Origin: an uncultured Defluviitaleaceae bacterium
GTDB lineage: Bacteria; Bacillota; Clostridia; Lachnospirales; WRBF01
NCBI GenBank assembly: GCA_964492715.1
Contig: CAZBLK010000001.1
Span: 68,143 to 132,142 of the forward strand
DNA: 64,000 nucleotides
Reading direction: 5' to 3'
The translations under genes and the position numbers were made by a program. Under the pieces are notes generated by a model. The model had not been told where the DNA came from. It saw only the letters and a program-made list of their open reading frames with translations, and searched no databases. Below, piece by piece: positions 1-64,000 of the stretch. Positions within the stretch are counted from its first letter, which is position 1, and each line of letters opens with the position of its first letter.

Positions 1-183
1 GTTTACAAAAGCCCAGTTTGGGTTTCTTTTTATAAACTCGCTGTAATATTCAATTTGGTTTTTAAGCGAGTTTGCTTGCTCGTCTTTTTCTGTTGAAACT
101 CTGGCATAAAATGTTACACGCAGCGGTAGCTCGTAAATTGATTTGCCGTTGTTTAGCTGCTGGCGAATGTTGTATAAGTCCAT
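1..183 (-). CDS. large serine recombinase, N-terminal 61 codons only (gene continues past the left edge)
   Basis: Not in the ORF track because it is truncated by the window. Manual minus-strand translation from ATG at 183 gives MDLYNIRQQLNNGKSIYELPLRVTFYARVSTEKDEQANSLKNQIEYYSEFIKRNPNWAFVN. YARVST is the catalytic-serine motif of the resolvase/invertase domain, and this N-terminal layout is typical of large serine recombinases of Firmicutes elements. Confidence 0.8.
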   Translation of the reverse strand, partial: MDLYNIRQQLNNGKSIYELPLRVTFYARVSTEKDEQANSLKNQIEYYSEFIKRNPNWAFVN

Positions 184-281
184 AAAAACACCTTTGTTTT
201 TTATTTAATAAACTGGTGTTTACATTTTATGAATAAATGTATATGATTATGATTATAAGGAATTGTATAAGGAGGGGAAAG

Positions 282-1085
282 ATGGAAGGTTGTGATTTGT
301 TCGACGAAAACAGGCAGACGTATGGGAATAATTGGAACAATGATTTTAACAGTTGGAAGGAAATTGAACAGCTAAACTTTTTGGGTTGGGATTTTTCGGA
401 AATTGATGGGCTTATAGAGTATGAAGAATTAGCTTGGGATTACAAAAATATTGTTAAACAATATATTAAGCCTCAGCATAAGCTGCTTGACATGGGTACA
501 GGTGGGGGCGAGTTTCTATTAACACTAAACCACCCGCATGAAAACACGTGCGTGACAGAAGCATGGGTGCCAAACGTTCAGCTTTGTAATGAACGGCTTG
601 CGCCGCTTGGAATAACTGTTAAGCAAGTTTTTGACGATAATGTATTGCCTTATGACGACAACACTTTTGACATTATAATAAACCGCCACGAAGCATTTAG
701 CGTAAAAGAGATACGCCGAATTTTAAAGCCTGGCGGTGTTTTTATTACACAGCAAATTGGGGGCAAAAACAATGAGTGGCTTTCAAAGTATATGGATATT
801 GATTTTAAGGCAAACTTCCCAAACCATTCACTAGGAAACAATGTTGCAGAATTAGAAGATAATGGCTTTGATGTATTATATGAACAAGAAAGTTACCCTT
901 ACATACGATTTAATGATGTTAAAGCAATTGTTTATTATGCAAAAAACATTCCTTGGGAATTTAAAGAGTTTTCAGTTGAAAGATGTTTTAATAGGCTTTT
1001 GGAACTTAAAAATATTATTATGAAAAATGGATACGTGGAAAGCCTTGGGCATAGGTTTATTATTGTTTCTAAATGTGTAAAGTAA
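282..1085 (+). CDS. class I SAM-dependent methyltransferase
   Basis: Motif I LLDMGTGGGEF and later ILKPGGVF. RBS aaggagggg at 269-277 favours the ATG at 282 over 237. Confidence 0.8.
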   Translation: MEGCDLFDENRQTYGNNWNNDFNSWKEIEQLNFLGWDFSEIDGLIEYEELAWDYKNIVKQYIKPQHKLLDMGTGGGEFLLTLNHPHENTCVTEAWVPNVQLCNERLAPLGITVKQVFDDNVLPYDDNTFDIIINRHEAFSVKEIRRILKPGGVFITQQIGGKNNEWLSKYMDIDFKANFPNHSLGNNVAELEDNGFDVLYEQESYPYIRFNDVKAIVYYAKNIPWEFKEFSVERCFNRLLELKNIIMKNGYVESLGHRFIIVSKCVK

Positions 1086-1100
1086 AATAGGATAAGCTCT

Positions 1101-1140
1101 AAGGCTTCCGAAAGCAAATTGCTCAGGAAGCCTTTTTTTA
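1101..1140 (+). terminator. intrinsic terminator after the methyltransferase gene
   Basis: Stem aaggcttcc (1101-1109) pairs with ggaagcctt (1126-1134), followed by a T-run. Confidence 0.7.
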
Positions 1141-1148
1141 TTCATTAA

Positions 1149-1883
1149 TTAATTGCTTCTAGTCCGTGAAATAAAAATATTCTCAATAAAAGAAATTACC
1201 CAGTAAAGCATTAGGCCAACAATGCCCAAAACTAAAATGCCTGTATACATGTCAACATATTTAAACATAGTCCACGAGTTCATTACGTAATAGCCCATGC
1301 CGTACCTTGTTCCAAACGACTCGGCAAAAAAAAGAACAGAAAAAGACGTAGCAAGCCCTATGCGGATTGATGTAAAAATTTGGGGCAGGGCAGAGGGTAA
1401 ATAAATGTGAATTAGCTTGTCAAAAAATTTTGCACCGATAATATTAAACTGTGTTATGTACTCAACAGGCAAGTTTTTCATCGTGTCACGCAAAGCGACT
1501 GTCACTTGAAACACCATTATTAAAAAAATAATAAAAACTTTTGATGCGTCACCAATTCCAAAAGCAAGCATTATTATCGGCAAAAATGCAATTTTGGGAA
1601 TTGGGCTTAAAAGGTAAACAATTGGCGAAAGAACATAGTCCAAAAGCTTTACTGTATGCAAAGCTATGCCAAGCGAAATTCCAACAAACAATGCAAGCGA
1701 AATGCCAGCAAAAATTCTTCCTAAACTATACAAAACGTGCAAATAAATTTGGTTAGTTCTAGTGTTTAGCAAAACTGCAAAAACCGAAACAGGCTTTGGA
1801 AGAATTGCATTGTTTACAACAACAGCACATACTTGCCAAACAACCAACAAAATAATTACTCCGTATAATTTTTGGTGTTTCAT
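1149..1883 (-). CDS. ABC transporter permease (NitT/TauT-type)
   Basis: Multi-pass membrane protein with a BPD-transporter-like core. The ATG at 1883 follows gtgagg; the ATPase TGA stop (1892-1894) overlaps the alternative GTG start at 1895. Confidence 0.8.
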   Translation of the reverse strand: MKHQKLYGVIILLVVWQVCAVVVNNAILPKPVSVFAVLLNTRTNQIYLHVLYSLGRIFAGISLALFVGISLGIALHTVKLLDYVLSPIVYLLSPIPKIAFLPIIMLAFGIGDASKVFIIFLIMVFQVTVALRDTMKNLPVEYITQFNIIGAKFFDKLIHIYLPSALPQIFTSIRIGLATSFSVLFFAESFGTRYGMGYYVMNSWTMFKYVDMYTGILVLGIVGLMLYWVISFIENIFISRTRSN

Positions 1884-1891
1884 ATAAAACC

Positions 1892-2482
1892 TCACAACTT
1901 AATAATTACATCACTTAAAAGCTTTGCTTCTTCTGGGTTGTGCGTAACAAGCAATGTAGTTATGTTTCTTTCTTCCTGTAGTTTTTTAAACAATGAATAT
2001 ATACTTTCTTTTGTGGAAACATCAAGGGCGGAAAAAGGCTCGTCCAAAAGCAAAAGGTCTGGCTCGTAAAACAAAACGGAAGCTAGAGCAACACGTTGGT
2101 ACTGCCCACCGCTAAGCTTGCTAGGGTACTTTTTAACCAAGCTGTTGTCAAGCTCTAGTTCTTCTAAAAGCTTTAGTGCAGACTCTTTGCACACCTTTTT
2201 TTCTTTTATTTTTTTAAGAAGCATTACATTTTGCAGCACGGTTTTCCATGGCAGTAGCGAGTTTTTTTGTGGCATTAGCATAATTCTTGTAAAGCTTTTG
2301 TTTTTTATTTGCCCTTCGTAGTCTGTATGCACTCCAGCGATAATTTTTAAAAGAGTGCTTTTTCCACAGCCCGACTTTCCTAGCAAAGATATTACATTTC
2401 CTTTTTGTATATCCATGCTAAAGTCTTGAAGAACTTTTTCTTCGTATCCTTTATAAAATGCGTATTTTAAATTAATTTTCAT
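1892..2482 (-). CDS. ABC transporter ATP-binding protein (short, 196 aa)
   Basis: Walker A GKSGCGKST, signature LSGGQYQR, Walker B LLLLDEP, H-loop LVTHN. Confidence 0.9.
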   Translation of the reverse strand: MKINLKYAFYKGYEEKVLQDFSMDIQKGNVISLLGKSGCGKSTLLKIIAGVHTDYEGQIKNKSFTRIMLMPQKNSLLPWKTVLQNVMLLKKIKEKKVCKESALKLLEELELDNSLVKKYPSKLSGGQYQRVALASVLFYEPDLLLLDEPFSALDVSTKESIYSLFKKLQEERNITTLLVTHNPEEAKLLSDVIIKL

Positions 2483-2520
2483 CTATGCACATTAATGCTT
2501 TTTAAAAGCAGTTCCTCCAA

Positions 2521-2550
2521 TTTATGCTTGTCTACTTTATGCTTGTCCAC
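2521..2550. repeat. 15-nt tandem direct repeat x2 immediately 5' of the ATPase RBS
   Basis: tttatgcttgtctac / tttatgcttgtccac (plus strand), with one mismatch. The RBS complement tcctcc lies at 2513-2518. Confidence 0.85.
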
Positions 2551-2561
2551 TTTCGCAGTAT

Positions 2562-2750
2562 TTAATTATGTATACTTTCAGAATATTTGTCAATTGCTTT
2601 TTTGGCCTCTTTAAGTATAGAGTTTGTTGCACCAGTATACATTTCTTCGGTAATAATGCCTTTTTCGTAAAGACGTTTGTTTATTAAAAGCTTAATTTCG
2701 GTAGAAACCCTTTGCAGACAAGCTTCTTTTGCGGTAATGGTCATGTGCAT
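2562..2750 (-). CDS. small hypothetical protein with a SHOCT-like GIITEEMY motif
   Basis: ORF inside the ABC operon with RBS gaggtg before MHMTIT. LYEKGIITEEMY resembles the SHOCT short C-terminal motif. Function unknown. Confidence 0.4.
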   Translation of the reverse strand: MHMTITAKEACLQRVSTEIKLLINKRLYEKGIITEEMYTGATNSILKEAKKAIDKYSESIHN

Positions 2751-2804
2751 CACCTCAATATATTTTATGCCAGTTTGCAAAAGGTTAATACAGTTTTATT
2801 TATA

Positions 2805-2842
2805 GCAAAAAGGCATCTAGCTCCATTGGAAGTAGATACCTT
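2805..2842 (-). terminator. intra-operon hairpin plus U-tract after the binding-protein gene
   Basis: On the minus strand: aaggtatctacttccaatggagctagatgcctt followed by ttttt. Probably an attenuator or mRNA-stability element between the SBP gene and the downstream genes. Confidence 0.5.
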
Positions 2843-2853
2843 AAAATTTATGT

Positions 2854-3744
2854 TTACTTAACTTCCGCAGAAATATCAGAAAGTGAATATTCTTTTGTTA
2901 CTAAGCCTTTGTCTAAAAGCCAAGCGTTAGCTTTTTTTACATCATCTTCTGTTGGCATAGTTTTCTTTTCGTAAACAGGAAGCGCAAATTCAACTTCTGG
3001 GAAGCCCATTTGCTCAATTAAAATTGGCTTTAGTTCTTCATAGCTTGCGCTGTTTATGTAATCCACAGCTTTGTCGTATGCTTCGTAAAGCTCTTTGACG
3101 TAAGCTTTCTTTTTGTCTATAGAATCCTTTGAAAGAAGTACAATACCAGCACTTGTTTCAGTGTCGATTTTAAGTTCTACTGCGCCGCTTGCAACTGCAA
3201 TTGTACCAAAAGGCTCTGGAAGTGTTGCGCCGTCAAGCTTGTTGTTAACAAGCATTTCAAGGCGTAAAGGAATTAATGGCACTGCTGTTTTTTCAGCTTC
3301 AACGCCTGCTTCGCCAAGAATTGTGTCAGTAATATATTCAATAATTGTGTTGCTGGAAATGCCAATTGACTTTCCTTGCATTTGTGAAATTTCAGTAACG
3401 CCTGAATCTTTTCCAGCAACCATAACAAAGTATCCGTTTGTTTTTGAAGTTAAAACGCCGTCAAAGTCGTTTTCTTTTGCCATCATTACAGAAAGCAAGT
3501 CTGAAGTAGAGCCGTCAATGTTTTTACTAAACAATGCGCTGTCACGGTCGGCTGCGCTTTTAAAAAGCTCAAGCTCAACATTTTCGCCTAAAAAGCCTTT
3601 TTCTTTTGCAACGAAAAATGGAATAGAGTCAAGGTTTGTCATTACGCCAAGCTTCAATTTTTCAGGATTTTTTGCACAGCCCGAAAGAAGCATTGTCGCA
3701 CCAATGCCTAAAATAAGTAATTTTTTAAAAATAGATTTTTTCAT
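2854..3744 (-). CDS. ABC transporter substrate-binding lipoprotein (NMT1/THI5-TauA-like)
   Basis: Signal peptide with lipobox LLSGC. PBP type II-like sequence. The start ATG overlaps the ubiX stop (ATGA). Confidence 0.8.
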   Translation of the reverse strand: MKKSIFKKLLILGIGATMLLSGCAKNPEKLKLGVMTNLDSIPFFVAKEKGFLGENVELELFKSAADRDSALFSKNIDGSTSDLLSVMMAKENDFDGVLTSKTNGYFVMVAGKDSGVTEISQMQGKSIGISSNTIIEYITDTILGEAGVEAEKTAVPLIPLRLEMLVNNKLDGATLPEPFGTIAVASGAVELKIDTETSAGIVLLSKDSIDKKKAYVKELYEAYDKAVDYINSASYEELKPILIEQMGFPEVEFALPVYEKKTMPTEDDVKKANAWLLDKGLVTKEYSLSDISAEVK

Positions 3745-4325
3745 AGCTGTCCCCATTCTTTGTATAGTTCATTTTGAAACCCAAACATATTTAAAATTCT
3801 GCCAACACTTTCCCAAACCAAATCGTCAATAGTTTGCGGACGGTTATAAAACGACGGTATAAGCGGCACAATTTGTGCGCCTGCTTCACACAGATTAAGC
3901 AAATTTTTTAAATGGTTTTTGTTTAGTGGTGTTTCACGTGGGCAAACAACAAGCTTTCTGCCTTCTTTTAGGCAAACGTCTGCTGCCCTTGTTAAAACTG
4001 TGTCACCTATGCCGGCAGAAATTTTGCCGACTGTTGCCATAGAACACGGCGCAATAATCATACCAAGTGTTTGAAAAGAGCCGCTTGCAATAGAAACAAA
4101 CATGTTGTCGTTTTTGTGTATTATAACATTTTTAGCACAAGCTATGGTTTCAAAAGGTTTGCCACGCTCGTACTGAAAAACTTGTCTTCCATTATCTGTA
4201 ATAACAATGTGAAGCTCAATTTCATTTAACAAATGTTCATTTGTTAAATGGTTAACGATTTTTTCTGAATAAATGCTGCCACTTGCGCCTGTTATTCCTA
4301 AAATAATTCTTTTTACATTTTCCAC
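3741..4325 (-). CDS. ubiX: UbiX/Pad1-family flavin prenyltransferase (prFMN synthase)
   Basis: N-terminal ILGITGASGSIY flavoprotein motif, 194 aa, adjacent to ubiD and ubiA homologues. Confidence 0.9.
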   Translation of the reverse strand: MENVKRIILGITGASGSIYSEKIVNHLTNEHLLNEIELHIVITDNGRQVFQYERGKPFETIACAKNVIIHKNDNMFVSIASGSFQTLGMIIAPCSMATVGKISAGIGDTVLTRAADVCLKEGRKLVVCPRETPLNKNHLKNLLNLCEAGAQIVPLIPSFYNRPQTIDDLVWESVGRILNMFGFQNELYKEWGQL

Positions 4326-5191
4326 AAAAAATAATCTCCCAAAGTAAAAACGATAAAAACTATACTAATAATTTGATTAATAGTATATGACGCTATTATG
4401 TACTTGTTTTTTATTAAAAGCCTGTCATTTCTTGGTGCAATTATTATATGTTCAATTAAAAGCAAACTACAAATTATTGCAACACCAATTAAATATACAT
4501 AATGAAGCTTTAAAACAAAATACAAAACTCCAAGCATAAAAACAACAGCAGCATGTAAAAGTGCCGAGATTATGTGTGCGCCTTTTCTTCCAAAGCGGCG
4601 TGGCACAGAGTAAAGCCCTTCCTTTGTGTCAAACTCAATGTCTTGAATTGCATAAATAATGTCAAAGCCGGCAACCCAGCATGTTACAATTGCGGCAAGC
4701 AAAAAAGCTGTAAACGATGGCTTTCCGGTAACGGCAAGCCATGCACCCATAGGCGCACCGCCGCAAGCCATTCCAAGAATTAAATGACAAAAGTAAGTGA
4801 ACCTCTTTGAGTACGAATAAACAAAAAATATTGCAATTGCAACAGGCAAAAGGACAAGGCATGTTATGTTCAGCATAAAAGCCGAAACTGCCATAAGCAC
4901 AAATGAGCCTATAGTCAAAGCCCAAGCTTCAAAAACGCCAACTTTCCCTGTTGGAATGTGCCGCCCTGCTGTACGAGGGTTTTTTTTGTCAATGTCCTTG
5001 TCGATAACACGGTTTAGTGCATTTGCGCCTGTTCTTGCCGAAACAAGCGCAAGAAGTATCCAAAAAAAGATGGAAAGCTTTGGCATACCTCCGCTTGCCA
5101 AAACCATAGAGGTCAAGCCAAAAGGCAGTGAAAAAAGCGTGTGGGAAAACATTACAAGCTCCCCAAGGTTTGTTACCTTTTTAAATACCAT
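4313..5191 (-). CDS. UbiA-family aromatic prenyltransferase (4-hydroxybenzoate polyprenyltransferase-like)
   Basis: NRVIDKDIDKKNPRTAGRHIP Asp-rich motif and a multi-TM protein. RBS aaaggtgg favours start MVFKKV at 5191. Confidence 0.85.
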   Translation of the reverse strand: MVFKKVTNLGELVMFSHTLFSLPFGLTSMVLASGGMPKLSIFFWILLALVSARTGANALNRVIDKDIDKKNPRTAGRHIPTGKVGVFEAWALTIGSFVLMAVSAFMLNITCLVLLPVAIAIFFVYSYSKRFTYFCHLILGMACGGAPMGAWLAVTGKPSFTAFLLAAIVTCWVAGFDIIYAIQDIEFDTKEGLYSVPRRFGRKGAHIISALLHAAVVFMLGVLYFVLKLHYVYLIGVAIICSLLLIEHIIIAPRNDRLLIKNKYIIASYTINQIISIVFIVFTLGDYFLWKM

Positions 5192-6617
5192 ACGACTTCC
5201 ACCTTTTTGAAACAAGCTGTTTAATGTCATTTGACATTACAATGTCGTCAGGCCATTCTCTGTCGTGTCCTTCTGTCTTCCACTTTTTAGTTGCGTCAAT
5301 ACCTAGCCTTGTTCCAAAATGTGGCGTGCTTGAAGCGTGGTCTAGTGCATCAAGGACACCTTCGGAAAGGACTAAATCTCTTTTTGCGTCAATGTTGTTG
5401 AACACTTTCCAAGCTACTGTCGATACGTCGTGTGGGTTTACGTCTTTGTCTACAACAATAATCATTTTTGTGTACATCATTTGACCGTATCCCCAAAGAG
5501 TGTTCATAATTTTTTTTGCATGAAGCGGGTAACGCTTGTCTATGCTTACAATTACACAGTTGTGGAACACGCCTTCAAGAGGGAAGTTCATGTCAATTAT
5601 TTCTGGGGCAATAAGCTGCAAAAGCGGAAGGAAAATTCTTTCCGTAGCTTTACCCAAAAAGCAGTCTTCCATTGGGGGCTTGCCGACAATTGTTGACATG
5701 TAAATTGGGTTTTTGCGCCGTGTAATTGTTTTTACATGGAAAACAGGGTAGTCGTCTGTTAAAGAATAATACCCGGTGTGGTCGCCGAAAGGACCTTCTT
5801 TTCGCAATTCCCCAATTTCAACGTAGCCTTCAAGAACAAATTCACTGTTTGCCGGAACATAAATGTCGTTTGTCACACTTTTAACAAGCTTAACAGGCGA
5901 GTTTCTCAAAAAACCTGCAAACATCATTTCATCAATAATTTTTGGCAGCGGTGCAGTTGCGGCATAAATTGTTGCTGGGTCGCAGCCGATTGCAACAGAA
6001 ACAGGCATTCGCTTGCCAATCTTTTTGTACTTTTCATAAATTTCTCGTCCGTCTTTGTGCAAATGCCAGTGCATTCCTGTTGTATTTTTGTCATACACTT
6101 GCATTCTGTACATGCCAACGTTTTGTGTTCCTGTTTCTGGGTCTTTTGTAAACACCAATGGCAAAGTTATAAACTTTCCGCCGTCATCAGGCCAGCATTG
6201 CATTATCGGAAGCTTTGTTAAGTCTGCCTTTTCGATAACTTCTTGAGCAGGAGCGTTTTTAACTTTAATTGGAATTACGTTAATCATGCTTAACAAGTCG
6301 GGTACCATTTTAAAGGCGTTTGGAATTGGCAAATACTGTTTTAAATCTATAAGCTTACGTATTCTTGCAGCTATGTCGTCTAAGCTTTGCACCTCTAAAG
6401 CAAGGTTAAGCCGTTTTGTAGAGCCAAACGTGTTTATCAAAAGCGGAAACTCCGAACCTTTTACATTGTGAAACAAAAGCGCTTCGCCGTGGCGCTTTGA
6501 AACTCTGTCTGTAATTTCTGTAATTTCCAGCACAGGGTCAACCTCTGTAGTTATGTGCTTAATTTGCTTGTTTTTTTCAAGCACTTTAATAAAAGAACGA
6601 ATATCTTTGTATGCCAT
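5181..6617 (-). CDS. ubiD: UbiD-family prFMN-dependent decarboxylase
   Basis: Full-length similarity to UbiD (EITEITDR, LLFHNVKG, GPFGDHTGYY). Confidence 0.9.
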   Translation of the reverse strand: MAYKDIRSFIKVLEKNKQIKHITTEVDPVLEITEITDRVSKRHGEALLFHNVKGSEFPLLINTFGSTKRLNLALEVQSLDDIAARIRKLIDLKQYLPIPNAFKMVPDLLSMINVIPIKVKNAPAQEVIEKADLTKLPIMQCWPDDGGKFITLPLVFTKDPETGTQNVGMYRMQVYDKNTTGMHWHLHKDGREIYEKYKKIGKRMPVSVAIGCDPATIYAATAPLPKIIDEMMFAGFLRNSPVKLVKSVTNDIYVPANSEFVLEGYVEIGELRKEGPFGDHTGYYSLTDDYPVFHVKTITRRKNPIYMSTIVGKPPMEDCFLGKATERIFLPLLQLIAPEIIDMNFPLEGVFHNCVIVSIDKRYPLHAKKIMNTLWGYGQMMYTKMIIVVDKDVNPHDVSTVAWKVFNNIDAKRDLVLSEGVLDALDHASSTPHFGTRLGIDATKKWKTEGHDREWPDDIVMSNDIKQLVSKRWKSYGI

Positions 6618-6635
6618 TTCATTACCTCCGTTAAT

Positions 6636-6664
6636 ATTATGAATATGTTATATAATTTTGTCAA
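6636..6664 (-). promoter_or_regulatory. candidate sigma-A promoter of the ubiD operon
   Basis: Minus strand TTGACA (6664-6659), 17 nt spacer, CATAAT (6641-6636). It would give a very short leader ending at the ggaggt RBS. Confidence 0.35.
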
Positions 6665-6727
6665 TTGAAATTAATTTACAACATAGCGAACAGGGTAGGT
6701 GTGACTGAGAATTGTAGAACAGTGTTG

Positions 6728-15950: not shown

Positions 15951-17099
15951 TTATTTATTTACAATGCTTTTTAAGAAAGAAGGGCGGTGCACTGTAACGG
16001 CTTTTTGTGGGCAAAGCTCTTGGCAGCAATAGCACCTTATACATTTTTCTAAATCTACAACTGGCTTTTTGCTAGTCATATCAATAATTTTTGCAGGACA
16101 GTTGTCTGCACAAATGCCACAGCTAATGCAGGTATTAAAGTCAAAAAGAGGGCGTGGCTGAACATATTTGTTTAAAAACTTCTTTAGAAACGGCGGAACA
16201 TTCATCATGTCGCCAAACCAAATTGTTTCTGGAATTTCAAAGTCTTTAATTTTAAAAGATTCAATTTCGCTTCCGCTAAACTCAATGTCGTCAAAGCCTT
16301 CACTGCAAATTCCACGGTCTATGCAGTTTTTAATTGTGTAAACGTCTTTATGCTCTAGGTTAATAATTCGTGAAGCAACTTTGTCGAGGTGGTATGGGCT
16401 GTCTGAAGCAATTACAACGTTTACATGCCGTGGTGTTCCACCAGAAGGGCCGTTGCCTTCCATTCCAATGATGCCGTCCATAAAGGACAAAACAGGGTTT
16501 GCACACAGGCAAATGTCAATTAAGGCGTTTGCAAACGTAGGTTTTTGGGGCATGTTTAAGTGATACTCTGCTTTCATAATTCCAGGAACTGTGCCGAACA
16601 TGTTTTTAACAGCACCTGTAAAAACCATCATGCCGTGGGTTTTTAGCTTTGAAACAGAAATTACTTTGTCAACGTCGTTTAGCATGTCGGTAACTGTAAG
16701 CTGTTTTAAAAGAAGCCCATTTGGGTTTGAACGCTCTGCAAACTTGTAGTTGCTGTTTAGCTTTGCGCCTGTTGCAGTTGCTACTTGCTCCATTCCTGTA
16801 ACTTTGTAAATTCCAGCCAAAGCTTTTTCATTAAAAGGCCCTCCAGGGCTGTCGCCTATAACAACGCTTGCGCCAAATTCCATTAAAAGCTCGCATAGGG
16901 CTTGAACAAACACAGGGTGGGTTGTAGCCGCAACCTCAGGGCTTTTTTTAATGAGTAAGTTCACCTTTAACAAAACTTTTTCGCCCTTTTTAATGTATTT
17001 TTCTAAACCACCTAAGTTTTTAATACTTTCTGTTAGAGCTTGTTTTACAAGAGCAAGTTCATACTTGTTACACCTAATTAAGGATACTTTTGCGTTCAT
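15951..17099 (-). CDS. DUF362 protein with a C-terminal 2x[4Fe-4S] ferredoxin domain
   Basis: CISCGICADNCP and CIRCYCCQELCP clusters, with a DUF362-like N-terminal region. Confidence 0.8.
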   Translation of the reverse strand: MNAKVSLIRCNKYELALVKQALTESIKNLGGLEKYIKKGEKVLLKVNLLIKKSPEVAATTHPVFVQALCELLMEFGASVVIGDSPGGPFNEKALAGIYKVTGMEQVATATGAKLNSNYKFAERSNPNGLLLKQLTVTDMLNDVDKVISVSKLKTHGMMVFTGAVKNMFGTVPGIMKAEYHLNMPQKPTFANALIDICLCANPVLSFMDGIIGMEGNGPSGGTPRHVNVVIASDSPYHLDKVASRIINLEHKDVYTIKNCIDRGICSEGFDDIEFSGSEIESFKIKDFEIPETIWFGDMMNVPPFLKKFLNKYVQPRPLFDFNTCISCGICADNCPAKIIDMTSKKPVVDLEKCIRCYCCQELCPQKAVTVHRPSFLKSIVNK

Positions 17100-17297
17100 A
17101 GCATTCCTCCAAAAAATTTACCAATTGTAGAAATTCTGTTTTTAATCGACATTTCTATTTGCCAATACCGTTAAAAACCGGAATTGATTTAGCTAACATA
17201 TATTATATGCCTATTTTTTATTATTGCAAGGGGCAATTTTTTATAGTAAAATTAGTTAATATTATAAATTTATGTATGAAGTGAAATTGAGGTAGAT

Positions 17298-18080
17298 ATG
17301 AAGCCTAAGCTTTTTGAAACAAGCCTCTACGAGCCTGTAAAAAGCTTTTTTACAGAAAAAGGGTATGATGTTTACGGCGAAGTAAAAGGCTGCGACTTAA
17401 CTGCTGTAAAAGGTGATGAGCTTATAATTGTTGAGCTGAAGCTATCTTTTAATTTAAAACTTTTGTATCAAGCTTTGGACAGAAAAAAGTTAACAGAGCA
17501 TGTTTATGTCGCAATCCCACGCCCACGCTCAGTTAGAAGCAAGCATTATTTAAACTGTATTCAAGTTTTAAAAGCTTTGGGTATTGGGCTTTTGGTTGTT
17601 TCGCTGGACAGCTCTTTTACAAGGGCTGAGGTGGTGCATGAACCAGAGCATTTACAGAAGCGACAAAGCAAACGCAGAAAGTCAAGTGTTTTAAAAGAAA
17701 TTTCTGGCAGAAGCATAGATGCAAACAAAGGCGGAAGAAGTAAAGGTGCAATAAACACGGCATTTCGTGAGCGTTCTATAAAAATTGCTTGTACACTTGA
17801 AAAGGTAGGGGAGTGTTCTCCAAAAAACCTTATAAAGCAGTTTGACTGCCCAAAGGACACTGGCTCAATTGTTAGCAGCAATTTTTACGGCTGGTTTGTT
17901 AGGGTAAAAACTGGAGTTTACGCCTTGTCAGAAAAAGGAAGGGCAGAGCTTTTAAGAGAGCAGTTTTTGCCAGTTGTAAATTTTTACCGTGATGAATTAG
18001 CAAGAAATGAATTAGAAAGAAAAGATTTAGAAAGAAAAGATTTAGAAAGAAAAGATATAGATATAATAAATATATTATAA
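17298..18080 (+). CDS. PD-(D/E)xK-fold protein (DUF2161-like) with a C-terminal wHTH-like region and a pentapeptide repeat tail
   Basis: GCDLTAV...ELIIVELK fits the D...ExK motif. C-terminal tail is ELARNELERKDLERKDLERKDID. Confidence 0.5.
   Translation: MKPKLFETSLYEPVKSFFTEKGYDVYGEVKGCDLTAVKGDELIIVELKLSFNLKLLYQALDRKKLTEHVYVAIPRPRSVRSKHYLNCIQVLKALGIGLLVVSLDSSFTRAEVVHEPEHLQKRQSKRRKSSVLKEISGRSIDANKGGRSKGAINTAFRERSIKIACTLEKVGECSPKNLIKQFDCPKDTGSIVSSNFYGWFVRVKTGVYALSEKGRAELLREQFLPVVNFYRDELARNELERKDLERKDLERKDIDIINIL
17994..18060 (+). repeat. 15-bp in-frame tandem repeat (about 4.5 copies)
   Basis: gaattagcaagaaat gaattagaaagaaaa gatttagaaagaaaa gatttagaaagaaaa gatatag. Confidence 0.9.
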
Positions 18081-18094
18081 ATGGAGGAAATAAA

Positions 18095-18478
18095 ATGAGT
18101 AAAAAAATTATAGCAACAACAAAAGCACCAGGTGCAATCGGACCATATTCACAAGGAGTTTCTGCAAACCAAATGGTTTTCACATCAGGGCAGCTCCCCA
18201 TAAACCCAGCAGACGGCAAGCTTGTAACAGATGATGTTAAAGAAGCGACAAAGCAATGCCTTGAAAACGTAAAAGCTATTTTGGAGGAAGCTGGCACAAC
18301 ACTTGAAAACGTAGTTAAGGTAACTGTTTTCTTAAAGGATTTAAACGACTTTGCTGCAATGAACGATGTTTATAAAACTTATTTTACGGAAAACTGCCCA
18401 GCAAGAAGTGCTTTCCAAGTTGCAAAGCTTCCGCTTGATGCACTTGTGGAAATTGAAGCAGTGGCGGTTCTTCTATAA
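18095..18478 (+). CDS. RidA/YjgF family reactive-intermediate deaminase
   Basis: APGAIGPYSQG...ARSAFQVAKLP canonical RidA. Confidence 0.92.
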   Translation: MSKKIIATTKAPGAIGPYSQGVSANQMVFTSGQLPINPADGKLVTDDVKEATKQCLENVKAILEEAGTTLENVVKVTVFLKDLNDFAAMNDVYKTYFTENCPARSAFQVAKLPLDALVEIEAVAVLL

Positions 18479-19401
18479 TGCTTGACGTTTGTTTGCTTGG
18501 AACGGGCGGAATGATGCCACTTCCTGACAGGTTTTTGACTTCGCTTGCTTGCCGTTTAAATGGGAAAATACTTTTGATAGACTGCGGCGAGGGAACACAA
18601 GTTACGCTAAAGCTTACTGGGTGGGGGTACAAGGCGATTGATGTCATTTGCTTTACGCATTTTCACGCCGACCATGTTTCGGGGCTTCCAGGGCTTCTTC
18701 TTGCCATTGCAAACTCTGACCGTTCCGAGGATATTCACATTATAGGCCCTGTTGGGCTTAAAGAGGTTGTAAAGGGGCTTACGATAATTGCGCCTAAGCT
18801 TCCTTTTAATTTATTGCTGCATGAAATTGTTTCTGAAGACAATGCACTTTTTGGTGAAGGGCTTAGCCTAAGCGGTTTTAACATTAGGGCAGTGCCTGCC
18901 GAGCATAGAATACCTTGTGTTTCTTACAGGATTGACGTAAAACGCCCTGGCAAGTTTATGCCTGAAAAAGCAAAGGAGCTTGGCTTGCCTATAACTTTGT
19001 GGAATGTAATTCAAAAAGAAGGGTTTGCGGAATACGACGGAAAAGTGTACACTTCTGACATGGTAATGGGTGAGGAACGAAAAGGCATTTCAGTTTCTTA
19101 TGCAACGGACAGCAGGCCGTCTGAACGGCTTACAGAACTTGTAAGGGGTTCTGATTTATTGGTGTGCGAAGGAATTTACGGTGAGGACGAAAAGATTGAG
19201 AAGGCTATAGGATATGGGCACATGGTTTTTAGCGAAGCGGCTACTATGGCAAAAAATGGGGAAGTTGGGGAACTTTGGCTTACGCATTTTAGCCCATCTT
19301 TGACAGAGCCTGAATTGTTTTTGGACGTTGCTAAAGGGATTTTTGAAAATAGTGTTGTTGGGTTTGATAGGATTGGGAAGCAGATTAATTTCGCAGATTA
19401 G
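18478..19401 (+). CDS. rnz: ribonuclease Z
   Basis: LGTGGMMP, metallo-beta-lactamase motif THFHADH, 307 aa. Confidence 0.9.
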   Translation: MLDVCLLGTGGMMPLPDRFLTSLACRLNGKILLIDCGEGTQVTLKLTGWGYKAIDVICFTHFHADHVSGLPGLLLAIANSDRSEDIHIIGPVGLKEVVKGLTIIAPKLPFNLLLHEIVSEDNALFGEGLSLSGFNIRAVPAEHRIPCVSYRIDVKRPGKFMPEKAKELGLPITLWNVIQKEGFAEYDGKVYTSDMVMGEERKGISVSYATDSRPSERLTELVRGSDLLVCEGIYGEDEKIEKAIGYGHMVFSEAATMAKNGEVGELWLTHFSPSLTEPELFLDVAKGIFENSVVGFDRIGKQINFAD

Positions 19402-19423
19402 GATTAGTAAACCAACTCCTTGA

Positions 19424-20110
19424 TTGGGGGCTTTGGATTTGAATATTGATAAAAAGATACAAAGCAAAATAATTGAAATTGGTAACAAATATAAAGACAT
19501 AAAAAAGATAACTTTGTTTGGTTCAAGGGCTAGGGGGGATAACTCCGATAGAAGCGACATAGACTTAGCCGTTTACTTCGTTGATAAGCCAAATTACAAT
19601 GTTATCGGGGACTTTGAGGAAATTGAAACACTGCTAAAAATTGATGTTACTGTTATAACAAATGGCTTGGAAGAAAAATTTCTTCAGAATGTTAAAAATG
19701 AGGAGATTGTTGTTTATATGTTTAAACTGGAAAACAAGTTAAACAATTTTAAAAAAGCTTTAGATAAGCTTGAAGTTGTCGTAAAGCAATTTGATTTTGA
19801 AAATGATATAATCCGTGACAGCCTAATTCAAAGGTTTGAATTTTGCTATGAGCTTGCTTGGAAAACGCTTAAAGAATATTTGGTTTACAATGGCTTGTTG
19901 GTGGAAAGTATGCCACGTGCTGTTTTTAAAGCTGCTTATGAAAATGGGGTTATTGACAATGCGGACATTTGGCTTGAAATGATTAGGGATAGAAATATTG
20001 CTTCGCATGAATATAGTGAGGAGCAAGCTAATGTTTTTGCTGAAAATATAGTTATTAAGTATTTTGATGAATTTAAAGGTTTGGCAATGAAAATAAATAT
20101 AAGTAAATAA
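19424..20110 (+). CDS. fused minimal nucleotidyltransferase (MNT) and HEPN (HI0074-family) protein
   Basis: N-terminal half has LFGSRARGDNSDRSDIDL (the GSxxRGx..SDxDL NTase motif). C-terminal half has RDRNIASHEY (the Rx4-6H HEPN motif). There is no stop between the halves (..EEIVVYMFKLENK..). Start uncertain: TTG at 19424 or 19439. Confidence 0.75.
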   Translation: MGALDLNIDKKIQSKIIEIGNKYKDIKKITLFGSRARGDNSDRSDIDLAVYFVDKPNYNVIGDFEEIETLLKIDVTVITNGLEEKFLQNVKNEEIVVYMFKLENKLNNFKKALDKLEVVVKQFDFENDIIRDSLIQRFEFCYELAWKTLKEYLVYNGLLVESMPRAVFKAAYENGVIDNADIWLEMIRDRNIASHEYSEEQANVFAENIVIKYFDEFKGLAMKINISK

Positions 20111-20171
20111 ATATAAACACATTTAAAAAAAATAACCTCTTACAATGTAGCAAGAGGTTATTTAAACTTAA

Positions 20172-20702
20172 CTAACTCTCAATTCCCTTCCTAGCCATAA
20201 CACCAGCATCAAACGGGTGCTTAACCTTCCGCACCTCCGAAACATAATCTGCCATTTCCACAAATTCATCAGAAGGATTTCGCCCTGTAAGCACCAACTC
20301 AACGCCACTGGGACGCTTTTCCAAGAAGCCGTCAACGATTGCCTTATCAATAAATTCGTAGTTATAAGTAGAAATAATTTCATCAAGAACTAAAAGGTCG
20401 CACTTACCATTACTTGCCATTTCAGAAGCTTTCATAAATATTTCATTATGAATTTCTTTAATTTCGGTCATTTGCTGTTCAGTCATTTTATCTGTAAAAG
20501 GGAAAGGTTTTTCGCTTCGTAAAACTGTTACGTTTTCAAGCTTTTTAAGAGAAGTTAATTCGCCAGTATTCCAGCTTTTTAAAAATTGTGCAAAAACGAC
20601 GTATAAGCCACTACCAGCGGCACGGAGCGTAAGCCCCAGTGCCGCAGTAGTTTTGCCTTTGCCGTCACCGCAATAAATGTGCAAAAGCCCTAGCTTATCC
20701 AT
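20172..20702 (-). CDS. cobO: cob(I)yrinic acid a,c-diamide adenosyltransferase (CobO/BtuR type)
   Basis: YCGDGKGKTTAALG P-loop, 176 aa. Confidence 0.85.
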   Translation of the reverse strand: MDKLGLLHIYCGDGKGKTTAALGLTLRAAGSGLYVVFAQFLKSWNTGELTSLKKLENVTVLRSEKPFPFTDKMTEQQMTEIKEIHNEIFMKASEMASNGKCDLLVLDEIISTYNYEFIDKAIVDGFLEKRPSGVELVLTGRNPSDEFVEMADYVSEVRKVKHPFDAGVMARKGIES

Positions 20703-20704
20703 TT

Positions 20705-23329
20705 TTATTTGTTTTTAATAGCCGCTTGCGCTGCTGCAAGGCGTGCTATTGGCACACGGAAAGGTGAGCATGAAACGTATTGAAGCCCAATTCTATGGCA
20801 GAACTCAATGCTTGAAGGTTCGCCGCCATGCTCGCCGCAAATGCCAAGCTTAATGTTTGGACGTGTTTTTTGTCCTTTTTCAACAGCAATTTGCATAAGT
20901 TGTCCAACGCCTGTTTGGTCAAGCTTTGCTGTTGGGTCAGCTTCGTAAATTTTTCTTTCGATATAATCGTTAAGAATTTTACCAGCGTCGTCACGTGACA
21001 AGCCGTAAGTCATTTGTGTCAAGTCGTTTGTACCGAAAGAGAAGAACTCTGCATCTTTTGCAATGTCATCAGCAGTTAACGCAGCTCTTGGAATTTCAAT
21101 CATAGTACCAACCATGTATTTAAGCTCTACACCAGACTTTTCAATGAGAGCCTTTGCAGTTTCGTCAATAACATCTTTAACGAAGCGAAGCTCTTTTGTG
21201 TCGCCTACAAGAGGAATCATAATTTCTGGTACAATGTTAAAGCCTTTGTTCTTCTTAACTTCTAAAGCTGCTTCGATAATTGCTGTAGTTTGCATTTTAG
21301 CAATTTCTGGATAGCTTACAGCCAAACGGCAACCACGGTGACCCATCATTGGGTTAAGCTCGTGAAGGTTTGTAGCTTTTGCTTTTAAGTCTTCTACTGG
21401 TTTGCCCATTTCCTTTGCAAGGTGCTCAAAGTCAGCATCTTGAGTTGGAAGGAACTCGTGCAGAGGAGGGTCAAGCAAGCGGATTGTAACAGGTCTTTCT
21501 TCCATAGCTTCGTAAATGCCGATAAAGTCAGCCTTTTGGAAAGGAAGAAGCTCGTCTAATGCCGCAACTCTTTCTGCTTCTGTATCTGAAAGAATCATCT
21601 TTCTCATTTTAGGAATACGGTTTTCTTCAAAGAACATGTGCTCTGTACGAGTAAGACCGATACCTTCTGCGCCAAACCCAATTGCCTTTTTAGCGTCGTT
21701 TGGAGTGTCAGCGTTTGTGCGAACTTTCAAAGTACGAACTTTGTCTGCCCAAGCCATAAACGTAGCAAAGTCGCCAGAAATTTCCGGTGTAACTGTTTTG
21801 ATTGAGCCGTTGTAAATTACGCCAGTTGAACCGTCAAGAGAAATGAAGTCGCCTTCGTTTACACGAACGCCGCCAAGCTCAAAATACTTTTCTTCTTCAT
21901 TCATCTTAATTTCTTCACAGCCAGAAACGCAGCAACGACCCATACCACGAGCAACAACCGCTGCATGGCTTGTCATACCGCCACGAACTGTAAGAACGCC
22001 TTGTGCAAGGAACATGCCTTCAATGTCTTCTGGTGAAGTTTCAAGACGAACAAGTACAACCTTTTCACCACGTTCAACAGCTTCTTTAACGTCTTCTGCT
22101 GTGAAGTAAGCTTTACCAGTTGCAGCACCAGGAGAAGCTGGAAGCCCTTTGCCAATTTGCTTAGCTTCTTTTAAAGAAGCGCCGTCAAATGTTGGGTGAA
22201 GAAGTTGGTCAAGTTGCTTTGGTTCAACTTTCATAACTGCTTCTTCTTCTGTAATTAAGCCTTCTTCTACAAGGTCAACTGCAATTTTCAAAGCGGCGTG
22301 AGCTGTACGCTTTCCTGTACGTGTTTGAAGGAAGTAAAGCTTGTTGTTTTCAATTGTAATTTCCATGTCTTGCATGTCTTTGTAGTGGTTTTCCAAAAGG
22401 GTTGCAAACTTTTTAAACTCTGCATAAACTTCTGGCATTTCTTGCTCCAATTCCTCAAATGGCTTTGGAGTGCGAACGCCTGCAACAACGTCTTCGCCTT
22501 GTGCGTTCATCATGTATTCGCCGTAAATTTTGTTTTCGCCTGTTGCAGCGTTTCTTGTGAACACAACGCCTGTGCCAGAAGTGTCGCCCATGTTGCCGAA
22601 AACCATAGATTGAACGTTTACTGCTGTACCCCAATCATAAGGAATGTCGTTCATACGTCTGTAAACGAATGCACGAGGGTTGTCCCATGAACGGAAAACG
22701 GCGCAAACTGCTTCGTAAAGCTGTTCCTTAGCGTCGCTTGGGAAGTCTTTACCTTGGTCGTCTTTATACAAAGCTTTAAACTTGTTAACAACAGTTTTTA
22801 AGTCTTCCTCTGAAAGGTCAAGGTCGCTCTTTAAACCGTGTTCTTCTTTATATTCATCAAGAACTCTCTCGAACTTCGACTTTGAAACGCCGATAACAAC
22901 GTCAGAGAACATCATAATAAACCTTCTGTATGAGTCGTAAGCAAAGCGTGGGTTACCAGTTGCGTTTGCAAGTGCTTCAACAGCCTCGTCGTTAAGACCA
23001 AGGTTTAAAACAGTGTCCATCATGCCAGGCATAGAAGCCCTTGAGCCAGAACGTACAGAAACAAGAAGTGGGTTTTTAGTGTCACCAAACTTCTTGCCAG
23101 TTGTTTTTTCAAGTTCTGCCATGCAAGCATCAATTTGCGACTTAATGTCTTGTGAAAGCACCTTTCCTGAACTATTGTACAAAGTACAAGCTTCAGTTGT
23201 TACAATAAAGCCTGGTGGAATTGGAAGACCAAGCTCTGTCATTTCGGCAAGGTTTGCGCCTTTGCCGCCGAGAAGGTTGCGCATTTTGCCGTTACCTTCT
23301 GTAAACATGTAAACATATTTTACACTCAT
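20705..23329 (-). CDS. ppdK: pyruvate, phosphate dikinase
   Basis: 874 aa. GGMTSHAAVVARG phosphohistidine motif and a PEP-utilising C-terminal domain. Confidence 0.97.
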   Translation of the reverse strand: MSVKYVYMFTEGNGKMRNLLGGKGANLAEMTELGLPIPPGFIVTTEACTLYNSSGKVLSQDIKSQIDACMAELEKTTGKKFGDTKNPLLVSVRSGSRASMPGMMDTVLNLGLNDEAVEALANATGNPRFAYDSYRRFIMMFSDVVIGVSKSKFERVLDEYKEEHGLKSDLDLSEEDLKTVVNKFKALYKDDQGKDFPSDAKEQLYEAVCAVFRSWDNPRAFVYRRMNDIPYDWGTAVNVQSMVFGNMGDTSGTGVVFTRNAATGENKIYGEYMMNAQGEDVVAGVRTPKPFEELEQEMPEVYAEFKKFATLLENHYKDMQDMEITIENNKLYFLQTRTGKRTAHAALKIAVDLVEEGLITEEEAVMKVEPKQLDQLLHPTFDGASLKEAKQIGKGLPASPGAATGKAYFTAEDVKEAVERGEKVVLVRLETSPEDIEGMFLAQGVLTVRGGMTSHAAVVARGMGRCCVSGCEEIKMNEEEKYFELGGVRVNEGDFISLDGSTGVIYNGSIKTVTPEISGDFATFMAWADKVRTLKVRTNADTPNDAKKAIGFGAEGIGLTRTEHMFFEENRIPKMRKMILSDTEAERVAALDELLPFQKADFIGIYEAMEERPVTIRLLDPPLHEFLPTQDADFEHLAKEMGKPVEDLKAKATNLHELNPMMGHRGCRLAVSYPEIAKMQTTAIIEAALEVKKNKGFNIVPEIMIPLVGDTKELRFVKDVIDETAKALIEKSGVELKYMVGTMIEIPRAALTADDIAKDAEFFSFGTNDLTQMTYGLSRDDAGKILNDYIERKIYEADPTAKLDQTGVGQLMQIAVEKGQKTRPNIKLGICGEHGGEPSSIEFCHRIGLQYVSCSPFRVPIARLAAAQAAIKNK

Positions 23330-23515
23330 GATTAAACCTCCTATAATTATTCCTATATATTATAACACATTTTTTGTAAATTTGTAGTGTAAATATCAAG
23401 TTTATCTAAATTTGTTAAAAATATTCATCAGATGTTTACTACATAGCTTATTTTAATGTATAATGTTACAATTAAATGCGCTTAAAAATGTCTAAACATA
23501 TTGGGAGGGCTTGGA

Positions 23516-24742
23516 TTGAATAGTTTTTTGCGCAAACATGGAATTCCAAAAGAACTTTTGCTTTTTCTTTTTGTAATTTCACTTAACGCTCTAGCCGCAG
23601 GGCTTAGTGACAACGTGTCGTCAAACTATTTTAAAGAAGTTTATAATGCAACTGCTCTGCAAAGAGGGTTTATAGAGTTCCCTCGTGAAATGCCTGGTAT
23701 ACTTTGCATTTTTGCAATTGCTGCTTTAAGCTTTCTTGGTGATGTAAGAACAGCTATTATTGCACAGTTTTTAAGTGCTTTTGGAATACTTGTACTGGGG
23801 TTTTATACACCTTCATTTAATGTTATGCTTGTGTTTCTTTTCATTCATTCGCTTGGTATGCACATTTACCTTCCGTTAAATGATGTTATTGGAATAAGCT
23901 TGGTTAAAGACAAAAGCACGCTGGGCAAAAGAATGGGGCAGTATTCGTCTTTGTACACGGCGTTTGCAATGGTTTCTTCGGGAATTATTTTTTTTGGCTT
24001 TCGGTACGGAGTATTCAGTTTTCAAACGCCTGTTAAAACAGTTTTTGTGCTGGCTGGGGTAATTTGGGTAATAGTTGCGATTGTGCTTTTTAATATAAGC
24101 AAAGTTGTTAATTATCCTATTAAAGCAGGCGAAAAGTTTAAATTAATAATAAGGAAGGAATACAGGCTGTACTATGTACTTTCAATTTTGCGTGGCGCAC
24201 AAAAGCAAATTATGCTTGTTTATGCACCGTGGCTTTTAATTGAAATTTTGGGCAAGAAGGCAGACACAATTGCACTTATAAGCATAGTAGGCTCGTTTAT
24301 CGGTATTTTTTTTATGCCAATGCTTGGAAAATGGATAGACCGCTTTGGTGTAAAGAAAATGCTTTACCTTGACGCACTTTCCTTTATTTTTGTTTATCTG
24401 GCCTATGGTTTAATGTCGTCTGGGTTTACATCGGGCTTGTTTACAAAGGTGGGGTTGCCTGTTTTAATTACTATGAGCCTTATAATTCTTGATAAAATGT
24501 CTATGCAGATGGGTATTATAAAAACACTGTATCTTCGTTCCATAGTTGTAGACGAAAAAGACATTACAAAAACACTTTCGCTTGGCATAAGCCTTGACCA
24601 CGTCGTTTCAATTTTTGCTGGAATGCTTGGCGGTGTAATTTGGGTGTCGATTGGAGCGCAGTACATTTTTTACATAGCGGCTGTTTTGTCAGTTGGAAAT
24701 TTAATAGTAGCATATTTAGTGAAGGAAGGAACAGAAAAATAA
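23516..24742 (+). CDS. MFS transporter
   Basis: About 12 predicted TM segments. TTG at 23516 follows gggaggg (ORF opens at 23501). Its stop is immediately followed by the parC-like ATG. Confidence 0.75.
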   Translation: MNSFLRKHGIPKELLLFLFVISLNALAAGLSDNVSSNYFKEVYNATALQRGFIEFPREMPGILCIFAIAALSFLGDVRTAIIAQFLSAFGILVLGFYTPSFNVMLVFLFIHSLGMHIYLPLNDVIGISLVKDKSTLGKRMGQYSSLYTAFAMVSSGIIFFGFRYGVFSFQTPVKTVFVLAGVIWVIVAIVLFNISKVVNYPIKAGEKFKLIIRKEYRLYYVLSILRGAQKQIMLVYAPWLLIEILGKKADTIALISIVGSFIGIFFMPMLGKWIDRFGVKKMLYLDALSFIFVYLAYGLMSSGFTSGLFTKVGLPVLITMSLIILDKMSMQMGIIKTLYLRSIVVDEKDITKTLSLGISLDHVVSIFAGMLGGVIWVSIGAQYIFYIAAVLSVGNLIVAYLVKEGTEK

Positions 24743-26980
24743 ATGCAGAAGAAAGAACAAAATAACAAAGATAAGAGCAAAGAAAAAAACAAAAATAATG
24801 AAAAAAGAAACGAACCAGTAATTTTTCAAGATATTACAGAAACACTTGAAACAAACTATATGCCTTATGCAATGAGTGTTATTATTTCTCGTGCCATACC
24901 AGAAATTGACGGCTTTAAGCCTTCTCACAGAAAGCTTCTTTATACAATGTATAAAATGGGGCTTTTGACTGGTGGGCGTGTTAAGTCTGCCGATGTGGTG
25001 GGGCAGGCAATGCGGCTTAACCCACACGGTGACGGCGCAATTTATGAAACACTTGTCCGTTTGACAAGGGGGAATGCGGCACTTTTGCACCCTTTTATCG
25101 ACTCAAAGGGCAACTTTGGTAAGCAGTATTCTAGGGATATGGCTTATGCTGCAAGCAGGTACACAGAAGTAAAACTTGATACAATAGCAAACGAATTGTT
25201 TGATAACATAGACAAAGACACAGTAGACTTTGTGGACAATTACAACGGCACAATGAAAGAGCCAACGCTTTTTCCAACAACTTACCCCAACGTGCTTGTT
25301 ACACCGAACTACGGAATTGCCGTAGGTATGGCAAGCTCCATTTGCAGCTTTAATTTAAAAGAAGTTTGCGAGGCGACAATTGCATTTATTAAAGACAAAG
25401 AGTGCGACTTAACAAAGCATTTGCTTGCGCCAGATTTTTCTACAGGTGGGCAGCTTATATACAATGAAGCAGAAATCCGTAACATTTATACAACGGGTAG
25501 GGGAAGCCTTAAATTACGTGCGAAATACCGATTTGACAAAGCAAATGGCTGCATTGAAATTTACGAAGTGCCTTATGGGACTACAATTGAAGTTATAATT
25601 GACAAAATTGTTGCGCTTGTTAAGCAAAACAAGCTACGTGAAATAAACGACGTGCGTGACGAAACTGATTTAAACGGATTGAAAATAGCAATAGACATAA
25701 AGCGTGGGGCAGACCCAGACGTGCTGATGACACGGCTTTTCAGCATGACTACGCTACTTGACACAGTAAGCGCAAACTTTAACCTTTTAATTGACGGAAA
25801 GCCGAAAACGCTTGGAGTGTATGGCATTTTAGAAGAGTGGGTGCGCTTCCGTACAACTTGCTTGCGCAGGCAAATTACTTTTGACATCGGTAAAAAGTCG
25901 GAAAAGCTTCATTTGCTTGAAGGTCTTTCAAAAATTCTTTTGGATATCGACAAAGCGATACGAATAATCCGCCAAACTGAGGAGGACAGCAAAGTAATTC
26001 CAAACCTTATGGAAGGGTTTGCAATTGACGAGCTGCAAGCGGAATACATTGCAGAAATTAAGCTTAGAAACCTTAATAAGCAGTACATTTTAAACCGTGT
26101 AGGCGAGCTTGACAGCCTTCGTAAAGAAATTGAAGACTTAAAGGCGTTGCTTGTTGGTGATGATGGAATAAAAGATTTGATTTGCAAGCAACTGAAAGAT
26201 GTTTCAAAAAAATATGGCGTGCCACGCCGCACTGAAATAATTTATGATGAGGTTAAAACGGAAGTTCCGGAACACATGTTCATTGACGACTATCAAATTA
26301 AACTTTTCTTAACCGACCATAATTATTTCAAAAAGATTTCATTTGCGTCGCTTCGTTCGGCCTCTGAGCAAAATTTGAAGGACGACGACGTAATAACTCA
26401 AGAGCTTGAAACGACAAACAAGGCAGATGTACTTTTCTTTTCGACAAGCTGCACTGTTTATAAAATGAAGGCTTACGAGCTTGCAGACTGCAAAGCTTCG
26501 TCAATGGGCGACTATTTAACAAACGTTTTGTCACTTTCGGCTGATGAAAAAATTGTTTGCATGGCGGCAACGCTTGACTACAGCGGACACATGCTTTTTG
26601 TTTATGAAAACGGAAAGGCTGTAAAAATACCGCTTTCGTCATATGCAACAAAGGTAAACAGAAAAAAGCTTATTAACGCTTTTTCGGATAAGTCGAAGCT
26701 TGTTTATGCCGAACATATAATTTGTGACAAAGATTACTTTTTTGTTAGAGATTTAGACAAAGCGGCTTTAATTAGCAGTGAGCTAATTTCTGAAAAGGCT
26801 ACAAAAAATTCTGTAGGTGTTCAAGTGTACACACTTAAAAAGAACAGTGTAGTTAAGCAAGTAATTCCAAAGGAATTAATTACCATAGAGCAGCCAGAGT
26901 TCTACAGAACGCAAAAAATACCGTCAACAGGTCATTTTTTAAAGGAAGACGACAAAGAAAAAATTACAAAATTTTATTAA
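24743..26980 (+). CDS. type IIA topoisomerase A subunit (ParC/GyrA-like, 745 aa)
   Basis: PEIDGFKPSHRKLLY, HPHGD and AASRYTE (catalytic Tyr) motifs. Lys/Asn-rich N-terminal extension. No B subunit gene in the window. Confidence 0.85.
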   Translation: MQKKEQNNKDKSKEKNKNNEKRNEPVIFQDITETLETNYMPYAMSVIISRAIPEIDGFKPSHRKLLYTMYKMGLLTGGRVKSADVVGQAMRLNPHGDGAIYETLVRLTRGNAALLHPFIDSKGNFGKQYSRDMAYAASRYTEVKLDTIANELFDNIDKDTVDFVDNYNGTMKEPTLFPTTYPNVLVTPNYGIAVGMASSICSFNLKEVCEATIAFIKDKECDLTKHLLAPDFSTGGQLIYNEAEIRNIYTTGRGSLKLRAKYRFDKANGCIEIYEVPYGTTIEVIIDKIVALVKQNKLREINDVRDETDLNGLKIAIDIKRGADPDVLMTRLFSMTTLLDTVSANFNLLIDGKPKTLGVYGILEEWVRFRTTCLRRQITFDIGKKSEKLHLLEGLSKILLDIDKAIRIIRQTEEDSKVIPNLMEGFAIDELQAEYIAEIKLRNLNKQYILNRVGELDSLRKEIEDLKALLVGDDGIKDLICKQLKDVSKKYGVPRRTEIIYDEVKTEVPEHMFIDDYQIKLFLTDHNYFKKISFASLRSASEQNLKDDDVITQELETTNKADVLFFSTSCTVYKMKAYELADCKASSMGDYLTNVLSLSADEKIVCMAATLDYSGHMLFVYENGKAVKIPLSSYATKVNRKKLINAFSDKSKLVYAEHIICDKDYFFVRDLDKAALISSELISEKATKNSVGVQVYTLKKNSVVKQVIPKELITIEQPEFYRTQKIPSTGHFLKEDDKEKITKFY

Positions 26981-26998
26981 ATTTTTAAAGAAATGGTA

Positions 26999-27027
26999 TT
27001 GACAAAAAGCGACAGTATAAATATAAT
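26999..27027 (+). promoter_or_regulatory. sigma-A promoter of the SH3b-NlpC/P60 gene
   Basis: TTGACA (26999-27004), 17 nt spacer, TATAAT (27022-27027). Confidence 0.65.
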
Positions 27028-27077
27028 AAATTTAATAAGTTTTGTAACAGTTTCGTAATAATTTGGAGGTACTAAAG

Positions 27078-28169
27078 ATGAAACTTAATAAAATTGTTAT
27101 AGCTGTCGCTTTAGTTGGTGCTTTTACTTTATTTGGTGGGACAAGCCAAGCTTTTGCGCAAGGCGTTGCTACAATTAATACAAGCGGAGTTAACATTAGG
27201 CAAGAGCCTTCACAATCGGCAAGCATTTTAAGAACAGCAGAATCGGGAACCAATGTTACAATAAACAGTGTAGAAGGAGAATTTTTAAACATAACTATTG
27301 ACGGAGCAGAAGCATACATAGCAAGCCAATTTGTTGAAGTTCAAAGCGCACCCGGTCTTGTGGCAGACGACGGTGTAAACATTAGAAGCTTCCCTTCAAC
27401 TGAATATGACATTATTGGTAAAGTAAGCATGGGCGATTTAGTTGAAGTTGTTGGCCAGCTTGACGACTGGTACGTTGTTAAATATGACGGCAGAGATGGT
27501 TTTATTAACAAAAATTTTTTATTGGGCGACTTAATACAATATACGAAAAAATTAGAAAAGGTTGCAGAGCCAGAAGCACTTTATGCTACAATTACTTCTG
27601 ACAACGGCGTAAACCTTAGAATTCGTCCAAGCCAAGAAAGCGAAATTATAAGCTCGGTTGCTTCTGGAGAAGTTGTTGACATTTTAGAAGCAGAAGACAA
27701 TTGGTACAAAGTTTCATATTACGGAACAGTTGGTTACGTATCATCTGAATTTGCAGAAGCTAAACTTGGTAAAAAACCTACATCAGCTTCGGTTAGAGCG
27801 CAAAGAATTATTGATTATGCAAAACAATTTCTCGGTACACCTTATGTTTGGAGCGGAACAAATTTAAACAGCGGCGTAGACTGCTCGGGTTTTACATATG
27901 CTGTTATGAAAAATTTTGGAATTTCACTTAGTAGAACTTCAAGAGAACAAATTTATGACGGACAACAAGTTTCAAGAAGTGAGTTAAAAGCAGGGGACTT
28001 AATTTTCTTTAACACTGGCGGCAACTCACCAATTTCACACGTTGCAATTTACATAGGAAACAGCCAATTTATTCATTCGGCAAGCACTAATAGAAAAGGC
28101 GTTATCATTAGCAGCTTGAATGAAGACTATTACAATCGTACATACTGCGGAGCATCAAGAGTTTTGTAA
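27078..28169 (+). CDS. secreted cell-wall hydrolase: SH3b repeats plus a C-terminal NlpC/P60 (C40) peptidase
   Basis: Signal peptide, three SH3b-like GVNIR...WYKV repeats, and the catalytic region DCSGFTY...HVAIY. Confidence 0.9.
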   Translation: MKLNKIVIAVALVGAFTLFGGTSQAFAQGVATINTSGVNIRQEPSQSASILRTAESGTNVTINSVEGEFLNITIDGAEAYIASQFVEVQSAPGLVADDGVNIRSFPSTEYDIIGKVSMGDLVEVVGQLDDWYVVKYDGRDGFINKNFLLGDLIQYTKKLEKVAEPEALYATITSDNGVNLRIRPSQESEIISSVASGEVVDILEAEDNWYKVSYYGTVGYVSSEFAEAKLGKKPTSASVRAQRIIDYAKQFLGTPYVWSGTNLNSGVDCSGFTYAVMKNFGISLSRTSREQIYDGQQVSRSELKAGDLIFFNTGGNSPISHVAIYIGNSQFIHSASTNRKGVIISSLNEDYYNRTYCGASRVL

Positions 28170-28188
28170 TTTTGTGCACGCTTTTTAT

Positions 28189-28223
28189 ACCCCACTTTTG
28201 GTTTTGTAAAAGTGGGGTTTTTG
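28189..28223 (+). terminator. intrinsic terminator
   Basis: accccactttt / aaaagtggggt stem followed by ttttg. Confidence 0.8.
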
Positions 28224-28678
28224 TATTTAACGTCAGCCACAATAAAAATATTCTTTGGGTTGTTCATCTGGCATTCCAGTTATTCCTTGAAACCTAATAA
28301 CAATTGTATAGCCAAGCCCGTAAAACCAGCTTTAGCCGGTTACAGATACTGGTATTGAAAATATGGGGTTTTTGGCTCTTTGACATAAAGTATAATCTAC
28401 AGAAGTTATTATTGTCCAACACAAAATAATTTACGATATTGGCAGAAGGAAGCCAAACGCCTAGACGGTTGGCGTTTTGACCGATAGATAGTGTCATGTC
28501 TATTAAAAACGGAATTGCTATAGATTATAAAAGATACTACAAGAATTAGAAAAACACAATATGTAAAGAACATTTTAAATATAGCTTGACAAAGCATAGC
28601 AAAAGCATGTACATTAATATGGAAGATTTTTATATTTTTGATTTTGTTAATTTTTATTTATTAGAATTTGGTGATTTT

Positions 28679-28993
28679 ATGAGGTATGCAAAAAAGCTTT
28701 TTTTAGGTAGTGGTTTGCAAAATAACGTTGAACAGATAAAAAGCTTTTTGGAGGAGGGCGTTTCAGTTTTTGACACATACGTACTATGTGTTGACGAAGC
28801 TTCCAATAATTTGCTTTACATTTTCACCACGTCAGAGCTTTTAAAAAAACACTACGCCAAAAGAGGGTTTTTAATTGTAGGCTTTGCAAACGACAAAAAG
28901 GAAGCGTATGCGCTTACGTGTGAAATTGTTGCTGATTTTTTAAAAAAGGGTAGAAGCTTTGCTCATTTTAAACATTTTTTAAGTAAGCTTTAA
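28679..28993 (+). CDS. hypothetical protein
   Basis: ORF with the start taken at MRYAKK (weak RBS ggtga). No recognisable motif. Confidence 0.45.
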   Translation: MRYAKKLFLGSGLQNNVEQIKSFLEEGVSVFDTYVLCVDEASNNLLYIFTTSELLKKHYAKRGFLIVGFANDKKEAYALTCEIVADFLKKGRSFAHFKHFLSKL

Positions 28994-29030
28994 CTTTAGC
29001 AATTGAAAGTAATTTTTACTGGGGGTAACT

Positions 29031-29741
29031 ATGAACAAACGCTTTGCGTTTATTGTTGGGATATTTGTATCGGTTTCATTTATTTGTTTAGCACTTTATA
29101 CATCGGTTTACGCATATGCCTTTTCGGCGGAATTTTTTGAAAAGGAATTTGACAAGCTTAACATAGCGCCGCAAATTAAAATGGAAAAAGACGAGCTTAT
29201 GAAAGTTACAAAACATATGCTTGACTATTTACTTGACAAAGAGGAAAACTTAAATATAAACACTGTTGTTGCAGGTGAGGAACGAGCTTTTTTTAATGAA
29301 AGAGAATTGTCCCACATGGTTGACGTGAAGGAGCTTTTTAAAGTAGGAAGCCTTATAAAGTATATTGGTTTTACAGTTTTAACTTTAGGCTGCTTATTTA
29401 TTTTAGGTTCTATTTATAAAAAGCATAATTGGAAAGAAATTGCACAAAATTTAATAAAGGGCTTTAGCTTAACACTGCTTGCTTTTTGTATATTTATTAC
29501 GGTGCTAATTGTAATAATTTCTTTGAATTTTGAAAGTGCATTTACAATTTTCCACCAGTTGTTTTTTAACAACGAGCTTTGGATACTTGACCCACAAACT
29601 GATTTGCTTATAAACATTGTACCGCTTCAATTTTTTATTGATATTGCAACAAAAATTGCCATCATGTTCTCATTTTTCATTTTTGTTGCCGTTGTTGTTA
29701 GCTTCTTTTCTATGCGTTTGTTAAGAAAAAAGGGAGCTTAG
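29031..29741 (+). CDS. TIGR01906-family integral membrane protein
   Basis: N-terminal TM segment, central ERELSHMVDVKELF motif, and C-terminal TM bundle. Confidence 0.7.
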   Translation: MNKRFAFIVGIFVSVSFICLALYTSVYAYAFSAEFFEKEFDKLNIAPQIKMEKDELMKVTKHMLDYLLDKEENLNINTVVAGEERAFFNERELSHMVDVKELFKVGSLIKYIGFTVLTLGCLFILGSIYKKHNWKEIAQNLIKGFSLTLLAFCIFITVLIVIISLNFESAFTIFHQLFFNNELWILDPQTDLLINIVPLQFFIDIATKIAIMFSFFIFVAVVVSFFSMRLLRKKGA

Positions 29742-29772
29742 GTAGAAATAGCATAAACAAGGAGCTTTTTTA

Positions 29773-30612
29773 ATGGGTGTGATTTTCGCCGTTTTAGGTA
29801 TAATAAAAATTATATTTTTAATTTTGTTCTATGCCTTAATTGTGCTTTTAAGCATACTCATAGTTTTTCTGGTTATGCCCATTGAATACAGAGTAAGCGT
29901 TTTGCATGATAAAGGGCAAACTAGCTACAATGTTGTAATACTGACTTTGTTTAGGCTGCTAGGTTTTTATGGCTCAAGCAAAGAAGGTTTTCATTGTAGG
30001 TTTTTATGGTATAAAGTTAGTTTTTCTGAAAAAGAGGTTAAAGAAACAACGGAAGATGTAAGAGAAGTTGTTACTTGTAGTAATGAAAAAAGTTTGAAAG
30101 AATCCTTAGAAGAAGTTGCTGATAATAGTATAGGCGAAAAACAGCAAAGTTTTAAAGAGGATAAGAGCAGTAAAGTAAAAGCAAGGTTGTTTAGCAAGCT
30201 AAATAATAAAGAAAAAAAAGCAACTGACGAAAAAAAATCTTTTGATTTTTTTAAGACAATTAAGTCAATTTTTGCGTATCCTGATAAAGATTTAATTTTT
30301 AAAGGTGCTATTAAAATTGTAAGTGACTTGATTATGGCGTTAGAACCAAAGGTCTTGAAGCTTCATGCAACATTTGGGTTTGAAGAACCATACACAACTG
30401 GGCAGGTACTTGCCATTTTGGGTTTGATATATCCTTTGTATAGATACGACGTTTGCTTTTACGGCAGTGAACAAAAATTTTTGAAGCTTGACAGTAATTT
30501 TAAAGGGCATTTCAGCATAATAAAGTTGATAGTTCCTTTTGTTCGGTTTGTTTTGTTAAAGCCAGTTAGGAAAGGTATAAAGATGATTTTATTTAGGTTG
30601 TTTAAAAAATAG
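29773..30612 (+). CDS. DUF2953 (YtfI-like) sporulation-associated membrane protein
   Basis: N-terminal TM segment, and position directly upstream of the ytfJ/gerW homologue, as in Bacillus ytfIJ. Confidence 0.55.
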   Translation: MGVIFAVLGIIKIIFLILFYALIVLLSILIVFLVMPIEYRVSVLHDKGQTSYNVVILTLFRLLGFYGSSKEGFHCRFLWYKVSFSEKEVKETTEDVREVVTCSNEKSLKESLEEVADNSIGEKQQSFKEDKSSKVKARLFSKLNNKEKKATDEKKSFDFFKTIKSIFAYPDKDLIFKGAIKIVSDLIMALEPKVLKLHATFGFEEPYTTGQVLAILGLIYPLYRYDVCFYGSEQKFLKLDSNFKGHFSIIKLIVPFVRFVLLKPVRKGIKMILFRLFKK

Positions 30613-30655
30613 CTTTCAGTGTGTTTTTAAAACAACCAAAGAAAGGGAGATAAAA

Positions 30656-31078
30656 ATGAGTAATAATGTAAATTCAAACCTTGAGGTTTTGTTTAACAAA
30701 ATGGAAAACTTTATTTCTACAAAAACTGTAGTAGGTGAACCTGTAACTTTTGGTGACGTAATCGTTCTTCCGCTTGTTGACGTTCAGTTTTTTGTTGGTG
30801 CTGGCGGCGGCGGTGCTGACGGAGAAAGCGAAAAGAAGGCTGGTGGAAGCGGCGGCGGACTTGGCTCTAAAATTACACCTTCGGCTGTTTTGGTTGTTAC
30901 TGGCGGAAACGTGCAGCTTGTAAACATTAAACACCAAGATTCTTTGAACAAACTTATAGACATGGTTCCTGGAATTTTAAGCAAGTTCAACTTAGGGGAC
31001 ATGTTTAACAAAAAGGAAGAGCCTTCATTTGATTTTGACGCAGAACATGTAAAGACAGATGATGCGGTTACAGAATAA
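30656..31078 (+). CDS. ytfJ: GerW/YtfJ family sporulation protein
   Basis: VGEPVTFGDVIVLPLVDV...GGGG...ITPSAVLVV is characteristic of YtfJ. Confidence 0.85.
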   Translation: MSNNVNSNLEVLFNKMENFISTKTVVGEPVTFGDVIVLPLVDVQFFVGAGGGGADGESEKKAGGSGGGLGSKITPSAVLVVTGGNVQLVNIKHQDSLNKLIDMVPGILSKFNLGDMFNKKEEPSFDFDAEHVKTDDAVTE

Positions 31079-31093
31079 TTGGATTTTGTAGGT

Positions 31094-31130
31094 GTAAACT
31101 ACCCACCCAAAATTTGGGTGGGTAGTTTAC
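31094..31130. terminator. 16-bp hairpin between convergent ytfJ and fur-family genes
   Basis: gtaaactacccaccca aaatt tgggtgggtagtttac. No clear U-tract. Confidence 0.55.
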
Positions 31131-31167
31131 AGCAATTCTGTACACATAGGTGATTGGCTTTCTTCTG

Positions 31168-31632
31168 TTAACATTGTAAAGAAGCAGAATTGCTGCAGCT
31201 AGAGTTAGGCACATCATTTGCTTTGCAGCTTGGGCAAATGCCGTAGAAGAAAAGCTGTTCTCTAACAACCGTGAAATCCATGGTTTGCGAAATTTCTTTC
31301 TTTAAGCCGTCAAGACATTTTACTTGCATAATATCATAGACAGCGTGGCAATTATCGCATATAATATGAGGGTGAGGTTCGTTGTTTGGGTCGTATCTAT
31401 AGCTGTTTTCGCAAACATTTATTTCTTGAATTAAACCCGAATTTTTAAGCGTTCCCAACGTTTTGTATATTGTTGCTAGGCTTATTGATGGAAAAGAGGT
31501 ATACACAGCCTTATAAATTGTCTCTGCACTGGGGTGGTTCTTGGCTTCGTATAAAAAGCTGTAAATAGCTAAACGTTGTGGGGTAACTTTAAGTTTTTTT
31601 TGTTTTAAATTCTCTATAAGCGTTGACTTCAA
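31168..31632 (-). CDS. Fur family transcriptional regulator (Fur/PerR/Zur not distinguishable)
   Basis: KVTPQRLAIYSFL DNA-binding helix, HPHIICDNC and CPSC metal sites. TTG start after aaggtg. Confidence 0.85.
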   Translation of the reverse strand: MKSTLIENLKQKKLKVTPQRLAIYSFLYEAKNHPSAETIYKAVYTSFPSISLATIYKTLGTLKNSGLIQEINVCENSYRYDPNNEPHPHIICDNCHAVYDIMQVKCLDGLKKEISQTMDFTVVREQLFFYGICPSCKANDVPNSSCSNSASLQC

Positions 31633-31728
31633 GATAACACCTTCTTATTTAATAATAATTATTATATAATAATATGCTTTTATATTAACGTCAAGTGATT
31701 AAATTAAAGATAAGGTGGAAATTTATAG

Positions 31729-32202
31729 ATGAAGGTTGAATATATAAATCCTTTTGTTCAAGGAGCGCAAAATATAATTAACACAGTATGTGGTGAAACG
31801 CCTGCACTTGGCACGCTTGGGCTGAAGCAAAGCCCGTACATATGCGAGCCTGTTTCAATTACAATTGAAATTGTTGGCGAAATAAAAGGGAACGTTGTTT
31901 TTAATATGAAGGAAGAGGTTGCTTGTCACATTGCTTCTAAAATGATGTTTGGAATGCCAATTCCTTCCCTTGACGATATGTCGAAAAGTGCAATTTCGGA
32001 GCTTGGCAACATGATATCTGGAAACGTTGCAACACTTATTGCAGCAAAAGGAAAAATAATTGACATTAGGCCGCCTGTTTTCAACATGAATGCGCCAGCC
32101 AGTGCATACCCTTTTGTTTTGCCAGACAGCAAGCTTATTAGTATGCCGCTTAAATTTAGCAGCGGATATATATTTTCTATAGACATCTTGCTGTATGATT
32201 AA
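31729..32202 (+). CDS. cheX: CheX-family chemotaxis phosphatase
   Basis: MKVEYINPFVQGAQNIINTVCG and ELGNMISGN motifs. Confidence 0.75.
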   Translation: MKVEYINPFVQGAQNIINTVCGETPALGTLGLKQSPYICEPVSITIEIVGEIKGNVVFNMKEEVACHIASKMMFGMPIPSLDDMSKSAISELGNMISGNVATLIAAKGKIIDIRPPVFNMNAPASAYPFVLPDSKLISMPLKFSSGYIFSIDILLYD

Positions 32203-32220
32203 TTTTTATGGAGAATTTTT

Positions 32221-32709
32221 ATGAACATAGTTTTACACCAGCCCGAAATTCCGCAAAACACGGGGAATATTGGGCGCACATGTGTTGCAACAGGGACAAG
32301 GCTTCACATTATAAAGCCAATTGGTTTTGATGTAAGCGACAAGGCAATTAGGCGTGTGGGGCTTGATTATTGGAAGCACTTAGACGTAAGTTACTATGAA
32401 AGCTTTGAGCTTTTTTTAAAAGAAAACGAAAATCCAAAAGTTTACATGGCAACAACAAAAGCAAAAAATGTTTATTCTGAAGTTAGTTTTGAAAAAGACT
32501 GTTATATAATGTTTGGGAAGGAAAGTGCAGGAATTCCAGAGGAGATTTTAGTAAATTATAAAGAAAATTCAATTAGAATACCTATGCTTGAAAGTTATCG
32601 TTCGCTTAACCTTGCAAGCAGCGTTGCAATTGTTTTGTACGAAGCTTTGCGACAAAACAGCTTTTTGGGTCTTTCCACGGAAGGGCAGCTTCATAGGCTA
32701 AGCTGGTAA
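32221..32709 (+). CDS. trmL: tRNA (cytidine/uridine-34 2'-O)-methyltransferase TrmL (SpoU family)
   Basis: IVLHQPEIPQNTGNIGRTC and LNLASSVAIVLYEALRQ. Confidence 0.9.
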   Translation: MNIVLHQPEIPQNTGNIGRTCVATGTRLHIIKPIGFDVSDKAIRRVGLDYWKHLDVSYYESFELFLKENENPKVYMATTKAKNVYSEVSFEKDCYIMFGKESAGIPEEILVNYKENSIRIPMLESYRSLNLASSVAIVLYEALRQNSFLGLSTEGQLHRLSW

Positions 32710-32997
32710 TTTAACAAATTAAAATTTCCCGCAAAAGTGGGTTTTTTTGTTTTTAATTATTTTTAATACATATAATGAAGTTACTTTGCTGTTACTCTAA
32801 AATGTTCCATTATAAAAAAACATAAGACGGCTATAATATTTATGTAACATAACTTACAAGTCAAACGGGTTCGGCAGAAAAATTATTGCGGCATTTAAGC
32901 TAGTTATAATAAAGGCTAAAACTTTTTACTTGTAAAACTGTTACTGCATTATGAGTGATAATGTGTAAATATATAGACAAAATGGGAGGATTATGAC

Positions 32998-33261
32998 ATG
33001 AGTAATAGCAGCAATACTAAAGCAGTTCCAGAAGCACGTGCAGCACTTGACAAATTCAAGTATGAGGTAGCAAGCGAAATCGGTGTACCTTTGAAGCAAG
33101 GTTACAACGGTGACCTTACATCTGCTCAAAACGGTTATGTTGGCGGATATATGGTTAAAAAGATGATTGAAGCGCAAGAAAGGCAAATGGCTGGAAGCGG
33201 CACTGCTGGAATGAGCGGTTCAACAGGTTCAACTAGCACACCTGCAGGCACAACAAAGTAA
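32998..33261 (+). CDS. alpha/beta-type small acid-soluble spore protein with a Ser/Thr/Gly-rich C-terminal tail
   Basis: ALDKFKYEVASEIGV...LTSAQNGYVGGYMVKKMIE is the canonical SASP core. Confidence 0.92.
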   Translation: MSNSSNTKAVPEARAALDKFKYEVASEIGVPLKQGYNGDLTSAQNGYVGGYMVKKMIEAQERQMAGSGTAGMSGSTGSTSTPAGTTK

Positions 33262-33290
33262 ATTGTATTGAACGGATAAAGTAACAAACT

Positions 33291-33322
33291 GGGGGTACGA
33301 ATTTCTCGTACTCCCTTTTGTT
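33291..33322 (+). terminator. intrinsic terminator after the SASP gene
   Basis: gggggtacga / tcgtactccc stem (one G-U pair) followed by ttttgttg. Confidence 0.8.
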
Positions 33323-33377
33323 GATTTTTTATTTGTTGTGTGCTAATATAATATAAAAACAAAGTACAAGGAGTATT

Positions 33378-33989
33378 ATGTTTGCTTTTATTTCAGGAAC
33401 GCTAAGTTACATAAACGAAAACAGCGTTGTTATAGAAACAGCAGGAATTGGCTACAGGCTTTTAGTGTCTGAAAGAACAGTTTCTAAGCTTCCAAAAGAG
33501 GGTGAATTTGTTAAACTTTTCACTCATATGAACGTCAAAGAAGACGGAATTACACTTTACGGCTTTTTCTCGAATGACGAGCTTGAAGTTTTTATCACAC
33601 TTACAAGCGTGTCAGGTGTAGGGCCAAAGGCGGCACTTGCAATTTTGTCAGTTTTAGAGCCTCAAGAAATTTATTTAGCAATTGTAACAGAAGATTCTGC
33701 TTCAATTTCCAAGGCACAAGGCGTAGGAAAAAAAATTGCTGCAAGAATTGTTATGGAACTTAAAGATAAAATCAAAAACAACTCGTATATAGGTAGTGTA
33801 AGTAATGTAATAAGTCCACAGCAAACACTTGCAGCTTCTTCACAGGAAAAGCAGGATGCTATCGACGCACTTACCGCCTTAGGTTACAGCAAAAGCGAGG
33901 CTGTTAAGTCTGTTATGGAAGTTTCAATTGACGGAATGTCGGCAGACAACATTATTAGGCTTGCAATTAAGAAAATACATAAACAATAA
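33378..33989 (+). CDS. ruvA: Holliday junction DNA helicase RuvA
   Basis: MFAFISGTL...[13 protein letters not shown]. Confidence 0.95.
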
Positions 33990-33999
33990 GGTGGTACAA

Positions 34000-34998
34000 T
34001 TGGAGCAAAGAATAATTACGTCGGTTTCCCAAAGCGAGGACGTTTTGCTTGAGCCAAAGCTTCGTCCGCAAGGCTTTTCCGAATATGTAGGGCAAGACCA
34101 AGTTAAAAGCAACATGCAAGTTTACATTGAGGCGGCAAAAATGCGTAAAGAACCTTTGGACCATGTTCTTCTTTATGGTCCTCCAGGGCTTGGAAAAACT
34201 ACGCTTTCAAACATTATTGCCTCTGAAATGAGCGCAAGCATTAAAACAACGTCTGGCCCTGCAATTGAATACCAAAAAGACATGGCGGCAATTTTAAACG
34301 ACTTAAACGAAGGCGACATTTTATTCATTGACGAAATACACAGGCTAAACCGTGTCATTGAAGAAATGCTTTACCCTGCAATGGAAGACTTTGCTATGGA
34401 CATAATTATCGGAAAGGGGGCAGGGGCAAAAAGTATTAGGTTAAACCTCCCACGCTTTACATTAATTGGTGCTACAACACGCTATGGGCTTTTGACAGCG
34501 CCTTTGAGGGACCGTTTTGGCGTTGTTCACAGGCTAGAGCCATACAGCTTTGACCAGTTAAAAGAAATTGTTAAGCGTTCCGCTGGGGTACTTTCTGTTG
34601 AAATTAGTGACGAAGGGGCAGAGGAAGTTGCAAGGCGGTCACGAGGGACACCTCGTATAGCAAACCGCCTTCTTAAACGTGTTAGGGACTTTGCACAAGT
34701 TAAATATAACGGTATAATTTCTGACGAAGCAGCGAAGGCTTCTTTGGACTCATTGAACGTTGACAAAATGGGGCTTGACAGCATTGACAGAACTATGCTT
34801 ACAGCTATTATTCAAAGCTTTGGCGGCGGACCCGTGGGGCTTGACACAATTGCCGTTGCAATTGGCGAAGACGCAAACACAATTGAGGACGTTTACGAGC
34901 CTTATTTAATTCAGCTTGGGTTCATTCAGCGTACAGCACGTGGGCGTGTAGCAACAGAGCTTTGCCGAAAATATTTAGCGGAAGCAGAAATAAATTAA
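34000..34998 (+). CDS. ruvB: Holliday junction DNA helicase RuvB
   Basis: [12 protein letters not shown], Walker [16 protein letters not shown]. In-frame TTG at 34000 follows aaggtgg and the ruvA stop. Confidence 0.95.
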
Positions 34999-35027
34999 TT
35001 GTAAAAATTATTTTGGGGGTATTTAGA

Positions 35028-35840
35028 ATGAACCAAAATGGAAACAACAATAATATAAGTGAAAACTTAGGCACAGAAAATGAAATGTATCGAATTGTTG
35101 TTGAAGATACAAAACCTATGGGCTTTATAAGCCGTTTTGTTTCGCTTTTTGTTTCACCAACTAAGCTAATGCAAAACATTTCGTTGTATCAAAAGTTTTT
35201 GCAGCCAATGGTAATTTTAGCTTTAATTGCTATTGCTATGATGCCGTTCACATCAAAGCTTGAACAAGTTGTGTACGCTGAGCAGTCCATAATTTTTGTA
35301 GAACGATTTGGCTCTGACTTTTTGAATTTTAGCCAAATGCCTTCATCTATAGAAACTTTGGGTACAGCGTATTACCTAATAACTTTTGTTGGGGGGCTTA
35401 TTGGTTTTGTAATTGCAATTTTATATATGACAATTGTTTTAAAAATATTAACAGCGTTTTTTAGAGGTACTGCAAAATTCAAGCAATATTTTTCTATGAT
35501 TTCCCACACAGCAATTATTTCTAGTATAGGCGGCTTGATAAGCACTATAGTAAGTGTAGCTATTAGTTCAACTCTTAATGTAACTTCGCTTGCAGCAGTT
35601 TTTATGCCGAATGGCAACTTTACTATGATTGAGTACAATTTTTTATCTGCAATTACAATTTTTTCAATTTGGGAATTTGTGCTTATTTTTATAGGAGTTA
35701 AAGAAATAAATGGTTTTTCAAAGGTTAAAGCAGCAGTATTAGTATGTTTATTATTTGTAATTTCTATGGCAATTATGGCTGGGATATCGTATATTCCTGT
35801 AATGAGTTATGATGCGATTTTCCAAGGCCTACCAAAATAA
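35028..35840 (+). CDS. Yip1/DUF1282-family membrane protein
   Basis: Asn-rich N-terminus, FISRFVSLFVSPTKLMQNI motif, then about 5 TM segments. Confidence 0.55.
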   Translation: MNQNGNNNNISENLGTENEMYRIVVEDTKPMGFISRFVSLFVSPTKLMQNISLYQKFLQPMVILALIAIAMMPFTSKLEQVVYAEQSIIFVERFGSDFLNFSQMPSSIETLGTAYYLITFVGGLIGFVIAILYMTIVLKILTAFFRGTAKFKQYFSMISHTAIISSIGGLISTIVSVAISSTLNVTSLAAVFMPNGNFTMIEYNFLSAITIFSIWEFVLIFIGVKEINGFSKVKAAVLVCLLFVISMAIMAGISYIPVMSYDAIFQGLPK

Positions 35841-35878
35841 ACTAAAAAATGCAAATTGCAATAGAAGGAGAGCATAAA

Positions 35879-37357
35879 ATGTCAAAAAAGACAAAAATAG
35901 CAATTGCTGTTGTTGTGATTACAGTAATTGGCGGTTTCATTTTCTTTGCCATTAACAACGCAAACAGCAGAGAATCAGCTTCTGGTATTTCTAAAAATGC
36001 GTTTCCAGTTGATATAGAAAAATCTCACAAGGAAACTATTGTAACAAAAGTTACAGCAAAAGGCGGCGTTGAAATTATTAAAAAAGACAACGTGTACGCT
36101 ACATCTACAGGTAAAATTAATAAGCTTAACGTAAAGCTTGGTGACGTCATTACAAAGGACATGGTTCTATTGACATATGACGACAAGTCACTTCAAACGC
36201 TTCAAAACCAGCTTCAAGACGCAGAGCTTGCGCTAAAGGCTGCAAGGCTTGGGCTTTCGGCTCTTACAATTCCAGCTTCTGAGTCCGAGCTTTCAATGGC
36301 TGATGCCAAAGTTAAGCAAGCCGAAAAATCAATTGATGATATTAACTATCAAGTAAGCCAGCTTGACAGCACAATAGCAAGGCTTGAAAGAGACATTCAA
36401 GAGGCTGAAAAAAAGTTTAGCGACAACAAAGCTTTGTTTGAAAAAGGAGTTATTGCACAAAAAGAGCTTACGGCTTATTCGGACAACGTGAAGCAGCTTA
36501 AAGACCAGCTTGAAACACAAAAGGCGCAAAGAAACAACACGCTTTTGTCAATGAGCTCTGCCGAGCGAACTCTTTCTGCCGCTAAGTCAGACTATTCAAT
36601 TGTTCAAAACAAAAGTAAGGAAGCAAGCAACCAAAACCGCATTGCACAACAGCAAGTTTCGGTTGAGCAAGCAAGTTTAAGAATTGAACAAATTAAAAAA
36701 GAAATAAATGACTTTAAAACAGAGGAAGTAAGCGAGGTTGAAGGTGTAGTAACAGCACTTTATACAGCCGAGGGTGAAACAGCCGCTACAGGCAAAGTTT
36801 TAATGGAAATTTCAAAACTTAGCTACGACAACCTTGTTATAAAAGTAAACGTTCCAGAAAACAAAGCTTCTGCAATTGCTGTTGGGCAAAAGGTAGAGCT
36901 TCGTGGTGACGCCCTTGGCAAAAATGTTTACGAAGGCGTACTAAGCAAAATAAACCCTATTGCAGAGCGCAAACAAATTGGAAATTCAACAGAAACTGTT
37001 GTTACCGTTGAAATTTCTTTAAAGGAAGAAAACCCAAACATTAGGCCAGGGTACACAATTGAAACAGCTATTGTTACAAACACAACAGAGGACGCAGTTT
37101 GTGTTCCGCTTATGGCTACACGTATGGACGACGAGGGCAACGACTATGTTTATATAATGAAAAGTGACTATTCCGTTGAAAAACGTATAATTAAACTTGG
37201 TGAATATTCTGGAATTTACGTTGCAGTTGACTCTGTTGCAGAAGGTGAAAATGTTATTATGACGTCAGCACCTCAAATTACAGAAGGAAGCTTTGTTAAA
37301 CCAATTTCAGGAGTTGATTCAACAAATTCAACTAGCGGAAGTGGGCAAGGTGAGTAG
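35879..37357 (+). CDS. efflux transporter periplasmic adaptor subunit (HlyD/MacA-like)
   Basis: N-terminal TM anchor, long coiled-coil, beta-barrel C-terminal part. Sits upstream of MacB-type ABC genes. Confidence 0.8.
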   Translation: MSKKTKIAIAVVVITVIGGFIFFAINNANSRESASGISKNAFPVDIEKSHKETIVTKVTAKGGVEIIKKDNVYATSTGKINKLNVKLGDVITKDMVLLTYDDKSLQTLQNQLQDAELALKAARLGLSALTIPASESELSMADAKVKQAEKSIDDINYQVSQLDSTIARLERDIQEAEKKFSDNKALFEKGVIAQKELTAYSDNVKQLKDQLETQKAQRNNTLLSMSSAERTLSAAKSDYSIVQNKSKEASNQNRIAQQQVSVEQASLRIEQIKKEINDFKTEEVSEVEGVVTALYTAEGETAATGKVLMEISKLSYDNLVIKVNVPENKASAIAVGQKVELRGDALGKNVYEGVLSKINPIAERKQIGNSTETVVTVEISLKEENPNIRPGYTIETAIVTNTTEDAVCVPLMATRMDDEGNDYVYIMKSDYSVEKRIIKLGEYSGIYVAVDSVAEGENVIMTSAPQITEGSFVKPISGVDSTNSTSGSGQGE

Positions 37358-37358
37358 T

Positions 37359-38060
37359 ATGCAGTCGATAATTAAAACAGAGGGGCTACACAAGGTTTAC
37401 AGAAACGGAAGAATTGAAGTTTCGGCTTTAAGAGGAATTGACTTAAACATAAACCAAGGTGAATATGTTGCAATTATGGGTGCGTCTGGCTCGGGTAAGT
37501 CTACACTAATGAACATTTTGGGCTGTTTGGACTCGCTTACAAAAGGGAAATATCTTTTGGACGGTGAGGACGTTTCTACGCTTCAAGGCAAAAAGCTTGC
37601 AATGATTAGAAACAGAAAAATAGGCTTCGTTTTTCAATCGTTTAACCTTTTGCCAAAGCTTACTGCGTTGCAAAACGTAGAACTTCCGATGGTTTATGCA
37701 GGGGTAAACGGCAAAAAGCGGCGTGAAGCAGCAATGGAAGCATTGGAAAAAGTAGGGCTTACTGAAAGAGTTAAGCACAGGCCGAACGAGCTTTCAGGTG
37801 GGCAAAGGCAGCGTGTTGCAATTGCTCGTGCGCTTGTAAACAAGCCTTCGCTTTTGCTTGCCGACGAACCAACAGGAAACTTAGACAGTAGGTCGGGCGA
37901 AGAAATTATGGGGGTTTTTGCAAAGCTTTACAGCGAAGGTTCGACAATTGTAATGGTAACTCACGAGGACGAAATTGCACAGCACACAAACCGCATTGTT
38001 ACATTTAAAGATGGGCTTGTTGTAAGTGATGTTCCTGCCGAGGGAAGGGGGCGTTTGTAA
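37359..38060 (+). CDS. ABC transporter ATP-binding protein (MacB/LolD type)
   Basis: [36 protein letters not shown]. Confidence 0.92.
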
Positions 38061-38080
38061 TTAGCATTTTAGAAAACATA

Positions 38081-39256
38081 ATGTCAGCCTTTTCAAGCGT
38101 TTTGTCAAACAAAATGCGCTCAATTCTTACAATGCTAGGAATTATTATTGGTATAAGCTCTGTTATAATGATTACGTCAATTGGAGCTGGGTTTCAAGCA
38201 ACTACTATGAATACTTTTTCAAACATGGGCATGGAGCGCCTTGAAATTGGCATGAAGTACGACGAGGAGTTAAAATCAAGCGACTACTTGGTTATGGAAG
38301 ACATAGACATTGTGCGCTCGCACCCTGATGTTAAATATGCTTCGGCAATTTGGTCGTCGTCTGGGTTTGTTGGACTTAAAAACCCATCAGAAACAGAGCG
38401 TTGCTATTTTATTGGAAGTGACGAACAGTACCGCTATGTTCAGCCGATAGAGCTTAAATACGGAAGGTTTGTAACAGCACCAGACGTAGAAAACAAAAGC
38501 TATGTTGCTGTAATTGAAGAAACGCTTGCAATAAAGGTTTTTGGAAAGGCAGATGCCGTTGGCGAAAAAATAAACGTTAAGTTTTGGAGCGGAAGCTCAG
38601 AGCTTACTGTTATCGGCGTTACAAAGTCGGAGCAGTATAACGCAATGTTCCAAATGCCAAGCTTTATTTACATGCCTATTTCAGCGATAATGGACATTTA
38701 TAACTCGTCTAATGTTGATGGTTTTTATGTAACCGCAAAGGACAAGGAAAAAATGGACAGAATGGCTGTTGAGCTTGTAAAGCTTCTTGAGGTGAGGCAC
38801 GGCAACGAAAACAAGTACAGGGCAGACAACATGCTTAAACAGCTTGACGAAATTAACACAGTTTTGTCGGGCATTACAGGGTTTGTTGGGCTTGTTGCCG
38901 GAATTTCTTTGGTTGTTGGCGGAATAGGCGTAATGAACATTATGCTTGTTACGGTTACGGAACGAACTAGAGAAATTGGAATTAGAAAAGCTCTTGGTGC
39001 GACAAACGGAAACATTAACATGCAATTTTTGATTGAAGCTATGATTTTGACGGCCATAGGCGGTATAATTGGAATAATTGTCGGGTATGTCGGTGGAATT
39101 GCCTTGGGGCAGGCTATAGACGTTTCACCTTCAATTTCTTTGCCTACTGTTGTTGGAACAGTTATTGCCTCCAGTGCAATTGGTATAGTTTTTGGGGTTT
39201 ATCCAGCAGGAAAAGCTGCAAAGCTTGACCCAATTGAAGCTTTGAGGTATGAATAG
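38081..39256 (+). CDS. ABC transporter permease (MacB/FtsX family)
   Basis: NKMRSILTMLGIIIGISSVI start of the FtsX-like fold, and REIGIRKALGA. The true start may lie a few codons upstream at a non-ATG codon. Confidence 0.88.
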   Translation: MSAFSSVLSNKMRSILTMLGIIIGISSVIMITSIGAGFQATTMNTFSNMGMERLEIGMKYDEELKSSDYLVMEDIDIVRSHPDVKYASAIWSSSGFVGLKNPSETERCYFIGSDEQYRYVQPIELKYGRFVTAPDVENKSYVAVIEETLAIKVFGKADAVGEKINVKFWSGSSELTVIGVTKSEQYNAMFQMPSFIYMPISAIMDIYNSSNVDGFYVTAKDKEKMDRMAVELVKLLEVRHGNENKYRADNMLKQLDEINTVLSGITGFVGLVAGISLVVGGIGVMNIMLVTVTERTREIGIRKALGATNGNINMQFLIEAMILTAIGGIIGIIVGYVGGIALGQAIDVSPSISLPTVVGTVIASSAIGIVFGVYPAGKAAKLDPIEALRYE

Positions 39257-39277
39257 ATAAACTAAAGGATTAACAAC

Positions 39278-39320
39278 TAAGCTTACCTTATTTTAGTGGG
39301 GTAAGCTTAATTATTTATTG
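39278..39320 (+). terminator. intrinsic terminator
   Basis: taagcttacc / ggtaagctta stem followed by T-rich sequence. Confidence 0.65.
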
Positions 39321-39421
39321 GTAACTCTATTTGCGTTTTGATTTTTTTATGATAAAATAAAGAAGAAGCAAATTGAATTTTAATAGCAATTTAATATTAA
39401 TTTAATAGCAAATTGAAACAA

Positions 39422-39494
39422 TACAGCAATTCTGAAAATAATCCCTACAAGCTTCGCTTCTATCGTTATTTTCTCATTATTTTCTGAAATTGCT
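39422..39494 (+). repeat. intergenic repeat copy B (related to 9851-9949), ends 63 nt upstream of the CBS-pyrophosphatase start
   Basis: tacagcaattctgaaaataatccctacaagcttcgcttctatcgttattttctcattattttctgaaattgct. Its ends form an 18-19 nt imperfect inverted repeat. Confidence 0.75.
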
Positions 39495-39557
39495 TTAGAG
39501 AGCGTTTTCAAAAGTAAACTCTAAAATATATTACAAAAAAACGAAGGAAGGTGTTTT

Positions 39558-41177
39558 ATGGCTACAACATATATTTTTGGGCATCATAACCCAGATACCG
39601 ACTCTATCTGTTCGGCAATAGCCTATGCAGAACTTAAAAAGAAGCTTGGGCATGATGATGTTTTTGCATACAGGCTTGGAAAAATGAACAAGGAGACACA
39701 GTTTGTACTTGATTACTTTGATGTAAAAACACCACCGCTTTTAACAGACGTAAAGTTGAAGCTAAAAGACTTGGGGCTTTATAATGCTATTCCGCTTTTG
39801 CCTACAGACCCACTTAAAAAAGCATGGGACACAATTGGAACAAGCATAGGCGCAAGAATAATGCCAATTGTTGACGACAGAGGCATTTTAATTGGCATTG
39901 TTTCTATTGGTGACATAACAAAAATTTTCATGGAAATTGCAGATGAAGACTTGCTTGAAAAGTACGAAATAAGCTACGATAATTTGCTTAAAATTTTGGA
40001 CGGTCAATGCGTAAAAGGTACATACAATTATGATTCTCTTTGTGGCAGGCTTATAGTTGGAACGCCAATGTTTCCTCTTTCTGAGTTAACAGACAAAGAC
40101 ATAATTATTATTGGGCGTGCAGAGGACGCCAAAAATTTTGCAAACAACACAGCATGTGGGCTTGTAATTCTTACAAACGGGCTAAAGCCGATTGATGTTG
40201 AAAAAGCAAAGGGAAACGTCGTTTGCGTAAACCATTCAACTCACAGGACAATTACGCTTTTAAACCAAGCAATTTCTGTTCGCTCAGTTATGTGCTCTAA
40301 GCGGATTATGACGTTTTCAACCGAAAACTACGTTGAAGATATTATCGAAAACATGAAAACGTCTTCACACAGAAACTTTCCTGTTGTAAACAGGGAAGGA
40401 CGTCTTGTCGGTGTAATTTCAAGGCGGCACCTTTTGGAGTACAAGCAAAAGCAAGTTATTTTGGTTGACCATAATGAAAGAAGCCAGTCTGTAGCTGGCA
40501 TAGAAAATGCTAACATAATTGAAATTATAGACCACCACCGAATAGCAGACGTTCAAACTGACAAACCTTTAATGATAAGGGCAGAGCCTGTTGGCTGCAC
40601 ATCTACAATTATTTTTAAAATGTTTACAGAGAACGGCGTTAAGCCAACAAAGAAAACGGCAGGGCTTTTGCTTTCTGCAATTCTTTCAGACACGCTTATG
40701 TTTACTTCACCAACATGTACTGACCAAGACATGGCGGCGGCTGAAAAGCTTGCAAAAATTGCAAACGTTAAAATGGATGAGCTTGCAAGCCAAATGTTTG
40801 GTGCAAGCACCTCAATGTCGGAGTACACACCGCATGATATGCTAGAGCTTGACAGAAAGCAGTTTTCTATAGACAAATATTTGGTTTATATTTCACAAAT
40901 TAACACACTAGACTTTAAAACTATTGTTAACAAACGGTACGAGCTTTTGGACGAGATGGAAATTTTCAAAAAGGAAAAGCGGTGCGACCTTGTTATTCTT
41001 ATGATAACTGACATTGTGCTTGGCGGAAGCGAGATTATTGTTTGCGGCAAGGCAAAAGAGCTTGTAAAAAGAGCTTTCGGGCTTGAATTTGACGAAGCAA
41101 GTGTTTTCCTTCCTGGTGTTGTTTCTAGGAAAAAGCAAGTTGTGCCACGTCTTACAATGGCTGTTCAATCTTTGTAA
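39558..41177 (+). CDS. family II (DHH) inorganic pyrophosphatase with a CBS/DRTGG insert
   Basis: IFGHHNPDTDSICSAIAY DHH start, central CBS pair, DHNE and IDHHR motifs, DHHA2 C-terminus, 539 aa. Confidence 0.88.
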   Translation: MATTYIFGHHNPDTDSICSAIAYAELKKKLGHDDVFAYRLGKMNKETQFVLDYFDVKTPPLLTDVKLKLKDLGLYNAIPLLPTDPLKKAWDTIGTSIGARIMPIVDDRGILIGIVSIGDITKIFMEIADEDLLEKYEISYDNLLKILDGQCVKGTYNYDSLCGRLIVGTPMFPLSELTDKDIIIIGRAEDAKNFANNTACGLVILTNGLKPIDVEKAKGNVVCVNHSTHRTITLLNQAISVRSVMCSKRIMTFSTENYVEDIIENMKTSSHRNFPVVNREGRLVGVISRRHLLEYKQKQVILVDHNERSQSVAGIENANIIEIIDHHRIADVQTDKPLMIRAEPVGCTSTIIFKMFTENGVKPTKKTAGLLLSAILSDTLMFTSPTCTDQDMAAAEKLAKIANVKMDELASQMFGASTSMSEYTPHDMLELDRKQFSIDKYLVYISQINTLDFKTIVNKRYELLDEMEIFKKEKRCDLVILMITDIVLGGSEIIVCGKAKELVKRAFGLEFDEASVFLPGVVSRKKQVVPRLTMAVQSL

Positions 41178-41241
41178 AATATTAAATGTGTTTGAGGCGG
41201 CGTTATAGCCATTTAACTTTAACTATAAGCCGCCTAGAAAC

Positions 41242-41832
41242 ATGGGAAGTGAGGTTGCCAAGCGTATGAGCATTTTTAAAAGAATTAAGTACAACTCACC
41301 TGTAATAATTACGTATGCCCTTGTTTCTTTTCTTGCGCTTTTAATTCAGCATTTCACAAATGGTTTGGCTACATTTTATATTTTTAGTGTATATCGAAGT
41401 TCATTTAGTGACCCTTTGGCATATTTTAGAATATTTACCCATGTGCTAGGGCATATTAATTTTACGCATTATTTAAACAATTTTTTAATAATATTTTTAA
41501 TTGGACCAATGCTAGAAGAAAAGTACGGGTCTAAGCGTCTTATAGTAATGGTTATTTTAACTGCTTTTGTTACAGGGCTTTTAAACATAGTATTTTTTGA
41601 AACAATTCTTCTTGGGGCAAGTGGGGTTGCATTTATGCTAATTTTACTAAGCTCTTTTGCAAACATAAAAAAGGGGCAAATTCCGCTTACACTTCTTTTG
41701 GTTGCTTTGGCGTATATTGGTAAAGAGGTTTATGACGGAATGTTTGCAGTTGACAACATTTCGCATGTAACGCACATAGTTGGCGGCTTGTGCGGTGCAG
41801 TAATTGGGTTTTTTGCAAATAATAAAGAATAA
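41242..41832 (+). CDS. rhomboid family intramembrane serine protease
   Basis: GASGVAFML catalytic Ser and HVTHIVGGLCGAVIG catalytic His helix. Alternative start at 41266. Confidence 0.85.
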   Translation: MGSEVAKRMSIFKRIKYNSPVIITYALVSFLALLIQHFTNGLATFYIFSVYRSSFSDPLAYFRIFTHVLGHINFTHYLNNFLIIFLIGPMLEEKYGSKRLIVMVILTAFVTGLLNIVFFETILLGASGVAFMLILLSSFANIKKGQIPLTLLLVALAYIGKEVYDGMFAVDNISHVTHIVGGLCGAVIGFFANNKE

Positions 41833-41875
41833 ATTAAAAGCTTCATCAAAAGATTGCAAGATAGGGTTTGATTTT

Positions 41876-42703
41876 ATGGATAATGAGCATATAAAAATTA
41901 ATACATCAATACCAAGCTTAAAAAATAAAATTAAAATAGACGTTGAAGGGCCTACAGAGCGTGCCTATTGGTACATTCGCTTTAATATTCCGCTTGACAA
42001 AGCTTCTGTAAACCGTGACACAATGAATGTTACAGACACAGACGGGTATATTATGCGGACGTACATTTCATACGATGAGGACGAAAACCTTATAGTTATC
42101 GTACCTCTTGATTCGTATGAGCAGAACAGGTACTACTTTTTAAACATTTCTAAGCAAGTGCGCTCGGCAAAGGGGCAGCAGCTTAAACACGAAATACATA
42201 TCCTTTTTAAGCTGATTGACAACAGAATTTCTGAATTTGAAATTTTAAAAAGAACGGCACATGTGCCAAAGCCACGCCCACGCCCTGCAAACTATGACGA
42301 AATGAACAGTAGAAACAAGGGAAGCACAAAGTCGAAGGTGTACGCTTTTGAAAAAAATTCGTCTCAAAGAATTTCGCCTTCTGACGTTTTGCCGTTTGCC
42401 CCAATGAAAATTAATCCGCTTTTGGGTGTTGTAGGTTTGATTGCTGTTTTAATTGCGGCACTGCTTGGCATAGCTCCTTTAACAATTGGAAGCATTGTTC
42501 TTTGTTTTGGCGGAGTGGGGCATTTGGTTTTTCAGCTTGCAAACCGCAAGCTTAGGTCGGTCATTTCTTACAATAGGGGAGTAATGGCTTTTAATAGTGA
42601 AAAATATAGCAAGGCTAACATTTTGTTTAAAAAAGCATTAAGCCTTGACTATGAAAATGAAATGGCGGAATTTGGATTAAATAAAGTTAGTTTCTACTTA
42701 TAG
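41876..42703 (+). CDS. hypothetical membrane protein with an N-terminal Ig-like (SbsA_Ig/Big_5-like) region
   Basis: VNRDTMNVTDTDGYIM...LIVIVPLD pattern, two TM helices, and a TPR-like tail. Start chosen at ATG 41876. Confidence 0.5.
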   Translation: MDNEHIKINTSIPSLKNKIKIDVEGPTERAYWYIRFNIPLDKASVNRDTMNVTDTDGYIMRTYISYDEDENLIVIVPLDSYEQNRYYFLNISKQVRSAKGQQLKHEIHILFKLIDNRISEFEILKRTAHVPKPRPRPANYDEMNSRNKGSTKSKVYAFEKNSSQRISPSDVLPFAPMKINPLLGVVGLIAVLIAALLGIAPLTIGSIVLCFGGVGHLVFQLANRKLRSVISYNRGVMAFNSEKYSKANILFKKALSLDYENEMAEFGLNKVSFYL

Positions 42704-42823
42704 TTTTTGATTATAGTTTTTATGCGTTGTTTTATTTTTGTGTTAAAAAACAATTAAGTTTCACAATTTGTTCATACAATCTTCATATTTAACATTTATT
42801 ATATGTTCAAGGAGATGATTTGT

Positions 42824-44140
42824 ATGAGTTTTAATTATAACAACAATAACAATTACGATAATGAATATGGATACAATTTTTCTAACAACACAAACAGCAA
42901 TGAAATAATAATTGTAGAACGAAGAAGCAAAAGTAGCAGGCGAAAGCTAGGTAAAGCAGTAATTTCCTTAGTTTTGGCTACCACACTTTCGCTTGGAATG
43001 TTTTCTATTGGTTACAAAGCGGGGCAGGGGGAAAGAGAGAACGAAGCAAACTTTACCGTTGGTTATTCATCTGAAAGCACTGAAAAATTAAATAGTACAG
43101 ATAGTTATTTGGAAGATGAATACGACATTGTTTTAACGGCGGCTAACTCAGTTAAGCCTTTGGCTGCTGGCAACACGAGCGTTGTTTCTGTAGTAAAGGC
43201 AGTTGCTGATTCTGTCGTTAGCATTAACACAGTTACAGAGCAAAAATACAGGTATTATTACGCAAGCGGTCAGCAAGCAGGTTCTGGAATTATTTTTGCA
43301 GAAGATAACGAAAAAATTTACATAGTTACTAACCAGCATGTTATTGATTCTGCAATTTCGGCAACAATTTCAGTAGATGACGACAAGCAGGCTCCAGCAG
43401 TAAGTATAGTTGGGGAAGACAATAAAAAAGACATTGCTGTACTTTCCGTAACAAAGAAAGCACTAGCTGAAGCTGGAATTGACAGCTACAAAATTGCAAC
43501 TTTCGGAGACTCTGAAAAGCTTGAAATGGGTGAAAGTGTAGTTGCAATTGGAAACGCACTAGGCGAAGGAAAAAGCGCAACACTTGGCATTGTTTCAGCA
43601 AAAAACAAAAAGGTTGAAGTTGACGGCAGAACATTTAAAATGCTTCAGACAGACGCAGCAATTAACCCAGGAAACAGCGGCGGCGCACTGGTTGACATGA
43701 CAGGCAAAGTAATTGGTGTAAACACTGTCAAGGTTTTAAGCGGCGGAATAGAGGGCATGGGCTACAGCATACCTATTAACGAGGTGAAAGCTGTAGTTGA
43801 AGATATTATGAAAACGCCTAGTTCTTCAAGCACAAGCGCTTTTAAAGGAGAAACACCTATCCTTGGCGTTAAAGGTGTAGAAATTACTGACAGTGTAAAA
43901 GCAGCTTATGGTTTCATTACAAACGGTGTTTACTTGTCAACTGTTTACGAAGGCAGCAGCGCATTTGATGCAGGGCTTAAAGTAAGCGACATAATTGTTT
44001 CTTTTAACGGAAAAAGAACTTCAACAATGAGCCAACTTTCGCAAGCTATTTTGGAAACAAAAGTAGGCGACACAGTAAAGGTTGAAATTGTTCGAGATAA
44101 TTCTAAAGTTTTAGCAGTTGATGTTACTATGAAAAGTTAG
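42824..44140 (+). CDS. HtrA/DegP-family serine protease with a PDZ domain (copy 1)
   Basis: TM anchor, TNQHV, DIAVL, GNSGGAL catalytic triad, C-terminal PDZ. RBS aaggag lies 9 nt upstream. Confidence 0.92.
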   Translation: MSFNYNNNNNYDNEYGYNFSNNTNSNEIIIVERRSKSSRRKLGKAVISLVLATTLSLGMFSIGYKAGQGERENEANFTVGYSSESTEKLNSTDSYLEDEYDIVLTAANSVKPLAAGNTSVVSVVKAVADSVVSINTVTEQKYRYYYASGQQAGSGIIFAEDNEKIYIVTNQHVIDSAISATISVDDDKQAPAVSIVGEDNKKDIAVLSVTKKALAEAGIDSYKIATFGDSEKLEMGESVVAIGNALGEGKSATLGIVSAKNKKVEVDGRTFKMLQTDAAINPGNSGGALVDMTGKVIGVNTVKVLSGGIEGMGYSIPINEVKAVVEDIMKTPSSSSTSAFKGETPILGVKGVEITDSVKAAYGFITNGVYLSTVYEGSSAFDAGLKVSDIIVSFNGKRTSTMSQLSQAILETKVGDTVKVEIVRDNSKVLAVDVTMKS

Positions 44141-44182
44141 GAATATAAGACAGTGAATAGATTTGATAAGGAGGGTTACTCT

Positions 44183-45661
44183 ATGGATAATTTGAATAAT
44201 GAAAACATGAATAACGAAAACTTTAATAATGAAACATTTCCGCAAAATACTCAAGTAGGAAATGAACCTATCGAAAATACAGCAGCCGAAGTAAGCTTAG
44301 TTTCGCCGTTAGAGCAAACTGTTGTTGAGAAGAAGCTTGACGAAAACATGTTGGCTTCAAACGAAGTTGTTGCAGATGTTATTGAAAGTACGACAGAAAG
44401 TACAGAAAACTCAAATACTTTACAAGAGGTTGAAAATAATTCCGAACAAAAGACTGAAGAAAGGAAAAGAGGCTTTTCATCAAGCTTTAAGCGCACTGTA
44501 GCTGTTGCAAGCATTGTAAGCATTTTGGGCGGAAGCTCAATAGGGCTTGGGTATGCGGTTGGTAAGCCTTTTTCCGACAAATATGTTCGTCCGCTTATTA
44601 CAGGGCAGACAAGTAATAGTTTTCAGACTGTAGAACCTGTTGAAATTAACACAAGCACAGAATATATGTCGAGCAACGGATACTACGATTATGTTACTGT
44701 AATTGAAAAAGTAAAGCCTGCTGTCGTTACAATTACAACGGTAGTAGCAGCACAGTCTGGCTCTAACTTCTTTGGTGGTGCAGAACGCCCTAGCGCAGGA
44801 ACAGGGATAATTTATCAAGAGGACGAAACCAACATCTTTATAGCAACAAACAACCATGTAGTTGCTGGCGGAACAGCCATTAAAGTTTCGGTAATGGACA
44901 AGGAGCCTGTTTCCGCAAGCCTAATCGGGTACGACAGTAAGTCAGACCTTGCAGTAATTTCTATTAAGAAGGAAGACCTTACAAAAATGGGTATTACATC
45001 TGTAGTTTTTGGTACTTTTGGAAACTCGGATAACTTGAAAATTGGTGAGCCTGTAGTTGCAATTGGAAATGCACTAGGCGAGGGCAACATTGCTACAAAC
45101 GGTATTATAACCTCTGAACCAAAAGAAATTACAATTGACGGCAAAACGTTAAAGGTTATCCAAACAAATGCTGCAATAAACCCAGGAAACAGCGGTGGGC
45201 CTCTTGTAAACATGCGTGGCGAAATTATTGGCATAAACACGGCGAAGCTTATGCAAAGCGGAACATTTTTCAGCACTACAACTGTCGAAGGAATTGGATA
45301 CAGCATTCCGTCAAGCGTTGCTGTTCCTATACTTAACGAAGCAATGACCCAAATTGAAAGGCCGATTCTTGGCATTACTGGAGGCAATGTGAGGGAAGAC
45401 ATTGCAAGTGCGTTCAACCTTCCTTTTGGTGTTTTAGTTGATATGGTGGCAGAAGGAAGTGCTGCCAAAAAAGCTGGAATTGAACCTTACGACATCATTA
45501 CTTCGTTTAACGGCAAAGCAGTGCTTAACATGGAACAACTTCAAAAGTTTATTGGCGAATGTAAGATTGGTGACAAAGTTAAAATTAAAGTTTTAAGAAA
45601 TGGCGAAGAGGTTATTGAACTTGAAGCTGTTCTTCAAAGTAAATCAGATACAAGTTTTTAG
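44183..45661 (+). CDS. HtrA/DegP-family serine protease with a PDZ domain (copy 2)
   Basis: TNNHV, DLAVI, GNSGGPL triad and a PDZ domain. Asn/Glu-rich N-terminal region. Confidence 0.92.
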   Translation: MDNLNNENMNNENFNNETFPQNTQVGNEPIENTAAEVSLVSPLEQTVVEKKLDENMLASNEVVADVIESTTESTENSNTLQEVENNSEQKTEERKRGFSSSFKRTVAVASIVSILGGSSIGLGYAVGKPFSDKYVRPLITGQTSNSFQTVEPVEINTSTEYMSSNGYYDYVTVIEKVKPAVVTITTVVAAQSGSNFFGGAERPSAGTGIIYQEDETNIFIATNNHVVAGGTAIKVSVMDKEPVSASLIGYDSKSDLAVISIKKEDLTKMGITSVVFGTFGNSDNLKIGEPVVAIGNALGEGNIATNGIITSEPKEITIDGKTLKVIQTNAAINPGNSGGPLVNMRGEIIGINTAKLMQSGTFFSTTTVEGIGYSIPSSVAVPILNEAMTQIERPILGITGGNVREDIASAFNLPFGVLVDMVAEGSAAKKAGIEPYDIITSFNGKAVLNMEQLQKFIGECKIGDKVKIKVLRNGEEVIELEAVLQSKSDTSF

Positions 45662-45706
45662 GGCGATTATTGGTGAATGGATTTACAAAACACAACCAAG
45701 TTAAAG

Positions 45707-45750
45707 AAAGAGCTTACCTGTGCTGATGCAAAAGGTAAGCTCTTTTAAAT
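45707..45750 (+). terminator. intrinsic terminator after htrA copy 2
   Basis: aaagagcttacc / ggtaagctcttt 12-bp stem followed by a T-run. Confidence 0.8.
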
Positions 45751-45786
45751 AAATTCAAAAAAATCAAAAAGCAGTAAAAAACACTA

Positions 45787-45815
45787 TTGACATAATTTAC
45801 AACGTATGGTATTCT
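45787..45815 (+). promoter_or_regulatory. candidate sigma-A promoter for rpoBC
   Basis: TTGACA (45787-45792), 17 nt spacer, TATTCT preceded by tgg. A second extended -10 (tgttataat) lies near 45943. Confidence 0.45.
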
Positions 45816-46234
45816 ATACAGTAATTCGTCAATTTATAGATTGATTGATGTTCATATACATGTTACTTTACCATAGTTTTTTACAAATTTCAACATGTTT
45901 TTTCATAAACACTCACTTTTTAAAATAAAAATTTGGTGTTTATTGTTATAATTTAAGTTTTTTTGCTGTTAAAAGCAAAATTAAACCCTGATAACGCCAA
46001 AAAGGTTTTATCGAAAAGAGACTAAAGGGTGAAATTTTATTTATGCCTTACTGTTATGTAAAGAGCCGAAAACTTGTTTGTGGCGTTAATTACTGAGAAC
46101 CGATTGCCGTTTGGCTTTCGGTTTGTCTGGTTTGTTCGTTTCAGGCAATTAGTCGGCATTTTTATGTGCTTCATATATATGTTTAGTTTATACATGTAGG
46201 CGTGGTTTTATGAATTTTCCAAAGAGGTGGTAGA

Positions 46235-49200
46235 ATGGTAAAAAATAGGATAAGGCCTATTAAGCTTGGCAATGAAGTTCGCATGAGCTACTCTGGAATT
46301 GATGAAGTTTTAGAGATGCCTAACTTGATTGAGGTTCAAAAGGACAGCTATAGCTGGTTCTTGAGCGAGGGGCTTAAAGAGGTTTTCCGTGACATTTCCC
46401 CAATTACCGATTACAGCGGCAACTTGGTGCTGGAGTTTATTGACTTTAAGCTTGACTCCAAGCCAAAATATACTATTGAGGAGTGTAAAGAGCGTGACAC
46501 CACATATGCTGCGCCGCTCCGTGTTAAGTGCAGGCTTCACAACAAGGAAGTTGATGAAATAAAGGAACAAGAAATTTTCATGGGCGACTTTCCGCTTATG
46601 ACAGACACAGGCACGTTTATTATAAACGGTGCAGAGCGTGTTATCGTAAGCCAGCTTGTTCGTTCACCTGGCATTTATTACTCTATAGACCACGACAGAA
46701 CAGGTAAAGAACTTATTTCGTGCACGGTTATACCAAACCGTGGAGCATGGCTTGAATATGAAACAGATTCAAATGACGTTTTCAGCGTTCGGGTTGACAG
46801 AACTCGCAAAGTTCCTGTTACAGTTTTGATACGCTCTTTAGGCGTAGGCACAGACACTGAAATTATTGAGCTTTTTGGTGAAGAACCAAAAATTCTTTCT
46901 TCTATTGAAAAAGACACAAGCAAAACGTATGAAGAAGGGCTTCTTGAGATTTACAGGCGTGTTCGCCCAGGCGAACCTCCGACTGTTGAAAGCTCGGAGT
47001 CGCTTCTTAGAAGCATGTTCTTCGACCCAAAAAGGTATGACTTGGCAAAGGTTGGACGTTACAAGTTTAACAAAAAATTAAGCCTTCGCACAAGAATTAA
47101 AGGCTTTACGCTTGCAGAAAACGTTGTAGACTTGGAAACAGGCGAAGTTGTGGCCGAAGAAGGGCAAGTTGTTGACATTGCACTTGCTGACGCAATTCAA
47201 GATTCTGGCGTTGCTTACGTTTATGTTAACGCTGACGGCAGAAAGGTAAAAGTTCTTTCAAACCTTATGGTCGACATAAACCAGCACATTGCACCTTTTG
47301 GTTTTAAAGGTGAAGACTTTGGAATTAAAGAAAAAGTTTACTACCCATTCCTTAAAGAATTAATTCAACAATACACTATTCCAAAGGAATTGGAGCAAGC
47401 TATTTATCAAAACATTGGGAAGCTTATTCCTAAGCACATTACGCTTGAGGACATTATGGCTTCTATCAACTACGCAATTAACCTTGACTACGGCATAGGG
47501 CACAAAGACGACATCGACCATTTGGGCAACCGCAGAATTAGGGCGGTTGGCGAGCTTTTGCAAAACCAATTTAGAATTGGGCTTGCAAGAATGGAACGTG
47601 TTGTTCGTGAGCGTATGACTATTCAAGACATGGACATTGTTACGCCGCAGGCGCTTATTAACATTCGCCCTGTAACAGCAGCAATTAAAGAGTTTTTTGG
47701 AAGCTCACAGCTTTCACAATTTATGGACCAAACAAACCCTCTTGGCGAACTTGCACACAAGAGAAGGCTTTCGGCTTTAGGCCCTGGCGGTCTTTCAAGA
47801 GACAGAGCAGGCTTTGAAGTGCGTGACGTTCACAGCTCGCACTACGGCAGAATGTGCCCGATTGAAACGCCTGAAGGTCCAAACATCGGTCTTATTAACT
47901 CGCTTTCAACTTTTGCAAGAATAAATGAGTACGGTTTTATTGAAGCGCCTTATAGAATTGTTGACAAAACAAGCGAAATTCCTCGTGTAACGAACGAGTT
48001 TATATATGTAACTGCCGATGAGGAAGAAAACTACACACTTGCACAAGCAAACGAACCACTTGACGAAAACGGGCACTTCATTCACAAAAAAGTGTCTGGT
48101 CGTTACCATGAAGACGTTATCGAGGTTGACAGAACAGAAATTGACCTTATGGACGTTTCGCCAAAGCAAATTGTTTCGGTTGCGACAGCGCTTATTCCTT
48201 TCCTTGAAAACGACGACGTTTCCAGGGCACTTATGGGCTCTAACATGCAAAGACAAGCAGTTCCTTTGCTTTGCACGTCTTCGCCGATTGTTGGAACAGG
48301 CATGGAGTATAAAACGGCAAGGGACTCTGGCGTTGTTGTAATTGCCAAAAACGAAGGTGTAGTTGACAAAGTTACAGCAAATGAAATTGTCGTAAAAACA
48401 GGAAATAACACAAAAGACGTATACAGGCTTACAAAGTTTTTGCGCTCAAACCAAGGTACTTGCATAAACCAAAGGCCTTTGGTAAACAAAGGACAGTTAA
48501 TTAAGCAAGGCGAAATTATTGCAGACGGCCCTTCAACAGAAAACGGCGAACTTGCCCTTGGCAAAAACCCTCTTATTGGCTTTATGACATGGGAAGGTTT
48601 TAACTATGAAGACGCCATTTTGTTAAGCGAAAAGCTTGTGGAAGCTGACGTTTATACGTCTGTTCATATAGAAGAATACGAGGCAGAAGCTAGAGACACA
48701 AAGCTTGGGCCAGAAGAAATTACCAGAGACATTCCAAACGTCGGCGACGACGCTTTGAAAGACTTGAACGAATCAGGTATTATCCGTATCGGTGCAGAGG
48801 TTTCACCTAACGACATTTTGGTAGGCAAAGTTACGCCAAAGGGTGAAACAGAGCTTACGGCTGAAGAACGTTTGCTTCGTGCAATCTTTGGCGAAAAGGC
48901 TCGTGAAGTAAGAGATACTTCACTTCGTGTACCACACGGCGAAAGCGGAATAATTGTTGACGTTAAAATTTTCACACGTGAAAATGGTGACGAGCTTCCA
49001 CCTGGCGTAAATCAACTTGTTCGTGTTTATATCGCTCAAAAGCGCAAAATTTCTGTAGGCGACAAAATGGCAGGAAGACATGGTAACAAGGGCGTTATTT
49101 CAAGGGTGCTCCCAGTTGAGGACATGCCTTTCCTTCCAAATGGAAGGCCGCTTGATATCGTGCTTAACCCTCTTGGCGTTCCAGGGCGTATGAACATTGG

Positions 49201-50254
49201 GCAAATTCTTGAAGTTCACTTGGGTCTTGCGGCAAAAGTTCTTGGCTGGAAAGTTGCGACACCTGTTTTTGACGGTGCAAACGAAGTTGACATAATGGAC
49301 ACTTTAGAGCTTGCAAACGATTATGCAAACACAGAGTGGGAGGAATTTTCTTCTAAGTGGAAAGGCATAATTGAAGACTACATTTTTGAGTCGCTCGAAG
49401 AAAACAAAGAACACAGAAACGAATGGAAGGGCGTTCCAATTAGCCGTGACGGTAAAATTTGGCTTAGAGACGGACGTTCTGGTGAATATTTCGACAACCC
49501 AATCACTGTTGGATACATGCACTACTTGAAGCTTCACCACTTGGTTGACGATAAAATTCATGCTCGTTCCACAGGCCCTTACTCACTTGTTACGCAGCAG
49601 CCGTTGGGCGGTAAAGCACAATTCGGCGGTCAGCGTTTCGGTGAGATGGAAGTTTGGGCGCTTGAAGCTTATGGCGCAGCTTATACGCTTCAAGAAATTT
49701 TGACAGTTAAGTCGGACGACATTGTCGGACGTGTTAAAACGTATGAAGCAATTGTTAAGGGCGAAAACATTCCAGAGCCTGGCGTTCCAGAATCGTTTAA
49801 AGTTCTTTTAAAGGAATTACAGGCGTTGGCACTTGACGTTCGTGTGCTTCTTGAAGATGCAACCGAAGTTGAAATTAGAGAATCTATTGACGACATTGAC
49901 GACTTGAACGTTAATATAGAAGGCAAGGAAAGCGACCCTGTTCGACATGATAAGCCTCATGTAAGCAAAGGCTATAATCAGATGAACATAATTGACATAA
50001 GCGGCGACGAGGACGACATTGACGAATTTGGCGATATGTCACGTGAACCTTTTGATGGTGATTCTGACATGGAGCCAGACCTTGACGACCTTGACCTTGA
50101 CATGAACCCAGACGACGACATGCCCGACTTCCCAGATGACGTTGACGACGACTTCTTAATGGGCAAAGATTTAATTTTGGGCAGCGAGCTTTTTGATGAT
50201 TCTTTAATGAACAGTGAAGAATTACCAGATGATTTAGACTTGTTTGATAATTAA
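46235..50254 (+). CDS. rpoB: DNA-directed RNA polymerase subunit beta
   Basis: 1339 aa, canonical throughout, with a long acidic C-terminal tail. RBS gaggtgg. Confidence 0.98.
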
Positions 50255-50336
50255 TATATAGCAGTTTGGCGGTATGTTTAAACCGTTACATTTTCTCTTT
50301 TAAGAGTAAATGCTACAAAGTGAGAGGAGAAATGAG

Positions 50337-53300
50337 ATGACAACCCAAAACACAGAGCAATCAATTACGTTTGATTCTATAAAAATTGGCTTGGCTTCTC
50401 CTGAAAAAATTCGTGAATGGTCACGTGGTGAAGTAAAAAAACCCGAAACCATTAACTATCGTACTTTGAAGCCAGAACGTGACGGGCTTTTTTGTGAACG
50501 AATTTTTGGGCCAAACAAAGACTGGGAATGTCACTGTGGAAAATATAAGCGTATTCGCTACAAAGGCATAGTTTGTGACAGATGCGGCGTTGAAGTAACA
50601 AAGTCAAAAGTTAGGCGTGAACGCATGGGGCACATTGAGCTTGCTGCCCCTGTTTCCCACATTTGGTATTTTAGGGGAATACCTAGCCGAATGGGGCTTA
50701 TTCTTGGCATGTCGCCACGCTCGCTTGAAAAGGTTTTGTACTTTGCTTCTTACATTGTGCTTGACCCAGGCGATTCACTTTTGCAGTACAAACAAATTCT
50801 TACGGAAAAGGAATACCGTGAGTCTTTGGAAAAGTATGGCAACACCTTTAGGGTTGGTATGGGCGCAGAATCTATTAAAGAAATTCTTGCAAACATTGAC
50901 CTTGAGAAGGAAGCCGCAGAAATAAAATATGCTTTGAAAGATGCAAGCGGACAAAAGCGTATTCGCTTCATTAAAAAGCTTGAAGTAATCGAGTCGTTTA
51001 GGCTTTCGGGCAACCGCCCTGATTGGATGGTTTTAGATGTTGTTCCAGTAATTCCGCCAGACCTTCGCCCAATGGTGCAGCTTGACGGCGGCAGGTTTGC
51101 AACGTCCGACCTTAATGACCTTTACAGACGTGTTATAAACAGAAACAATCGCCTAAAAAGACTTCTTGACTTAGGCGCACCAGATATTATTGTTAGAAAC
51201 GAAAAGCGTATGCTTCAAGAAGCTGTTGACGCATTAATCGACAACGGCAGAAGGGGCAGGCCAGTAACAGGCCCTGGCAACAGGCCGCTTAAATCACTTT
51301 CTGACTTGCTTAAAGGTAAACAAGGACGCTTTAGGCAAAACCTTTTGGGTAAACGTGTTGACTATTCTGGGCGTTCGGTTATCGTTGTTGGCCCTAACCT
51401 TAAATTGTACCAATGCGGGCTTCCAAAGGAAATGGCAATTGAACTTTTCAAGCCTTTTGTAATGAAAAAGCTTGTTCAAGAAGGGCTTGCGCACAACATA
51501 AAGTCGGCAAAGCGTATGGTTGAGCGTATGCAAACCGAAGTTTGGGACGTTCTCGAAGACGTTATTAAGGAACACCCAGTTATGCTAAACCGTGCACCAA
51601 CGCTTCACCGTCTTGGTATTCAAGCGTTCGAGCCTGTTCTTGTAGAGGGTAGGGCGCTAAAGCTTCACCCACTTGTATGTACGGCATATAATGCCGACTT
51701 TGACGGTGACCAAATGGCTGTTCACGTTCCGCTTTCAGTTGAAGCACAGGCAGAGTGCCGCTTCTTGCTGCTAGCGCCAAACAACCTTTTGAAGCCATCA
51801 GACGGTGCGCCTGTTACAGTTCCTTCACAGGACATGGTTCTTGGCATTTACTACCTTACACTTAAAAAGGAAAATGACAAGGGTGACGGAAAATATTTTA
51901 AAGATGAAGATGAAGCAATTCTTGCTTACAACAATGGCGTAATTTCTTTGCACGCAAGAATCTTTGTTCGCAGAACAATTGAAGTTGACGGCGTTAAGCA
52001 TTCAAAGGTTATTGAATGTACTGTAGGAAGAATTATTTTGAACGAAGCAATTCCACAAGATATCGGCATTGTTGACAGGTCGATTTTTGAAAACAAGTTC
52101 TTGCTTGAAATTGACTTCCTTTGCGACAAAAAGCTTCTTGCAAAAATTATTACTCGCTGCATAAACAAGCACGATTCTACAAAAACAGCAATCGTGTTGG
52201 ATAAAATAAAGTCGCTTGGCTTTAGGTATTCTACCCAAGGCGCAATTACAGTATCCATTTCTGACATGGATATTCCTGGCGACAAGCAAGCGTTGCTTGA
52301 CGAAGCTGAAAACAAAGTTGACCAAATTACAAGGCTTTTCAGACGTGGCTTAATGACAAACGAAGAACGCCATGACAAAGTTATTGAAGCTTGGACAGAA
52401 GCGACAGAAAAAATTACTTCTGAAAAGTTGTCAAACATTGGCAGATACAACAACATCTTTATGATGGCAAACTCTGGCGCTCGTGGTTCTAACAACCAGA
52501 TAAAACAGCTTGTTGGTATGCGTGGGCTTATGGCGAAGCCTTCTGGCGGTATTTCCGAAGTTCCTATTAAGTCTAGCTTCCGTGAAGGTCTTTCAGTTTT
52601 GGAATACTCAATTTCTGCACACGGTGCTCGTAAAGGTCTTACAGACACTGCGCTTCGTACAGCAGACTCGGGGTATCTTACAAGGCGTTTGGTTGACGTT
52701 TCACAAGACATTATTATTCGTGAATGGGACTGTGTCTCCGAGCATGACGAAGCCCCTGGCATGTGGGTAAGTGCGTTTAAAGATGGCGACGAAGTTATTG
52801 AACCACTTACAGACAGAATTCGTGGGCGTTGGTCTACACAACAAATTGTTGACCCTAACACTGGCGAAGTGCTTGTGGAAGCCGACACAATGGTTACACC
52901 TGACCAAGCAGAAGCTGTTGTAAAAGCTGGCATTGATAAAGTGCATATAAGAACAATTCTTACTTGCCGCTCAAAAATTGGGCTTTGCTCAAAGTGCTAC
53001 GGCGCAAACATGGCTTCTGGGCGCATTGTTCGTGTTGGCGAATCTGTTGGTATCATTGCCGCACAGTCTATCGGTGAGCCTGGTACACAGCTTACAATGC
53101 GTACTTTCCAAACAGGTGGTATTGCAAGTAACGAAGACATTACTCAAGGTCTTCCTCGTGTAGAGGAACTTTTTGAGGCAAGAAAGCCAAAGGGTCTTGC
53201 AATTATTGCGGAGTTCGGCGGAAAAGTAACTGTAAACGAAACAAAGAAAAAGCGTGAAGTTGTAATTACAAGCCTTGAAACTGGCGAAGCTAAAGAGTAT

Positions 53301-53936
53301 TTAATTCCTTACGGCTCTCGCATAAAGGTTTACACAGGCGACATAGTTGACGCAGGTGATGAGCTTACAGAAGGTAGCGTTTATCCGCATGACATTTTGA
53401 AAATCAAAGGGCTTCGTGGTGTTCAAGACTACATGCTTCAAGAGGTTCAAAGAGTTTATCGCTTGCAAGGCGTTGATATTAACGATAAGCACATTGAGGT
53501 TATCGTTCGCCAAATGTTAAAGCGTGTTAAAATAGAGGAAAATGGCGATGCCGACTTGCTTCCAGGCAGCCTTATAGACTGGCTGGAGTTTGAAGAAGTA
53601 AACAAGGCAATTGCTGAAGTTGGCGGCGAGCCTGCCGTTGGAACAAGAGTTCTTCTTGGTATAACAAAAGCTTCGCTTGCGACAGATTCGTTCCTTTCGG
53701 CGGCTTCGTTCCAAGAAACAACCCGTGTTCTTACGGAAGCTTCGATTAAAGGCAAAATTGACCCACTTATCGGGCTTAAAGAAAACGTTATTATCGGTAA
53801 GCTAATACCAGCAGGAACAGGTATGCAAACTTACCGTAGAGTTGACGTTTCGCCTGCTGATAAGGTGCTAGACGAAATTGACTACGACGATGACATTGTT
53901 GCAGATGATGCAAGCGAAATGCTAACGGTTGAATAA
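50337..53936 (+). CDS. rpoC: DNA-directed RNA polymerase subunit beta'
   Basis: Zn-finger [20 protein letters not shown] and catalytic NADFDGD. Start MTTQNTEQ after gagaggag. Confidence 0.98.
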
Positions 53937-53940
53937 ACAT

Positions 53941-53975
53941 AAAGCCTTTGGGGGATACTCCAAAGGCTTTTGGCT
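53941..53975 (+). terminator. intrinsic terminator after rpoC
   Basis: aaagcctttgg / ccaaaggcttt stem followed by ttggctttg. Confidence 0.8.
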
Positions 53976-54180
53976 TTGTTTGGGAATGAAGTTCACATCA
54001 AGCTAGTACAAAACATACTTTGTAGTATAATTTACTGAATTTTCCAATATACAAAAAAATTACTATAATATTATGGTAAATATATTGCATTTTTTACAAA
54101 AAGTTTTATAATTGATATTGTTATAGCAATTTGAATTAACTAATTTTCATCAACCCCAAAACGAAATGAGGGATTTTTTT

Positions 54181-55257
54181 TTGAACAGACTAAACGTAGT
54201 AGTGCTTTACGGCGGAGTTTCACCAGAGCACGAGGTTTCTAAAATGTCGGCAGCGACAATTGTATCAAACATAGAAGAAGAAAAATATAATGTAATTCCG
54301 TTATATATAACAAAGGAAGGCGAATGGCTTCTTTATGATGGCTCGGTTGACAACTTAAACAATATACAATGGAAGAAGTTTGGCACTAAAGCAGTTTTAA
54401 GCCCCGACAAGTCGGACAGGGGGCTAATTCGCATAGTAAACGACAAAGTTAAAGTTGTTCCTGTTGACGTTGTGTTCCCTGTTTTGCACGGCTCTTTTGG
54501 TGAGGACGGAACAATTCAAGGGCTTTTGGAACTTGCTGGAATACCGTATGTTGGCTGTGGCGTTACAGCTTCGGCTGTTTCAATGGATAAAGCTTTTACA
54601 AAGCTTGTTGCTTCAAGCATGGGCGTTAAACAAGCTGAATATGTAGTGTTCAATAGGTCGGACGTTTCTAGCAAGGACAGTAAAAAGGAAGCATTCAAAA
54701 AGCTTAGAAAAATTGGATACCCATGCTTTGTTAAGCCTGCGAACGCTGGCTCATCTGTTGGTATAACAAAGGTTATGGAAAAAAAGGAGCTTGAAAAGGC
54801 GATTGACATTGCATTACAGCATGACGACAAAGTTATTATTGAAAAGGCAGTTGCTGGACGTGAGCTTGAGTGTGCAGTGTTAGGAAACTACAACACAAAC
54901 GTTGAAGCAACTTCTGTTGGCGAAATTTTATCGGGTGGAGAATTTTACGACTACGACTCAAAGTATGTAAGCAGTGACTCAAAAACTATTGTTAACGCTG
55001 AGTTACCTGCTGAAAAAATTGACGAAATCCGTAATTTAGCAATTATAATTTTCAAGGCAGTAAATGGAAAAGGGCTTGCACGAGTTGACTTTTTCTTAGA
55101 AGACGGAACAGACAAAGTAATCTTTAACGAAATTAACACAATGCCAGGTTTTACAAAAATTAGCATGTACCCAATGCTTTGGAACGAAGCAGGGCTTCCG
55201 CTTCCTGCGCTTATTGATAAGCTTATAATGTTGGCTTTAGAAAGCAGAAGGGCGTGA
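54181..55257 (+). CDS. ddl: D-alanine--D-alanine ligase
   Basis: VVVLYGGVSPEHEVS and an ATP-grasp core. TTG at 54181 follows gaggga (ORF ATG at 54166 has no RBS). Confidence 0.92.
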   Translation: MNRLNVVVLYGGVSPEHEVSKMSAATIVSNIEEEKYNVIPLYITKEGEWLLYDGSVDNLNNIQWKKFGTKAVLSPDKSDRGLIRIVNDKVKVVPVDVVFPVLHGSFGEDGTIQGLLELAGIPYVGCGVTASAVSMDKAFTKLVASSMGVKQAEYVVFNRSDVSSKDSKKEAFKKLRKIGYPCFVKPANAGSSVGITKVMEKKELEKAIDIALQHDDKVIIEKAVAGRELECAVLGNYNTNVEATSVGEILSGGEFYDYDSKYVSSDSKTIVNAELPAEKIDEIRNLAIIIFKAVNGKGLARVDFFLEDGTDKVIFNEINTMPGFTKISMYPMLWNEAGLPLPALIDKLIMLALESRRA

Positions 55258-55261
55258 AACA

Positions 55262-56059
55262 ATGGATAACAGACCTATTGGCATTTTCGATTCGGGCGTT
55301 GGCGGGCTTACAATTGTCAGCGAGGTCATGAAAGCACTTCCAGATGAACAAATAATTTATTTTGGCGATACGGCAAGGGTTCCTTACGGCTCAAAAACAA
55401 AAGAAACGGTAACACGCTTTAGCCGTCAAATAATGAACTTTCTTATTTCAAAGGACGTTAAAGCAATTATCGTTGCATGTAACACAATTTGCACAAACAG
55501 CTTTGACATTTTAAAAAGTGAGTTTACTGTACCACTTCTCGACGTTGTAAACCCTGGGGTTGAAACTTGCCTTGAATCAACTTTAAGCAATAGGGTAGGG
55601 GTAATTGGAACAGAAGCAACAATTAGAAGTGGAAAGTACGAAAGCTTGTTAAAGGAAAAAAGACCAGAGATAAACGTCTTTTCAAAGGCATGTCCTCTTT
55701 TTGTGCCACTTGCAGAAGAAGGCTGGACATCAAACAGCGTTGCATCAATTACAACAGAAATTTATTTGCAAGAGCTTTTAGACAAAGAAATAGACTGCTT
55801 AGTTCTTGGCTGCACGCACTATCCGCTTTTGTACGACTGCATTAGCCGTACAGTTGGTAGTGTAAAAATTGTAAACCCTGCAAAAGCAGTTGCGCAAAAA
55901 ATGCGGAAGTTTTTGCGTGACAAAAACCTTCTCACAGGTGAGAAGGGCAAAGAACACATGTTTTATGTAAGCGACAATTCTTCTAAATTTAATCGAATTT
56001 GCAAGTCGGTTTTGCACAGAGATTACGACGCAATAAAGGTTGACATTGATAAATACTGA
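55262..56059 (+). CDS. murI: glutamate racemase
   Basis: IGIFDSGVGGLT, VACNT and GCTHYP motifs. Confidence 0.95.
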   Translation: MDNRPIGIFDSGVGGLTIVSEVMKALPDEQIIYFGDTARVPYGSKTKETVTRFSRQIMNFLISKDVKAIIVACNTICTNSFDILKSEFTVPLLDVVNPGVETCLESTLSNRVGVIGTEATIRSGKYESLLKEKRPEINVFSKACPLFVPLAEEGWTSNSVASITTEIYLQELLDKEIDCLVLGCTHYPLLYDCISRTVGSVKIVNPAKAVAQKMRKFLRDKNLLTGEKGKEHMFYVSDNSSKFNRICKSVLHRDYDAIKVDIDKY

Positions 56060-56283
56060 AACTATATGTATGAACTGTAGTAATTGAGTGAAGATTACTA
56101 CAGTTCTATGAGTGGATAATCCACTTGCTTTTCACTTGACACTTCTAGGGAATGAGCATGTGAAAAACTTTAAATAATAAAACAATAAGGGGAAGAATAT
56201 GAATTACAATCATATTATTACCTCTGGCAATAGTTTTATACAGTTTTGTTAAAATATTCTGAGAAAATTTCGAGGTGGAATAA

Positions 56284-57636
56284 ATGGGGAAGCTTTTTGG
56301 CACAGACGGCGTGCGTGGCGTAGCAAACGAAAGCCTTACGCCTGAGCTTGCGTTTAATTTGGGGCGTGCAGGTGCATACGTTCTTACAAAAGCAAACAAA
56401 CATGCACCAAAAATTATTATAGGCACAGACACAAGAGTTTCGGGCGATATGCTGGAGTCGGCTCTTACGGCTGGAATGTGTTCAGTTGGGGCAACAGTTT
56501 ATCACGCTGGTGTAATTCCAACACCAGGCATTGCTTATTTGGTTAGAAAGTACGGTTTGGATGCTGGCGTTGTTATTTCTGCTTCGCACAACCCGTTTCC
56601 TGATAATGGTATTAAGTTTTTTAACGGTGACGGCTACAAACTTCCAGATGCACTAGAAAACGAAATTGAAGAAGTTATCGAAAGCAAAATGAACGAGCTT
56701 CCACGTCCAACGGCAGAAGGGGTAGGCAAGCAAGTTCCATGCGAAACAGCAGTTGACGACTACGTTGACTTTCTTGCGTCAACAATGAATGGTGTTAAAC
56801 TTAACGGTTTAAAAGTAGCAATGGACTGTGCAAACGGTGCGGCTTATGTGGCAGCACCAAAAGTTTTTGAAAAACTTGGTGCACATGTTTTTGTAATTCA
56901 CAATAAGCCAGACGGAACAAACATAAACAACGAATGTGGCTCTACACACATGGGGTCGCTTGTTGAATATGTAAAAGAAACAGGTGCAAACATTGGTGTT
57001 GCATTTGACGGCGACAGCGACCGCTGCCTTTTTGTAGACGAAACTGGCAAAATTGTTGAAGGCGACGAGGTAATGTCAATTTGTGGCCACTACATGAGAG
57101 AAGCAGGCGAACTTAAAGGCGATACAATTGTCGCAACAGTAATGAGCAACTTGGGGCTTTCCATTATGGGCAAAGAGCAAGGCATTACAATAGAGCAAAC
57201 AAAAGTTGGCGACAGGTACGTGCTTGAACGAATGCTTGAAGGCGGTTTTTCGCTTGGCGGCGAGCAGTCGGGGCACATTATATTTTTGGAAAACAATACA
57301 ACAGGTGACGGAATTTTAACTGCGCTTAAAGTTTGCCGCATTATGAGAACTACAGGCAAAAAACTTTCCGAGCTTAACAAGCTTATGGAAGTTTTGCCGC
57401 AAGTTTTAATTAATGCTAAAGTGTCGGATAAGAAAAAGAACGATTATTTAACTGACGAAACTGTTTTGGCAGAAATTAAGAAGCTAGAAGAAAAATATTC
57501 TGGAAGCGGACGTGTGCTAATTCGCCCATCGGGTACAGAGCCAAAAATCCGTGTAATGATTGAAGGCAAGGACAAGGAAATGCTTCATGAAGACGCTACA
57601 GCACTTGCACAATTGTTTGAAAAGTTGTTTGGGTAA
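56284..57636 (+). CDS. glmM: phosphoglucosamine mutase
   Basis: MGKLFGTDGVRG, active-site SASHNP, DGDSDR. Confidence 0.96.
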   Translation: MGKLFGTDGVRGVANESLTPELAFNLGRAGAYVLTKANKHAPKIIIGTDTRVSGDMLESALTAGMCSVGATVYHAGVIPTPGIAYLVRKYGLDAGVVISASHNPFPDNGIKFFNGDGYKLPDALENEIEEVIESKMNELPRPTAEGVGKQVPCETAVDDYVDFLASTMNGVKLNGLKVAMDCANGAAYVAAPKVFEKLGAHVFVIHNKPDGTNINNECGSTHMGSLVEYVKETGANIGVAFDGDSDRCLFVDETGKIVEGDEVMSICGHYMREAGELKGDTIVATVMSNLGLSIMGKEQGITIEQTKVGDRYVLERMLEGGFSLGGEQSGHIIFLENNTTGDGILTALKVCRIMRTTGKKLSELNKLMEVLPQVLINAKVSDKKKNDYLTDETVLAEIKKLEEKYSGSGRVLIRPSGTEPKIRVMIEGKDKEMLHEDATALAQLFEKLFG

Positions 57637-57701
57637 TAATACACGTATAGGGGCGAATAAGGTTCGCCCCTATAAACATATGTATATGGGAGTGGGCAAA
57701 G

Positions 57702-58118
57702 ATGAAGTCGTACAGAAAAGAGCTTACTTTTAGGACAAGCACAAGAAGGGCTTTTGTAAACATTACGCCAAAAGTTGAAGAAGCTTTAAGGGAAAGCGGA
57801 ATTAAAGAGGGGCTTGTTCTTGTAAACGCAATGAATATTACAGCAAGCGTATTTATAAACGACAACGAAAGCGGCTTGCACCGTGACTTTGAACGTTGGC
57901 TTGAAAAGCTTGCACCCGAAAAGCCGTATGAACAATACGACCACAACGGATACGAGGATAATGCTGACGCTCATTTAAAGCGGACTATAATGGGGCGTGA
58001 GGCAGTGTGCGCTGTTACCAACGGCAAGCTTGACTTTGGAACTTGGGAGCAAATTTTTTATGGCGAGTTTGATGGTAAACGTGAGAAAAGGGTTTTAATT
58101 AAAATAATTGGGGAGTAG
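57702..58118 (+). CDS. YjbQ/UPF0047 family (secondary thiamine-phosphate synthase) protein
   Basis: [14 protein letters not shown]...HLKRTIMG...[13 protein letters not shown]. Confidence 0.85.
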
Positions 58119-58151
58119 TTTGTTTAAACTTATGCAAGGGGGCGTGAAGTT

Positions 58152-58337
58152 GTGAAGAAAACACTGTTGGGTGGCTTTATTTTTTTAGGCGGAAGTATTA
58201 TATATTCTGCTGGAACTGTAGCTTCAGCCACGGTATACGTTCAATTGCACAAGGTGTTATACATGCCACATATAGGAGTTATTTGTATGATTGTTGGGGC
58301 AATTATTGCTATATTAGACATTAAAAAAAGCGAGTAG
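58152..58337 (+). CDS. small two-TM membrane protein, hypothetical
   Basis: GTG start after aaggggg. Two hydrophobic helices. Lies directly upstream of the CPBP protease gene. Confidence 0.45.
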   Translation: MKKTLLGGFIFLGGSIIYSAGTVASATVYVQLHKVLYMPHIGVICMIVGAIIAILDIKKSE

Positions 58338-58346
58338 GAGTAAACA

Positions 58347-59018
58347 ATGGATACTCTACATATAATTTCAATTCCAAAAGCAATACAATGGGTTTTAGCA
58401 TATTTTGGCACTATGCTTTTGTATACAGCTTTGGACATTTTGGTTTGGAGAAAAATTTCTTCACAATATTCTAACTGGCTAAACATTGGAACTATAGTTC
58501 TCTTTTCGCTTGTGTATTTTTACATTGTACAGTCTAAAACAACATATAAATTAGATATATTTGAAAACTTTACTGGGACAGGTTTTTTGTTGGCTGTTGC
58601 ATGTGTAATTCTATTTTATTTACTTTTAAATAAATTTCTTGACCCACTTTTAGAAAGCATTTTTCCAACAAGCGAGGAAGCTTACCAACGCACAATAACG
58701 AATTTATCAAAATCACCTGTTACAACCTTTATAAGCGTTTGCATACTTGCGCCAATTATTGAAGAAGCCTTAATGAGAGGTTTTGTGCTTGGAGGAGTGG
58801 CGAATGCATATGGTACAATTGTAGCTTTGCTACTTTCGACAATTTTGTTTGCGATTATACACTTTAATATGGTTCAAACACTTTCGGCATTAATTTGCGG
58901 CTTGGTTTTGGGTTTTTTATACATAAAAACAGGCTCCATTCTGTGCTGTATTGTTGCACACAGCGGATACAACGCAATTAATTATATAACGACAATTGTT
59001 CCTAGCACAAAAAAGTGA
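58347..59018 (+). CDS. CPBP (CAAX/Abi) family intramembrane glutamic endopeptidase
   Basis: APIIEEALMRG (EExxxR) and FAIIHF / AHSGYN motifs. Confidence 0.85.
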   Translation: MDTLHIISIPKAIQWVLAYFGTMLLYTALDILVWRKISSQYSNWLNIGTIVLFSLVYFYIVQSKTTYKLDIFENFTGTGFLLAVACVILFYLLLNKFLDPLLESIFPTSEEAYQRTITNLSKSPVTTFISVCILAPIIEEALMRGFVLGGVANAYGTIVALLLSTILFAIIHFNMVQTLSALICGLVLGFLYIKTGSILCCIVAHSGYNAINYITTIVPSTKK

Positions 59019-59030
59019 GTCGGCAAAAGC

Positions 59031-59057
59031 AGAGCCGCAAAATGTTTATGCGGCTCT
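59031..59057. terminator. bidirectional hairpin between the CPBP gene and sigG
   Basis: agagccgca / tgcggctct stem. Confidence 0.6.
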
Positions 59058-59083
59058 TGTATAATTACAAAACTTCTATGCTT

Positions 59084-59860
59084 TTATGTTACATGCTTTT
59101 TCATGTTTTTTAAAGCCGACTTTTCAAGCCGTGAAACTTGTGCTTGGCTTATGCCAATTTCCTCGGCAACTTCCATTTGGGTTTTGCCCTCAAAGAAGCG
59201 AAGGTTTAAAATGTGTTTTTCCCTTTCGTTAAGCCTTTTTAATGCTTCTGAAAGCGAAAGGTTTTCCAGCCAGCGAGAGTCGGTGTTTTTGTCGTCCGAA
59301 ACTTGGTCCATAACAAAAATTGCGTCGCTGCCGTCGTGGTAAACAGGCTCGAACAACGAAATTGGGTCTTGAATTGCGTCAAATGCAAAAAGAACATCTT
59401 CCTTTGGCAAGTCTAGCTCCTTTGCAATTTCTTCAATTGTCGGTTCTTTTGAGTTTTCGTTTGTTAGACGCTCTTTAATTTGCAACGCCTTGTACGCCGT
59501 GTCACGAAGCGAACGGCTTACTCTAATTGAATTATTATCCCGTAAATACCTGCGAATTTCGCCAATAATCATAGGTACAGCATAAGTGGAAAACTGTACG
59601 CCTTGGGTAACGTCAAAGTTGTCAATTGCCTTAATAAGCCCTATGCACCCCACTTGGAAAATGTCGTCAACATATTCGCCACGGTTGTTAAACCGTCTTA
59701 TAATGCTTAGTACAAGCCGCAAGTTTCCGTAAATGTACTTTTCCCTTGCTTCTTGGTCGCCTTGCAAAATTTTTTCAAACAACAGACGCTTTTCCTCACC
59801 CTTTAAAACAGGAAGCTTTGATGTGTTAACTCCGCATATTTCAACCTTGCTGTTATTCAT
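59084..59860 (-). CDS. sigG: RNA polymerase sporulation sigma factor SigG
   Basis: KVEICGVNTSKLPVLKGEE, GNLRLVLSIIRRFNNRGEYVDDIFQVGCIGL and ISQAQVSRLEK closely track the SigG-specific N-terminus and core. Confidence 0.9.
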   Translation of the reverse strand: MNNSKVEICGVNTSKLPVLKGEEKRLLFEKILQGDQEAREKYIYGNLRLVLSIIRRFNNRGEYVDDIFQVGCIGLIKAIDNFDVTQGVQFSTYAVPMIIGEIRRYLRDNNSIRVSRSLRDTAYKALQIKERLTNENSKEPTIEEIAKELDLPKEDVLFAFDAIQDPISLFEPVYHDGSDAIFVMDQVSDDKNTDSRWLENLSLSEALKRLNEREKHILNLRFFEGKTQMEVAEEIGISQAQVSRLEKSALKNMKKHVT

Positions 59861-60016
59861 AAAGCATATCTCCGCCGTTTCCGTAGTTTTCCATTTTCCA
59901 ATTTACAATTAATTTATAAACTGGTATATTATAATATATAAAATCATTTCCCAAGAAATTAAATTTATACAGGTAAAAGGGAGCAAATAATTACCAATAA
60001 AAAGGAGTATTAGATT

Positions 60017-60214
60017 ATGGAAAAATGGGAATATAAAACGGTTACATTTGAAGCTAAAGGGTTTATGGGTGGAACCCTTGACACTGATAATTTCGATGAA
60101 AAACTTAACGAACAAGGTAGGCAAGGCTGGGAAGTTGTATCGTGCTTTGACACTAATTATGCTCAAGGCGGCACAAGATATGTTTATGTGTTGATGAAAA
60201 GAAGGGTAGTGTAA
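60017..60214 (+). CDS. DUF4177 domain protein
   Basis: MEKWEYKTVTF...LNEQGRQGWEVVS. Confidence 0.75.
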   Translation: MEKWEYKTVTFEAKGFMGGTLDTDNFDEKLNEQGRQGWEVVSCFDTNYAQGGTRYVYVLMKRRVV

Positions 60215-60223
60215 CAATTAAAA

Positions 60224-60272
60224 AGCTGCAACAAGTGGTATAAAAACCATTTGGTGCAGCTTTCATTTTTTA
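60224..60272. terminator. long hairpin terminator between the DUF4177 gene and tkt
   Basis: aaagctgcaacaagtgg ... ccatttggtgcagcttt followed by cattttttat. Confidence 0.7.
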
Positions 60273-60277
60273 TGAAA

Positions 60278-62272
60278 TTATTTGCCTAAAATTTTTAAAG
60301 CTTTATTTACAACGTTTTCAACCGTAAAACCAAACTTCTCAAACAAAGTTTCGGCAGGGGCAGAAGCACCAAACGTATCAATTGAAATTACGTCACCGTC
60401 TAGCCCAACATACTTATGCCAGCCAAATGAAGAAGCCGCTTCAACCGCAAGCCTTGCACGGATACTTGTTGGCAAAATGTTTTCTTTGTACTCTTTAGTT
60501 TGTTCCTCAAAAACTTCAAACGACGGAACACTTACAACCCTTGAAGAAACACCAAGCTTTTTAAGCTCGTCATAAGCCTTGTAAACAAGCTGAACCTCCG
60601 AGCCTGAAGCCATTAGTATAATGTCAGGGTTTTCGCTGTCACGCAGAACATATGCGCCTTGCATTGCGCCTTTTCCGCTTTCAGGAAGAAGCGGCAGGTT
60701 TTGCCTTGTTAAAACAATTGCGGTAGGCGACTCTGTGCGTGACAAAGCCAAACACCACGCCGCAACAGTTTCGTTTGTGTCACAAGGGCGCACAACTGTG
60801 TAGTTCGGCATACTTCTTAAAGCTGCCAAATGCTCAATTGGTTGGTGCGTAGGGCCGTCTTCGCCCACGCCTATGCTGTCGTGCGTTAAAATGCTAATTA
60901 CAGGCAGTTTCATCAAAGCCGAAAGCCTGCTTGCGCCTTTCATATAGTCGGAGAAAACAAAAAAGCCAGCAATGTACGTTCTCAAGCCGCCATGAAGCGC
61001 AATTCCGTTTGCAATTGCGTTCATTGCATGTTCACGCACACCGTAGTGAATGTTTGCGCCACCTCGGTTTTCTTTTGAGTAATATTCGTAGTCCTTCATA
61101 ACAGACTTGTTAGAAGGTGCAAGGTCTGCACTGCCGCCAACGACATTTTTAACATGTTTTGTAATACGGTTTAAAACAACTTCTGAAGAAACTCTCGTTG
61201 CAAGGTTGCCTTCGTTTTTCCAAAGCTCGTCGTCGTTCAAAAGGTCTGGAAGCTCGCCACTGTGCCAGTTTACCCATTCTGAATGTTCAGCAGGGTACGC
61301 TTTTTTATAGCTTTCCATAAGCTTGTTCCAATTTTCTTCGTTATCCGCAAATTTTGCGTTTAATTCGTCAATATAATTTCTTACTTCTGTCGGAACGTGG
61401 AAGTCCTCTGCATACTCCCAGTAGACAGCCTTTTTAAACGCTTCAATTTCAGAAGCACCCAAAGGCTCGCCATGTGCAGAAGCTTTGCCTTGCTTGTTTG
61501 GTGCGCCTGCACCGATAAGCGTTTTAACTTCAATTAAGCTCGGCTTGTCTGTAACTTTTTTTGCTTGTTCAATTGCTTTTAAAATTGCATCTGTGTCATT
61601 GCCATCAGAAACAAGTTGAACGTGCCAGCCATAGGCTTCGTAACGCTTGCCTACATTTTCAGCAAAAGCAACTTCCGTGCTTCCTTCTATGGTAATGTTG
61701 TTTGAATCGTATAAAACAATTAGCTTTCCAAGCCCCATTGTGCCAGCAAGCGAAGCTGCTTCAGAAGCTACGCCTTCCATCATACAGCCGTCACCGCAAA
61801 GTGCGTATGTGTAGTGGTCTACAATGTCATAGCCGTCTTTGTTAAACTTTGCCGCTAAATAAGTTTCTGCAAATGCAAAGCCAACAGCGTTTGCAATGCC
61901 TTGCCCAAGCGGACCTGTTGTCACTTCAACGCCAACCGTATGCCCAAATTCTGGGTGGCCTGGAGTTTTGCTGTCAAGCTGCCTAAAGTTTTTTAAGTCG
62001 TCAATCGTAAGCCCGTAACCAAAAAGGTGAAGCATAGAGTACAACAGTGCCGAGCCATGCCCAGCCGAAAGCACAAACCTATCACGGTTTTTCCAGCTTG
62101 GGTTTTTGGGGTTGTGGTTCATTGCCTTTGACCAAAGCGTAAAAGCGGCAGGGGCAGCGCCAAGCGGAAGCCCAGGGTGTCCAGAGTTTGCTCTTTGAAT
62201 CATTTCGGCACTTAAAAACTTAATTGTGTTTATAGCAAGTGAATCTGCATTTTGCTTATTAAACTCATTCAT
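60278..62272 (-). CDS. tkt: transketolase
   Basis: 664 aa. [13 protein letters not shown] and [16 protein letters not shown] motifs. Confidence 0.97.
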
Positions 62273-62837
62273 TTGCTTGTTCCTTTCCTTCGTTTATAAC
62301 ATTAATGTGGCACATTTTCATTACAGTTAAAGCCGCTGTGTTGTCACTTTCGGATACTCCTGCAATGCACTTTGCATCAACGGTAATTTTAACTTCGGGC
62401 AACGCCGCCTTTAAAATTAGTGCATTAGATATAACACAAATTGACGAAACTAGCCCGACAATTTCGATTTCTTCAATTTGGTCACTTTCGTGCATTGTTT
62501 TAAGCTCGTTTGCAAGCATAATGCTTCCGAAAGCCATTTTTTCGTATGAAGTGTACAAGCCTTCCAAAGCTTCGTCTACTTCTTTGTTAAGCTTCCAGCC
62601 TTCTGTACCTTTTACACAGTGAACAACAGGAAGGATTTTGCCTTCCTGCGTTTCAAGGTATGTCGGCTCGTGCGTGTCAAGCGTGCAGACGATTGAAGCT
62701 TTTCCAACTTTGTTTAATGCTTTGTATTGTTCAATTTTGCTAACAACAGATGGAACAATTGCCTTTGCAAATTCGCTTCCAAGGCTTCCAGAAATAAAGT
62801 CTTCCTGCATGTCAACAATGACTAATACCTTTTTCAA
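62265..62837 (-). CDS. isochorismatase-family cysteine hydrolase (nicotinamidase-like)
   Basis: [10 protein letters not shown] and VGLVSSICV (catalytic Cys). TTG start after ggaggtgg. Confidence 0.8.
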
Positions 62838-62864
62838 AAGCCCACCTCCAAAAACGTGCATACC

Positions 62865-64000
62865 TTAAACTCTAAGCTCTGCACCAAGATTTTCTTCTAA
62901 GCTTTTCATAATACGTTTCATAAGCTTGCTAACTTCGTCCTCTGTAAGCGTGCGTTCGTCTGAACGGAAAGAAATTCTGTAAGCCATTGACTTGTAGCCT
63001 TCCTGTATTTGCTTGCCTTTATACACGTCAAACGGAACTACGCCCGTAAGAAGCTTCCCGCCGTTTTCCTTAACAGATGAAATAATTTGCTCGTTTGTAA
63101 CCTCGTCTTTTAAAAGCAGGGCAAGGTCACGTTCCACTGAAGGGTATTTCGGTAGCGAAACATACTTTCTTTCAAGATTTGCATTTGCATAAATTGTGTC
63201 AAGGCAAACAGTTGCAACGTACACTTTTGTGCCAATGCTGTAGTTGTCAGCAACAGTTGGGTGAACTTCGCCCAACATGCCAAGCTCTGTGCCACCTAAA
63301 CGGATTGTAGCTGTGCGCCCTGGGTGCATATACGTAAGCTTTTCTTCTGGCACGTAGGAAACGTTGTTTAAACCAAGCATTTCAAAAAGCCCCTCAACAA
63401 TTCCCTTTAAGTCATAAAAATCTTTTTTGCCGTACATTGCAATTGTAAGCATAGTAGGCTCGTTTGGCAAAGCTTCAAGCGGAAGGCTTTTAGGAAGGTA
63501 AACTTTTGCCACTTCAAACAAAAGAGCTTCTTCGTTACGCCTGTTAAAGTTTGTTGAAAGTGAGTTAAGCATTGCATTAAGTGTTGTTGTACGCATAATG
63601 CTAAAGTCTTCGCCAAGCGGGTTTATTATGTTAACAGTATGCCTTAAATAGCTGTCTTTTGCAACGTTTAATTTGTCAAAAACTTTTGGGCTTTCAAAGG
63701 AGTAGTTCATTGCTTCGCAGAAGCCAACCGAAAGCATGTAGTTTTTAACCATGTCTTCCATTTGCTGTGTCAAGCTCTTTTTGCCTATAGTTGGCGTTCC
63801 TGATGTTAACGTTGCTTCAATTTTATCGTATCCGTAAAGCCGTGCAACTTCTTCGGCTATGTCGGCTTCGCCCTCAATGTCGTAGCGGAAAGTAGGAATT
63901 TTGGCAACGCCGTTTTTAGCTTTAATGCCAAGGCTTTCAAGATAATGTTCCATATCACTTTCGCAAATTTGTGTTCCCAAAAGTTCATTTATTTTTTGTG
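62865..64000 (-). CDS. pheT: phenylalanine--tRNA ligase beta subunit, C-terminal part (gene continues past the right edge)
   Basis: B3_4/B5 and C-terminal FDX-ACB regions (YRISFRSDERTLTEDEV). The frame stays open to the window end. Confidence 0.92.
   Translation of the reverse strand, partial: QKINELLGTQICESDMEHYLESLGIKAKNGVAKIPTFRYDIEGEADIAEEVARLYGYDKIEATLTSGTPTIGKKSLTQQMEDMVKNYMLSVGFCEAMNYSFESPKVFDKLNVAKDSYLRHTVNIINPLGEDFSIMRTTTLNAMLNSLSTNFNRRNEEALLFEVAKVYLPKSLPLEALPNEPTMLTIAMYGKKDFYDLKGIVEGLFEMLGLNNVSYVPEEKLTYMHPGRTATIRLGGTELGMLGEVHPTVADNYSIGTKVYVATVCLDTIYANANLERKYVSLPKYPSVERDLALLLKDEVTNEQIISSVKENGGKLLTGVVPFDVYKGKQIQEGYKSMAYRISFRSDERTLTEDEVSKLMKRIMKSLEENLGAELRV

Follow-up and report, generated by a model that had tools for sequence, protein, structure and literature searches.

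The 64-kb stretch of DNA analysed in this study, in the following called the window, begins inside a gene for a large serine recombinase (LSR) that is read leftwards from an ATG codon at position 183. The start codon is preceded by an AAAGGTG ribosome-binding site, and the 61 codons located within the window (183..1, minus strand) are translated to MDLYNIRQQLNNGKSIYELPLRVTFYARVSTEKDEQANSLKNQIEYYSEFIKRNPNWAFVN. These codons contain the motif LRVTFYARVSTEKDEQANSLKNQ. An earlier reading of the window from its letters alone (the sequence-only reading) had described 61 codons with a catalytic-serine motif, and both are present. The 61-residue stub matched the Pfam Resolvase family with E=1.7e-4 and 22.2 bits, slightly missing the cutoff of 23.3 bits. 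The remainder of the gene was obtained from the Logan contig SRR10912415_21309 (L001, 13,924 bp), which was found via the neighbouring methyltransferase. This contig is identical to window positions 1-8157 (100% identity, 0 mismatches) and reaches 5.8 kb to the left of the window; window position x corresponds to L001 x+5767. Look-ups with the LSR (P0121) and with SpoIVA (P0001) led to the same 13.9-kb Logan contig only.

The full gene (L001 4316-5950, minus strand) encodes 544 amino acids, and its stop codon lies 1,451 nt left of the window edge (L001 4316 = window -1451). Three domains were detected in the protein: Resolvase (PF00239, 1.8e-31, residues 25-171), Recombinase (PF07508, 2.2e-23) and Zn_ribbon_recom (PF13408, 3.6e-6). 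Judged by its sequence, the protein has the length and the domain set typical of large serine recombinases (about 450-700 aa). The enzyme class and the length of ~500-550 aa that had been predicted from the stub were thus borne out on L001. The gene is also neither truncated nor degenerate, a case which the sequence-only reading had allowed for: the reading frame is complete, and all residues invariant in an alignment of 16 LSR homologues are kept, including R28 and S30 of YARVS. In this enzyme class a coiled-coil motif inserted in the zinc-ribbon domain controls directionality; in the window LSR, residues of about 400-480 look charged and heptad-like when inspected by eye. Both NCBI and Logan sources contain an identical 544-aa protein (P0121). 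The nearest solved relative of the catalytic domain is 3G13, a "putative conjugative transposon recombinase" (E=1.5e-39); TnpX likewise matches the LSR. No second LSR gene was found within the 64-kb window. Window positions 1-183 are very probably the start of an intact 544-aa LSR that is part of an element splitting spoIVA.

Upstream of the LSR gene lies a set of cargo genes. A class I SAM methyltransferase of 267 aa (282..1085, plus strand) is the only gene encoded on the opposite strand. It is followed on the minus strand by an ABC transporter permease (1149-1883) and ATPase (1892-2482), by a small conserved gene encoding 60 aa (2562..2744) with the core EIKLLINKRLYEKGIITEEMY, which is a candidate for a recombination directionality factor, and by an operon for an NMT1-type substrate-binding protein, a UbiX flavoprotein, a UbiA prenyltransferase and a UbiD decarboxylase (2854..6617). 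The UbiD-UbiA-UbiX operon is preceded by a sigma-70-like promoter (6664-6636). The combination of UbiD-UbiA-UbiX with an ABC importer is an unusual load for a gene-intervening element, and the gene for the candidate excision factor is placed amid the transporter genes. A hairpin with 28-nt arms (89% complementary) and a 6-nt loop is located at 6746..6807 (L001 12513-12574). It is likely a terminator, predicted to insulate the cargo from transcription reading through from spoIVA.

The hairpin lies just inside attL, the junction of the element with spoIVA. The open reading frame at 6728-8071 (minus strand) encodes the SpoIVA_ATPase and SpoIVA_middle domains and lacks SpoIVA_C. Homology to the full-length 492-aa SpoIVA proteins P0002 and P0003 stops at ...ASAPSIH, residue 402 (window 6842); beyond this residue the frame runs on as IECNKQKCFN... 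into the element and ends with a stop codon at 6728. The spoIVA 5' fragment thus comprises codons 1-402 by homology (6842..8071, minus strand). It is 84% identical to the intact homologue P0002 across these 402 residues and contains no frameshift. LSR and spoIVA are co-oriented, and the distance between ATG 183 and the break is 6.66 kb, which agrees with the break at 6.6 kb that the sequence-only reading had reported. A comparison of the surroundings with a relative carrying an intact spoIVA (P0003) showed differing neighbours and nothing informative. The gene itself is a listed sigma-E target (PMC5025042, PMC3416734).

The attL junction (6815..6860, minus strand) consists of spoIVA ...TCAATACAT joined to the element sequence ATTGAGTGTAACAAACAGAAGTG. 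It contains the shared core ATACAT(AT) at 6847-6840 and the conserved arm GTAACAAACAGAAGT at 6834-6820, both on the minus strand. This attL copy is the sole copy of the arm within the window. Among the 120 closest SpoIVA homologues, 35 (about 29%; own count) are devoid of SpoIVA_C, their lengths clustering at 410-460 aa. Several homologues break at the same residue with a similar continuation, xCxKQKC, which indicates a recurrent element end.

Relatives of the recombinase and their junctions with spoIVA

In order to survey the relatives of the LSR, the 16 aligned homologues were followed by a scan of one genome per GTDB species, which yielded 80 loci (L009-L088). The genome of the window itself is outside the scanned GTDB representatives, the best LSR match among which is 62-63% identical. 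Using tblastn with SpoIVA, spoIVA fragments were found in 53 of the 80 loci. In 47 loci a co-oriented spoIVA 3' fragment (residues about 399-492) begins no more than 150 nt from the 3' end of the LSR gene; all but one of these 47 remain open at least as far as residue 486. Both halves of spoIVA are present in 13 loci, the two being co-oriented and 5.05-10.3 kb apart, with the 5' fragment (residues 1-402/404) upstream. The canonical layout was seen in 31 of the 41 homologues with at least 53% identity. Carriers include Ruminiclostridium papyrosolvens, R. sufflavum, Pseudoflavonifractor, Flavonifractor and many Oscillospiraceae, furthermore Defluviitaleaceae, Anaerovorax, a "Firmicutes CAG:822" lineage and some Bacilli. 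Canonical elements occur in cultured strains, among them R. papyrosolvens C7 or DSM 2782 (L009, element of 6.3 kb) and Pseudoflavonifractor capillosus An827.

The junctions of canonical members, a spoIVA-targeting LSR clade defined here from L009-L050, share one anatomy. At attR the LSR reading frame ends with ...RKNTSVCxxQYI, reading through the arm ACTTCTGTTTGT into spoIVA ATACATATGAT. The spoIVA sequence at attR is ...CAATACATATGAT (IHMIRADIETE), and the LSR stop codon is located inside it. The family attL consists of ...TCAATACAT joined directly to AT-N4-8-(G/T)(A/T)ACAAACAGAAGTG, an inverted copy of the attR arm. In one relative the site is empty and has the sequence TCAATACATCTTATTAGG (GCACCTTCAATACATCTTATTAGGGCAGAT). 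The window break fits this picture. Its arm is the inverted form of the family arm, its attL agrees with the attL of 20 other loci, and positions 6847-6820 correspond to the family form ...ATACAT AT N4-8 (G/T)(A/T)ACAAACAGAAG at spoIVA codon 402-404. On this comparison the window LSR belongs to the element that breaks spoIVA, since 47 of the 80 homologous loci abut a 3' fragment and the local break bears the family arm; the link between LSR and spoIVA break proposed by the sequence-only reading is thereby upheld. The open 3' fragments in 46 of 47 loci, together with a local 5' fragment free of frameshifts, argue for selection on both halves of spoIVA. The split gene would accordingly still be in use, and its use would require rejoining.

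A second set of junctions was observed in spoIVA 9 codons downstream of the first. Its attL follows ...DIETEV (L003-L008), and its attR side is found at ...TEVSPI in L070, L081, L084 and L086. The LSRs of these four loci and of L060 are 44-48% identical to the window LSR, and their reading frames run to the C-terminus of SpoIVA (...GGLICIIL). The cargo beside L003-L008 looks defence-like, with AAA_14/DUF4143 ATPases, CHAT, ParE/Phd and a 1589-aa helicase. In a Defluviitaleaceae MAG (L016, 877-3718) the element is reversed: the 3' end of its LSR gene borders on the broken end of a spoIVA 5' fragment lying on the opposite strand. With a palindromic central dinucleotide (AT or TA within ATACATAT), integration either way would be possible.

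When the open reading frames of 17 elements were clustered, only one small frame besides the LSR was common, occurring in 15 of them. The small gene lies on the same strand as the LSR gene in every case and in many cases immediately precedes it. The proteins of this family have a size of ~48 aa and the core E(V/I)KLxINxxL(F/Y)EKGxITEEMYxKAKxxI(I/L)K. Searches against Pfam, PHROGs and NCBIfam gave no significant match, with SHOCT or GvpG-like hits below threshold only. Library-wide, phmmer found 17 more representatives. Homologues were also located immediately upstream of LSRs in the IMG/VR loci L094, L102, L103, L119 and L120, which are classed as viral and whose LSRs are 39-56% identical to the window LSR. 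No spoIVA fragments were found in the IMG/VR loci of LSR relatives, and IMG/VR does not contain the exact junction sequence. Since small gene and LSR are paired in these contigs without spoIVA, they look like a portable module. By analogy with CD1234, SprB and GirX (PMC5025042, PMC5499854, PMC5595907), we propose that the ~48-aa protein acts as a recombination directionality factor (RDF).

Of 12 elements, 9 have a KCATA motif ahead of the small gene, compared with a background of 19%, these loci being related and not independent. The motif resembles the sigE/sigK -10 consensus quoted in PMC3416734, which hints at a putative -10 region of this type before the small gene. In the window KCATA is too near the start codon of the small gene to convince.

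The far end of the window element

The canonical attR is missing from the end of the window LSR. Its protein follows the family up to ...RLRK and then terminates with VFIERV, the divergence covering the last 7 codons after codon 537. This altered C-terminus could impair the enzyme. The arm ACTTCTGTTTGT is absent from the LSR 3' end, and searches of the window and of the 5.8 kb to its left turned up no second copy. Using tblastn with SpoIVA residues 396-492, no match was obtained in L001 or the 64-kb window, including the 4.3 kb downstream of the LSR. Directly past the LSR stop codon lies a terminator with a 17-bp stem (L001 4316-4280), followed by a near-consensus, sigma-70-like promoter, TTGACA-17-TATTAT (L001 4265-4237), an M28 peptidase gene and an ABC-2 transporter. 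A spoIVA 3' fragment or att site next to the LSR 3' end, as anticipated by the sequence-only reading, is hence not there; the peptidase and transporter genes are found instead. The same reading had placed the other end of the element 1.5-2 kb beyond the window and had estimated a size of 8.5-9 kb. The LSR stop codon at 1,451 nt is close to this position, and the canonical layout would give 8.3 kb, with relatives at 5.05-10.3 kb, but neither attR nor 3' fragment marks an element end at this point.

Further searches of the region were made. Repeat, composition and blastn analyses left of the LSR gave nothing diagnostic, and a metagenome scan with the M28 peptidase for its usual neighbours returned one irrelevant match of 28%. 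The sequence GTTTTTATTGAG at the LSR end was considered as a degenerate arm or as kin of ATTGAG beside attL and was rejected, a match of 6-7 bases being too short to be distinguished from chance. A protein search with the C-terminus of SpoIVA (P0002 residues 402-492) revealed no 3' fragment traceable to the genome of the window. It did return hundreds of free-standing SpoIVA_C proteins of 91/97 aa from other organisms; the best Logan match, P0242, came from a different sample and lies beside a different LSR. This search was word-indexed, scored 1,147 candidates and listed neither P0002 nor P0003, both of which contain the query. Since it omitted the source protein of its own query, the absence of a 3' fragment from its results is weak evidence.

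Layouts in which LSR and 3' fragment are not adjacent were observed in other loci. In L052, 4.5 kb with Fic, phosphoesterase and DUF4417 genes separate the LSR from the spoIVA 3' fragment. In L037 the LSR ends at a vestigial arm, and the true arm with the 3' fragment follows after another 1.07 kb. L021, from the Clostridia MAG HGM11521 (4083-18903), combines the 5' part of spoIVA with the small gene and with an LSR that is 57% identical to that of the window. The tail of the L021 LSR is without arm, no 3' fragment occurs within 7.2 kb, and agrB, a histidine kinase and a LytTR regulator are encoded downstream.

The reading that we prefer is that DNA was captured between LSR and attR, which would make the LSR gene internal to an element of more than 12.6 kb. 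We regard this as evenly balanced between right and wrong. The layouts of L052 and L037 fit it. So does the position of the breakpoint at the outer edge of the arm, the sole site at which an insertion spares LSR, attR and spoIVA. The intact state of the LSR, the small gene and the 402 spoIVA codons is consistent with it as well.

A possible though rather doubtful alternative is an immobilised remnant. Here a deletion would have taken the final codons of the LSR gene together with the attR arm and the spoIVA 3' fragment, and perhaps further DNA, fusing the LSR to unrelated sequence; spoIVA would be permanently truncated and the lineage asporogenous or becoming so. This would account for arm and 3' fragment missing both from the 4.3 kb past the LSR and from the window, and for an LSR stop codon followed at once by a terminator and by the promoter of an ordinary-looking M28 peptidase gene. 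The similar pattern in L021, with neither arm nor 3' fragment within 7.2 kb, points the same way, as does the protein search that gave no 3' fragment of this genome; that search, however, was demonstrably incomplete. Moreover, nothing would make a random deletion stop precisely at the outer edge of the arm and leave all but 7 LSR codons in place. With LSR, small gene and 402 spoIVA codons intact, the deletion would also have to be recent.

Proposed excision and comparison with known elements

For canonical members we propose the following sequence of events, by analogy with skin, SPbeta, gin and skinCd. During sporulation, LSR and small protein would act on attL and attR in the mother cell and recombine the two sites. 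The 5-10 kb element would leave as a circle, and codons 402 and 403 would be rejoined to encode the full-length 492-aa SpoIVA. The chromosome of the forespore would retain the element. Taken as a whole, our reading is a tentative one, held at somewhat less than even confidence: spoIVA is split in a sizeable share of Clostridia by LSR elements of 5-10 kb that form a family not described before, a new directionality factor of ~48 aa helps to excise them in the mother cell in time for the expression of a sigma-E-dependent gene, and the window copy is a derived one whose recombinase became internal after DNA was captured beside attR.

Programmed rejoining would be absent if the elements used a highly conserved stretch of spoIVA merely as an integration site and thereby inactivated the gene; LSR elements often target conserved genes. 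Several of the carriers are gut Oscillospiraceae, and two members of this group have been called non-spore-forming (bioRxiv 10.1101/2022.02.25.481979). Such a use of spoIVA as a safe harbour is nevertheless unlikely. The 3' fragments in 46 of 47 loci and all observed 5' fragments are open and conserved across families, which is unexpected for a dead gene. Ruminiclostridium papyrosolvens, which we take to be a spore-former, is among the carriers. The LSR is also accompanied by a conserved small partner gene, as it is by RDF genes in skinCd, SPbeta and gin (PMC5025042, PMC5499854, PMC5595907).

It is highly improbable that the LSR belongs to a separate element with its own att sites and lies near the spoIVA break by coincidence, a case which the sequence-only reading had named and which is now largely refuted: no spoIVA sequence adjoins the LSR 3' end here, but the clade is specifically tied to spoIVA (47 of 80 loci), the local break bears the arm of the clade, orientation, 8.3 kb spacing and the small gene in between all match the family layout, and the window holds no other LSR. 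An assembly artefact, that is, a chimeric join after LSR codon 537, can likewise be given very little credit, for although the extension stems from a metagenome-style contig, the 544-aa protein with its divergent tail is on record from NCBI and Logan in three contigs, the contig was seen in two samples, and no repeat at the breakpoint is long enough for a mis-join.

Sporulation genes split by intervening elements are known in several cases, namely skin/sigK, SPbeta/spsM, vfbin/spoVFB, vrin/spoVR, gin/gerE and yin/yabG (PMC4191935, PMC5595907, PMC5025042, PMC10747680). A 2022 survey of sporulation genes reported 15 skin elements, in which the recombinase gene was always at the element edge and usually just upstream of the 3' fragment; a split spoIVA is not mentioned in it. 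No description of an element interrupting spoIVA was found in the open-access full texts that were searched. The phenomenon of gene intervention is already known; the split of spoIVA would be a previously undescribed case.

The closest parallels are skin with SpoIVCA in Bacillus subtilis sigK and skinCd with CD1231 in C. difficile, where an LSR element likewise splits a mother-cell sporulation gene. Excision of skinCd is controlled by the small RDF CD1234 (PMC5025042), to which the candidate small protein would be the counterpart. From element to element, the cargo is otherwise unrelated. The spoIVA family differs from both in hitting spoIVA instead of sigK, in its size of 5-10 kb without phage genes, in an LSR reading frame that crosses attR into the target gene, and in a small partner that matches none of the three profile collections searched; in the window, furthermore, the 3' fragment is not beside the LSR. 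The gin element of Bacillus cereus gerE, with GirC and GirX, resembles the spoIVA element in being non-phage and in its cargo of metabolic or defence type; it is excised by a serine recombinase together with an accessory factor (PMC5595907), as is proposed for the spoIVA element. In contrast to the window element with its one LSR and its target spoIVA, gin is 28.6 kb long, carries three recombinase genes and interrupts gerE.

LSRs of TnpX/TndX-type transposons provided the best sequence match among solved structures, through the catalytic domain 3G13. Enzymes of this type move antibiotic-resistance or conjugative transposons with a looser choice of target, whereas the clade of the window LSR is tied to one spoIVA site. 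In SPbeta (SprA/SprB, spsM), vfbin, vrin and yin, a split sporulation gene is precisely rejoined by an LSR, and, as in the canonical spoIVA family, attL and attR share a short core and bear inverted arms (PMC4191935, PMC5499854, PMC10747680). These four are, however, prophages or prophage-like and have other target genes; spoIVA is not named as a target in the papers found.

Split spoIVA seems to be common in metagenomes, as indicated by the ~35 of 120 SpoIVA homologues without C-terminus and by the hundreds of SpoIVA_C proteins of 91/97 aa. The split gene is annotated as an ordinary "stage IV sporulation protein A". Should a widespread spoIVA element be real, many SpoIVA proteins annotated as "truncated" would be accounted for, as would the free-standing SpoIVA_C mini-proteins of gut and termite-gut genomes, and split spoIVA would have to be weighed in genome-based predictions of sporulation capacity. 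The family would also provide well-populated natural triples of LSR, att site and candidate RDF with a defined target of 40-50 bp, which would be useful in recombinase engineering. For the biology of the carriers, the element would constitute a recombination switch in spore assembly, at a checkpoint that precedes those of the other known cases, and the atypical junction of the window would give insight into the growth or decay of elements of this kind.

Follow-up and report, generated by a model that had tools for sequence, protein, structure and literature searches.

A ubiD-ubiA-ubiX operon with an ABC importer in a spoIVA-splitting element: a candidate quinone-precursor salvage module

A block of seven genes from an uncultured Defluviitaleaceae bacterium, cargo of an element that splits the sporulation gene spoIVA, may form a self-contained unit that turns an imported precursor into a quinone. 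We give this reading a probability of roughly one half. The DNA analysed is a stretch of 64,000 nucleotides (the window), in which the block spans positions 1149-6617.

Organization of the operon

The initial annotation described seven co-directional genes, tightly packed or overlapping. All seven open reading frames are indeed present at the coordinates it gave, on the minus strand.

5181..6617, minus strand: UbiD-family prFMN-dependent decarboxylase, MqnL type (three UbiD domains in Pfam; TIGR03701 in NCBIfam)
4313..5191 (alternative start 5230), minus strand: UbiA-family aromatic polyprenyltransferase, MqnP-like (PF01040, TIGR01475)
3741..4325, minus strand: UbiX flavin prenyltransferase, prFMN synthase, MqnM-like (NF004685, PF02441)
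2854..3756, minus strand: lipoprotein substrate-binding protein (SBP) of the NMT1/SsuA/TauA/ThiY class (NMT1, NMT1_2, SsuA_fam; lipobox LSGC)
2562..2780 (alternative start 2744), minus strand: small ORF of 60-72 aa, without family
1892..2482, minus strand: short ABC transporter ATPase, 196 aa (PF00005)
1149..1895, minus strand: ABC permease, BPD_transp_1, similar to TauC, SsuC and NtrB (Pfam/NCBIfam)
6636..6664, minus strand: sigma-70-like promoter TTGACA-17-CATAAT (11/12) 5' of ubiD, a consensus match only
2565..2593, minus strand: second sigma-70-like promoter match (11/12) 5' of the ATPase gene, a consensus match only

The ubiD and ubiA genes overlap by 11 nt if the ubiA start is taken at 5191, which is backed by the Logan gene call (L001) and by the overlap in relatives. 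Overlaps of 13 nt (ubiA/ubiX), 16 nt (ubiX/SBP gene) and 4 nt (ATPase/permease genes) follow, and intergenic gaps are found only on either side of the small ORF. In relatives the SBP and ATPase genes are 8-60 nt apart. The small ORF matches no Pfam or NCBIfam family, has a weak match to a PHROG of unknown function and has no counterpart in any related locus; it is specific to the lineage of the window. A GGAGG ribosome-binding site lies between the ubiD promoter match and ubiD. The 16-nt ubiX/SBP gene overlap and the promoter match 5' of ubiD speak for coupling of the enzyme and importer genes. The promoter-like site 5' of the ATPase gene, however, could let the ATPase and permease genes be transcribed on their own.

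Insertion in spoIVA

The features that define the element, together with one further cargo gene, are as follows.

6839..8071, minus strand: 5' fragment of spoIVA, residues 1-411 (SpoIVA_ATPase and SpoIVA_middle; no SpoIVA_C)
6810..6847, minus strand: left attachment junction attL, TCAATACAT / ATTGAGTGTAACAAACAGAAGTGT, from junction comparison with complete elements
6754..6799, minus strand: perfect 17-bp inverted repeat with a 12-nt spacer, just inside the element, read from the sequence
1..183, minus strand: first 61 codons of a large serine recombinase of 544 aa (remainder outside the window; full gene at 4316..5950 of L001)
282..1085, plus strand: class I SAM methyltransferase (Methyltransf_11), element cargo outside the conserved module

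The closest full-length homologues of SpoIVA have 492 residues, while the window copy is truncated at residue 411. Its match to TIGR02836 covers model positions 1-402 of 492, homology ends after SAPSIH, and the reading frame continues to 6728 through 36 element-derived codons. The left junction of the complete element in L093 has the same attL core and element-side arm (ACAAACAGAAGT), and the right junctions in both L092 and L093 carry this arm reverse-complemented. The recombinase has the domains Resolvase, Recombinase and Zn_ribbon_recom, matches the PHROG 95 integrase and shares 60-61% identity with its counterparts in complete spoIVA-splitting elements. This copy of the element lacks the last 10 codons of the recombinase and, next to it, attR and the spoIVA 3' fragment. 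The insert is real at the left junction, and the view of the block as insert cargo stands on the split gene, the matching attL and the related recombinase.

The arrangement is comparable to skin (sigK), SPbeta (spsM), vfbin (spoVFB), gin (gerE) and yin (yabG), where a mother-cell sporulation gene is likewise split by an element encoding a large serine recombinase. In the complete sister spoIVA elements the 3' gene fragment lies right next to the recombinase gene, an arrangement also reported for skin. Unlike in these five systems, the target here is spoIVA, which is not among the split sporulation genes in the lists of intervening elements consulted, and the cargo is the putative quinone module. 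The initial annotation regarded such non-phage cargo as unusual. This does not hold, since the sister spoIVA elements carry varied non-phage cargo: defence, toxin-antitoxin, glycosyltransferase, or agr-like quorum-sensing and radical-SAM genes. There are also precedents in the literature: an intervening element that is not a prophage, and skin elements with no cargo genes in common (PMC5595907; bioRxiv 10.1101/2022.02.25.481979).

The methyltransferase was initially called divergent and was counted in the pathway. In fact it is convergent (tail-to-tail) with the operon and divergent only from the recombinase gene (183, minus strand). It is a generic protein that reaches 24 bits on the UbiE/MenG model, whose cutoff is 158, with LahSB as its best PDB match (2e-6), and no homologue was found in the related module loci; its place in the pathway is not upheld.

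Conservation of the module

The SBP family was scanned against 185,579 species genomes, and the best 80 loci were kept. Among these, UbiD, UbiA and UbiX adjoin the ABC genes at 21 distinct Clostridia loci, in the order UbiD>UbiA>UbiX>SBP>ATPase>Perm at 14 of them and Perm<ATPase<UbiX<UbiA<UbiD<... SBP>, with the SBP gene facing the other way, at seven. The six-gene module is also present on eight metagenome contigs. At loci found through UbiD (80 in all), the ABC genes accompany all five metagenome copies with a UbiD at least 65% identical. The importer is thus conserved together with ubiD-ubiA-ubiX, and the alternative raised by the initial annotation, that the ABC genes are not conserved alongside these enzymes, is rejected. 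Among the complete genomes with the module are CP121445, CP133190, CP048000, CP058649 and CP121688. All basal branches of the SBP tree are UbiDAX-linked Clostridia lineages. In about 55 Negativicutes loci, SBP, ATPase and permease genes lie amid housekeeping genes.

The importer

By family (Pfam, NCBIfam), the SBP, permease and ATPase make up a complete NitT/TauT-type importer, and Walker A, LSGGQ, Walker B and the H-loop are all readable in the ATPase translation. The top Foldseek matches of the SBP AlphaFold model (pLDDT 92.6) are 3un6, SsuA, Thi5, TauA, ThiY and PqqT, and a thiamin-binding SBP is also among the nearest structures. Residues Arg71, Lys156, Arg165, Ser134, Thr137, Tyr227 and Trp279 are invariant in the SBP family. 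The importer shares SBP fold, permease family and ATPase with the NitT/TauT-family systems SsuABC, TauABC and ThiXYZ and with PqqT, which has been seen bound to the aromatic tricarboxylate quinone PQQ. However, the SBP is only 13-18% identical to all its PDB relatives, whose ligands are as diverse as sulfonates, pyrimidines, thiamin and PQQ, and all matches of the importer to named transporter equivalogs are far under cutoffs (NCBIfam). Its gene context is quinone biosynthesis, in contrast to the sulfur or thiamin metabolism of SsuABC, TauABC and ThiXYZ.

The importer could also take up a sulfonate, nitrate, bicarbonate, HMP or thiamin-type solute, its link with ubiDAX reflecting shared regulation or chance. 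The best family matches (SsuA_fam, NMT1/THI5, TauC and NtrB), the closest structures and the housekeeping neighbours of the Negativicutes copies agree with this. However, in addition to the low equivalog scores, no TPP riboswitch was found (Rfam; window and seven related loci), the SBP and UbiD trees agree on the main lineage groups, and the linkage outlasts complete rearrangement of gene order and extends over several Clostridia lineages (Anaerocolumna, Lachnoclostridium, Clostridium, Mahella and Vallitalea). We regard an unrelated solute as very unlikely.

The enzymes

The UbiD protein scores 651 bits on TIGR03701, "menaquinone biosynthesis decarboxylase", against a cutoff of 496, and so satisfies the NCBIfam equivalog model for MqnL, the futalosine-pathway decarboxylase. 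UbiX scores 206 bits on NF004685 (cutoff 188) and UbiA 261 bits on TIGR01475 (cutoff 181). On the three MqnP models UbiA is under cutoff (258 vs 430, 221 vs 420 and 196 vs 375 bits), and it scores about equally on the 4-hydroxybenzoate prenyltransferase models, also below their cutoffs. The trio belongs to the same three enzyme families, in the same order, as the late futalosine enzymes MqnP/MqnL/MqnM (SCO4491/SCO4490/UbiX-type) predicted by Ravcheev and Thiele in 2016 (PMC4746308). The identity of the window UbiD is 67-72% to the UbiDs of ABC-linked modules and 52-63% to those in loci without ABC genes; at the ten of these latter loci that carry mqnE/A/C it is 54-62%. In the UbiD tree the ABC-linked proteins form one clade, apart from the mqn-linked ones, and may therefore act on another substrate than true MqnL does.

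This separate clade and the even UbiA scores would also suit a benzenoid substrate, such as 4-hydroxybenzoate or a related phenolic acid, giving a polyprenylphenol, or a benzoquinone via unlinked enzymes. In seven Clostridium-type loci a U32-family protein adjoins the SBP gene, and some U32 proteins are O2-independent ring hydroxylases. However, this protein is under cutoff for UbiU and UbiV, with a TrhP-like best match, and the UbiD that passes as MqnL reaches only 430 bits of the 788 required on the E. coli UbiD model. In addition, neither a hydroxylase nor an O-methyltransferase is encoded in the window or the type-A loci, so that a benzenoid product would not be redox-active. The probability of benzenoid chemistry appears very low.

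Alternation with early futalosine genes

Early futalosine genes are found at ten other UbiD loci or lineages, none of which has the ABC genes. In several of them (L111, L125, L168) mqnE-mqnA-mqnC are directly 3' of ubiD-ubiA-ubiX, with MqnE (TIGR03700) and MqnC (TIGR03699) above cutoffs and the middle gene matching VitK2_biosynth. These operons and the MqnL match bear out the proposal of late futalosine-type enzymes. The window trio, unlike these loci, joins an SBP-dependent ABC importer. Within 10 kb, mqnE/A/C occur at 0 of about 30 ABC-linked loci and at 10 of about 70 non-ABC UbiD loci. The two gene sets take the same position but are never found together, which lends comparative support to the suggested import of an exogenous aromatic carboxylate.

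Alternatively, mqn genes elsewhere in the host genome may make the head group, with the importer only recapturing a leaked or community intermediate; the element would then bring no new capability but duplicate or replace the late-step genes. The mqn genes are frequently dispersed, and a 10-kb neighbourhood without them is weak evidence of their absence. For Negativicutes that share the transporter family, mqnC, mqnE, mqnZ and mqnP/L/M have been reported; the de novo futalosine pathway is described in Mitsuokella, Megamonas and Selenomonas (Ravcheev and Thiele), and the importer is therefore not confined to organisms lacking synthesis. Nevertheless, besides the uneven distribution of mqnE/A/C, lineages free of quinone pathways were mostly Bacillota and Chloroflexota in a genomic survey (PMC13386864), and the element proteins are all singletons at 90% identity with nearest homologues in another family, at most 72% identical. 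We consider this explanation unlikely.

Electron-transfer context in relatives

Genes around the module in Clostridium, Vallitalea and Clostridiaceae relatives encode a Pyr_redox_2 protein that resembles Ndh2 and is extended at length at its C-terminus, a polyprenyl synthase, ApbE, FMN_bind lipoproteins, and NusG_II and Hpre_diP_synt_I proteins, which may correspond to EetA and EetB. The first four parallel named components of the flavin-based extracellular-electron-transfer (EET) system of Listeria, which consists of eight proteins including Ndh2, DmkB, FmnB and PplA (PMC8906456). By analogy of these several components, the Clostridium relatives' module appears to sit in Listeria-type EET loci. 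However, Listeria uses DmkA, a one-step DHNA prenyltransferase, where the relatives have UbiA, UbiD, UbiX and the ABC importer, and the window copy carries no EET genes.

This context raises the possibility that the importer brings in riboflavin or FMN for UbiX, and for ApbE flavinylation in relatives, while the UbiA/UbiD substrate is made inside the cell. NMT1-like RibY proteins are predicted riboflavin binders, ubiX is abutted by the ABC genes in every ABC-linked locus, and ApbE and FMN_bind proteins accompany the module in relatives. Flavin-trafficking transporter subunits are reported from the Listeria EET locus (PMC9973259). Against this, flavinylation genes are missing from 14 module loci and the window, Rfam matches, FMN riboswitches included, are absent from the window and seven related loci, and the slot alternates with the head-group genes mqnE-A-C, not with riboflavin genes. 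Flavin supply is, in our view, quite improbable.

Proposed function

Because the ABC genes replace mqnE-mqnA-mqnC 3' of ubiD-ubiA-ubiX, we infer that the importer, and not de novo synthesis, supplies a soluble head-group precursor, most likely 1,4-dihydroxy-6-naphthoate, with which the early futalosine pathway ends. The lipoprotein SBP would bind the aromatic carboxylate extracellularly, and the permease and ATPase would bring it into the cell, standing in for MqnE, MqnA, MqnC and the other early steps, whose genes the host would lack. UbiA would then add the polyprenyl tail and UbiD, with prFMN from UbiX, would take off the carboxyl group. The product would be a demethylmenaquinone-type membrane quinone feeding quinone-dependent electron transfer. 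Against this reading, the spoIVA element has no polyprenyl-diphosphate synthase, assignable C-methyltransferase or quinone-using enzyme.

The same logic is known from DHNA-based salvage (menA and menG/ubiE only), in which late prenylation is kept, the early steps are missing and the head group comes from neighbours, as in Lactobacillus genomes (review) and Prevotella melaninogenicus (Fenn et al.) (PMC4746308; PMC5738691). However, that route uses MenA and 1,4-dihydroxy-2-naphthoate without UbiD or UbiX, and no importer has been identified for it, whereas the enzymes of the window module are gene-linked to a dedicated importer.

Importers of soluble quinone precursors have been predicted to exist, but none had been identified (PMC4746308; PMC5738691). 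The module, conserved in many Clostridia, probably makes a respiratory quinone out of a precursor taken up from outside, and its importer would then be a candidate for this transporter class.

Genes of the module

The genes at 1149-6617 of the window may best be explained as a module which imports an aromatic carboxylate, prenylates it and decarboxylates it to a demethylmenaquinone-type quinone; to this reading, drawn from sequence comparison, we assign a probability of about 0.5. A soluble carboxylate, most likely 1,4-dihydroxy-6-naphthoate, would be taken up, the imported precursor would be prenylated by UbiA, and UbiD would decarboxylate the product with prFMN supplied by UbiX. The initial annotation had placed seven ORFs in this region, and all seven are indeed found on the minus strand. 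Their families were assigned with Pfam and NCBIfam profile models.

Genes of the module at 1149-6617
6617..5181, minus strand: UbiD; all three UbiD domains (Pfam); TIGR03701, 'menaquinone biosynthesis decarboxylase', 651 bits against a cutoff of 495.9
5191..4313, minus strand: UbiA; PF01040; above the cutoff of TIGR01475; a start at 5230 is less likely
4325..3741, minus strand: UbiX; NF004685, 206 bits against a cutoff of 188
3756..2854, minus strand: substrate-binding protein (SBP); NMT1/NMT1_2 domains, SsuA_fam model; lipobox LSGC
60-72 amino acids, minus strand: small ORF; no Pfam or NCBIfam family
2482..1892, minus strand: ABC ATPase of 196 amino acids; PF00005; Walker A, LSGGQ, Walker B and H-loop readable in the translation
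1895..1149, minus strand: permease; BPD_transp_1, PF00528

Adjacent reading frames overlap by 11 nt (ubiD/ubiA), 13 nt (ubiA/ubiX), 16 nt (ubiX/SBP) and 4 nt (ATPase/permease). A near-consensus match to a sigma-70-type promoter (TTGACA-17-CATAAT) and a GGAGG site are located upstream of ubiD, and the ATPase gene is likewise preceded, at a distance of 83 nt, by a promoter match of the same quality. The small ORF has no counterpart in any related locus, and the idea that it encodes a recombination directionality factor found no support from comparison with Pfam, NCBIfam or PHROG.

The three enzymes can be compared with MqnL, MqnM and MqnP of the late futalosine steps. The UbiD exceeds the equivalog cutoff of TIGR03701 (SCO4490 type), as MqnL should, and the UbiX is a flavin prenyltransferase of the type belonging to the late-step set. 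The UbiA passes only the subfamily model TIGR01475 and scores below all MqnP models (NF041586, 258 against 430 bits; NF041584, 221 against 420; NF041585, 196 against 375), which counts against the proposal. These UbiA scores would leave room for benzenoid rather than naphthoid chemistry, and the UbiD score points to the naphthoid side; the benzenoid alternative is considered improbable.

A methyltransferase gene at 282-1085 had been counted with the module and described as divergent from it. The gene is, however, convergent with the operon, and its product is a generic Methyltransf_11 protein missing from all related loci. Assignment as MenG/UbiE was rejected, the UbiE/MenG model giving 24 bits against a cutoff of 158 and the best PDB match being the generic LahSB. 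It also counts against the proposal that no polyprenyl synthase, assignable methyltransferase or quinone-using enzyme is found on the element which carries the module.

Linkage of the importer with UbiD, UbiA and UbiX

The nearest homologues of the SBP are only about 45% identical to it. Forty of them were aligned (alignment A1), one genome per species was scanned, and the 80 best loci were taken for comparison.

Gene arrangements among the 80 best SBP loci
Clostridia type A, 14 loci: UbiD>UbiA>UbiX>SBP>ATPase>Perm, the order of the window; Anaerocolumna (several species), Lachnoclostridium, Mahella, an Oscillospiraceae MAG, Clostridiaceae 35-E11 and others
Clostridia type B, 7 loci: Perm<ATPase<UbiX<UbiA<UbiD<(polyprenyl synthase)<Ndh2-like, with the SBP gene divergent; Clostridium species and Vallitalea
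Negativicutes, about 55 loci: SBP-ATPase-Perm amid housekeeping genes; Selenomonas, Megamonas, Mitsuokella, Anaerovibrio, Sporomusa and Propionispira

Four further loci among these 80, from outside the Negativicutes, have no UbiDAX genes, and two of the four are cut by contig ends. In the SBP tree the Negativicutes form a single derived clade nested among the UbiDAX-linked Clostridia clades. The reverse test, in which 15 module UbiDs were aligned (A2) and metagenome contigs were scanned, gave ABC genes at all five metagenome loci whose UbiD is at least 65% identical, as well as at three more distant ones. Conservation of the ABC genes alongside ubiD-ubiA-ubiX, which the initial annotation had left as a matter to be checked, is thus seen from both sides of the module. 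The UbiDs linked to ABC genes make up one clade in the tree; because this clade is distinct, their substrate may differ from that of MqnL, a point against the proposal. The SBP family was not found in viral contigs.

In the Negativicutes the neighbourhood of the transporter trio (L016-L085) is itself conserved, with an MnmA-like and other genes in Selenomonadaceae, Sporomusaceae and Megamonas. Negativicutes lineages with the transporter are reported to have the de novo futalosine pathway (Ravcheev and Thiele); therefore the family and the pathway co-occur across genomes even where they are unlinked. Retention of the transporter by these bacteria counts against the proposal. As regards quinone calls for single genomes, the supplements of PMC13386864 include no relevant taxa.

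Some loci deviate from the common arrangements. The clusters of Clostridium lacusfryxellense (L023) and Clostridium sp. CF012 (L083/L096) keep UbiA, UbiX, the ABC genes, the Ndh2-like gene and the polyprenyl synthase, while one of them has no UbiD and the other only fragments of it (seen with tblastn at L083 6090 and 6245). The retention of UbiX is odd, since we know of no role for UbiX without a UbiD partner. At seven loci (L023, L027, L058, L061, L081, L083 and L084) genes for a U32-family protein of 635-640 amino acids and a class III aminotransferase come next after the SBP gene in the same orientation, a pair present even in Clostridium-type loci which have no UbiDAX genes. The U32 protein was considered as a UbiU/UbiV-type hydroxylase; it is TrhP-like, falls below the cutoffs for UbiU, UbiV and TrhP, and is taken as uninformative.

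Alternation with mqnE-mqnA-mqnC and the electron transfer context

Ten other UbiD loci contain early futalosine genes, and in several of these (L111, L125, L168) mqnE-mqnA-mqnC lie directly downstream of ubiD-ubiA-ubiX. For MqnE (TIGR03700) and MqnC (TIGR03699) the model cutoffs are exceeded, and between the two lies the gene of a VitK2_biosynth protein. These neighbours identify the UbiD family as the putative futalosine decarboxylase MqnL, a UbiD-family role that was predicted by Ravcheev and Thiele (PMC4746308). A tblastn search of 180 sequences found MqnE/A/C homologues confined to those ten loci; there were none at the approximately 30 ABC-linked loci and none in the window, and ABC genes occur at none of the ten. 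Of the source genome, the analysis covered these 64 kb and a further 6 kb. Because ABC genes and mqnE-A-C are never located in one locus, the slot after ubiX holds either the enzymes which make the head group or an importer. This alternation is the strongest support here for an importer that would supply a soluble head group.

The alternation predicts that import replaces synthesis. The importer might also recapture precursor beside a complete de novo pathway, as the Negativicutes would allow and the mutually exclusive loci would not lead one to expect; this alternative is judged unlikely.

The genes around the type B modules bear on the use of the product. They encode the Ndh2-like flavoprotein with a C-terminal membrane part, the polyprenyl synthase, ApbE and FMN_bind lipoproteins, a DcuS/CitA-like two-component system, and NusG_II and Hpre_diP_synt_I proteins, which may correspond to EetA/EetB. 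Several of them parallel named components of the flavin-based extracellular electron transfer (EET) system of Listeria, in which demethylmenaquinone is made by DmkA and DmkB (PMC8906456). Because of this parallel, a membrane quinone for electron transfer is the most likely product of the module. EET-type genes are found only around the modules of Clostridium, Vallitalea and Clostridiaceae relatives; the window has no genes for Ndh2, EetA/B, PplA (FMN_bind) or FmnB (ApbE).

The ApbE and FMN_bind companions could also belong with import of a flavin for prFMN formation and flavinylation. At the gathering score no Rfam family, an FMN or a TPP riboswitch included, was found in the window or in seven related loci, and flavin import is regarded as quite unlikely.

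The binding protein

The importer is of the SBP-dependent type I (NitT/TauT family), with an anchored class II SBP, a permease and an ATPase with intact motifs. The lipobox cysteine, Cys27, is conserved in at least 90% of the SBP family. The AlphaFold model of the SBP (pLDDT 92.6) has as nearest solved folds 3un6, SsuA, Thi5, TauA, ThiY, a thiamin-binding SBP and PqqT with bound PQQ, and the protein is 13-18% identical to all of these. A structural comparison of the pocket with MqnA, ThiY and TauA had been suggested in the initial annotation; ThiY and TauA are among the top folds and MqnA is not. The idea of an MqnA/MqnD-like enzyme found no support, the protein being a lipoprotein with ABC partners and neither MqnA nor MqnD occurring in 36 PDB sequence matches or the top 50 Foldseek matches.

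Ligands of this fold class thus comprise small anions and aromatic compounds, a quinone tricarboxylate among them, and the fold leaves the specificity unfixed. Seven residues are invariant in the family (Arg71, Lys156, Arg165, Ser134, Thr137, Tyr227 and Trp279 in the 40-sequence alignment A1), and these would fit an aromatic anion. A fold of such breadth might also serve import of an unrelated nutrient, a reading judged very unlikely. The equivalog models for sulfonate, taurine, nitrate, bicarbonate and HMP-type importers all remain far below cutoff, and the genes keep company with ubiD-ubiA-ubiX.

The spoIVA element

In the spoIVA gene (8071..6728) homology extends no further than SAPSIH, at residue 411 of 492, so that the product lacks SpoIVA_C. 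The closest SpoIVA proteins belong to Defluviitaleaceae MAGs; the two nearest, with 84% and 80% identity, have the full 492 amino acids. Window bases 1-183 are the start of a large serine recombinase of 544 amino acids, whose full gene can be read in L001/L002, a 13.9-kb Logan contig of identical sequence; it has Resolvase, Recombinase and Zn_ribbon domains. Thus a sporulation reading frame is interrupted where relatives are intact, and a related large serine recombinase is encoded.

About 30 of the 120 best SpoIVA matches end at 417-460 amino acids without SpoIVA_C, and stand-alone SpoIVA_C proteins of 91 or 97 amino acids occur by the score, including those of Ruminiclostridium papyrosolvens DSM 2782 and R. 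sufflavum. The contigs with the R. papyrosolvens 3' fragment (L093-L095) hold a complete 7.7-kb element. It runs from the spoIVA 5' fragment through genes for an AgrB-like protein, a small peptide, a histidine kinase, a radical-SAM protein, an MFS transporter and the recombinase (547 amino acids) to the spoIVA 3' fragment, which overlaps the recombinase stop codon. The junction of recombinase and 3' fragment is the same in L092, the contig of another sister element.

Residues 1-534 of the recombinase are 60-61% identical to the recombinases abutting the spoIVA 3' fragments in L092 and L093. On the left, the junction of the window element (TCAATACAT|ATTG..GT.ACAAACAGAAGTGT) matches that of L093, and the right junctions of L092 and L093 are flanked by the reverse complement of the left-junction arm of the window. 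The view that the block is cargo of an insert is therefore upheld by the truncated gene, the recombinase and the shared junction, and the recombinase identity and matching junctions place the insert, by sequence, in a family of spoIVA-targeting elements. By analogy with the sister elements it would be about 8.3 kb in size, and all its proteins are singletons. Sister elements carry AAA/CHAT defence-like genes, a toxin-antitoxin pair with a 1589-aa helicase, or glycosyltransferases. Genes of a non-phage kind are thus usual cargo in this family, contrary to what had been supposed, and they differ widely from one sister element to another.

At least three junction sequences lie within about 30 nt of one another in spoIVA, which suggests that several element families share this target. 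The window element and L093 break after SAPSIH; L086 and L088 (11203-11230) break 27 nt further, at …GAAACCGAG|GTATT…; L090 (6273) uses the SAPSIH site with an unrelated element-side sequence.

Two att junctions with a 3' gene fragment at the far end were not found, and only attL is conserved. The recombinase diverges from its relatives after residue 534, in its last 10 codons. Neither the P arm (ACTTCTGTTTGT), the crossover core nor the spoIVA 3' fragment is present downstream of the recombinase in L001/L002 or in the window; where the right junction would be expected, beyond the recombinase stop (L002 9575-9740, just left of window position 1), there are a hairpin and a gene for an M28 peptidase, which has a promoter-like sequence of its own. 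Searches with tblastn, using a B. subtilis sequence and then close homologues, did not find the 3' fragment in the window or L001/L002, nor did the 10 kb around three further truncated spoIVA genes yield one. A database search for SpoIVA_C returned many 91- and 97-aa fragments, none from the 204-kb contig of the source genome. In a simple-deletion test, the flanks of an intact spoIVA relative differ from those of the window. It may be that spoIVA is permanently disrupted by a copy which can no longer move, or that the 3' part of the gene is elsewhere in the genome; the element looks to have lost its mobility, and the host may not be able to make complete SpoIVA.

Several further features of the region were observed. 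A perfect 17-bp inverted repeat at 6754-6799 (AAGAAAAGACATTTTGC, 12 nt spacer, GCAAAATGTCTTTTCTT), about 40 nt inside the left junction and within the element-derived tail of the truncated ORF, might act as a terminator or bind a protein. The motif of the att arm, ACTTCTGTT(T/C)GT, is also located just upstream of the recombinase genes in L093 (8331) and L092 (2305, minus strand), where it may be an autoregulatory binding site; at up to one mismatch it is not found upstream of the recombinase of the window. Relatives of the recombinase, 44-60% identical and some at a contig end, are located on IMG/VR contigs classed as viral (L180-L189), which fits a phage origin of the recombinase. Near spoIVA, gene order is shared with the 80%-identical relative only in a pair of Ribonuc_L-PSP and metallo-beta-lactamase-fold genes (window 18095-19401, L098 4060-5392), both flanks being otherwise rearranged; the metallo-beta-lactamase-fold protein has a weak Apyc1-like match below cutoff. 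Between 8 and 43 kb the window has the gene content of an ordinary chromosome (Obg, L21/L27, PPDK, a topoisomerase subunit, RuvB), with no quinone genes.

Implications

Taken singly, enzymes, transporter class and element type all belong to known kinds; new are their combination, the alternation with mqnE-A-C and spoIVA as a target. The split sporulation genes named in the part of the literature available here are sigK, spsM, spoVFB, gerE and yabG, without spoIVA, which now joins them as a frequent target of recombinase elements with highly diverse cargo. Soluble menaquinone precursors are probably exchanged among gut microbes, with no transporter known (PMC4746308, PMC5738691), and no description of an importer linked to MqnP/L/M was found in the literature searched. 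The module is a concrete, conserved and clonable candidate for such a transporter. It provides a binding protein suited to ligand-binding tests, and several of its hosts are in culture and completely sequenced (Anaerocolumna sedimenticola, Anaerocolumna sp. AGMB13025 and MB42-C2, Vallitalea pronyensis).

A wider reading is offered tentatively and is, as a whole, less likely than not. In it, the SBP-ABC system would take up a menaquinone head-group precursor, 1,4-dihydroxy-6-naphthoate or something closely similar, as the first importer of its kind that can be identified, and would form with MqnP/L/M a portable six-gene cassette. The cassette would let otherwise quinone-less fermentative Clostridia respire or carry out EET on a cross-fed intermediate, and would here have been captured by a spoIVA element. 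An intervening element of a sporulation gene would then spread a respiratory trait. If import does replace synthesis, Clostridia annotated as 'quinone-negative' from their genomes would need re-evaluation, and precursor cross-feeding would be tied to flavin-based extracellular electron transfer.
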